Source of the DNA: Antechinus flavipes
Lineage: Eukaryota
DNA length: 64,000 nucleotides
Direction of reading: 5' to 3'
Assembly (NCBI RefSeq): GCF_016432865.1
Contig: NC_067399.1
Coordinates: 621,984,001-622,048,000, forward strand
In this document: piece after piece, positions 1 to 64,000 of the stretch
Layout: the number at the start of each line of letters is the position of its first letter
How positions within the stretch are numbered: position 1 is the first letter of the stretch
Notes under the pieces: generated by a model
Databases searched by the model: none
Seen by the model: only the letters and a program-made list of their open reading frames with translations
Told to the model about the DNA's origin: nothing
Position numbers and translations under genes: made by a program

Positions 1-26700: not shown

Positions 26701-29132
26701 ATGTGATTTAATGGACCAGGGAAAGACCTCTACATGAAATTATTTCTCCTATCTGGGAGATGGACTATTTAAAACCCCACCATTATATATTTCTTCCTTT
26801 GCATTGAATTCAATCCAATTCAACAACATTGATTAAGTACCTCATATTCAAATGAGGATCCAAAGACAAAAATTATATATCTGCCTACAAGAAATATATA
26901 TTTTATTGGAGGAGAGAATACAACAGAATATAAACAAATAAATACATATTTTTTCACCATGTCTCAAATATACTTTCCCTGCTCTTTTGCATACTCAAGT
27001 CCTATCTATTCTTCAAAGTTTAGTTTGAGCCCCACCTTTGATGGCAGCATCAAGCATTCTCTGCTTCTTTTGGCTCCCACTGATTACTCCCTGCTTCTGA
27101 ATTGTATAATACTTAAAATATACAACCATATGTTTGGTGTTTAGCATAGATACACTACCTTGTAGTAACAGTGTTATTTTATATTTTTCATCAATTTTTC
27201 ATGTATTTTAGTTCAGTCTCCCCAACCAAATTGCAAGCTCCTTGTAGACAAGCACTTTGGTAGGAGAATTAGATTGGAGTCCTAACTCTGCTATTTAATA
27301 GATGTGTGATCTTGAGCAAGTAATTATACTTCCTTGACCCTCAATTTCCTCTTTCATAAAAAGGGATAATAATACTGGTGCTATCTACCTCTTTGGGCTG
27401 TAGGATTCAATTTCCTCATTTTACAGATGAAAACAAGACTCAGACACAAGACTTGCCTGACATCAGCCTAGACAGTAACATAGCTAGGATTTGAGTTCAA
27501 ATGATCTTAGCTCCAAATCTAGCATTGTTCTTAATGCTGCAAGGAGGGTTTGTAAACCTTGAGAATATAAAAATGTTCATTATCTTTGCTATTGCCTCCT
27601 TCCATACCCTCAGAGTCTCCCCCCTCAACAGTGGCCTAAAAGGCTTAGACACAACAACTATTCAATAAATATTTGTTGACTTCAGTTTTCAATAAATCAA
27701 TTAGCAAACACTTATTGAAGAAAATAAAGAGCTGAAATAGTCCATACCCTTAGGGGACTTCCATTCTAAGGAAGGAGGGAGAGGATGACAATATAAGTAA
27801 ATACTGAATAGACACTGATCTGGAAAAGATGTTCTGTGCATGAGAGGGAGGGGATGGGGATAGCAGATTGAAACAGTTGGTCACCTGTCCTCACACTGAA
27901 CATGGGAAGAGCAAGATGTCAGGAAAGCTAATCTATAACAGTTTACCAGAGACTGTCGATGAACAAAGAGAGATTTGCTTCAAGGTCACACAATGACTGT
28001 TTCCTCGAAAAATTATCAATGGAATATTTGACATTAGAACACATTCAGGGAACCAGGATTGGAAAAAATCACTATTTCAATGATTTGCATTATGAGAGTG
28101 ATGGTGATAATGGATCCCTGTTACTCTTTTCTCTTTTCCTCCAACATGAAGAGCCCAATTCCTATCATTTCTGCACCTTCCAACAATTTTTGATGGAGAG
28201 GAAAATGTTAAATAGCAAACTTCTTTTTTTTCATAGCTGGGTGATTAGTCCCTTCCCTATTAAACACTCTTCCCTTTGATTCTTACCATCCTTCAATAAT
28301 ATCACATTTCTCTAAGCACTTTAAGAATTACAAAGTATTTTCCTCAAAACAATCATGTAAGGTAGGTATTACAATGTTAATATCCCCATTTAACAGATTA
28401 AGAAACTGAAGTGCTGAAAAATTAACTGACTTGTTTATGGGTGTCATGTAACTAGTAAGTGACTGAGGCAAGATTTAATCTCAGGTCATCTGACTCCCAG
28501 AAACTGTACTTTCTACTAGGCCACATTGCTTTTCTTTGTTCAGCTAAAGTGACACTTCCCCTGCCAATACCTTTTTGATCTTTTCAGTTGTTAATGTTCT
28601 CAAAACATTATTTATCTGTCTACTTTACAACCCCCATGTGGAATTTCAGCTCCTTGAGGGCAGGATCAGGGTGTTTTTTTTTTTTTTTTTGGCCTATGTA
28701 TCAACAGGACCTAGCATAGTACCTGGTACATAGTAGGCATTTTGTAAGCATTAGTTGAATTGAATTCCATTAACTAGTCCATCTTCCTCTGGAGACTCTT
28801 CACAGTCTTGCAGAGTTTCAGATATTGAAGACATTCTGAAATTACTAAAATGGGAGACAGCTAAATAGGTCAAAAGACCACTAGATTTTATACCAAATGC
28901 CTTTATCTCTCCCCTAAATACATGTGTGCTTTTTGGCATATGTGAGCTAGAGTCAGTGACAGTGAATATTGAGGAAGAAGATAATAAAATACAGATAAAA
29001 ATAGGTCTTTTCTAAACACACCTCCTCTTCAGGTTAATTATGAGCCACTAGCCCTGTTAGATGCTGATAGTATAAGGGAGAAAACCATAAATGATAATCA
29101 TTGCAGTGTAACTATTGTGTCATCATACTGAC

Positions 29133-29228
29133 CCACAGGGGTGTCCTCCGAAAGGCTGAAAAGGGCCATATTTCCATTTGTGCTGCTGGCTCCATTGTCG
29201 AAGAAATAAGGAGCAAAATTCGCCTGGG
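29133..29228 (-). CDS. CDHR1: CDHR1 coding exon 2 (96 bp): (A)[31 protein letters not shown](G)
   Basis: Acceptor ttgttttccag|CC, donor GTGG|gtcagt. Phase 1-1. Nearly identical to the recalled CDHR1 mature N-terminus [30 protein letters not shown]. Confidence 0.97.
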
Positions 29229-30359
29229 CTGGAAAACAACAAAACACAAAGGAGTTCTTTGAACCTCATTCCCCAATGGAATTGTTTTTCTCCAACCCAG
29301 CTCAATGATCTGACCAATTCCTGGGGGAATCCTTTAAGTTTACAATATACTCAGTGACACAAATGAACTTGTGACTCAGAAAGGGATCTGTAACACCACA
29401 TCACTAGAGGGACACCTTGCCCCTACATCAGACCAGATAACACAAATACTGGAGTTTCACAATAACTAGATACTCAGATAATCCATCAACATTGAATATT
29501 AAAGCAGAAAGGAATCTTAGAGATCCTCTAGTCTGGGATTTCTTAACCTCATTTATATGTCATAGACTCTTTTGAGGCAGTCTGGGAAAATTTCTGGACT
29601 TCTCAGAAAAATATTTTTAAATGAATAAATAAATATCCAGTTTGTAAAAGAAACTAAATTATATTCAAATATATTTATCAAAATGTAAAAAAAATCCACC
29701 CCTAATTTATAGATCTTAGATTAAGGCCCCCTGTTCTAAGGCAACATCCTTAAGAGGCAGATGAGACAATGATGTCAAAAATCATACAACAACCTAAAAG
29801 TATGTGCTGGTATTAGAACCCAAGTATCCCAACGCCCAGGCTATCTCCCCTCTCTCCACTAACCCATATTGCCACTGAAACAGACTTTAAAATGCCCAAA
29901 GTTTCCAGCAAAGCTATTATTATCAGTTCTCACCAATAACACAGTCACAGACACTCTAAGGTATAAACATCCACAAAAACACAGTCACAGGAATGCACTG
30001 AATACATGTGGCAGAAAAGCCAAGGAAAAGAGTCTGTTATTGGCAACCATTTGGAAGTTACATCTACCAAAGAAGCAAAGAACCAGAAAAAAAAATGACC
30101 ACTTACGTGCTGCCAGATACCATTAAAAAAATTCAAAACAAAACAAAGCAAAAGACAGTCATTAGTCATAAAATTAAGCACAGTAAATGACCCATTTGAA
30201 ATTAAATAAAAACTCAAATCTGCTTTTTGTGAAAATAAAGTAAAGGTACCTTTACTCTTGTTCACACCACCAAATTTCCTGATGCCCCGAAGAACCCAAT
30301 GAGGATGGATTCCTCCTTCTCCCTTCTTCCTGATAACCTCAGAAATAGATGGTACTCAC

Positions 30360-30420
30360 CCAAGCAAACCTGCACCAGTGCCAGGACCAAGGAGGCAGGG
30401 AACTGCTGGCCATGTTTCAT
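30360..30420 (-). CDS. CDHR1: CDHR1 coding exon 1 (61 coding bp), signal peptide MKHGQQFPASLVLALVQVCL(A)
   Basis: ATG at 30420, hydrophobic signal-like stretch, donor TTGG|gtgagt in phase 1 matching exon 2. Confidence 0.92.
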
Positions 30421-30559
30421 TGCTCTGGAGTCGAGGCTCCTTAGCAGGGGCTGGGCAAGGATGGGCCTCTGGAGGGGATAGAAGCGTGTCCTTCAGTGCC
30501 CTACCATGGCCAATTGTAAGAGAGGAAAGGAGGGGGGAAGGCAGCAGAGGGCGAGAGGA

Positions 30560-30660
30560 ACAGATGTTAAGATGTTAAGAGGATGACACGTCTTATTTTC
30601 TGAGGAATTTAAAGAAGCTCCTTCCCACAACCTAATTAAGACCAATTAATGTGCAAGGAG
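30560..30660 (-). promoter_or_regulatory. Putative CDHR1 proximal promoter
   Basis: TTTAAA TATA-like element near 30608-30613 and two homeodomain AATTA sites (ctaattaag 30632-30640, caattaat 30643-30650) resembling photoreceptor PCE-1/Ret1 elements. The TSS cannot be seen directly. Confidence 0.45.
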
Positions 30661-31274
30661 CCCAGGGACTCGTTTCTGAGTGGAGAGAGCTTGGGAGGAA
30701 TCCACCCCACTCTCTTGAGGCTAGGTGTGTTTGTGGAGACTTAGCCTGTCTAATGAATCTGCCAGCCTTTACACCTACTGAGTTGAGCTCAACAGTCAAA
30801 AAAAAGCAAAGGAACAAAAAGAAGATATCTTCTCTCTGAATGTTGCTTTGAAAAATCTCATTTCCTTCTTTTCTGCCTTTAGATTACTTTGAATTTGCAT
30901 ATAGGTAGAGTTTCCTATAGTTCAGCAGGGAAGGATTTGTTGATGGGTTTGCTGAATAAGAAACCGAAGTATTGGAGCTACTAGTTTGGAGAGTAGCCAT
31001 TTGAAATGAGAAAATCACCAATGATTGTATGGATTTTTACGGTTTCAGAGTAGAGCTCTCCTGGGTGCTGAAGACCTTGATTCAACTCAATAAGCTAGGC
31101 TGAAATATACTATCAACAAAGGAACACTGCAGGGAATCAGGAGAACAGTTGTTTTGTGTTAGAGTTAAAGAAGAATTTTAGATAAGAATTCTCTTGAGTT
31201 CCTCTTCCCCCAAAGGTTCTGTAATCACATAGAACTAAACTCAGTGATATTGATGGTCAAGCTTGGCTTTGTGT

Positions 31275-31515
31275 TGTCATTCAGCTGTGTCAGTCATGCC
31301 TAATTTTTTGCAACCTCATTTGGAGTTTACTTGACAAAGATAGTGAATTGATTTGCCATTTCCTTTTCCAGCTCATTTTACAGTTCAGGAAACTGAGGCA
31401 AACAGAGCTAAATGAATTGCTCAAGGTGACATAGCTAGTAAATATCTGAGGCCAGATTCGAACTTAGAAAGGCCTGACTTCAGGCCTTGTATTCTATTCC
31501 ACTGTACCACTTAAT
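31275..31515 (-). mobile_element. MAR1-type SINE
   Basis: gttgtcattcagctgtgtc...ttgacaaagatagtg...tttgccatttccttttccagctcattttacag...gaggccagattcgaac. Confidence 0.7.
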
Positions 31516-33359
31516 TGGCTCTTATGCCACTTAGCTACCCCAAAAAATATTGACTGGAGGGGTAAACAAAAAAAGACTTATCTTGGATTCAGATAGAAGA
31601 TTAACCTAATCATGCAATTTTATTTATTGTCTCCTTCCAATCATTCAACTAATTGCCAAAATTATCTTTCTATAATACAATTCTGATCACACCACTATCC
31701 CTACTAAATAATCTTTGGTGGCACCTTAGTTCCTCTAGAATAAAATACAAATTCTTCATCTTTACACTTAACATCCTTTATAATTTGGTTTAAATCTGCA
31801 GTTCAAGGTTCCTTGCACATTATTCTCTTTCATGCCCAGATTCCCAAGTATTTTTCTTTCTTCATGCTCTCATTCTAGCTCAAATCAGATGCAAGCTAAC
31901 TTATTTTGGAATCAATGGTTAAAAGTGAGATAGAAAGACACAGAGATATATAGATAATAGGTGGATGGATGGATGTTAGATGGATGCATAGATGGATAGA
32001 AGATAGAGAGATGAGAGGTAAATAAGTAGATGTGTAGAGGTAAAGCATTTATGAAGTACTTACTGTGTGCTAAGCACTGTACCAAATACAAGAAAACTAG
32101 ATTTTCCTTTTTGCTGCAGGAGCTTATATTCTAAGGGAAGAAGAACATCAAAGTGGGTAGGCAAGGGAAAAGGGAGTGGAGTGTACTCAAGACTGTTGGT
32201 AAAGAGGTGGATCAGTCCAAAGAGTAAGCTGGGAAAAAATGAGCTCCCTTTTGAGATGTCAAACAAGGTCAGGTATTCAGAAATCAGGGAAGCAGGTCCC
32301 AGGGAAAAAAGCATTTTGGCATGAGCAAAAACAACTTGTGAGGAGTTGGAGAACTCCAGAGAGTGAGGTGAGCTTGGAGGAAGGCAGATATCATCTCAGA
32401 CTAAGAAACTATCAGACCCATCTCAAAATGGTAAAGAGTGAATTCACTGTTGGAACTTTATTGAAAATTTACAGTATCATAAGATTTAGAGCTGAAAGGA
32501 TCCAGAGTTCATCTAGTCTGGTCTCATCATTTTGTAGATGAAGCCATGAATCTCAAAATCATGAAGTGACTCATTCAAGGTCACAAGAAGAGTGAGTCCT
32601 TAGTTTTACTCTATACTATCCCTACTGTACCATGAATAAGTATAGAAAGATAACCAAGTATGCTGAAAAACAGTTTGGTTGAGAAATTGTACTGGAATAC
32701 CCTTGCCAAGAATTTTTATTTTGCCTTAAAAGGAGACAGCTGGGGACATAGGAGCTAAGAAGACCCCTTTAATTTATAGTTTTTGAGACAGTGTAGTCCA
32801 AAACAATCCAGTGTATAAAATGCTGGAGTTTCACCTAACTCATCTGGCCTTAACTTGGATGGAATATACAGTAACAGATTCAGGGCCACCAAAATTCCCT
32901 AGGGCTACTTTGGCCTTATTTTAAATTCAAGGCAGATTTTAAAAACTATTTTCTTATGTAAAGTGTGATTCTTTTTGAACACCTGTATTTAAAGAGAATT
33001 TAAGTAGACTACTCTACTGGGGAAGAGAAAAGAGACAGGTTGATGTAAACATCTAAAAAGATGGGAAGGTGGAAGGAGTAGGCAGGTCCATTAAAAGGTA
33101 TGAAATGTTTATTGGTCTGAGGATGAATCTGTTATCTCAATTCATTTAGTTATTAGAAAATTAAAGGAATCCTAGAAATAGAAATTTGACTGGGGAAGCA
33201 GGGGATGGAGTGCTAAAATGGAGGCAGATGGTAGCGGAAAGTTTTGGACAGTAGAGAAATCTAGTTTGGGAAGATCCATGTTGTGAGGAGCATGGAAATA
33301 TCAGACAAAGTAAAGAGAATAAGATATTTTAGTCCTCTTCGATTCTGAGCTGTCTTGAG

Positions 33360-33575
33360 GCAGCGAAGTCTGGAGTCAGGAGGACCTGAATTCATATCTG
33401 TCCTCAGATACTTACTAACTGTGTGACTCTATGCAAATCACTTAATCCTATTTGCTTCAGTAAATCTGTAAAATTAACTGGAGAAGGAAATGACTAAATA
33501 TTCCAGTATCTTTGCCAAGAAAACTTCAAATGGGCTCAATGAAGAGTAAGACATGACTGAACAACAACAAAACAA
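33360..33575 (+). mobile_element. MAR1-type SINE
   Basis: tggagtcaggaggacctgaattc...ggagaaggaaatgactaaatattccagtatctttgccaagaaaa...gactgaacaacaacaa tail. Confidence 0.75.
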
Positions 33576-33702
33576 TGTTAGAGACAATTAAATGGAAAAG
33601 TTAAAATGTCATCTAAAGAACTGAGCCAGGAATTGCATTTGACATCCAATTGCTTTTGGAAAACTAACCATGATAAAGAAAACAGATCAAAAGTAAGGTG
33701 GA

Positions 33703-34590
33703 CTCTCAGACTGGCTAAGATGACAGGAAAAGATAATAATGAATGTTGGAGGGGATGTGAGACACTAGTACATTGTTGGTGAAATTGTGAAATGATCCAA
33801 CTATTCCAGAGAGCTATGGAATGGAACTATACCCAAAGACTATAAAACTATGTATACCCTTGGATCCTAGCAGTGTCTCTACTGAATCTGTATCCTAAAC
33901 AGATCATAAAAAAGGGAAAAGGACCCACGTGTGCAAAAATGTCTGCGGCGGCCCTTCTTGTAGTGGCAAGAAACTGGAAATTGATGGGATGCCCATCAGT
34001 TGGGGAATGGCTGAATAAGTTATGGTATATGAATGTTATAGAATATTATTGTTCTATAAAAAATGATCAGCATAATGATTTCAGAAAGCCCTGGAGAGAT
34101 TTACATGAACTGATACAAAGTGAAATGAGTAGAACCAAGAGAACATCGTACATAGCAACAACAAGGCTATGTGATGATCAACTGTGATGTGGCTCTTTTC
34201 AATAATGAGGTGATTCAAGGCAATTCCAATAGACTTGTGATGTTTAGAGCCACCTGCATCCAGAAGGAGGACTAGGGGACTGAATATGGAGCACGACATA
34301 GCATTTTCACTTTTTTGTTTTTGTTTGCTTGCTTTTTGTTTTCTTTCTCATTTTTTCCCTTTTTGGTCTGATTTTTCTTGTACAGCATGATAATTATGGA
34401 AATACATATAGAAGAATTGAATACATTTAACATAAATTGGATTGCTTGCCTGTAAGGGAAGGGGTGAGGGGAAAGGAGAGAAAAAAATGGAACACAACGT
34501 TTTGCAGGGTGAATGTTGAAAATTATCTATGCTTATGCTTTGAAAATAAAAAGCTTTAAAAAACAGTCAAATAGTTCCCCTCTCCCCAAG
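33703..34590 (+). mobile_element. 5'-truncated L1 (ORF2 C-terminus and 3'UTR) with 13-bp TSD
   Basis: ORF 33873..34187 LYPKQIIKKGKGPTCAKMSAAALLVVARNWK...GEWLNKLWY is L1 ORF2p C-terminal sequence. AATAAA at 34545-34550. TSD aaagtaaggtgga at 33690-33702 and 34591-34603. Confidence 0.92.
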
Positions 34591-34837
34591 AAAGTAAGGT
34601 GGAGAAATTCCTTAAATCAGTCAGTGAAACCTTCAGGAAGTTGGAAGAGGACAACAGAATAGCCCAGAGGAGGAATCTTTAGAAACCAGGTTGGGGAGAG
34701 AGATTTAGAATCAGGATGACTTGAATTTGGGAATTCTGCCTCAGATATTCATTTGACTATATATTCCTGGGTGTGTCACTTAATCTCTCAACATCAAGTC
34801 TGTAAAATAATAATAGCACCTAATTCACAGGAGTGTT

Positions 34838-36453
34838 TGTTTGTTTGTTTGGGGGGAAATCACTGCTTTTTAATTTTTTTTAAATATATGTAAATCCAAT
34901 ATAGGTGTTTATACAATTAACTTGCTGCATAAGAAGAATCAGATCAAAGAGGAAAAAAAATAAGAAAATAAAATTCAAACAAATAACAACAAAAGAAGTG
35001 AAAATACTATGTTGTGATCCACACTCAGTTCCCACAGTCCTTTCTCTGGGTGTAGATGGTTCTTATCATCACAAGATTATTGGAACTGGACTGAATCATC
35101 TTATTGTCGAAAAGAACCACATTCATCAGAATTGATCATCATATAATCTTGCCATTGCCGTGTAAAATGAAATCTTGGTTCTGCTCCTCATTTTGTTTAG
35201 CATCAGTTCATATAAATCTCTCCAGCCCTCTCTAAAACCATTCTCCTGATCTTTTCTTACAGAACAATAGTATTCCATAACATTCATATGCCATAACTTA
35301 TTTAGCCATTCTCCAATTAATGGGCATCCATTCAGTTTCCAGTTTCTTGACACTACAAAAAGGGCTGCCACAAATATTTTTGTGCATGGGGGTCCTTCTC
35401 CCTTCTTTAAGATCTCTTTGGGATATAAGCTCAGTAGAAACACTGCTGGTTCAAAGGGTATGCACAGTTTGATAATCTTTTGAACACAGTTGCAAATTGC
35501 TTTCCAGAATGGCTGGATCCATTCACAATTCCACCAACAATGTATTAGTGTCCCAGTTTTCTCACATCCCCTCCAACATATGTCATTATCTTATCCTGTC
35601 ATCTTAGCCAATCTGAGAGGTGTGTAGTAGTACCTTAATTTCTCTGATCAATAGTGATTTAGAGCAGCTTTTCATATGGCTAGAAATGGTTCTAATTTCT
35701 TCATCTGAAAATTGTCTGTCCTTTGACCATATATCAACTGGAGAATGGCTTGAGTTCTTATAAATTTGAGTAAATTCTCTATATATTTTAGAAATGAGGC
35801 CTTTATCAAAATCCTCAAATGTAAAAATATTTTCCCAATTTATTGCTTCCCTTCTAATCTTGTCTGCATTAGTTTTGTTTGTACAAAACCTTTTTAACTT
35901 AATACAACCAAAATTACCTATTTGGTGTTCACTCATGAGTTCCAGTTCTTCTTTGGTCACAGATTCCTTCCTTCCTTTCTTCTCCACAGATCTGAGAGGT
36001 AACCTATCCTTTATTCTTCTAATTTGCTTATAATATCACTCTTTATTTAGACTTTATCTTGGCATATGGTTTTAGGTGTGGGAATGCCTAGTTTCTGCTA
36101 TACAAGTTTCCAATTTTCCCAGCAGTTTTTGTCAAATAGTGAGTTCTTAGTCCCAAAACTGGGGTCCTTGGGTTTGTCAAACATTAGATTTCTATAGTTA
36201 TTGACTATTTTGTCCTGTGAACCTAACCTATTCCACCGATCGACTACTCTATTTCTAAGCCAGTACCAAATGGTTTTGATGACCGCTGCTTCATAATATA
36301 GTTTTAGTACTGGCACAGCTATGCCATCTTAATTGGCATTTTTTCATTAATTCCCTTGAAATTGTTGATCTTTTATTCTTCCAGATGAACTTTGTTATTA
36401 TTTTTTCCTGATCTGAAAAATAATTTTTTGGAAGTTTGATTGGTATGGCACTA
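34838..36453 (-). mobile_element. 5'-truncated L1 (about 1.6 kb of ORF2 3' region and 3'UTR) inserted into a MIR-like SINE
   Basis: ORFs 35126..35443, 35604..35987 and 36098..36316 (LKLYYEAAVIKTIWYW) are broken L1 ORF2p. The host MIR halves sit at about 34690-34837 and 36454-36540. Confidence 0.92.
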
Positions 36454-36534
36454 GAGATGTTGTTAAAATCAAATGATATACTATATAGAATAATTTTGTG
36501 AAGCTTAAAGTGTTAGAGAATGGTGGCTATTTTT

Positions 36535-36775
36535 TATTGTTATTAAAGATTTTTATTTTCAAAACATATGTAAAGATAGTTTTTAACATCCATCCTTGCA
36601 AAACCTTGTGTTCCAAATTTTTCCTTCCCTTCCTCCCACCCCCTTCCCCTAGACATCAAGTAATCCAATATATATTAAACATGGATTTATACATGTTTCC
36701 ACAATTGTCATGCTGCACAAGAAAAATCAGAACAAAAAGAGAAAAAAAGAGAAAGAAACAAAGTGACAGTGAGAG
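36535..36775 (-). mobile_element. L1 3'UTR fragment
   Basis: ttattaaagatttttattttcaaaacatatg...ttccaaattttt...tgctgcacaagaaaaatcag, homologous to the 3' ends of the other L1 copies. Confidence 0.8.
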
Positions 36776-39700
36776 CTAAGGTTAGAAGTAGATTCTAGAA
36801 AATATGAACCACCTGCCTCTTAACCTAGACAAACAGAATCTATTTCAATTAGAAGTCCTAAAATGATATCTTAGCATTCAAACCAAAAAAGATTAAGTTT
36901 GATGATTCTGGGGAATTAGATCAGGAAGCAATGATGACAAATCAAGGTAAACAAAATCTTAGATTAGGATTTTAGCCTGGGGTCATAACTTGGGAGGGGG
37001 AAAAATGACCTCCTTATTTGAATATAATTGATTTCTTTTGTAATCCAATATATTTTTATTTTATGTTTAAAATATATGTTCTGAAAAAAGGTTAAGAACT
37101 CCTGTTTTAGATCCTAATATGTTTATTTAGAAGACCAATGTTAGCTGCCAAGATTCTTTTGCTGCTATTCTATTTTAAGAATAATTTTTTCTTGAAAAGT
37201 TCATGTTTGAACCTGGATGTTCTTTAATGGCTTTCAATCTCTGACTGTCCTAGTAATAAATCAAAATATGAAACCTTACATTGATGCATATTTTTGGCTC
37301 TTGAACAATTTCCAGTAATTTATACAATTCAGTTTAATTCCACAAACATTCATTAAGAGCTTTCATTTAAAAAAAAATAAATGTTTTGATTAAACATGTC
37401 TATTCTGTGTCAAATTGATTACTGTCTCAGAAAAAGAGAAAGTGAGGGAAGGAGAGAAAACAATTGAAACTCAAACAAAAAGAATGTTTTAATTTATCTT
37501 TATGTGTAACTTTAGAAAAATAAAATAATATTTTAAAAATAATGTAAAATACTCATTTTTTCAATTACTAAATATTTATTTTCCCCTCCCTTTTGCTTGT
37601 TACTCATAAAAAAGAAAAAAAATACATAACCTTTGTATCATATAAATATAGTCAAGCAAACTCGATTCCCAGTTGACTATATCCAAAAACATGTTTTTTT
37701 ATTCTGTATATTATCCCATAATTTCCCTAATAAGAGATAGGCAGCCTTCTTCATCAATCCTTTGGAATCATGACTGATCATTACATTAATTAGAATTTTT
37801 ATGTTTTTCAGTATTAAAAAAAATCAATTTAACATATATTATTTTCCTAATTCTATTTGCTTCACTCTTTGTCAGATCACATATATTTTCTTGGATCTCT
37901 TTGAAACCATCTTTTCTACATTTTTGTATACCTCATTAGTATTCCATGACATTTGTTCAGCCATTTGTCAATTGATAGATGTCTACTTGGTTATTTGGTC
38001 TTTGTCATGGTGAAAAGAATTGCTCTAAATATTTTTGGATATTTATTTTGGACTTTTTCTTCTTTCTTTCATATCTTTGGGACATAGGTCAAAAAGTGAT
38101 ATTATTATTGCATCAATAGGTATGTGTTATTTAGTGACTTTTGGGGACATAATTCCAAATTGCTTTCCACAATAACTAGACTAATTTATAGTCCCATCAT
38201 CAGGGCTTCAAAATGTCTTTGCTTCTATTTTAAACCCTGTAAACGGGTATGTTGCAGTGGCAGTTAGAGTTAGATTTACAATCGTACAGGACCAGATTAA
38301 ATGCCAATTCAGCCTGTATAATCTGTAGAAAATCAGTTACCCTTTCTGGGCCTCAGTTTCCTCATCTGTACCTCTGTGCATCCAGCATAGTGTCTGGAAC
38401 AGAGTAGTCATTTAAAAAATATTTCTTGATTGATGTGCTCTCAATAACCTCTATGATAAGCATAAAAATATTTTCTTTCATTTGTATGGTGTTTCCAAGA
38501 TCCTTATGGAAAATTGAATAGTGCAATAAAGAGAGACTCTAGAGTAAGAGACTGTCTTTGAAACTTAGATGCTGTGTGATTTTATGCAAATATTCTAACC
38601 TCATGAGCCCCAGTCTCTTTATCTATAAAATAAGGGGTTTGGACTCAATAATTTTTTGGGTGTCTTGCAATTTCAAATCTATAATGTTACATTATCTCAT
38701 ATGAAGCCTTGTTGCAAGGCCATGAAACAGGCAGAGCAGATATGATCAGAGATGAATAAATTTACCCTCCTTGTGATTCACCAAACCAAAAATTCTCTTC
38801 CTTGATAATCCTCATCAGAATGTAAATTCTCTCATGGCAGGGTCTGTCTCAATTTGGTATCTGTTTTTGTATTCCCATCATTTAACACATACTCATTCAC
38901 TCATTCTTTCATAAGAAAATCAACTTGTTCTTATTTGGAGTCAGAAATTATTTTCATTTCACAGACCAATTATTCTATATACTTAATTTCTCTTCCCCAA
39001 GCAAAGATGAATGATCCCAATTCCTTTAATTTACTTTCTATTATACAATTGAAGGCAATCTAGCCCACTAGATTTTTTTATTATAAAATATAATAATAAT
39101 AATTTTATTATAAAATGTTGTATAACATTATATTATACTGCATAATTCCAATAAGATATATAATTTTACTGTTATCAAAAATATATAATCCCTATGTAGT
39201 CTAAAGCTCTCTAGTCCCCAGGGAGATTACTGCTGATTATGATTTTATGCCATTTATGTCTAACTTTAAATATGACAACGCTGAGCCACTAGAGTTCAGG
39301 CTGAATTTATCAGTAAGCCAGATGCAAAAAGGGTCTGTCTGCAATGTGAGAAATCTCATTTGCTCTTGCCAGCACATTTCCTAGCACCCTTAGAGTGTGA
39401 ATTGCTCAGGCGGTACTCCAGATCTCACACCTGCAATGGGAAGTGATGAAGTCTGGTAGGTGTGACAAACACCACTTCTGTCCTTGGGGCCCTTCTTTCT
39501 CCATCCAGGAGATACAATCTCAGTTCATTTCCAGGTCATATTGCAACTGTTTTTAGAATGATGAATTTATGACAGCTGGACTGACTGTGTAGTAAATGAA
39601 AATTATAGTGTAAACTGCAAGACCTTCCTAGATCCTTCCTAGTTCAATCTGATAACAACTCATACATAATACATACATTCATTGGTGGTACACACACACA

Positions 39701-41049
39701 CCAGTCTATTTTAAAATAGATCTGCAGGGGACAGGCCCTATTAATTCTTAATAATGTTAATTCTTAAATTTATATATTCAAATATGGACCAAGCTATGGA
39801 TGGATAGCCTTCACTCTAAATAGTCATTGTGTGCTCCAAAGTCAATCCTTAATTCCTCATTGATCATTTAGAAACTTTGCCAGTAAAGAACAGAGATATG
39901 GAACAAATAATGCAGAGGGTGCAGGTTGGCAGAACCTATACTTCCAGGGGGAAGTTTGAGGCAAACAAAGTAATTCAATCTCAATATGTTCAACATTTCA
40001 CTTAATTTCTTTCTTTAAAGAAATGTTTCTTGGTATCTTTTGTCTTTTGCCTACATTTCTCCCAGAATCCCTTTCCAGAGAACAAAACTATTAACAAAAA
40101 TATTTTTTTTAAAAGAGGAAGAAGAGAAAAAATTAGCAAAGCCAATTAATAAAGATAACTAATATTTATTGGTTATTTTATTTCAAGAACTTTGTTAATA
40201 AATAAAGGCAAAAATAAGTTTCTACTCTCAAGGAACTCATAGCTTAATGGGAGAGAAATGATGCAAATGATTATGTACAAATTAAACTTTGTACAGGAAA
40301 AATTGGGGGATAATTATGGGGGCTAAAGAGGCCTGAGAAATGCTTCTTGCAATCTCTGTAGCTTTGTCTGAAACTTGAACAAAGAAAGCAGAAATGAGGA
40401 AGGAAAGCGTTCTGGGCATTGGAAACAGTTAGTGGGAATACTAGGAATTGAGAGATGGAAAGTTCTTCATGATTTTATGCCATTCTCTTTTTATTGTTTT
40501 CCATTATTATTTTGTAATCATTGTATATGTTGTTTCCTGGCTCTGTTTACTTCACTCTGTACCCATTCATGTTGTAGTTCCATCTTTTTCTGTATAATAA
40601 AGATTACCCTGACCCTAATTGCTAATGGCAAGGTTTGGTACATTTTATCCCTCATTTAGTATTCTTTGTCATCTTTAAGGAGGTTGATGGGTCCAGGCCC
40701 TCTGCAAATGGTTCCTGATGTCCCCAAAGATATTCCTCAAGAATGAATTCCCTGTAATTCAGTTCCATTTAATGACTAACAGTTGGTTTCACCTTAAAAA
40801 AAAAAAAAACTATTTCAAAAGGTATAATGACAAATATTTAAATATTTAATAACCAATTAAATATTTAAATATTCTCATTTAGTTTCAATTCTGAGCCTAA
40901 AATCCCATCTTGGTCTTAAGTCTCAGGTATCCTGCTTCTCCAAGTCAAGCTAGGTGGTACCAATACCCACCTGTAATCCCAGATCCAAGATTTCTATCAC
41001 TCAAATTTCTGAGTCCAATGTAGATCCAGTGGGGGACAACTGATAGCTA

Positions 41050-42040
41050 GTCCTATTTATATGTCTTAGGTACCAATCCCTTATCTGAGAAATTTGCAAA
41101 AAAATATAATTTTTATCCTTTTGGCCATTTCCCCTTGAATCTCAGATGCATAGGTTTGGTTTGTACAGCTTTTTCAATTTCATGTAATCAAAACTATTGC
41201 TTTTATATTTTGTAACTGTCTCTACCCCTTGTTCAACTAAGAATTCATCTTCTACTCATCACTGTGAAAGTGATCATCACCTGTGAAAGGCATATGATCT
41301 GTTTCTCTTCTAATTTTTTTATAGTATTATCTTAAACACTTAGGTTTCACATGCATTTTGAATTTATTGTACAATATAATGTAAGATGTCTCATTAGCAA
41401 AAATCTATTTTTCTCCCTCTCACTTCTCTTTCTCATCTTCTATCACCTTCTTTTTCCACAAGAAAAAAAGAAAGGCAAAATCTTTGTAACAGATATGCAT
41501 AATCAAGCAAAACAAATTCCCATATTGTTCTTTTCCAATAAATCTATGTCTCAATTTTTGCGCTGTTCATCACTTTTGTCTGGAGGTGAATAGCATGATT
41601 TATCATTTCCCTTTGTTTTTATTTTAATCAAGGAAGGAGTTTTCCTAAAAAGTAAATTGTATTTTTAGTTTAGTGAACACTAGGTTATCTAATTCTCTTA
41701 TTTTTTATTTTCCCATGTTTAGTCTTTTTCAATGTTATGCTTTTCTATTTTTGTTAATCAACATCACACAATTTTAAAAATTCCTGCTTCATAATATAGT
41801 TTGAGGTCTGGAGGTGCGATTCCTCCTTTATCTCTTCTTTTCTTTATTATTTCCTTTGATAGTCCAGATCTTTTGTTTCTCTAAATGAATATTATTGTTT
41901 AATTGAATTTTATAAAATATCTCTTTGGTAGTTTTGTTGGTAAAGCATTAAAACTATAAATTAACTTTGTCATTATTGATATTTTTATTATTTTGACATG
42001 GTTTAACTATGAGAACTGATTATTCCTTTAATTTTTAAGT
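41050..42040 (-). mobile_element. Older, fragmented L1 ORF2/3'UTR pieces
   Basis: Degenerate matches to L1 ORF2 segments seen elsewhere in the window (tttgtacag-ctttttcaatttcatgtaatcaaaa; ataatatagtttgaggtctgg). Confidence 0.55.
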
Positions 42041-44851
42041 TGTCTGTGTAATTCTTGATGTCTTTCCATAATTCCTCCATAGATAATCTATCCAATATAA
42101 TTAAAGTTTCCATCTAGTTCTTCTCATTTTTCATACATTCCACTGCAATATATAGTCAGAGTAATGGAAGACAAGGCTGGAAGTATAAACTAAGGAGTTT
42201 TTACTTCATCCTGTAGGCAATGAGAAACTACTAAGGATTTTTGAATGACAGATCTATAACATAATTGGAGTTAATTCAGTGAAACATTAATCTCTTCTTC
42301 CTTATTATCATGAAGAACTGGATCAAGAGGTAGTCACATCCACATTACCTGAGGTTTTATGATACTTTGGTTTCAGGAAGAAATTACCATATGAATAGAA
42401 GGACAATAAAGTTGTATTTGATAGAAACTTACAAGAACATTAACAAAACATCATTAAAGGGTGGAGATATTTTCTTTTCAAATTATCTTGAATTGGAGTC
42501 AGTTGGACAACTTGAAATGAGCAATGTGTTGAACTTATTGGAAAAGATCAAGGCTTATAGTTAGCCACAATAGGTTGTAAAATGCGTTTTGTGCCAGATG
42601 AGGTGAAAACATGACATATGATATGAAATAGGCCTGACTTCAAAAAAATGAGGACTTTTTGAATTCAATAAGATCTAAGAACTCATATTTGATTCCTTTG
42701 GATTGATCGAGCCTTATGACAACATTTAGAAAGAGTTATTAAATAACATAATAGATTAAAAAAAACCACACAAATATTCTGGGATTTATATGTAATGATA
42801 ATGATATTGATAACAGATAAAATATATGTATATGTATATACATACATATATATATACACACTATATATCATTATATATATCTCACTGTGTTCCAGGCACT
42901 ATGCTAAGCACTTAATTATTATTCCACTTGATCCTTAAAACAACCCTGGGAAGTAAGTACTATTGTTATCCCCATTTAATAGCTAGGGAGACTGAGGGCC
43001 AACAGATTAGCCCAAGCTTACACAGCTAATAAGTGTATAAAATCAGATTTGAACTCAAATCTGTTACTCTTATCTCATCTCATCACTTGCATTCCTATAA
43101 TAAACAGTTCATGTGACATTAAAAAAGCCAATTTTCCCATTTTACAGATGAGGAAACTAAGAAAAATTAATGACTTGCCCTCAGTCATACAGCCAGTAAG
43201 TGTCCAAGGAGGGAATTTGAACCCTGGTTTTCCTGATTCTGTCATCTATACTGTTTTCATTGTTGCCTCTTACAAAGTAATGATTTTGAAAGACCAAATA
43301 TTTATTCCAAAAAGACCGTTAATGTTCAAAAAAGTTTTGGAACTTCTCTTGCAATTATCTTCTATGTGGGAGCTGAGTTTGCTGTGCAGAGTTACTGCCT
43401 TGTTCCCAGGTCCATTCATTGTTAGGCTGAATCTCCCAGATCAAGTCATGGAACTGTCCATCCCATGATGATCAAGCCATTGGTTTGACTTTAAGGAAAG
43501 TGATATGGACTCTCTGAGAAACTGATTTAGCCATCAGCCTTTTATAGGCATATTTGGTTCTGGCTTAACGGACAATCAAAATTTATTCCCTCAGAATGGA
43601 GTGATCATATAGGAAACAGTTACAGAATATCTTCTCCTTCCCATTCTCCACAATATCTACTTCTGTAAGTAGACTCGCCAAATGCTCACAATCTCATAAT
43701 TTGGTCTTCATTGGACAGGTCCTGGAAGTCATAAAAAAGTTAAAACTCTTAGTTTTCTTTATTCCATCTGTTTGGAAGTGGAGCTAGTGATACAAGTATT
43801 ATTATGAAACTAAAAAGAAGAAAAAAGTAATAAAAATAAAGAGATTATTGAGGGATTTAAAATGTTTAGAACAAAACAGAAGGAAAGTCAGTAGGAAACA
43901 GACAGTACAGCTTCAAAAATAACGTTGAATTTTTATATACATCTATATTATATATATATATATATATTATATACATCTATTAATAGGTCTCATTGCTTGA
44001 GTTATAGATATGTGAACCATTGTATTTCTCAGAACTGGAACAACAATATTTGGTGTCCTGTTAGTTAAAGTACATGCTCTTTATATTCTTTGTGTGAAAC
44101 CACTGGTTGTCCATATAATAATGAGTAACTCTATAGAGTACCCCAAAAATCTTAGTTTAGCTTGAAGCTTTAATGGCTTAAAAAGCAAGACCTCCCATTG
44201 TCCCACTGCCTCACTTCGTACTGCTTCATAAAAAGAAGTCCCTGCGTCTGGGTTGTTCCCCAATGCCTCTGAGGAGGTGTAATGGAAAGGCAACCCTTTT
44301 GTAACATTGAGCCACTTCAAAATGTCAAGGTGGTAACTAGATAAGTGAAGAATGATTATTTCAGATTCAATAAGAAAAGCTCATTCCTGCTTTTTATTCA
44401 AAACTACCCCCACCCTAATCCCCACTCTAAAGATTATGATCATTCATAATCCTCCTTCCTGGAAGATTTCTCACATTCAGTCTTTTATTTCTTTTATATC
44501 CTCCTCTTCTACTTCCAACATCTCTCACTATATGGCTCAACAGCCAGTGTTCTATATATATATTTACTGGAATGTCATAAATATTTACTGTCGGCTGCCT
44601 AGCAATCTCATAGCTTTAGTTTGTTTTGTGGGATTGTAAGGAAATGCTTTTCCTCCTAGTATTTAATTTTTGTAAAATTGGGCAGGGCAGAGGAGAGGAA
44701 AGGAGGGCAGGGCAAGGGTAGAGAAGGTGGGGCAGAAGAATCTTCTGTTATTAGAAAAGTACAAGGTGTTGGAATTTCCGGTTATAATTCTTCTAAGAGT
44801 ATTTCTAAGAGTATGATCCAGATTTGTGATTTCATGGTGTAGGCCCTACAC

Positions 44852-45054
44852 CATATGGTTCTCAAAGTATGATCTAGAGAATCCTGAGGATCTCTGAAAC
44901 CCTTTTAAAGGGTCTACAAATTCAAAAATAGTTTTTATTTCCAATATGGTAAATGTCTATAAATATAATCTAGATAAACAAAAACGCTTTGGAGAGATCC
45001 TCAATAATTTTTAATAGGATAAAGATACTGAAAACAAAAGTTTGAGAACCACTG
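44852..45054. mobile_element. hAT/Charlie-like MITE family A (203 bp)
   Basis: TIRs catatggttctcaaag / tttgagaaccactg. About 92% identical by hand alignment to the reverse complement of 62659-62859. Confidence 0.85.
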
Positions 45055-46571
45055 GTGTAGGGGAAACTCCATTCGCCCTTGCAGAGATCACTCCTGTAAA
45101 TTTGAGTCTTTGGGAGTTGTGTGGACTACAGAAAAGTATGGTTTGTTCAAGATTACTAGTGTGGATTAGAGTAAGGATTTGAATCTGATTCTTTTTCATT
45201 TCCAAGTCCATCCTCTATCCACTATGCCATACTACCTTTCATTTGAGATCATAAAATTTTAGAGGAAAAGACCATCTAATCTCTAGACTTACTTGAAGCT
45301 CCATAATCAGCTGGCCCTAGATCACACAGCCAGTTCTAATAGTAGAGCCATGGACAATACTTGTATTCTTTGAGTGCTCCAATCCAGTCTAGTACTAGGA
45401 AGAATGACCTAAAATAAGTAAACTTATTAAATGACATTGCATGTCATTTAGAAAGTAGATGAAGTACTATATATTAGAGTTGCATTGTGTGGTGAATGAA
45501 GGACCAGCTTTGGAATCTGGGTTCAATTCCTGCTTTTGATGCAGTTTCCTCATCTAACCACTGACCCACTGGGAAAATTGCCTAATTTCTCAGTGTCCCA
45601 GGCAACTCCCTAAGAATATGCATTAAAAAAGGAGTTGATGATCTCATACCTGTGAAGGTGAAATTCCCTATCCCAATGAAATCACAATTCTGGACTTTCC
45701 CCAAAATGTGACAATGGGAGACATTACAAATGTCCTGGACAAACATTTCTAGGAAGCAGAAAGATGGCAGACTTTGAAGCCCTAGGATCTGATAAAGAAG
45801 AAGATTTAGTGGGAAATAAGCCCATTAAGGACAGAGTCATCTATCCACTTAAAAGAAATGTACATAAACACAATATTGTATATATTAGTGTTCTCAAACT
45901 CCAACAGAAACAAGGGCTACTAAACCACCTAAGGAGCCCTGCTGGATACACAGTGAATTAGAAAAACACATATTAACAATAATTATGTTCCACTGAATTT
46001 TTATGTACTTGTTAAATATTTTCCAATAATATTTTAATCTGGTCCTGGCAGCACTCAGGAAAGTTGTAGGGCACATGCCTTCAGTCATATGAATGTTTGG
46101 TACCTTTTGCTTAGGCTTCTACCAGAAATCCTTTCCCCTGAGTACTTAATAATTCTATAGGTTAATTAGTTCACCCATATTGGCTATTCTTTTTCTTGCT
46201 CAGATTATTTCCATAGGACCCAGTACTGGCTCCTTCTTCCTTCTTCTTCCTTTTTTCTCCATTTCTCTTCCTTTTTTTCTTCTTTCTTCTTTTCTTTCCT
46301 CTCTACCTATCTTTCCTTTCCCTTATTCTGGAGGATAAAAATTTACTGGAGGCCTTTCCTGGTTCCTCCAGCTCCTAATGGCCTTCCCTCTACCATCCAT
46401 TTACTCTTTATATATGTTTATTTAAATGTTGCTTTTTCTGTTAAATTACAAGTTTCCTTTAGAAAGGAACTGTTTTTAACCTTCTTTTATATCTTCAGTG
46501 TTTGTACAGTGCTGAACACATATCAAACTCTTAATAAATACTTTAGATTAATTTGTTGACTGGAAAACATC

Positions 46572-46577
46572 TTTATT
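46572..46577 (-). terminator. Candidate polyadenylation signal of GPR15LG
   Basis: AATAAA on the minus strand followed by GATGTTTTCC, about 920 nt after the stop codon, in non-SINE sequence. An earlier AATAAA (46880-46885) lies inside a MIR-like SINE. Confidence 0.45.
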
Positions 46578-47497
46578 GTTCAAAGATATAGTGAGACATA
46601 AAGATGGAGTTTACACTGAAGCAATTGGCTGTTGGAATATATGAAAAAACTGGAATTCTCTTCCCAAGAAGTCTTTCCTTTGGATAAAAGTAAATGATTT
46701 TTTAAGTGCCTTGAAATCTCAGGATTTTTAAATTATGTCTTTCAGACTTGAAATCAATAATCCTCAGGGATGAATGAGACCCAAAAGACCAAGTCAGAAT
46801 CCTTCATTTTATAGATGAAACCCATGTGGCCAGTCCAACACTAAATAGCTAGTAAGCGGCAAAGTGCTAAACACAGAACTTTATTCCACTGTACTACACA
46901 ACTTCCGTCTCCTTCCCAGGACCTCATTCAGCCCCCAAATTACACAACTGGGTATATTGGAAGTCAATTCAAACATGGCTAGTTATAAGGTGAGTGCTAA
47001 TCCTGTCTTATGGCACATACCCTGTAATGGAATCCTTTGTACTTGTTCTTTGGGGATTTAGCACATAAGAACCACTCAGGAGGTTTAAACCTGTGATTCA
47101 TTCATTAGTTACAATACTATAACAAACTACCGTTTAAAGAACAGAATGGCAGGATCAGTTAAGTGTAGATGTTACAGAGGGACAGAGATAATGTGATCTA
47201 TGTTTCCTTGGCACAGACAGCTAGAGGAGCTTCCACTCTGGAGACTGGGAAGAATAAATAACACAACTGGCCAAAGAGTGGTTGAGTTTGAAAGATTTAG
47301 TGACAAAGAAGAGTGTTTGTCCTTTAGTGAGCTGGATGCAGTGGATCATCAGCATGATGCAGCTTGGAGAAGAATGAATCTTCTATGAATGATGAGGAGC
47401 TTTAGGTTGAAACCAAAAAGCAGTGAGTGTTGTAAGCTTGGAGATCAGAGAAGGGCTCTTGGTCTTTGCTTTCTCCATGGTTTCCTATTCTGGTTTG

Positions 47498-47589
47498 TTA
47501 TATCTGAGGAAGTGCCCCAGGGATCTTCTTACAAGGACTGATTTTGCCTTTACATAACTTGTAGTGTAGCGACATTTTTGGATTTCTCC
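47498..47589 (-). CDS. GPR15LG: GPR15LG/C10orf99 orthologue, exon 3 (92 bp): (G)RNPKMSLHYKLCKGKISPCKKIPGALPQI*
   Basis: Acceptor cttattctcag|GG, phase 1, TAA at 47500-47498. C-terminal PGALPQI matches the GPR15L signature PGALPQV. Confidence 0.92.
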
Positions 47590-47639
47590 CTGAGAATAAG
47601 AGAAGAAGGATTGGGTATGGGAGGAATGATGGATCAATA

Positions 47640-47905
47640 AAAAGGGAGGGGAGGGAGAGAGGTGAATGACAGAGATAGAGAGAAAACAGGGAGAAAGAAA
47701 GATGTGTATATAGAGAAGGAAAAATAGAGGGGGAGAAAGAGAGACAGAGACAGAAACAGAGAAAAAGAGAAATGGAGAGAGACACACAGACAGAGAGACA
47801 GAGAGAGAAAGAGAGAAATAGGGAGAAAAAATGAGAGAGCGAGAGGAGGGAAGAGAAGGAGAAGGAGGAGAAGGAGGAGAAGAAGGAGGAGGAAAGAAAA
47901 GGAGG
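47640..47905. repeat. Polypurine (GA/GGA/AGAC)n tract running into an assembly gap
   Basis: Near-continuous purines on the + strand, next to the GPR15LG exon 3 acceptor. Confidence 0.9.
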
Positions 47906-48390
47906 NNNNNNNNNNNNNNNNNNNNNNNNNNNNNNNNNNNNNNNNNNNNNNNNNNNNNNNNNNNNNNNNNNNNNNNNNNNNNNNNNNNNNNNNNNNNNNN
48001 NNNNNNNNNNNNNNNNNNNNNNNNNNNNNNNNNNNNNNNNNNNNNNNNNNNNNNNNNNNNNNNNNNNNNNNNNNNNNNNNNNNNNNNNNNNNNNNNNNNN
48101 NNNNNNNNNNNNNNNNNNNNNNNNNNNNNNNNNNNNNNNNNNNNNNNNNNNNNNNNNNNNNNNNNNNNNNNNNNNNNNNNNNNNNNNNNNNNNNNNNNNN
48201 NNNNNNNNNNNNNNNNNNNNNNNNNNNNNNNNNNNNNNNNNNNNNNNNNNNNNNNNNNNNNNNNNNNNNNNNNNNNNNNNNNNNNNNNNNNNNNNNNNNN
48301 NNNNNNNNNNNNNNNNNNNNNNNNNNNNNNNNNNNNNNNNNNNNNNNNNNNNNNNNNNNNNNNNNNNNNNNNNNNNNNNNNNNNNNNNNN
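47906..48390. other. Assembly gap (485 N) in GPR15LG intron 2
   Basis: Run of N. Confidence 0.99.
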
Positions 48391-48936
48391 AAGGCAGACA
48401 TATGTTTACAAAATCAAATACAATCAACACATGGGTGACAGTATCCCCAGCCCTATTACAGTGAAGTGAAAAATATGCTTTACTGGTAGATAACAGAAGG
48501 TGGTAGGAAATCTTATGTCTTAAGAAAACACATTTTTTAAAAAATCCAAGATTTGCAGATTCACTCCTTACTTGCCAAGAAGAAAAACACAGGGCTGATC
48601 CAGCTCAAAGAACTTTGGTGGTTCCCTGTTGACTCTAGGACAAATACTAACCCCTCAGTTTAATATTTAAAATTTTTTCTGTCTTCAACCTTTCCTTTCC
48701 ATGCTGTTTGTATGTTACTTCTCTCCCATATAATACATCACAGCCAATGTGATTAATTACTGTTCCCTATATATGCTCTATTTTTGTGCTTGCAAATTGA
48801 CCATTCTCTCTTCTCATCTCTCACTGCCTCTTGGAATCAATAATTTCCTTCAAGACACGTTACCATCAGCAAAATTATTTTACTGTAATAATGAACATAG
48901 ATATCTTTCATTGACCTTATACACCTAAAAAAGAGA

Positions 48937-48972
<36 letters not shown>

Positions 48973-49004
48973 GCATACATCATCTACATTTTATATAAAC
49001 TAGT

Positions 49005-49245
49005 TGTTTTTCAGTTATTTCAAGTGTATCCAACTCCTTGTGACCCCATTTGGAGTTTTCTTAGTAGTGATTCTGAAATGGTTGGCCATTTCCTTCTCCA
49101 GCTCCTTTTACAGATGAGGAAACTGAGGCAAATGAGGTTAAGTGATGGTCACTCAGGTAATAAGTTCTGAGGCCAGGTTTGAACTCAGGAAGATGAGCCT
49201 TCCTGACTCCAGGATCAGCACTCTATCCACTGTGCCATCTGGCTG
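49005..49245 (-). mobile_element. MAR1-type SINE in GPR15LG intron 2
   Basis: gttgttttcagt...tgtgaccccatttggagttttctt...ggttggccatttccttctccagctc...ctctatccactgtgccatctggctgcc. Confidence 0.8.
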
Positions 49246-50245
49246 CCTCTTTGTGTATATTAGACACATGATGAATGTTTTTTCCCCCTGAACCCAATTG
49301 AAGGAATGCCTGAGCATCTAAGGACCTCATCATCACATCTCTCCCCAGGTCTTGGATAAACCTGTTTAATAGCCACCAGCTGCTAAACCTCCTTTGAGGT
49401 CCTCCTGGGAGAACAGATTGGAGGATAGTGTTGGTATGGGAGGATATCGGCGTCTTTACCATCACCTCTTCCCCACTCCTCCTCTCCTCAGGTGGCTCAC
49501 ACTTCAATTTGGTGACTAGTAGAAGACTCAGTTATTTTTGCCCCTGGCTCCCACTTTGCCAGTCAGCCCTTCGGTGAACTTGAAAATGGGGAGGGATTGG
49601 GGAGAAGTGAGGATTGATAAAATCCAATAGCAAGACCCTGGGATAATCTTATCACATTATCTGTTTCCCTATAATTTCTAAATTCCTTACCTCACCCATT
49701 TACCTTGAATCCACAAGCCTAATGATTGAAAATTCTGAGAAGCTCTAGAAAGGATTTTTTTCCCCTTCCAGTTACTTAGTAGCTGAGAAGCAAAGAGACA
49801 GAGGATTACGCTCTTGACATCATATGATACAGGGGGTTACATATCTCTTTGATAACCTTCTCACAGTAGTGTTTTTAAATGCACAGGGTTACAAAGGAAG
49901 CCAATTATACTGTAATAAAATGATCTATTTATCTCTCTCTATTTATTTCTCTTATCTGTGTCTCATTGGACTCTGAGTTAATAATTCTAGATCTAATCTA
50001 ACTACGAAGATTCACTTCAGACAGAGACTCAGATGTTAAGTGACTTCTGATAAACAAATCTATTGTTCTTACAACCACTTCTTCCTCCTGCTCTCCCTTC
50101 CTCTGGTGATTGTGGGGTTAAAGGGGAGCCTTAGAAACTAGGAAAGATTCCCCCTTTTATTTCTCAAGTAAAATTATTGGTTCAGAGGTCCTGGAAATAA
50201 TCGTAGACTTCCGATAGCTCCAAAGGAAGAGACTGAACTGATTAC

Positions 50246-50320
50246 CTTTCAAACTTTTGAATGCATGGTTTGGACCATTATGGCAGCAAAGACCTTTCCG
50301 AGGTTTATTGCGTCTTGCAC
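50246..50320 (-). CDS. GPR15LG: GPR15LG/C10orf99 orthologue, exon 2 (75 bp): (G)ARRNKPRKGLCCHNGPNHAFKSLK(G)
   Basis: Acceptor gtctctccag|GT, donor AAAG|gtaatc, phase 1-1. Basic N-terminus, LCCH motif and LKG at the exon end parallel human RLCCHRVPSPNSTNLKG (recalled). Confidence 0.9.
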
Positions 50321-52482
50321 CTGGAGAGACATAAACAGAAACATTTCCATTCTGCAACAGGACTACTACACCTGTATGCACTCATAGTACATGTGTTCAC
50401 GTTCCATTAAATCAGATAGTGAAATTTCTAATTCTAAGCATTGGGTTTGAGACCTTAAATTACTTTCCCAAGTATTTAAAGAAAGATTTGATCCAAGATA
50501 TTCTGACTCCAAAATCAGGAACAATATTGTCTCCATTACAGCAGGCCCCAGGTAGTAAGGATGCATTGTCATGCATTTGGAGAGATAGAACATTAAAAAT
50601 CAAATAACTATAATGGCATATGATTAAGTATTTAATGAAAAGTAGAGCTAATAAATGCTTTCTAGCTTGAGGAGAGAGCTTGTGGGCTGGGGTAATCATG
50701 TAGGCAGACTTTCTGCCATCTCTTGTTGGAAGATTTAGAAAAGTTCTCACTCATTGACAATGAAAACTTTCAGGGACCTGAAATTAATTTTTTCTCCTTC
50801 CCTCTACCATTCCTCCTCATGCCCTCAAGCATTAAAGATTAAACTTAGCAAAAGCTGGGTTTTTCTGAAAGGCAACAGGATGCCATATTGTCCGCCTCTT
50901 TCCTTGGCCTCTCATGACAAATTTCTAGCTCTTAAATATGCACACCTTTTCTCTCAGCTAAGACAATGAATTAGGAGTCAAAGGGATTTTCATTTTCATT
51001 TCCTTTTTCAGGAATGGAGATTATAATAAACACATACATTCCCTGTGTGGACAAGCTGGGAAGCTTTCTGCAGGCACAATATATTCCTACATTTACAGAA
51101 CTGAATTTCACAGACATAGAATTTGAAAAAAGTCAGAATTTTTAGACAGCAGATTGGTATGATGGTGAAAAAATTGACCCCCGGGTGAGAAAACCCTGCC
51201 TCTATAATTCTGTCATGTAATGTCTTGGTGCTTCAGACACCTCTGTCAGATAGCCCATTGTCAATCTGCATTGGTAGAGGATGCTTTCCTGCCTGAAGTC
51301 TCCAAACTAAGGATGTCACAAGTCTGAACAAAAACAACAACAAAAAAATCTTCTTGCCTATATATCATTCATTCCAGGTTGAAAAAGACTCAGTCTGGCA
51401 ACTAGACTGGTGAGAAACCTTGGAATCCAGACAGACAGCTCTTCAGATCACAGGGAGGCATGAGAATTCAATCTCTATATCCAAAGTTCGAAATATTCCA
51501 TTTTTAAAGGACTCTCAGAGTCTAGAAGTAGTGCCGTTATCTTGGACAAGTCGGACAATTTCTTACTGTCCCTTTACTCTTTTCCCAAGCTTTTTGTTGG
51601 TGGAAGTTTGTGTTATGTCTTAGGTAAAAGTCTAAGTTATGCTTAAGATTAGGGACCTGGTAGATGCTTAGAAGCTTCAGAAGATGACGTATACATGGCT
51701 ATGATTCACTTAAAGAATCCCTAACTGAACTCAAAGTCTAGCCCACTTGGATGCTTGCCTCTGGAAATGTCTGAAGAATGGTCCAGGTGATTCCTTGAGC
51801 CCCTAACAATAACAGGCAGTTTTTGTACCCAGAGTAAGGACCACAAACCACAGCAAGATCCAATTACATGAAGCTCACTTTCAGCTAAGTTATGTTGTGT
51901 TGAATTAATCATCATGCAGCCTTTGTAAGGGATGCTATGGGGGACCAGGGAATGGGGAGATGAAGGACATGCTGGTATTCTACCTATTGTTGGGAGGCTG
52001 ATATACAGGGAGAAATGATGTTAGGGCTGGCAGAAGATGGAAAAGGATAGAGTCAGGTCAAAAAAGGAGCTGCCCTCAATCAATTCATTAATCATTATAA
52101 TAATACATTATACACATTAATATATAATATTATATACAATATGTTATGTTATAGGAATATTATATGTAACATATATCATATATTAAATAATGTAATTATA
52201 TAATAATAAATAGTTATTATGTGCCTACTATGTGGCAGTCACAGTGTTAAGCACTAGAGATACAAAAAGAAGCAAATGACAATCCTTACCCTCGAGGACT
52301 CCCATCGGAAAGTTTTCTATTTCAACTATTCTTAAAGACTGCAAGTGCTGTTAATACCTTTTAATATGGGTAGCCTGGGACAAAACTCCAGTTGTTCCAC
52401 CCTAGTTATGCCTTTGTCCCCAAAGGCCAACTGAAAGAGAAATTACAGCCTTACCCCCCACTTTCCCAAAGAAAGGCCATAC

Positions 52483-52552
52483 CTTCTGTAGAGAAGGCCA
52501 ACAAACACAGGAACAGGATATACAGGAGACTGGTGAAGTTGGGGAATTTCAT
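52483..52552 (-). CDS. GPR15LG: GPR15LG/C10orf99 orthologue, exon 1 (70 coding bp), signal peptide MKFPNFTSLLYILFLCLLAFSTE(G)
   Basis: ATG at 52552 (gccccagcATGa), donor GAAG|gtatgg in phase 1. Aligns without gaps to the recalled human signal MRLLVLSSLLCILLLCFSIFSTEG. Confidence 0.92.
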
Positions 52553-52617
52553 GCTGGGGCTATCAGGTGCTCTCAGTCTGGGCAATAGTGTGGATCAGCA
52601 GGCTAAAACTGTCAGCC

Positions 52618-52687
52618 TTTAAATACCAGCAGACTTGTGTCTTAGTGTGGGTGTGGAGGTGCCCTTTGTATTTTCCCTCAGGGAAAA
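52618..52687 (-). promoter_or_regulatory. GPR15LG core promoter: TATA box, KLF CACCC box and a 17-bp palindrome
   Basis: TATTTAAA on the minus strand at 52618-52625, about 66 nt upstream of the ATG. CCACACCC at 52649-52656. TTTTCCCTCAGGGAAAA at 52671-52687. Confidence 0.65.
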
Positions 52688-52899
52688 CTCAACTCCTCCC
52701 AAGAGAGAAAGTGCCAGCTGGATGGGGAAAAACTGGTCCATATTATACCCGTACATCCCAGAGGCCTCCAGGTGAAACTGGCTCAGGATGTCAGGAAATT
52801 ACTGGCATGGGAGTAGGCCACATCTAAAGTGTAAAGGTGTACATTTCTGCCTAGAGACAATTAGTATCTCAGGGTTGAACTTTAGCATCAATTATAGCT

Positions 52900-53040
52900 A
52901 AGCAAATGCGGATTCTCTTTTTTATGACCTAGATGGCGAGATAAAGAGATGGTTAGATGAAGGACAATAAATTCTTGCAACAAGGTTTGCAGATAGCAAA
53001 GGATTGGGGAAAAGATGATACCTTAGATTCTAACTAATAG
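52900..53040 (+). mobile_element. L3/CR1-like LINE remnant just upstream of the GPR15LG promoter
   Basis: ttttatgacctagatg...aaggtttgcagatagcaaaggattgggaaaag resembles the CR1 RT FADDTKLG region. Highly degenerate. Confidence 0.45.
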
Positions 53041-53289
53041 TTGGGTCTTTTTTGACTATCACTGTATAGAACACTTGAGGAAAGATGGCCTTGGAGTATA
53101 CAGTGTGGTGGAGTGAGCTTCTTTTGGGTCAATTGCCATGGAAAGAATCACAAAATTTGTGAGATAAAGCAACTCCAGTGATTTCAGTATCAAGTTCAAC
53201 CCATATAGCAGAAATCCCTGCTATGATCTAAATGAGTCAATTAGTCAATAAGCCTTTATTGTGGTCTAGGAAATGTGTGAAGTGCTGGT

Positions 53290-53462
53290 TGTAGAAAGGA
53301 AGGAAGATGAAAAGAAGAAAGAAAGAAGGAACAAGGGAAGAAAGGAATGAAGAAAAGAAGGAATAAGGAAAGAATGAAAAAGGAAGAAGGAAGGAAGGAG
53401 AGATAGAAGAGAGGAGAAAGAGAAGGGAGGAAAGAAAAAAGAAGGAAAAAGGAGGGAAGGAA
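53290..53462. repeat. (GAAA/GGAA)n purine-rich simple repeat
   Basis: Visible low-complexity tract. Confidence 0.9.
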
Positions 53463-55004
53463 CATATTACCCTCCTCCATACCAGTTTTTGCTTTCAAGG
53501 AGCCTATATTTTAAGGGTAGGGGGACAATATGTAAATAGCTGTGTGAACCTCTGCTTGGAGATTTCCAAAAAGGGAGAACCCATGACCTCTCTAGGTTAC
53601 TTATTTCACTTTTATGCATATCTGATTCTTTCTGGCATCAATGCTAAGTCTTTGGAACTTCTACCCATTGAAGGTGGTTCTGCCTTTAGATCAAACAGAA
53701 AGTCTAATCTCTCTTCCATATGACAGCCCTTCACATATTTTAACTCAGCTATTATGTCTGCTCCTGCTCCTTCCGTCTTTTTTTCTCTAAGAAACCTCAG
53801 TTTCTTCAACAAATATCAGATAAATGGCTGACCCTTCACCTTTCTGGTTGCTCTGCCTAGAAGCATGGCTCCCCTGCTTTCTGCCTAACCTCATAGCCCA
53901 GGGATTTATAACTTCTGGGTTGTGAACCGCTTGGATGGAGGAGGACCATAGAATTATTGTGAAGAGTTTATATCTGGTCATGTATTTTCTCAATCAATGG
54001 CTATTAACAGAATTAATACCATCTGAAGTATCTGATGTCTTAACCCAAAAGAATGACTAATGGTCGAGGCAAAGGATATTAGATTTGGGAGGGGCTAGAC
54101 ATGAGCTAATCCAATTTACTCTCTTATTTTACAGGTTAAGAAACTGAAGTTCTGAGAGGAAAAGTCGGCTAGGTCTGGAAGATTGATCCGGTAAAAAGAA
54201 TACAGCTCTATGGACCTGACTTCAACTTCCATCTTTGAAGTTATCAACTGTGGGATCTAGGGCAAGGAGTTATTCCCTTATTTCTCAATGATAAAACCGA
54301 GGGTTTGGACTTAGCTGGATTCTCATCCTTCAGACTCTACATCCTATGAGTTGTGAAGATCACACAGGTAAGATGTGACAAAGTTAGAACCTGAGCTTCT
54401 TGATCCCCAGCTATCACATTTAGCTTCACCTCTTGGGGCCCATCCTCAGATTCTACAGACCTGCCAATCATTCTTCCTGTAGGCATTTCTATGGGTCACA
54501 TGCTAAAATTCAGGGATAGCCAGGGCCAAGAAAGAAAGCATTTATTAAGTATCTACTGTGTGTCAGGCACTGTGCAAAGCACTTTACAAATGTTTCATAG
54601 CCCAGGAAGTAGATGCTATTATTATCTTCATTTTACAGTTGGGAAAATTGAGGTGAATGAAAGTCACCAGACTTTGAATTTTGTCTTCCTGACATCAGGC
54701 TGTGGATTCCATTGACTGGGTCATCTAGCTTTCTCAGCCCTGGATGATATATAGATGGCATGGCAGGCAGGCTTTGTATTAGGAGTTGCAAGATAACAAA
54801 ATCTCTCTCTCAAATGAAAAAAATGTCTCCTTCTTCAGTTTGACTCAATGCTGAATTTTCTGCTATTAATATTCTTTTGAGTCAAGGCATTGGAAACATA
54901 TAAATATGCAGATATGTTGGAGGAGTAATCCACTTTATATGTAACACAATTTAGTTTTATAATTATAATTTAGTTTTTAGCTCACACACATTCTAATTTT
55001 ACAG

Positions 55005-55235
55005 ATAGGTGATACAGTGGATAGAGTGTTGGATCTGAAGTCAGGAAGACTCATCTTCCTGAATTCAAATCTGGTCTCAGACACTTAATGCCTGTGTGAT
55101 CCTGGCTAAGTCACTTTACCCTGTTGACCTGTTTCTTCATCTATATTATGCTAGAGAAGGAAATGGCAAACCACTACAGTTTCTTTGCCAAGAAAATTCC
55201 AGATGGGGTCAGAGTTAGACAGGACTGAAGAAGAA
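55005..55235 (+). mobile_element. MAR1-type SINE
   Basis: gataggtgatacagtggatagagtg...gagaaggaaatggcaaaccactacagtttctttgccaagaaaa. Confidence 0.75.
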
Positions 55236-55976
55236 CAAGTCTCTAATGTAGAACACAGTGAGGGCACATAGAAGGTTCTTAAAAAATGCTTGTTAATTGA
55301 TTGAAAACACTTGATTTTAACATAAAGCAGCTCAACATTCAGATTTTACTGTCTTAAAAAGAATTTATTTCCTGCTCAAAGTATTATCACAATGAACTTA
55401 TAGGTGTTTGTTTCCAAGGGTTAGCAAGGAAGTCAGCTGTTATTAATGTGAACTCAACACAAAGAGCTAGTTTTAAAATCACACTCTTCCTGAGTGTTCA
55501 CTGTAAGAACTTCAGACACAGTAGGATCAAAGAGAGTTACAATGGCGTCAATTAACATCTCTGAAACTCAAAGGCACATTGTGGATCCAAGGTGTGTAAT
55601 AATGTCTGATTGATGGCTCTTCTCCAATCTATTCTGAACACCAATGCCAAACAGATTGACCTCTTTCATCCTGTTGCTTCCCAGTTAAAGACATTGAGTA
55701 TGACTCCTTACTTCCTTAGAGAATTCAAACATTTCTGCTTTACTTTTGAGACTCTTCATCATTTGGACCCATCCTAGATCTGAAGTTTTGTCTACTCCTT
55801 ATAATTACATACATTCCACTTCAGAGAAACTTCTTCCCATTATCCCTTGCAGCTGTTGAGCTTAGTCCTTACCTTTCTTCTTAGTCCTTACCTTTGTTTC
55901 TGTCTTTCCTTTTACTTAGAATAATTTCATTTTTTTTCTCTATTTAAAGCTTTCATCTTTAAAATTATGGGGTATC

Positions 55977-56108
55977 NNNNNNNNNNNNNNNNNNNNNNNN
56001 NNNNNNNNNNNNNNNNNNNNNNNNNNNNNNNNNNNNNNNNNNNNNNNNNNNNNNNNNNNNNNNNNNNNNNNNNNNNNNNNNNNNNNNNNNNNNNNNNNNN
56101 NNNNNNNN
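55977..56108. other. Assembly gap (132 N)
   Basis: Run of N. Confidence 0.99.
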
Positions 56109-56714
56109 TTCCTTCATAACTTCCCTGACCACTCTAGGCTATGGTAGTTTCCCTCTTTTCTCAAAGTTAAGTGTTTACATCTCACAGTTTAGCACAGATA
56201 TATGTGATCTGCAGAGCTAGCTATTGTTTCATGCATATGTGACTAGTTTCTCAAGCTGAATTGTAAATTCCTCGATTAAGTGAAGAACAGTGTCTTATAA
56301 GTCTCCTAGACATGCTCTCAGGGTGATCTGGTACCTGGTAAGTAATAGAATAAACCTTAACCAAAGAATAACTAATTTAGAAGTATTTAATTGCAAGTAG
56401 AGTTAGATAGTCTGCTTAGCATGAAATTGAATATCCAAGTCAAGAAAGAAAGTCAGAAATGGATTGTGGAATTTATAAGAATTTATAAGAAGGCACCTTA
56501 AGGTCCTTAGCCCCACGATTTCATTTTATGGATGGGGAAACAATCCTTGGAATGCCATTATTGACATCCTTTAGGATTTTTTTGGGGGGGTCTAATATTT
56601 AACCGTGTCTGCCTCTATTTAGCTGCATTTCTCTTCATCCCATTCTATTCACTAATCAACCAAAAGTAGTAGGAGATATGAAAAAAAAATACAGAACTAT
56701 GGAAAAATAAGAGT

Positions 56715-56950
56715 AGGTAGATGGTGCCATAGTGCAAAGCATGCTGGACCTGAAGTCAAGAGGACCTGATTTCAAATCTAGCCTCAGACACTTACTAGCT
56801 GTGTGACCCTGGGCAATTCACTTAATCCTGTTTGTCTTACCTGTAACCCTATTTCCTCATCTGTAAAAGAGCTGAAGCAGTGTCTTTGCCAAGAAAACCC
56901 TAAATGGGGTCATAAAGGGTTGAATATGACTAAAAAACCAAAACAACAAA
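56715..56950 (+). mobile_element. MAR1-type SINE
   Basis: gtagatggtgccatagtg...gaagtcaagaggacctgatttcaaatctagcctcagacacttactagctgtgtgaccctggg...ctttgccaagaaaaccctaaatggggtc. Confidence 0.8.
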
Positions 56951-57273
56951 ATGAAAGACTAAAACTTGACTTGTCAGATGGACATTGCTCTGCTCTAGGG
57001 AAGATTATTTTACTAATTATCTCTTTCTAGTCTATGTCTCTTCCTTTGGCTTTCACAGTTCTACACTTGCTTCTTTCTCTTATTTCTTTGATCTTTCCTT
57101 TTCTATCTCTACTGGCTACTTCTTTTCATCTTATTTGCCCAAAGTTCATAATTGAACCCCTTCTTTTTTCTCTATACCATTTTCCTTGATGAGCTCATCC
57201 GTTCTCATAGTTTCAATCATCTATGTGATAATTCTAAAATTTCTTGAGTTCTAGGCTCTATGCTAAAATTTCA

Positions 57274-58145
57274 AACTATAGATTTCAAGTTACAGTGTGT
57301 CTGACTATGGCTAATCAGACCAATATGAGCTCAGAATGATCTGCCACAGGTCAGCCACAAGTAGTCCATGCGAACATTTGGGGTGGATTCTCTAATTTTG
57401 CACATCTCCCACTTCTTTTGAGCTATTGTACTCTGCTATGCTCATAGAACACAGCATCTCAGATGAGATACTCCATGGTGGGTGATCCTGTGCTTGTGTC
57501 TCTCATGTCACACAATCAATTCTTGAGAGTATCCTTCTGTTACTTTTTCTGACAACCACATGAGTACTTGACCTGTGTGAGTTCTACATAAAATAAGTCT
57601 TTTTGGCAAGCGTGCATTTGACATTTGAACAATGTGGTCAGCCAAACAGAGCTGTGCTCTCTGTAGTAGAGGTGGAATGCTTGGCAGTTCAGTTCAAGAA
57701 GGACCTCTGTGTCTGGCATCTTCTCCTGCCAGATGATCTTCAAAATCTTCCCGAGATAATTCAAATGGAAGTGATTTTGTTTACTGACAGGCGCTGGCAA
57801 ACGGTCCATGTGAAATGAGGTCAGAACAACACTCTGTAGACCTTCAGTTTGGGAGTCAGTCTAATACTTCTCCTTTCTCTCACTTTCCTTTGGAACCTCC
57901 CAAACACTAAGTTAGCTATGGCAATGTGTACATCAACCTCATTATCAATGTGGACACCCCTGGAAAGTGTACCCCCCAAATCAGTGACCTTATCCACAGC
58001 ATTTAAAACTTCTCCATTTGCTGCAACCAATTGTTTCACATATGGCTGATGGAATACCTGTGTTTTCTTGACTCTAATATAGTGATATCATTTTGGTCCT
58101 CTGAGGATAAAGGACAGCAACCAACCAACCAACTATAACTTTCAA
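57274..58145. mobile_element. RTE-clade LINE fragment with 5' inversion: body on - (about 57285-58070), terminal tail on + (about 58067-58130), 15-bp TSD
   Basis: Minus-strand ORFs 57821..58039 (ANGEVLNAVDKVTDLGGTLSRGVHIDNEVD) and 57540..57809 (HLNYLGKILKIIWQEKMPDTEVL) are RTE RT C-terminal sequence. The + strand tail ends in (CAAC)n. TSD aactata(ga/ac)tttcaa at 57274-57288 and 58131-58145. Confidence 0.85.
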
Positions 58146-58718
58146 TTAACTTTCCCTTCTTATTGGATACTCTCTTTTCTCTTAGCTTCAGAGAGTTGGT
58201 TAAGCTCTAATATTTCTAGCTCTGATATTTCTAATAAGCTTCTAATATTTTCTGTTTGATTTGACTGGCTCCTCATTCTCTTTTTGACCTCTTTAAATGA
58301 ATATGAAGGAAATATATTTGATTTTTTTTTTTTTACATTCTCTCCTTTGGCAATTTCATTTTGATCCCTCCATTCCAACTACCATATCTTTGCAGATGAA
58401 TCTCAAATTTATATTACCATACCCAACTTACCCTTTCAACCAGCTGCATAACTTCTCTAGTGAGCGTCCCACTTACACCTCCAATTCATGCTTACTATTT
58501 TTAACTGTAGTAGAATCCTATACATACTGTCTCCCATGTTTATAATCTTGTATTAAATTATTTTTCTCCCTCCACTTTCAGAGTCAATAATTTACTAGGC
58601 TCTCTGTTTCATCTCTGCAGTATCTCTCATACCTGCCCCTTTCTCTTTATTTTCCCAGCTTGTACCTTGGTATATAGGCCTCTATTATCATTTGCATAGA
58701 CAATTGCAATTGGTTCTT

Positions 58719-60110
58719 TTTTTAAACTTAATTTTTTTCTTCTTTTTTTTAATTAAAGTTTTTTATTTATAAAACACATGCATGGGTAATTCTTCACCAT
58801 TGACCCGTGCAAAGCCTTTTGTTCCAAATTATCCCTTCCTTCTCCCCACTCTTTCCTCTAAATGGCAGGTAGTCCAATACATGTTGAATGTGTTAAAATA
58901 TGTTAAATCAAATATATATATATACATATTTAAATAGTTGTCTTGCTGCACAAGAAAAATCGGATCAATAAGGAAAAAAAACCTGGGAAAGAAAACAAAA
59001 TGCAAGCAAATAACAACAGAGAGTGTCTGAATGCTATGTTGTCTTCCATCTCTCTGTGGGTGTAGATGGCTCTATCCATCATTGAACAAGTAGAATTGGT
59101 TTGAATCATCTCATTGTTGAAGAGAGCCACATCCATTAGAATTGATCCTCATATAGTCTTGTTGTTGAAGTATATAATGATCTCCCAGTTCTGCTATTTC
59201 ACTTAGCATCAGTTCATGTAAGTCTTGCCAAACCTTTCTGAAATCATCCTGCTGGTTATTTCTTACAGAACAATAATATTCCATAACATTCATATACCAC
59301 AATTTACCCAACCATTCTCCAACTGATAGACATCCACTCAGTTTCCAGTTTCTGACCACTACAAAAAGGGCTGCCACAAACATTTTTGCACATGTGGGTC
59401 CCTTTCCCTCCTTTAAGATCTCTTTGGGGTATAAGCCCAGTAGAAACACTGATGGATCAAAAGGTATCCACAGTTTGATAACTTTTTGAACATAATTCCA
59501 AATTGCTCTCCAGAATGGCTGGATCCATTCACAATTCCACCAACAATGTATTAGTGTCCCAGTTTTCCCACATCCTCTACATTTGTCATTATTTTTTCCT
59601 GTCATCTTAGCCAATCTGGGGTGTGTAGTGGTACTTCAGAGTTGTCTTAATTTGCATTTCTCTGATCAATAGTGATTTGGAACAGCTTTTCATATGACTG
59701 GAAATAGTTTCAATTTCTTCATCTGAAAATTGTCTGTTCATATCCTTTGACCATTTATCAATTGGAGAATGGTTTGAATTTTTATAAAGTTGAATCAATT
59801 ATTTCTAAATTTTGGAAATGAGGCCTTTATCAGAACCTTTGAATGTAAAAATGTTTTCCCAGTTTATTCTTTCATTCTAATCTTGTCTGTATTACTTTTG
59901 TTTATACAAAAAAAAACTTTTTAACTTAATATAATCAAAATTTTCTATTTGGTGATCAATAATGATCTCTAGTTCTTTGGTCACCAATTTCTTCCTCCTC
60001 CACAGATCTGAGAGGTAAACTAGTCTATGTTCTTCTAATTTGTTTATAATATCATTCTTTATGTCTAGATTATGAATTCATTTTGACTTTATTTTGGTAT
60101 ATGGTGTTAT
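58719..60110 (-). mobile_element. 5'-truncated L1 (about 1.4 kb) inserted into an L2 element
   Basis: ORF 59111..59614 (CGKTGTLIHCWWNC...LYPKEILKEGKGPTCAKMFVAALFVV) is the L1 ORF2p cysteine-rich C-terminus. TSD gttctt at 58713-58718 and 60111-60116. L2-like sequence continues on both sides. Confidence 0.92.
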
Positions 60111-60834
60111 GTTCTTGAGAGGAGGTCTTCCTGTTTCCATTCTTTAAATCTTACAGGTCATACCAGAAAAATCTTTCTAATGTATGGATTTGATCATATC
60201 ACTCTTTGTTGACTCTTTATTATATTCCTAGTAAAGTTCAGATTGTTCTGCCTGACATACATTTATTAAGCTCCTGTGCCAGGCACCATATTAAATACCG
60301 GGGATGCAAAAAGAGGCAAAGGACAGTCTGAATCCTTATGGAACTTTTATAATCTAATTATATCTATATTATGTATCTATACTATATATGACACTCTACT
60401 TATAATGTTTTTGGTGATCTCATCAACTCATATTGCTATGTGGATTTAAATAACATTTCTATATTGGGGATTTCCAGGTCTATGTATCTAATCATAATTT
60501 CTTTCCTGAATTCTCAACATCATCAGCTGTCTATTGGACATTTTGATCTGTAGGATAAGAATCTCAAACTTAACAAGTTGAAACAAAACTCATCATCTTT
60601 CCTCTCACATCTATCCCTCTTAAATTTAAGATCATAGATATATATAGAGCTGGACTCAGAAGTCATGTAATCTAACTTCTCATTCAGAAAAAAACTGAAT
60701 CCCAAAGTGGTTGAAATCACACAGGTGACTGATATATTAAGTGCCAATAAATTGATCAATTGAAAAGATATTAAATATACTTTAGGAAAGGAGTTATGGA
60801 TCTCTGGAATGAAGGCTGATGGATTAAGATGCTT

Positions 60835-60925
60835 CATATTCAAACCTGGCCTCAGACAATTAACTCTTTTTGGCTATATGATCCTGGGCAAATCATTTAA
60901 CCAATTGCCTCAGGAAAAAAAATTA
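60835..60925 (+). mobile_element. WSINE1-type SINE, 3' portion
   Basis: ttcaaacctggcctcagaca...atcctgggcaaatcatttaaccaattgcctcagg plus A-tail. Confidence 0.7.
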
Positions 60926-62658
60926 AAAAGATGTTTTCATACAACTCAAGTAATGACATAAACCTTGGACTTCTTGAAAAGCAGAGTGGGAAGAACTGGA
61001 AAAAGCAAAAAGATAAAGTTAAGAGGGTTGTTTTTATCAATCTCCCAGGAGAAAAAAAACAAAAGCCAGTCAGGAGGCAAATCTATCAAAAATGAAAGGG
61101 AGTGTGAAATAAGTCTTGATTTAAAGATAGTTAAGCAACTGAACCAATTCCCCAAATCTTATTTTAATGAGGAAAGAGAATTAATTCCTAATTATGTAAA
61201 AATGATTGTGTTAAAAAAAAACTTATAGGAAGCAAATAAAGAAATATTAGGGAAAAATGAAGGAACATAAACTGAGAAATATGGCATCTTACATTTTAGG
61301 TGTGGCAGAATTATCTAATAAAAGGGTTATTAACTTTTGTTCTTGTGTCTTGGGCCCCCCTTGGTAAAATGCAGCTGAAATATAGTTATCAAAGTGTTTT
61401 TTAAAAAAAGTTTCCAATTCCTAGATTAAGAAGTCTTGATAATATGTTAAGGAACTATATGGTAAGGATACTGGATTTGGACTCATAAGGTCTTGGTTCT
61501 GTCATTTATTATCTATGTTTCTCTGGATAAGTTATTTATTAACCTCTATGAGCCTTGGTCATCTCTCTTTAAATTCCATCTTTGAGTAGTTGGACTAGGT
61601 GACCATTATGATCCAATCCAGCTCATACTACAATTAAATTTAATATAATTGTAGTATTTTAGACTTGAAAAGGACAGTAATTATTCATCCCAGGCATTCT
61701 TGAAAAGTACTTGGTGAACCACTGTGATTCCACTGTATTCTGAAATACTACATGAAAAAAACTTTGCAATTTATAGATAAGCACACAAATCAGAGTGATT
61801 AGGATTTGCTCATTGGATTGTTTTCGCTATCTGTTAAATACTACTGAGATACCTGGGAAGAGTCTGTTCCCTAGCATTAGGTACCATCTTTTTATTTTTC
61901 TAATGTAAGAGATTCTTAACAGGGGTTCCTGAACTTGGATGAGAAGGGGGAAAAAATTACATCTTTATTTCAATGAAATTGTTTTCCTTGATATTCTTCT
62001 GCATTTTGTTTCATTATTATTTTGATCAGAGGTCCATGAGCTTAACGAGAATGCTACAGGGGTCTGTGACCAGAAAGTTTAGAACCTGTGCCCTAATGCT
62101 TATTGTAATTAAAAAGTTCTCCTGGGATAAAGGGCCAGGGCTGAGCTAATTGTGGACTCTTGGAACCAGTAGGGCTTTCAATGGCAGGACATCATTAGGA
62201 GCTGCAGTGGTATATTCACAAATGCTGCCTCTTGCTCCCTGCTGCTTCCTCTGGTCCTGAGCTTTTGCTGAGTGTATAAGGCAAAATGCAAGAGTCAGGG
62301 GAAGAGCTTCTATCACTTCTCCCCATGAGACTATTCGCAGCATCACATCTCAAGATCTAAAATTGGAAGTGAAAGTTGGAGGATCAGTCAGGAGCCTGAG
62401 GGTTCAGGGCAGCTCTCCCAGAGTCCTGTTTCATCTTGAGGTTTTTGTGCAATTTCTATTTCTTCTCTCTTACCTTACCTGGATTTCTCTTACAATCCCT
62501 ACCCTTGGCTGTTCCTCAGTTCTCATCCCTTCCTAGAAGTCCCACCTTTTTTAATCATGTCTGCCAGTTCCCCTTCCTCCTTTTACAGGATTCTTTATTT
62601 CAGTTAGTCATTTATTAAACCACTTACTGATAAGCAGCATTTATATAATGCTTTAAAG

Positions 62659-62859
62659 CAATGGTTCTCAAACTTTTGTTTTCAGTATCTTTATCCTATT
62701 AAAATTTATTGAGGATCTCTCCACAGCATTTTTGTTTATCTGGGTTATATTTATAGACATTTACCATATTGGAAATAAAACTATTTTTGAATTTGAAGAT
62801 CTTCTAAAAGGATTTCAGAGATCCCCAGGATTCTCTAGATCATACTTTGAGAATCACTG
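62659..62859. mobile_element. hAT/Charlie-like MITE family A (201 bp), inserted into a MIR-like SINE, inverted relative to the 44852 copy
   Basis: TIRs caatggttctcaaac / tttgagaatcactg. Host SINE sequence continues across the insertion (atgctttaaag | ctaaaatttgcaaaat...). Confidence 0.85.
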
Positions 62860-63539
62860 CTAAAATTTGCAAAATATTTTACATACATTATCTCACATTG
62901 ATCTTCACTATCACTCTGGGAGGTAAATGCTGTTATTATCCCCATCTTACAAATCAAGAAACTGAGGCTGGGTGATTAAATGATGTCAGGATTTGTACTC
63001 AAGTTTTCCTGATGTAAGGTCTAGCTAGCTATCCAACGTACCACCCGACTTCCATAAGGCCATGTGTCTGAGGCTGTACTAAATGCTGGAGATAAAAAGG
63101 CAAAAAATGACTTATTCCATTTTCTCATCTATCTGTCTCTTCCTACTAATAGCCATATATTTCTGATTTTCTGTGTCAATCCCTCCATAACAATTTTTTT
63201 GTCCTAATAAGGCCAGGAAGGTTAAATGTCCCTCAGGGTTCTCAGGCAACCTGTTCAGAGAACATCTATTTCTTTGCTACCTATTTGAACCCCCCACCTC
63301 CAGTCTCACTGATTATGTTCCCTCCATTTTGAAGGGGCAATGACTAGCACTAATTCCCTTTGACCACTTCATGTTAATTGGCTTTTCCAAAAAAAAATTG
63401 CTTTAGATATAGCAAGAACAAACAAGTAGACATTTTCCCTAATATTCTGGGAACCTAATCATCTCCCTACTATCTTGGTCTCTGCAGATCTCAAAATTTA
63501 GCTCAATCTAGGACCATGACTTAAACCCAAATTGTTCTT

Positions 63540-63848
63540 GGTGGCAGTGACTAACCAACAATAGGCCCTAGACCAAGCCCCTCTTGGTCACTGTTTGACC
63601 CCCGTTTGGCTCGGAAACAATAGCAATTGTTTCTATTTGGACCAGAAACAAGGTCTTCCATTGCAGCCAGGGCCATCTCCAGTCATCTTGATCTATATCT
63701 GACCACTGGACCGAGATGACTCTAGAGGAGAAAATGAGACTGGAGCCTTTGTACAGCTCTCCCTCACTTCAATGTAATTCACTTGCATGTCATAGCATCA
63801 CATTCCTGATGTCATAGTTCTCTTTGAGAAGGACAAATAACAACAATA
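63540..63848 (+). mobile_element. RTE-mobilised marsupial SINE (WALLSI/RTESINE type)
   Basis: ggccatctccagtcatcttgatctatatc...gatgtcatagttctctttgagaaggacaaataacaacaa. The tail resembles the RTE tail at 58080-58130. Confidence 0.6.
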
Positions 63849-64000
63849 GCACACTCACTATCTGGGCCCACTTACTTGGCTACTGACTTTGTGATGTTTA
63901 GTAAAATCTGGTAGAATCTCAAGCCACTTGAGATCAGGGACTGTTACATTTTTTTTTTTTTTTGTTGTTGTTTGTTTTTTGTGTCCCCATCACATAGCAT

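What the first reader, a model, noticed from the sequence alone, without database searches (positions are those of the whole stretch)
46572..52625. Hidden three-exon gene: marsupial orthologue of the GPR15 ligand (C10orf99/GPR15LG)
Seen in sequence: three minus-strand exons (52552-52483, 50320-50246, 47589-47498) with GT-AG boundaries and matching phase-1 junctions splice to a 78-aa ORF, MKFPNFTSLLYILFLCLLAFSTEG-ARRNKPRKGLCCHNGPNHAFKSLKGRNPKMSLHYKLCKGKISPCKKIPGALPQI. A TATA box lies upstream and a candidate AATAAA downstream. The ORF track never assembles it: exon 1 is absent, and exon 3 appears only at the end of a gap-spanning junk ORF. Established: human C10orf99 (GPR15L/AP-57) lies just upstream of CDHR1 on the same strand, has three coding exons, a CC motif and a C-terminal PGALPQV, and is a colon/skin epithelial ligand for the lymphocyte-homing receptor GPR15. 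Inference: marsupials have an intact GPR15L, a short fast-evolving gene that automated annotation may miss. I cannot tell whether it is already annotated in this species.
Basis: partly seen in the sequence, partly recalled or inferred. Interest (0 to 1): 0.85.

Follow-up and report, generated by a model that had tools for sequence, protein, structure and literature searches.

The report
Antechinus GPR15 ligand gene, already annotated
The three small exons are real and encode the marsupial version of GPR15LG, a secreted peptide that calls lymphocytes to gut and skin, but public databases already annotate this exact protein in this species, so it is ordinary.

Summary
Minus-strand exons 52552-52483, 50320-50246 and 47589-47498 have GT..AG introns and phase-1 junctions. 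The N run 47906-48390 lies inside intron 2, 317 nt upstream of the exon 3 acceptor, and its flanks are collinear in the public record.

The protein matches Pfam PF15854 GPR15L end to end (E 2.7e-12). Its only solved-structure match is the GPR15LG chain of entry 9wxm. A profile search of 1.84 billion proteins returned 9 hits; the 8 looked up all sit in clusters named GPR15LG or its old synonyms.

The gene is not hidden. The protein is 100% identical to RefSeq XP_051829942.1, "protein GPR15LG [Antechinus flavipes]", with the same CDS span. Named orthologues exist in six other marsupials.

Four marsupials share the 70/75/92-95-nt exon plan and the same splice sites. The coding sequence evolves at about the intron rate. 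The signal peptide, CC motif, C-terminal IPGALPQ(I/L) and proximal promoter are conserved.

Verdict: real, correctly identified, already known.

The parts
52483..52552 (-). Exon 1 coding part (70 nt). ATG at 52552; encodes the signal peptide MKFPNFTSLLYILFLCLLAFSTE plus the first base of Gly24. Donor GTATGG.
   Evidence: hydropathy peak over residues about 8-20; E23-G24 invariant in 12 orthologues
50246..50320 (-). Exon 2 (75 nt, phase 1 in and out). Encodes the cationic core with the CC motif (C35, C36).
   Evidence: acceptor ...CTCTCCAG and donor GTAATC identical in Antechinus and Sarcophilus, with AG and GT kept in all four marsupials
47498..47589 (-). Exon 3 coding part (92 nt including the TAA stop). 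Encodes C61, C68 and the receptor-activating tail KKIPGALPQI.
   Evidence: tail aligns to the human ...VVPGALPQV of PDB 9wxm chain L
52553..52720 (-). Proximal promoter and 5'UTR, with the TATA-like TATTTAAAG at 52625-52617. This is the best conserved part of the locus.
   Evidence: 93% mean column identity over four marsupials; 90-92% pairwise against 66-81% for introns
46572..46577 (-). Candidate poly(A) signal AATAAA, 920 nt after the stop.
   Evidence: kept in all four marsupials; not verified by RNA; rival signal at 46885-46880
47906..48390 (.). N run inside intron 2 (the intron spans 47590-50245). It touches no exon.
   Evidence: flanks collinear and in register in the public record; letters not read

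Best explanation
This is the GPR15LG (C10orf99 / AP-57 / CSBF) gene of the yellow-footed antechinus, Antechinus flavipes. It is a three-exon gene for a 78-aa secreted precursor and is already in RefSeq as XP_051829942.1. Shown here: the exon structure, family membership, species and record, conservation of the gene plan in four marsupials, and a conserved TATA-type promoter. Inferred from the family: the signal peptide is cut after Gly24, which aligns with the human mature form 25-81. This would release a 54-aa peptide of about 6 kDa, with pI 10.6, net charge about +14 and four cysteines that presumably form two disulfides. Epithelia of colon and skin would secrete it. Its cationic core would dock on the sulfated acidic N-terminus of GPR15. 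Its free C-terminal tail IPGALPQI would insert as a hook into the receptor's transmembrane pocket, with Leu75 at the bottom and the terminal carboxylate on a receptor lysine. That would activate Gi and attract GPR15-bearing lymphocytes. A second, direct antimicrobial role is plausible from the charge.
For: The spliced ORF and its boundaries were read directly. Pfam PF15854 GPR15L scores 47.2 bits against a cut-off of 27, E 2.7e-12, covering 1-77 of 77 profile positions. The protein is 100% identical to XP_051829942.1 'protein GPR15LG [Antechinus flavipes]', called on CM028218.1 of GCA_016432865.2 with a 5055-nt span equal to 52552-47498, and the locus matches the window with 0 mismatches. Named orthologues exist in six more marsupials. 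A profile search of 1.84 billion proteins gave 9 hits; the 8 looked up belong to clusters that carry GPR15LG/GPR15L, C10orf99-homolog or SUSD2-binding-factor names, from marsupials, bat, lemur, voles, pig, kangaroo rat, macaque and duck. The sole PDB hit is 'Protein GPR15LG', 9wxm chain L. Four marsupials share the same 70/75/92-95-nt exon plan with GT-AG introns. M1, L10, L13, L15, E23, G24, C35, C36, G49, C61, K62, P72, G73, L75, P76 and Q77 are invariant across 12 mammalian and bird orthologues. The mature peptide has pI 10.63, 14 K+R and 0 D+E. For the mechanism, in human GPR15L the tail 44-EPRLWVVPGALPQV-57 penetrates the GPR15 pocket, L54 and the terminal carboxylate are essential, and length is strictly constrained (PMC12663730). 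The three exons encode the signal peptide, the cationic domain and the activating peptide (PMC5594226).
Against: No RNA or protein evidence could be examined here, so expression and the 3' end are unverified. The coding sequence as a whole shows little purifying selection. Antechinus versus Sarcophilus has 15 nonsynonymous and 1 synonymous change, and CDS divergence is about equal to intron divergence. The marsupial tail replaces the human hook residues L47-W48-V49 with C-K-K/R, and the last cysteine sits 10 residues from the C-terminus rather than 18. Receptor engagement may therefore differ in detail. Presence of a GPR15 receptor gene in this genome was not testable.
Confidence: 0.96

Rival explanations
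1. The gene is under relaxed constraint in dasyurids. On this view it is an intact-looking but functionally decaying copy that has not yet picked up a stop codon.
For: Antechinus versus Sarcophilus CDS divergence is 6.8%, against 5.7-8.3% for introns. There are 15 nonsynonymous and 1 synonymous difference, pN/pS 4.2. Antechinus also has a one-codon deletion before C68 and L60 where the other marsupials have F.
Against: The excess of nonsynonymous change is not significant (Fisher p 0.2). All residues invariant across mammals and a bird are kept. Both introns keep canonical splice sites. The proximal promoter is 90-94% identical across marsupial orders, well above the intron level at depth. Deep comparisons give pN/pS of 0.54-0.56 with p of 0.03-0.06. 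The ORF is intact in seven marsupials. Fast evolution is the known habit of this family ('extreme sequence diversity', bioRxiv 10.64898/2026.06.02.729464).
Confidence: 0.04
2. In marsupials the peptide works mainly as a cationic host-defence (antimicrobial) peptide or through other partners (SUSD2, CXCR4, ACKR5/GPR182). GPR15 agonism would be weakened by the altered cysteine framework and the shortened tail.
For: The net charge is +14 with no acidic residue. The core evolves at about the neutral rate, as many host-defence peptides do. The hook residues L-W-V are replaced by C-K-K/R. The literature lists the AP-57 antimicrobial, SUSD2, CXCR4 and GPR182 activities of the human peptide.
Against: The part under the strictest conservation in marsupials is the GPR15-activating end IPGALPQ(I/L), including Leu75 and the exact C-terminal length. 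Antimicrobial charge alone does not explain that.
Confidence: 0.08
3. The three pieces are chance open frames joined by chance GT/AG dinucleotides.
For: The exons are short (70-92 nt), and GT/AG pairs are frequent in AT-rich sequence.
Against: The Pfam E-value is 2.7e-12 over the full profile. There is an identical RefSeq model. The same exon plan holds in four species. The only PDB hit is GPR15LG.
Confidence: 0.003

Closest known systems
RefSeq XP_051829942.1, protein GPR15LG [Antechinus flavipes]
   Same: It is identical in all 78 residues and has the same CDS span on CM028218.1 of GCA_016432865.2.
   Different: Nothing differs; this is the same gene.
Marsupial GPR15LG/GPR15L (Sarcophilus XP_023350391.1 and KAM9061518.1, Macrotis XP_074087966.1; Vombatus, Phascolarctos, Petaurus and Dromiciops)
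   Same: Identity is 57-85%. Where DNA was available, the exon plan is the same 70/75/92-95 nt. They share the CC...C-x6/7-C cysteine pattern and the tail CK(K/R)IPGALPQ(I/L).
   Different: Antechinus lacks one residue before C68 and has L60 for F. The central core is highly variable, and Macrotis lacks six residues there.
Eutherian GPR15LG (human C10orf99/AP-57/CSBF; pig NP_001230830.1; PDB 9wxm chain L)
   Same: Shared features are three exons, a signal peptide ending in EG, a CC motif, four mature cysteines, a strongly basic core, and a PGALPQ plus hydrophobic C-terminal residue that activates GPR15. The gene neighbourhood includes a cadherin gene.
   Different: Identity is only 36-45%. Eutherians have the second cysteine pair as C-x2-C about 18-21 residues from the end, followed by (F/L/S)W(V/I)V. 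Marsupials have C-x6/7-C with the last Cys 10 residues from the end and K-K/R in place of W-V.
Classical CC chemokines, and chemerin / apela
   Same: Like CC chemokines it is small, cationic, disulfide-bonded and secreted, carries a CC motif and attracts leukocytes through a class A GPCR. Like chemerin and apela its activating end is C-terminal (PMC5594226).
   Different: It has no sequence homology to chemokines. Chemokines insert their N-terminus into the receptor, whereas GPR15L inserts its C-terminus (PMC12663730).

Membership tests
GPR15LG (Pfam PF15854) | Sequence match to the family profile above the curated cut-off | tested here: met
   47.2 bits against a cut-off of 27, E 2.7e-12, covering 1-77 of 77 profile positions, with no other family hit. 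The 8 looked-up hits of a 1.84-billion-protein profile search sit in clusters named for this family. The only PDB hit is GPR15LG.
GPR15LG | Small precursor (<100 aa) with an N-terminal signal peptide | tested here: met
   The precursor is 78 aa. Kyte-Doolittle hydropathy peaks at 3.3 over residues about 8-20, and T-E-G precedes Ala25 (small residues at -3 and -1). E23-G24 are invariant and align with the human cleavage site, mature form 25-81 (PMC9539578 abstract). This is heuristic only; SignalP was not available.
GPR15LG | Highly basic mature peptide | tested here: met
   The 54-aa mature form has pI 10.63, 14 K+R, 0 D+E and net charge about +14.
GPR15LG | Four cysteines in the mature peptide, including a CC motif | tested here: met
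   The cysteines are C35, C36, C61 and C68. The count and the CC motif are met. The spacing of the second pair is marsupial-specific (C-x6 here, against C-x2-C in eutherians and duck).
GPR15LG | Conserved C-terminal Leu/Ile-Pro motif in the receptor-activating tail (PGALPQ + V/I/L) | tested here: met
   The protein ends in IPGALPQI. P72, G73, L75, P76 and Q77 are invariant in 12 orthologues. The feature definition comes from bioRxiv 10.64898/2026.06.02.729464.
GPR15LG | Three (or four) exons: signal peptide, then cationic domain, then activating peptide | tested here: met
   The coding exons are 70/75/92 nt with phase-1 junctions and GT-AG introns, and the plan is the same in Sarcophilus, koala and Dromiciops. 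The definition comes from PMC5594226.
GPR15LG | Synteny: between GHITM and CDHR1 | tested here: inconclusive
   Cadherin-domain ORFs lie downstream on the same strand at 20594-20860 and 6202-6474 (Pfam Cadherin, E 5e-4 and 6.5e-4). The best PDB match is CDH23 EC1, followed by CDHR2. No tool could confirm the name CDHR1. No gene other than GPR15LG is called up to 62552, so GHITM lies outside the window, if it is present.
GPR15LG | Binds and activates GPR15; expressed by colon or skin epithelium | not testable with these tools

The most novel reading that the evidence does not exclude
Marsupial GPR15LG may use a lineage-specific disulfide framework. Its second cysteine pair is C-x6/7-C, and the last Cys lies only 10 residues from the C-terminus. 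That Cys occupies the position of human hook residue L47, with K-K/R in place of W48-V49. The cationic core would then be tethered much closer to the receptor pocket than in eutherians. Together with a core that evolves at about the neutral rate and a promoter conserved better than the peptide, this could mean a changed mode of GPR15 engagement or a shift towards direct antimicrobial action in marsupials.
Probability: 0.2. Interest if true: 0.35.

Novelty: already known. Interest (0 to 1): 0.08.

Why it matters
The finding adds little. It shows that a reader working from raw sequence can assemble a short, fast-evolving three-exon gene correctly, but the gene is already in RefSeq for this species and for six other marsupials. 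The literature states that GPR15LG orthologues are 'well documented in mammals' (bioRxiv 10.64898/2026.06.02.729464). The residual value is comparative. The marsupial cysteine spacing and shortened tail, and a promoter that is better conserved than the peptide, are small points for people working on how GPR15 recognises its ligand.

Tried and rejected
1. Naming the downstream cadherin gene. A word-index search with the ORF 6202-6474 returned only unnamed short fragments. The ESM Atlas gave only generic 'Cadherin domain' clusters. PDB gave CDH23 and CDHR2 EC1. CDHR1 is therefore inferred from position and from my own recollection of CDHR1 motifs, and is not tool-verified.

2. Positive selection. 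Pairwise Nei-Gojobori counts give pN/pS of 4.2 for Antechinus versus Sarcophilus, but Fisher p is 0.2. The gene is too short for this test, so I make no claim.

3. A CpG island or first exon of the neighbouring gene around 30.3 kb. No window of 400 nt exceeds CpG o/e of 0.38, so I dropped this.

4. Papers on marsupial GPR15L. None holds both terms, and PMC8892231 and the 2026 preprint name no marsupial.

5. DNA for Vombatus, Petaurus and Macrotis was not retrievable, so the codon analyses rest on four species.

6. The scan's own notes hold nothing on GPR15, CDHR1 or GHITM in this genome.

7. No Monodelphis orthologue appeared in any search. Given how these indexes work, this is not evidence of absence.
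Full report
**Observation**

I read the three proposed exons on the minus strand.
- Exon 1 starts at the ATG at 52552 and ends at 52483 before GTATGG.
- Exon 2 (50320-50246) follows ...TGTCTCTCCAG and ends before GTAATC.
- Exon 3 (47589-47498) follows ...CTTATTCTCAG and ends in TAA.

A script joined them into 237 nt, divisible by three. Both junctions are phase 1.

The mechanical ORF list shows why an ORF track misses the gene. Exon 1 lies in a 44-aa ORF, exon 2 in a 74-aa ORF, and exon 3 at the end of a 310-aa ORF that reads through the N run.

**The gap**

The window has N runs at 16287-16457, 47906-48390 and 55977-56108. The second lies inside intron 2 (47590-50245), 317 nt upstream of the exon 3 acceptor, so no coding base is affected.

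The public record that carries the gene was fetched as L001. It equals the reverse complement of window 37498-62552 with 0 mismatches over 24,438 compared bases and has the same total length. The flanks are therefore collinear and in register, and exon 3 belongs to the same locus as exons 1 and 2. That record has letters where the window has N. Following the operators' note, I neither read nor used them; all later alignments for this species used the window with its Ns.

Intron 2 also aligns with the Sarcophilus intron at 91.7% identity over the non-N columns.

**What it is**

The protein matches only one Pfam family, PF15854 GPR15L. The score is 47.2 bits against a curated cut-off of 27, E 2.7e-12, over the whole profile.

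The word-index search returned a 100% identical 78-aa protein, 'protein GPR15LG [Antechinus flavipes]', accession XP_051829942.1. It is called on CM028218.1 of assembly GCA_016432865.2 at about 622.02 Mb, with a gene span of 5055 nt. That span is exactly 52552 minus 47498 plus 1. The window is therefore from the yellow-footed antechinus, and the gene is already annotated with the same coding structure.

Named orthologues exist in Sarcophilus, Vombatus, Phascolarctos, Petaurus, Macrotis and Dromiciops.

A profile of six marsupial proteins, scored against 1.84 billion representatives, found nine proteins. I looked up eight of them. Their clusters carry the names GPR15LG, GPR15L, 'secreted protein C10orf99 homolog' or 'colon-derived SUSD2 binding factor', from marsupials, horseshoe bats, mouse lemur, voles, pig and peccary, kangaroo rat, macaques and a duck.

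The only match among solved structures is 'Protein GPR15LG', chain L of 9wxm. It aligns from the CC motif to the last residue.

**Anatomy and conservation**

- **Exon plan.** I recovered the exons in four marsupials from three orders by demanding an exact translation to the annotated protein. All four have exons of 70, 75 and 92-95 nt, GT-AG introns and near-identical splice-site contexts.
- **Invariant residues.** Across twelve orthologues the invariant positions are M1, L10, L13, L15, E23, G24, C35, C36, G49, C61, K62, P72, G73, L75, P76 and Q77.
- **Mature peptide.** From Ala25, by analogy with the human 25-81 form (PMC9539578), it has 54 residues, about 6.0 kDa, pI 10.63, 14 Lys+Arg and no acidic residue. 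The N-terminal 24 residues have a typical hydrophobic core and T-E-G before the cut.
- **Family definition.** These are the features a 2026 preprint uses to define the family: fewer than 100 aa, a signal peptide, a highly basic mature peptide, four cysteines, a C-terminal Leu/Ile-Pro motif, three or four exons, and a position next to GHITM and CDHR1 (bioRxiv 10.64898/2026.06.02.729464).

**Neighbourhood**

ORFs on the same strand downstream, at 20594-20860 and 6202-6474, hit the Pfam Cadherin domain. The first of them matches the EC1 repeat of cadherin-23 best, followed by CDHR2, among solved structures.

This fits CDHR1, the expected neighbour. No tool could put that name on it, so I score synteny as inconclusive rather than met. 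No gene other than GPR15LG is called up to position 62552. GHITM, if present, lies beyond the window.

**Rate of evolution**

The coding sequence changes about as fast as the introns.

| Comparison | CDS nt identity | Intron identity | 170 nt before the ATG |
|---|---|---|---|
| Antechinus vs Sarcophilus | 93.2% | 91.7-94.3% | 94.4% (300 nt upstream) |
| Antechinus vs koala | 84.2% | 66-81% | 91.6% |
| Antechinus vs Dromiciops | 79.5% | 75-79% | 90.4% |

The 170 nt before the ATG show 93% mean column identity across all four species and include the TATTTAAAG box.

Nei-Gojobori counts give 15 nonsynonymous and 1 synonymous difference between the two dasyurids. That is pN/pS 4.2 with Fisher p 0.2, which is not significant. 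The ratio is 0.73-0.77 against koala and 0.54-0.56 against Dromiciops, with p of 0.03-0.06.

Constraint is thus concentrated on a few positions (signal peptide, cysteines, tail) and on the promoter. This agrees with the 'extreme sequence diversity' reported for this family.

**Mechanism (inferred from the family, not tested here)**

In the human complex the C-terminal tetradecapeptide EPRLWVVPGALPQV enters the transmembrane pocket of GPR15. The last eleven residues form a hook, and L54 sits at the bottom. The terminal carboxylate pairs with K192, and adding one or two residues lowers potency. The cationic core is thought to bind the sulfated receptor N-terminus (PMC12663730; PMC5594226).

The antechinus tail ISPCKKIPGALPQI keeps PGALPQ, the leucine and the exact end, with Ile for Val at the last residue and at the position before the proline. 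I therefore expect the same mode of activation, and a role in recruiting GPR15-bearing lymphocytes to epithelia.

**A difference from eutherians**

Marsupials have the second cysteine pair as C-x6/7-C. The last cysteine lies 10 residues from the end, at the position of human L47, and K-K/R replaces W-V. Eutherians and the duck have C-x2-C further upstream. A sister note of this scan (s1-198813) is about this point. I confirm the pattern in seven marsupials, but its functional meaning is untested.

**Ends of the transcript**

Another at 46885-46880 is kept in three. Without RNA data I cannot choose between them.

**Verdict**

The gene is neither hidden nor new: it is already annotated in this species and its relatives, and the literature treats mammalian GPR15LG orthologues as well documented. 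I set interest low.

Noticed in passing
window 52553-52720 (-): The proximal promoter and 5'UTR of GPR15LG are better conserved across marsupial orders (90-92% pairwise, 93% mean column identity) than the coding sequence (80-84%) or the introns (66-81%). They include the TATTTAAAG box and a long invariant stretch upstream of it.
   Followed up: partly
window 47498-47589 (-), protein residues 61-78: All seven marsupial GPR15LG proteins have C-x6/7-C, with the last Cys 10 residues from the C-terminus and K-K/R where eutherians have W-V. Eutherians and duck have C-x2-C further upstream. This is the subject of sister note s1-198813.
   Followed up: partly
window 47906-48390 and 55977-56108: The public record of the same assembly, fetched as L001, has the same length but no N at these places. 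In the window these N runs are therefore masks of exact length rather than gaps of estimated size. The letters were not read.
   Followed up: partly
window 457-720, 6202-6474, 18322-18717, 20594-20860 (all -): These look like exons of a cadherin-repeat gene on the same strand downstream of GPR15LG. Two ORFs hit Pfam Cadherin, and the EC1-like exon is closest to CDH23, then CDHR2, in PDB. The gene is presumably CDHR1, but that name is not tool-verified.
   Followed up: partly
window 47600-47905 (-): A CT-rich low-complexity tract in intron 2 lies directly next to the N run. It gives the long Ser/Leu/Phe-rich junk ORFs seen in the ORF list.
   Followed up: no
window 59114-59635 (-), 35129-36035 (-), 33846-34184 (+): The longest ORFs in the window share a WWNCEWIQPFW / LYPKEI motif. 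From my own recollection this looks like LINE-1 ORF2 C-terminal fragments, so these would be interspersed repeats and not genes. No tool check was made.
   Followed up: no
searches: No Monodelphis (American opossum) GPR15LG appeared among the hits, while seven Australidelphian species did. Given the word index and clustering, this absence is not conclusive.
   Followed up: no
Sarcophilus proteins P0002 and P0007: The two Tasmanian devil assemblies give GPR15LG proteins that differ at residue 5 (N versus H). This is a possible polymorphism in a fast-evolving peptide.
   Followed up: no

What the first reader, a model, noticed from the sequence alone, without database searches (positions are those of the whole stretch)
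47498..47589. Rewired cysteine spacing and a much shorter receptor-binding tail in this GPR15L
Seen in sequence: the mature peptide has CC-x24-C-x6-C and only 10 residues (KKIPGALPQI) after the last Cys. Recalled human peptide: CC-x18-C-x2-C followed by an 18-residue tail ([18 protein letters not shown]), whose last 11 or so residues activate GPR15. The best alignment is LCK[GKIS]PCK against LCKPCK, giving a 4-aa insertion between the Cys pair and an 8-aa shorter linker. The Trp of the human agonist segment has no counterpart and a Cys sits at the position of the 11th residue from the end. Inference: the agonist tail would be tethered directly to the disulfide core. Alternatively, the KK dibasic site could release a free IPGALPQI octapeptide. 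Either implies a different activation geometry or co-evolved GPR15 residues.
Basis: partly seen in the sequence, partly recalled or inferred. Interest (0 to 1): 0.7.

Follow-up and report, generated by a model that had tools for sequence, protein, structure and literature searches.

The report
Marsupial-type GPR15 ligand, shifted cysteine
This is the last coding exon of the annotated GPR15 ligand gene of the yellow-footed antechinus. Its odd cysteine spacing and short receptor-binding tail are real, but all seven marsupials sampled share them, so it is a modest lineage variant of a known immune peptide rather than a peculiarity of this genome.

Summary
Window 47589-47498 (minus strand) is exon 3 of a three-exon gene. 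The protein it predicts is identical to RefSeq 'protein GPR15LG [Antechinus flavipes]' (P0001, 78 aa; Pfam GPR15L 47 bits against a cut-off of 27). The pattern is CC-x24-C-x6-C followed by a 10-residue tail, KKIPGALPQI.

The pattern is not specific to this genome. All seven marsupials found have C-x6/7-C and the invariant tail CK[KR]IPGALPQ[IL]. The nine eutherian species sampled, plus the human PDB chain, have C-x2-C, an 18-residue tail and a Trp at position -10. A duck has CC-x26-C-x2-C, a 16-residue tail and no Trp.

So the long CC-to-Cys3 spacer and the missing Trp look ancestral. Only the position of the last Cys, 10 residues from the end, is marsupial-derived.

Published cryo-EM work puts 10 ligand residues inside the human pocket, so the "tail tethered to the core" inference is reasonable. 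Release of an octapeptide is unlikely. One lead supports co-evolution: marsupial GPR15 ECL2 reads KK->EP opposite ligand WV->K[KR], but this comes from machine-read (OCR) supplement text only. Read-level RNA evidence could not be obtained.

The parts
52483..52552 (-). GPR15LG coding exon 1: start codon at 52552-52550, signal peptide (MKFPNF...AFSTE) and the first base of the Gly24 codon. The GT donor is at 52482-52481.
   Evidence: Found by a scan for an ATG, a hydrophobic stretch and a phase-1 donor. Sequence read. Pfam PF15854 GPR15L matches this exon alone at E=9.5e-5. The donor context GTATGGCC is identical in the devil.
50246..50320 (-). Coding exon 2 (75 nt, phase 1 at both ends): the basic N-terminal part of the mature peptide. 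The CC motif is at 50288-50283.
   Evidence: Sequence with AG acceptor at 50322-50321 and GT donor at 50245-50244. The splice contexts are identical in the devil.
47498..47589 (-). Coding exon 3, which is the finding. It encodes (G)RNPKMSLHYKL-C-KGKISP-C-KKIPGALPQI; the stop codon is at 47500-47498.
   Evidence: The three-exon model is identical to P0001, RefSeq GPR15LG of Antechinus flavipes.
47531..47554 (-). Cys3 (47554-47552), the six-residue loop KGKISP, and Cys4 (47533-47531). This is the marsupial-type widened Cys pair. Antechinus has lost one residue relative to the x7 seen in five other marsupials.
   Evidence: Alignment A2, spacing table, and the net 3-bp deletion against the devil.
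47501..47530 (-). The 10-residue C-terminal tail KKIPGALPQI. It is presumed to be the whole segment that inserts into the GPR15 pocket. K[KR]IPGALPQ is invariant in seven marsupials; the last residue is I in six and L in the devil.
   Evidence: Human cryo-EM work reports 10 ligand residues in the pocket (PMC11199581), with residues 44-57 resolved (PMC12663730).
46880..46885 (-). First AATAAA downstream of the stop codon, a candidate polyadenylation signal that would give a 3'UTR of about 0.6 kb.
   Evidence: Motif scan. Two small runs of unknown type hold 93-96% of the sampled words of 46860-47600. Not confirmed by reads.
20594..20860 (-). Cadherin-repeat exon inside a stop-free segment, downstream of GPR15LG on the same strand, as expected for CDHR1.
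   Evidence: Pfam Cadherin E=4.8e-4, below the gathering score because it is only a fragment. Orthology to CDHR1 was not tested.
6202..6474 (-). A second cadherin-repeat exon inside a stop-free segment, on the same strand.
   Evidence: Pfam Cadherin E=6.5e-4.

Best explanation
The finding is the terminal coding exon of the genuine, already annotated GPR15LG (C10orf99, AP-57) orthologue of Antechinus flavipes.

Shown here: the gene has three coding exons with phase-1 introns. [quoted passage not shown] The mature peptide is strongly basic (pI 10.6; 14 Lys+Arg, no acidic residue) and has four Cys. Its architecture is the marsupial-wide one: a long CC-to-Cys3 spacer, a widened Cys3-x6/7-Cys4 pair and an invariant 10-residue tail, CK[KR]IPGALPQ[IL].

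Inferred: the full-length, disulfide-bonded peptide is the agonist of marsupial GPR15. The conserved PGALPQ[IL] end occupies the deep sub-pocket as in human. Only 10 residues follow Cys4, which is the number of ligand residues inside the human pocket. So the whole tail is the pocket segment, and the Cys4 disulfide sits at the pocket mouth next to ECL2. The eutherian seven- to eight-residue linker and the Trp are absent. The basic K[KR] pair replaces the eutherian W-V at the ECL2 contact. The cationic core binds the acidic, probably sulfated, receptor N-terminus through charge.

By outgroup comparison, the long spacer and the lack of Trp are ancestral-like. Only the position of Cys4 is a marsupial novelty.
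For: Identity:
- The exon model equals P0001, 'protein GPR15LG [Antechinus flavipes]' (100% identity, 78 aa).
- Pfam PF15854 scores 47.2 bits against a cut-off of 27, covering profile positions 1-77 of 77.
- The splice sites are canonical and identical to those of the devil locus L001.
- Cadherin exons lie downstream on the same strand.

Clade-wide pattern:
- Seven marsupials share tail10 and C-x6/7-C: Dasyuromorphia, Peramelemorphia, Diprotodontia and Microbiotheria.
- Eutherians share C-x2-C with tail18 and a Trp (human PDB chain).
- Duck has CC-x26-C-x2-C with tail16, ending LRIPGPLPQLK, with no Trp.

Constraint:
- Antechinus and devil differ by 12 nonsynonymous and 0 synonymous changes in 75 codons. 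dN is 0.071 against an intron-1 divergence of 0.057. No amino-acid change touches the four Cys or CKKIPGALPQ; only the last residue differs, I against L.

Mechanism, from published work:
- Ten C-terminal residues fill the human pocket, and the C11 peptide is about 40-fold weaker than the full-length ligand (PMC11199581).
- Human residues 1-43 are unresolved and flexible; residues 44-57 lie in the cavity; the carboxylate contacts K192; C-terminal extension lowers potency (PMC12663730).
- A spotted gar orthologue with an even shorter tail after its last Cys (machine-read text, about 6-8 residues) activates its own GPR15 at about 10 nM, and activity depends on the C-terminus (Yao et al. 2026).
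- The koala homologue was detected in the milk proteome (PMC5054531).
- Basic character.
Against: - No functional data exist for any marsupial GPR15LG or GPR15.
- Disulfide connectivity is not established even for human in the papers I read.
- The human core is flexible in cryo-EM, so 'geometry of the core' may matter little.
- No didelphid or monotreme ligand sequence was recovered, so the age of the Cys4 shift and the ancestral therian state rest on one exact bird sequence plus noisy machine-read supplement text.
- The signal-peptide cleavage site is assumed by homology.
Confidence: 0.72

Rival explanations
1. The conserved K-K/K-R pair directly after Cys4 is a prohormone-convertase site. 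Under this reading the active marsupial ligand is a free C-terminal octapeptide, IPGALPQ[IL], and the disulfide core serves only as a pro-region or an antimicrobial moiety.
For: The dibasic pair is invariant in seven marsupials and absent at that position in eutherians. Short C-terminal peptides of human GPR15L do activate GPR15 (PMC11199581; PMC5594226).
Against: - The whole peptide is rich in Lys and Arg, with other dibasic pairs such as RR near the mature N-terminus. The human mature 57-mer keeps its KRR start (review PMC10348422; PDB chain of 58 residues). Dibasic pairs in this family are therefore not routinely cleaved.
- The motif is not a furin R-X-[KR]-R site: P4 is Ser or Leu.
- GPR15L is made by epithelia rather than neuroendocrine cells (my own knowledge, plus PMC5594226).
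- Human C11 is already 40- to 100-fold weaker than the full-length ligand, and the pocket holds 10 residues. An 8-mer would lose two pocket residues and the entire core.
- The duck has a single Arg at the same place (LRIPG), which points to a binding role for the basic residue rather than a processing role.
Confidence: 0.07
2. In marsupials the peptide has been re-purposed, mainly as a cationic antimicrobial or milk defence peptide or as a ligand of another receptor. The unusual Cys4 position would then reflect relaxed constraint on GPR15 agonism.
For: - The core evolves fast: 12 nonsynonymous against 0 synonymous changes between two dasyurids.
- The koala homologue is present in late-lactation milk, where it was discussed as an antimicrobial peptide (PMC5054531).
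- The human peptide has reported antimicrobial activity and reported binding to CXCR4, ACKR3 and GPR182.
Against: - CK[KR]IPGALPQ is invariant in seven marsupials from four orders while the core changes freely; the last residue is I or L. This is the signature of a conserved receptor-activating end, and it matches the human deep-pocket motifs GAL and PQV.
- GPR15 itself is retained and conserved in marsupials (Table S3 of Yao et al.).
- Fast core evolution is also the rule in eutherians and fish whose orthologues are active.
Confidence: 0.1
3. The pattern is an annotation or assembly artefact. The true transcript would use another acceptor or another terminal exon, possibly hidden in the N run in intron 2, that restores a human-like C-x2-C and a long tail.
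For: Intron 2 contains an unresolved N run (47906-48390), and no read-level RNA evidence was obtained.
Against: - The same exon 3 reading, the same frame and identical splice-site contexts occur in the devil genome.
- Independent annotations of five further marsupials give the same protein end.
- The window has only one PGxLPx-encoding frame and no WVVPG frame.
- Pfam matches the model end to end.
- A koala homologue was detected as protein.
Confidence: 0.03

Closest known systems
Human and eutherian GPR15LG (C10orf99, AP-57, CSBF); PDB 9wxm chain L; GPR15 complexes with C11 and with the full-length ligand (PMC11199581, PMC12663730)
   Same: - Same Pfam family (PF15854).
- Three coding exons, with the signal peptide ending in FSTEG or a similar motif.
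- A CC motif 12 residues before the exon 2/3 junction Gly.
- Four Cys and a very basic mature peptide.
- A C-terminal PGALPQ[IV] that fills the deep GPR15 sub-pocket in human.
   Different: - Eutherians have C-x2-C, an 18-residue tail and W-[VI]-V before PG.
- Marsupials have C-x6/7-C, a 10-residue tail and K-[KR]-I before PG.
- The spacer from the junction Gly to Cys3 is 5-9 residues in eutherians and 11 here.
- The eutherian linker between the last Cys and the pocket segment has no counterpart here.
Avian GPR15LG (Anas acuta XP_068544092, here P0029, and P0012)
   Same: - A long CC-to-Cys3 spacer (x26 against x24), with a similar G-x-P-x-K start to the exon 3 part.
- No Trp.
- A basic residue two positions before PG (LRIPG against K[KR]IPG).
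- The same number of residues from Cys3 to the C-terminal hydrophobic residue as in the x7 marsupials (18).
   Different: The bird keeps C-x2-C, so its last Cys lies 16 residues from the end. It has PGPLPQL plus an extra C-terminal Lys.
Spotted gar Lo-GPR15LG and other fish orthologues (Yao et al. 2026, bioRxiv 10.64898/2026.06.02.729464)
   Same: These show that a short tail directly after the last Cys is compatible with nanomolar, C-terminus-dependent activation of the cognate GPR15. They also show that Cys spacing and core sequence are highly labile across vertebrates.
   Different: - Mostly C-x2-C; Amia appears to have C-x5-C.
- C-terminal motif of the [LI]-P type rather than PGALPQI.
- No cross-activity with human GPR15.
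- The sequences were available to me only as error-prone machine-read text.
CC chemokines; chemerin, apelin and ELABELA as peptide ligands activated through the C-terminus
   Same: - Small cationic secreted attractants with a CC motif and two presumed disulfides.
- Two-site binding: the core binds the sulfated receptor N-terminus and a terminal segment enters the transmembrane pocket.
   Different: There is no sequence homology to chemokines. The activating end is the C-terminus rather than the N-terminus, and no chemokine fold is predicted (PMC10348422).

Membership tests
GPR15LG / GPR15L (Pfam PF15854) | Match to the family profile above the curated gathering score | tested here: met
   P0001, which is identical to the window model, scores 47.2 bits against a cut-off of 27 and aligns to profile positions 1-77 of 77. 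Exon 1 alone scores 23 bits.
GPR15LG / GPR15L | Small secreted precursor (under 100 aa) with an N-terminal signal peptide | tested here: met
   The precursor is 78 aa. It has a hydrophobic N-terminal stretch ending in AFSTEG, as in human FSTEG. No dedicated signal-peptide predictor was available, so the cleavage site is assumed by homology.
GPR15LG / GPR15L | Three (rarely four) coding exons: exon 1 for the signal peptide, exon 2 for the CC region, exon 3 for the Cys pair and activating C-terminus | tested here: met
   Exons at 52552-52483, 50320-50246 and 47589-47498, with GT-AG phase-1 introns. The devil has the same structure. This layout is described for human and rodents in PMC5594226 and for other vertebrates by Yao et al..
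GPR15LG / GPR15L | Highly basic mature peptide (pI typically above 10) | tested here: met
   pI 10.63, 14 Lys+Arg, no Asp or Glu.
GPR15LG / GPR15L | Four Cys in a CC...C...C arrangement | tested here: met
   CC-x24-C-x6-C. The arrangement is met, but the spacing of the second pair is not the common x2.
GPR15LG / GPR15L | Conserved C-terminal segment with a Leu/Ile-Pro dipeptide | tested here: met
   The peptide ends in PGALPQI. PGALPQ is identical to the human and eutherian ligands.
GPR15LG / GPR15L | Synteny: located between GHITM and CDHR1 | tested here: inconclusive
   Two cadherin-repeat exons lie downstream on the same strand, which is consistent with CDHR1 but was not resolved to orthologue level. 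The 11 kb upstream holds only repeat-like frames, including an L1 ORF2 fragment. GHITM is not within the window.
GPR15LG / GPR15L | Agonist of the cognate GPR15 through its C-terminus | not testable with these tools
   This requires receptor assays with a marsupial ligand and receptor.
Eutherian-type GPR15LG architecture | C-x2-C followed by an 18-residue tail containing W-[VI]-V-P-G | tested here: not met
   This peptide has C-x6-C, a 10-residue tail and K-K-I-P-G. All sampled eutherians meet the feature and none of the seven marsupials does.

The most novel reading that the evidence does not exclude
Marsupials may have remodelled the outer half of the GPR15 ligand-receptor interface in a reciprocal way.

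On the ligand, the last Cys moved to the rim of the pocket, and the eutherian W-V contact residues are K-[KR].

On the receptor, the ECL2 segment that contacts those residues in the human complex (Y182-K187, YCAEKK) reads YCAEEP in Table S3 of Yao et al. That reading holds in all five marsupials listed there, including a didelphid. It amounts to a Lys-Lys to Glu-Pro change opposite a hydrophobic-to-dibasic change.

If real, this is a compensatory charge swap. It would predict that marsupial and eutherian ligand-receptor pairs are mutually incompatible, and that the disulfide-bonded core docks directly on ECL2.
Probability: 0.3. Interest if true: 0.5.

Novelty: new variant of a known kind. Interest (0 to 1): 0.3.

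Why it matters
GPR15 and GPR15LG guide T cells to the colon and skin, and the pair is a drug target. Structural work so far rests on the human pair alone.

The marsupial ligand is a natural experiment. It keeps the deep-pocket heptapeptide unchanged. It deletes the linker, replaces the Trp-Val ECL2 contact with Lys-Lys/Arg, and places a disulfide at the pocket mouth. Testing it would show how much of the outer interface and linker is really needed for potency, and whether the 40- to 100-fold gain of the full-length ligand over C11 depends on core-to-pocket spacing.

The comparison also corrects a human-centred view. By outgroup comparison, the Trp and the short CC-to-Cys3 spacer are eutherian innovations. 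Beyond that, the gene is ordinary and already annotated.

Tried and rejected
- Pfam on exon 2 or exon 3 alone gave no match because the pieces are too short.
- A word search with the exon 3 reference returned only the window's own protein. A profile word search (A1) returned only marsupials. Eutherians and the duck came only from the exhaustive HMMER representative search, which listed 12 hits and no monotreme or didelphid ligand.
There is therefore no junction-read evidence.
- Runs X12 and X13 hold 93-96% of the sampled words of exon 3 plus the 3'UTR in only about 73 million letters. Their type is unknown, so I do not count them as expression evidence.
- The search of earlier findings found nothing for 'GPR15'.
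- Disulfide connectivity was not stated in the papers I read.
- The ECL2 block of the GPR15 alignment (Fig. S15) is not in the part of the held supplement text that I read, part 12 of 13. The ECL2 lead therefore rests on the machine-read Table S3. That text demonstrably drops letters elsewhere; for example, the wombat ligand row differs from the exact P0003.
- GHITM was not found in the 11 kb upstream.
It appears only at lenient gap costs or for the x6 Antechinus sequence.
- I did not run a structure prediction. The core is reported as flexible and without predicted secondary structure, and the tool returns no Cys-Cys distances.

Full report
OBSERVATION. On the minus strand, 47589-47498 follows a polypyrimidine tract and an AG acceptor. 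It translates to RNPKMSLHYKLCKGKISPCKKIPGALPQI followed by a stop. The two leading bases GG complete a Gly codon begun in the previous exon.

GENE MODEL.
- A scan of the minus strand upstream found exon 2 at 50320-50246. It encodes a basic stretch ending ...KGLCCHNGPNHAFKSLK, with an AG acceptor and a GTAAT donor.
- The same scan found exon 1 at 52552-52483. It encodes MKFPNF...AFSTE plus one base, with a GTATGG donor.
- Both introns are phase 1. The coding length is 70+75+92 = 237 nt, which gives 78 codons plus a stop.
- I did not submit a hand-joined model to any search. A word search with an exon 3 reference returned P0001, 'protein GPR15LG [Antechinus flavipes]', 78 aa and 100% identical. 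Its sequence equals the three-exon model. From then on I used P0001 by id.
- P0001 matches Pfam PF15854 (GPR15L) end to end at 47.2 bits against a cut-off of 27.
- The window therefore comes from the yellow-footed antechinus, and the gene is already annotated.
- Two cadherin-repeat exons lie downstream on the same strand, as expected for CDHR1. GHITM is not within the 11 kb upstream.

IS IT DISTINCTIVE? Spacing by group:

| Group | Species and source | Pattern |
|---|---|---|
| Marsupials | Sarcophilus, Vombatus, Phascolarctos, Petaurus, Macrotis, Dromiciops and Antechinus | CC-x24 (x18 in Macrotis), C-x7-C (x6 in Antechinus and Macrotis), 10-residue tail CK[KR]IPGALPQ[IL] |
| Eutherians | Two Rhinolophus bats, Microcebus, Catagonus, Sus, Phacochoerus, four arvicoline rodents, Dipodomys | CC-x18 (x22 in Microcebus), C-x2-C, 18-residue tail with W-[VI]-V-P-G |
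| Duck | Anas acuta and a near-identical transcript contig | CC-x26, C-x2-C, 16-residue tail ending LRIPGPLPQLK, no Trp |

The marsupial tail is invariant. But the trait belongs to marsupials as a group. The only Antechinus-specific element is a net 3-bp deletion in the Cys3-Cys4 loop relative to the devil.

POLARITY.
- Table S2 of Yao et al. 2026 (bioRxiv 10.64898/2026.06.02.729464) lists birds, lizards and many fishes with C-x2-C. There are occasional exceptions.
- The same table shows no Trp before the PG or LP motif, and tails after the last Cys from about 6 to 18 residues.
- That text is machine-read and drops letters, so I use it only qualitatively.
- Together with the exact duck sequence, it indicates that the long CC-to-Cys3 spacer and the lack of Trp are ancestral-like. 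The shortened spacer and the Trp are eutherian innovations. The wide Cys3-Cys4 pair, with Cys4 only 10 residues from the end, is the marsupial novelty.

INDELS OR A MOVING CYSTEINE?
- HMMER aligned the marsupial profile to the human chain differently. It placed marsupial Cys3 on human Cys4, with a single 3-residue gap. MAFFT L-INS-i did the same and also put duck Cys3 in that column.
- The count from that column to the C-terminal hydrophobic residue is 18 in x7 marsupials, 18 in eutherians (from Cys4) and 18 in duck (from Cys3, ignoring its extra Lys).
- In pairwise BLOSUM62 alignments, wombat against duck is gapless from Cys3 to the end at standard and strict gap costs.
- Which Cys is homologous to which therefore cannot be settled from sequence. 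A partner Cys relocating around a positionally fixed Cys, on a backbone of constant length, fits at least as well as paired indels.

WHAT IT MEANS FOR BINDING.
- In the human C11 complex, 10 ligand residues ([10 protein letters not shown]) lie in the pocket. They are divided into the motifs WVVP, GAL and PQV. The main chains of the W and V residues bond to E185 of ECL2. Mutating Y182, C183, E185 or K187 reduces activation. C11 is about 40-fold weaker than the full-length ligand (PMC11199581).
- In the full-length complex, ligand residues 1-43 are unresolved and residues 44-57 lie in the cavity. The W48-V50 stretch packs on ECL2 Y182-K187. The terminal carboxylate pairs with K192, and adding residues at the C-terminus lowers potency (PMC12663730).
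- The marsupial tail is exactly 10 residues. The deep part, PGALPQ[IL], is unchanged and the outer part is K-[KR]-I-P. Cys4 occupies the position of human L47.
The consequence may be limited, though, because the human core is flexible.
- A fish precedent exists. The gar ligand, with a very short tail after its last Cys, binds and activates gar GPR15 at about 10 nM in a C-terminus-dependent way.

CO-EVOLUTION LEAD.
- In Table S3 of Yao et al., ECL2 reads ...PYCAEEPATLSK... in all five marsupial GPR15 sequences listed: Sarcophilus, Vombatus, Phascolarctos, the didelphid Gracilinanus, and Dromiciops.
- Eutherians read ...PYCAEKK... or ...AEKR... in the same place. Birds read ...YCTDKA....
- With the published human numbering, this is K186E and K187P. 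It lies opposite the ligand change W-V to K-[KR].
- The charge reversal is suggestive.

OCTAPEPTIDE ALTERNATIVE. The K-[KR] pair is conserved, but several points count against cleavage there.
- The family is full of dibasic pairs that are not cleaved in the known mature forms.
- The site is not a furin consensus.
- The duck has a single Arg at that position.
- An 8-mer would lack two pocket residues and the potency-conferring core.
I rate this alternative as unlikely.

RATE OF CHANGE. Antechinus and devil differ by 12 nonsynonymous and 0 synonymous substitutions in 75 whole codons. For this count I listed the in-frame whole codons of the three exons one after another inside the script; nothing joined was searched. 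dN is 0.071 and intron-1 divergence is 0.057; Fisher p = 0.07, which is not significant. The core evolves at about the neutral rate or faster, while the Cys residues and the tail are fixed. This fits a charge-based core and a sequence-specific tail (discussion of Yao et al.).

EXPRESSION. A koala homologue was detected in the late-lactation milk proteome (PMC5054531). For Antechinus I have only the RefSeq model and two small runs of unknown type that hold 93-96% of the sampled words of exon 3 plus the 3'UTR.

LIMITS AND RULES OBSERVED.
- The N run at 47906-48390 in intron 2 was left as it is.
- No human contig was fetched. The human ligand was seen only as the PDB alignment printed and in papers.

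VERDICT. This is a lineage-wide marsupial variant of a known and already annotated peptide. Its sequences have appeared in a published table without comment on this feature. Interest is modest. The most interesting untested possibility is reciprocal ligand-ECL2 remodelling.

Noticed in passing
window 47498-52552 against L001 3001-8060: Between Antechinus and Tasmanian devil GPR15LG, all 12 coding differences in whole codons are nonsynonymous and none is synonymous. dN (0.071) exceeds the intron-1 divergence (0.057). The numbers are small (Fisher p = 0.07), but the pattern suggests very weak constraint or positive selection on the core.
   Followed up: partly
window 47620-47905 and 47906-48390: Intron 2 carries a long GA/GGA-rich low-complexity tract that runs into a 485-base N run. 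Places 47758-47828 inside the tract tripped the reads-tool filter. None of this was filled in or searched.
   Followed up: no
window 59114-59635 (minus strand): A 174-codon open frame resembles the C-terminal part of LINE-1 ORF2 (my recognition of the motif; not tested). The region upstream of GPR15LG appears to be mostly repeats.
   Followed up: no
window 57274-58145: An earlier scan note (s1-198839) calls this an RTE LINE insertion with twin priming. I saw open frames there but did not examine them.
   Followed up: no
window 6202-6474 and 20594-20860 (minus strand): Cadherin-repeat exons lie on the same strand downstream of GPR15LG. They are presumably CDHR1, the conserved neighbour of this gene.
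   Followed up: partly
proteins P0008/P0019/P0020, P0013, P0015, P0025: Several public GPR15LG models look mis-built. The 126-aa Rhinolophus forms have an N-terminal extension. The 124-aa Dipodomys form has about 46 extra residues between CC and Cys3, which looks like retained intron. A 146-aa model loses the Cys pair and the tail after exon 2. A 64-aa pig member of the GPR15LG cluster is named 'Apelin receptor early endogenous ligand' in UniRef.
   Followed up: no
window 46860-47600; runs X12 and X13: Two runs of only about 73 million letters from one 2021 study hold 93-96% of the sampled words of exon 3 plus the presumed 3'UTR. That would be unlikely for low-coverage genomic DNA, so they may be transcript or long-read data.
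   Followed up: partly
Microcebus P0009 and Macrotis P0006: The CC-to-Cys3 spacer is labile within both clades. It is x22 in mouse lemur against x18 in other eutherians, and x18 in bilby (a 6-residue deletion in the exon 2 part) against x24 in other marsupials.
   Followed up: partly
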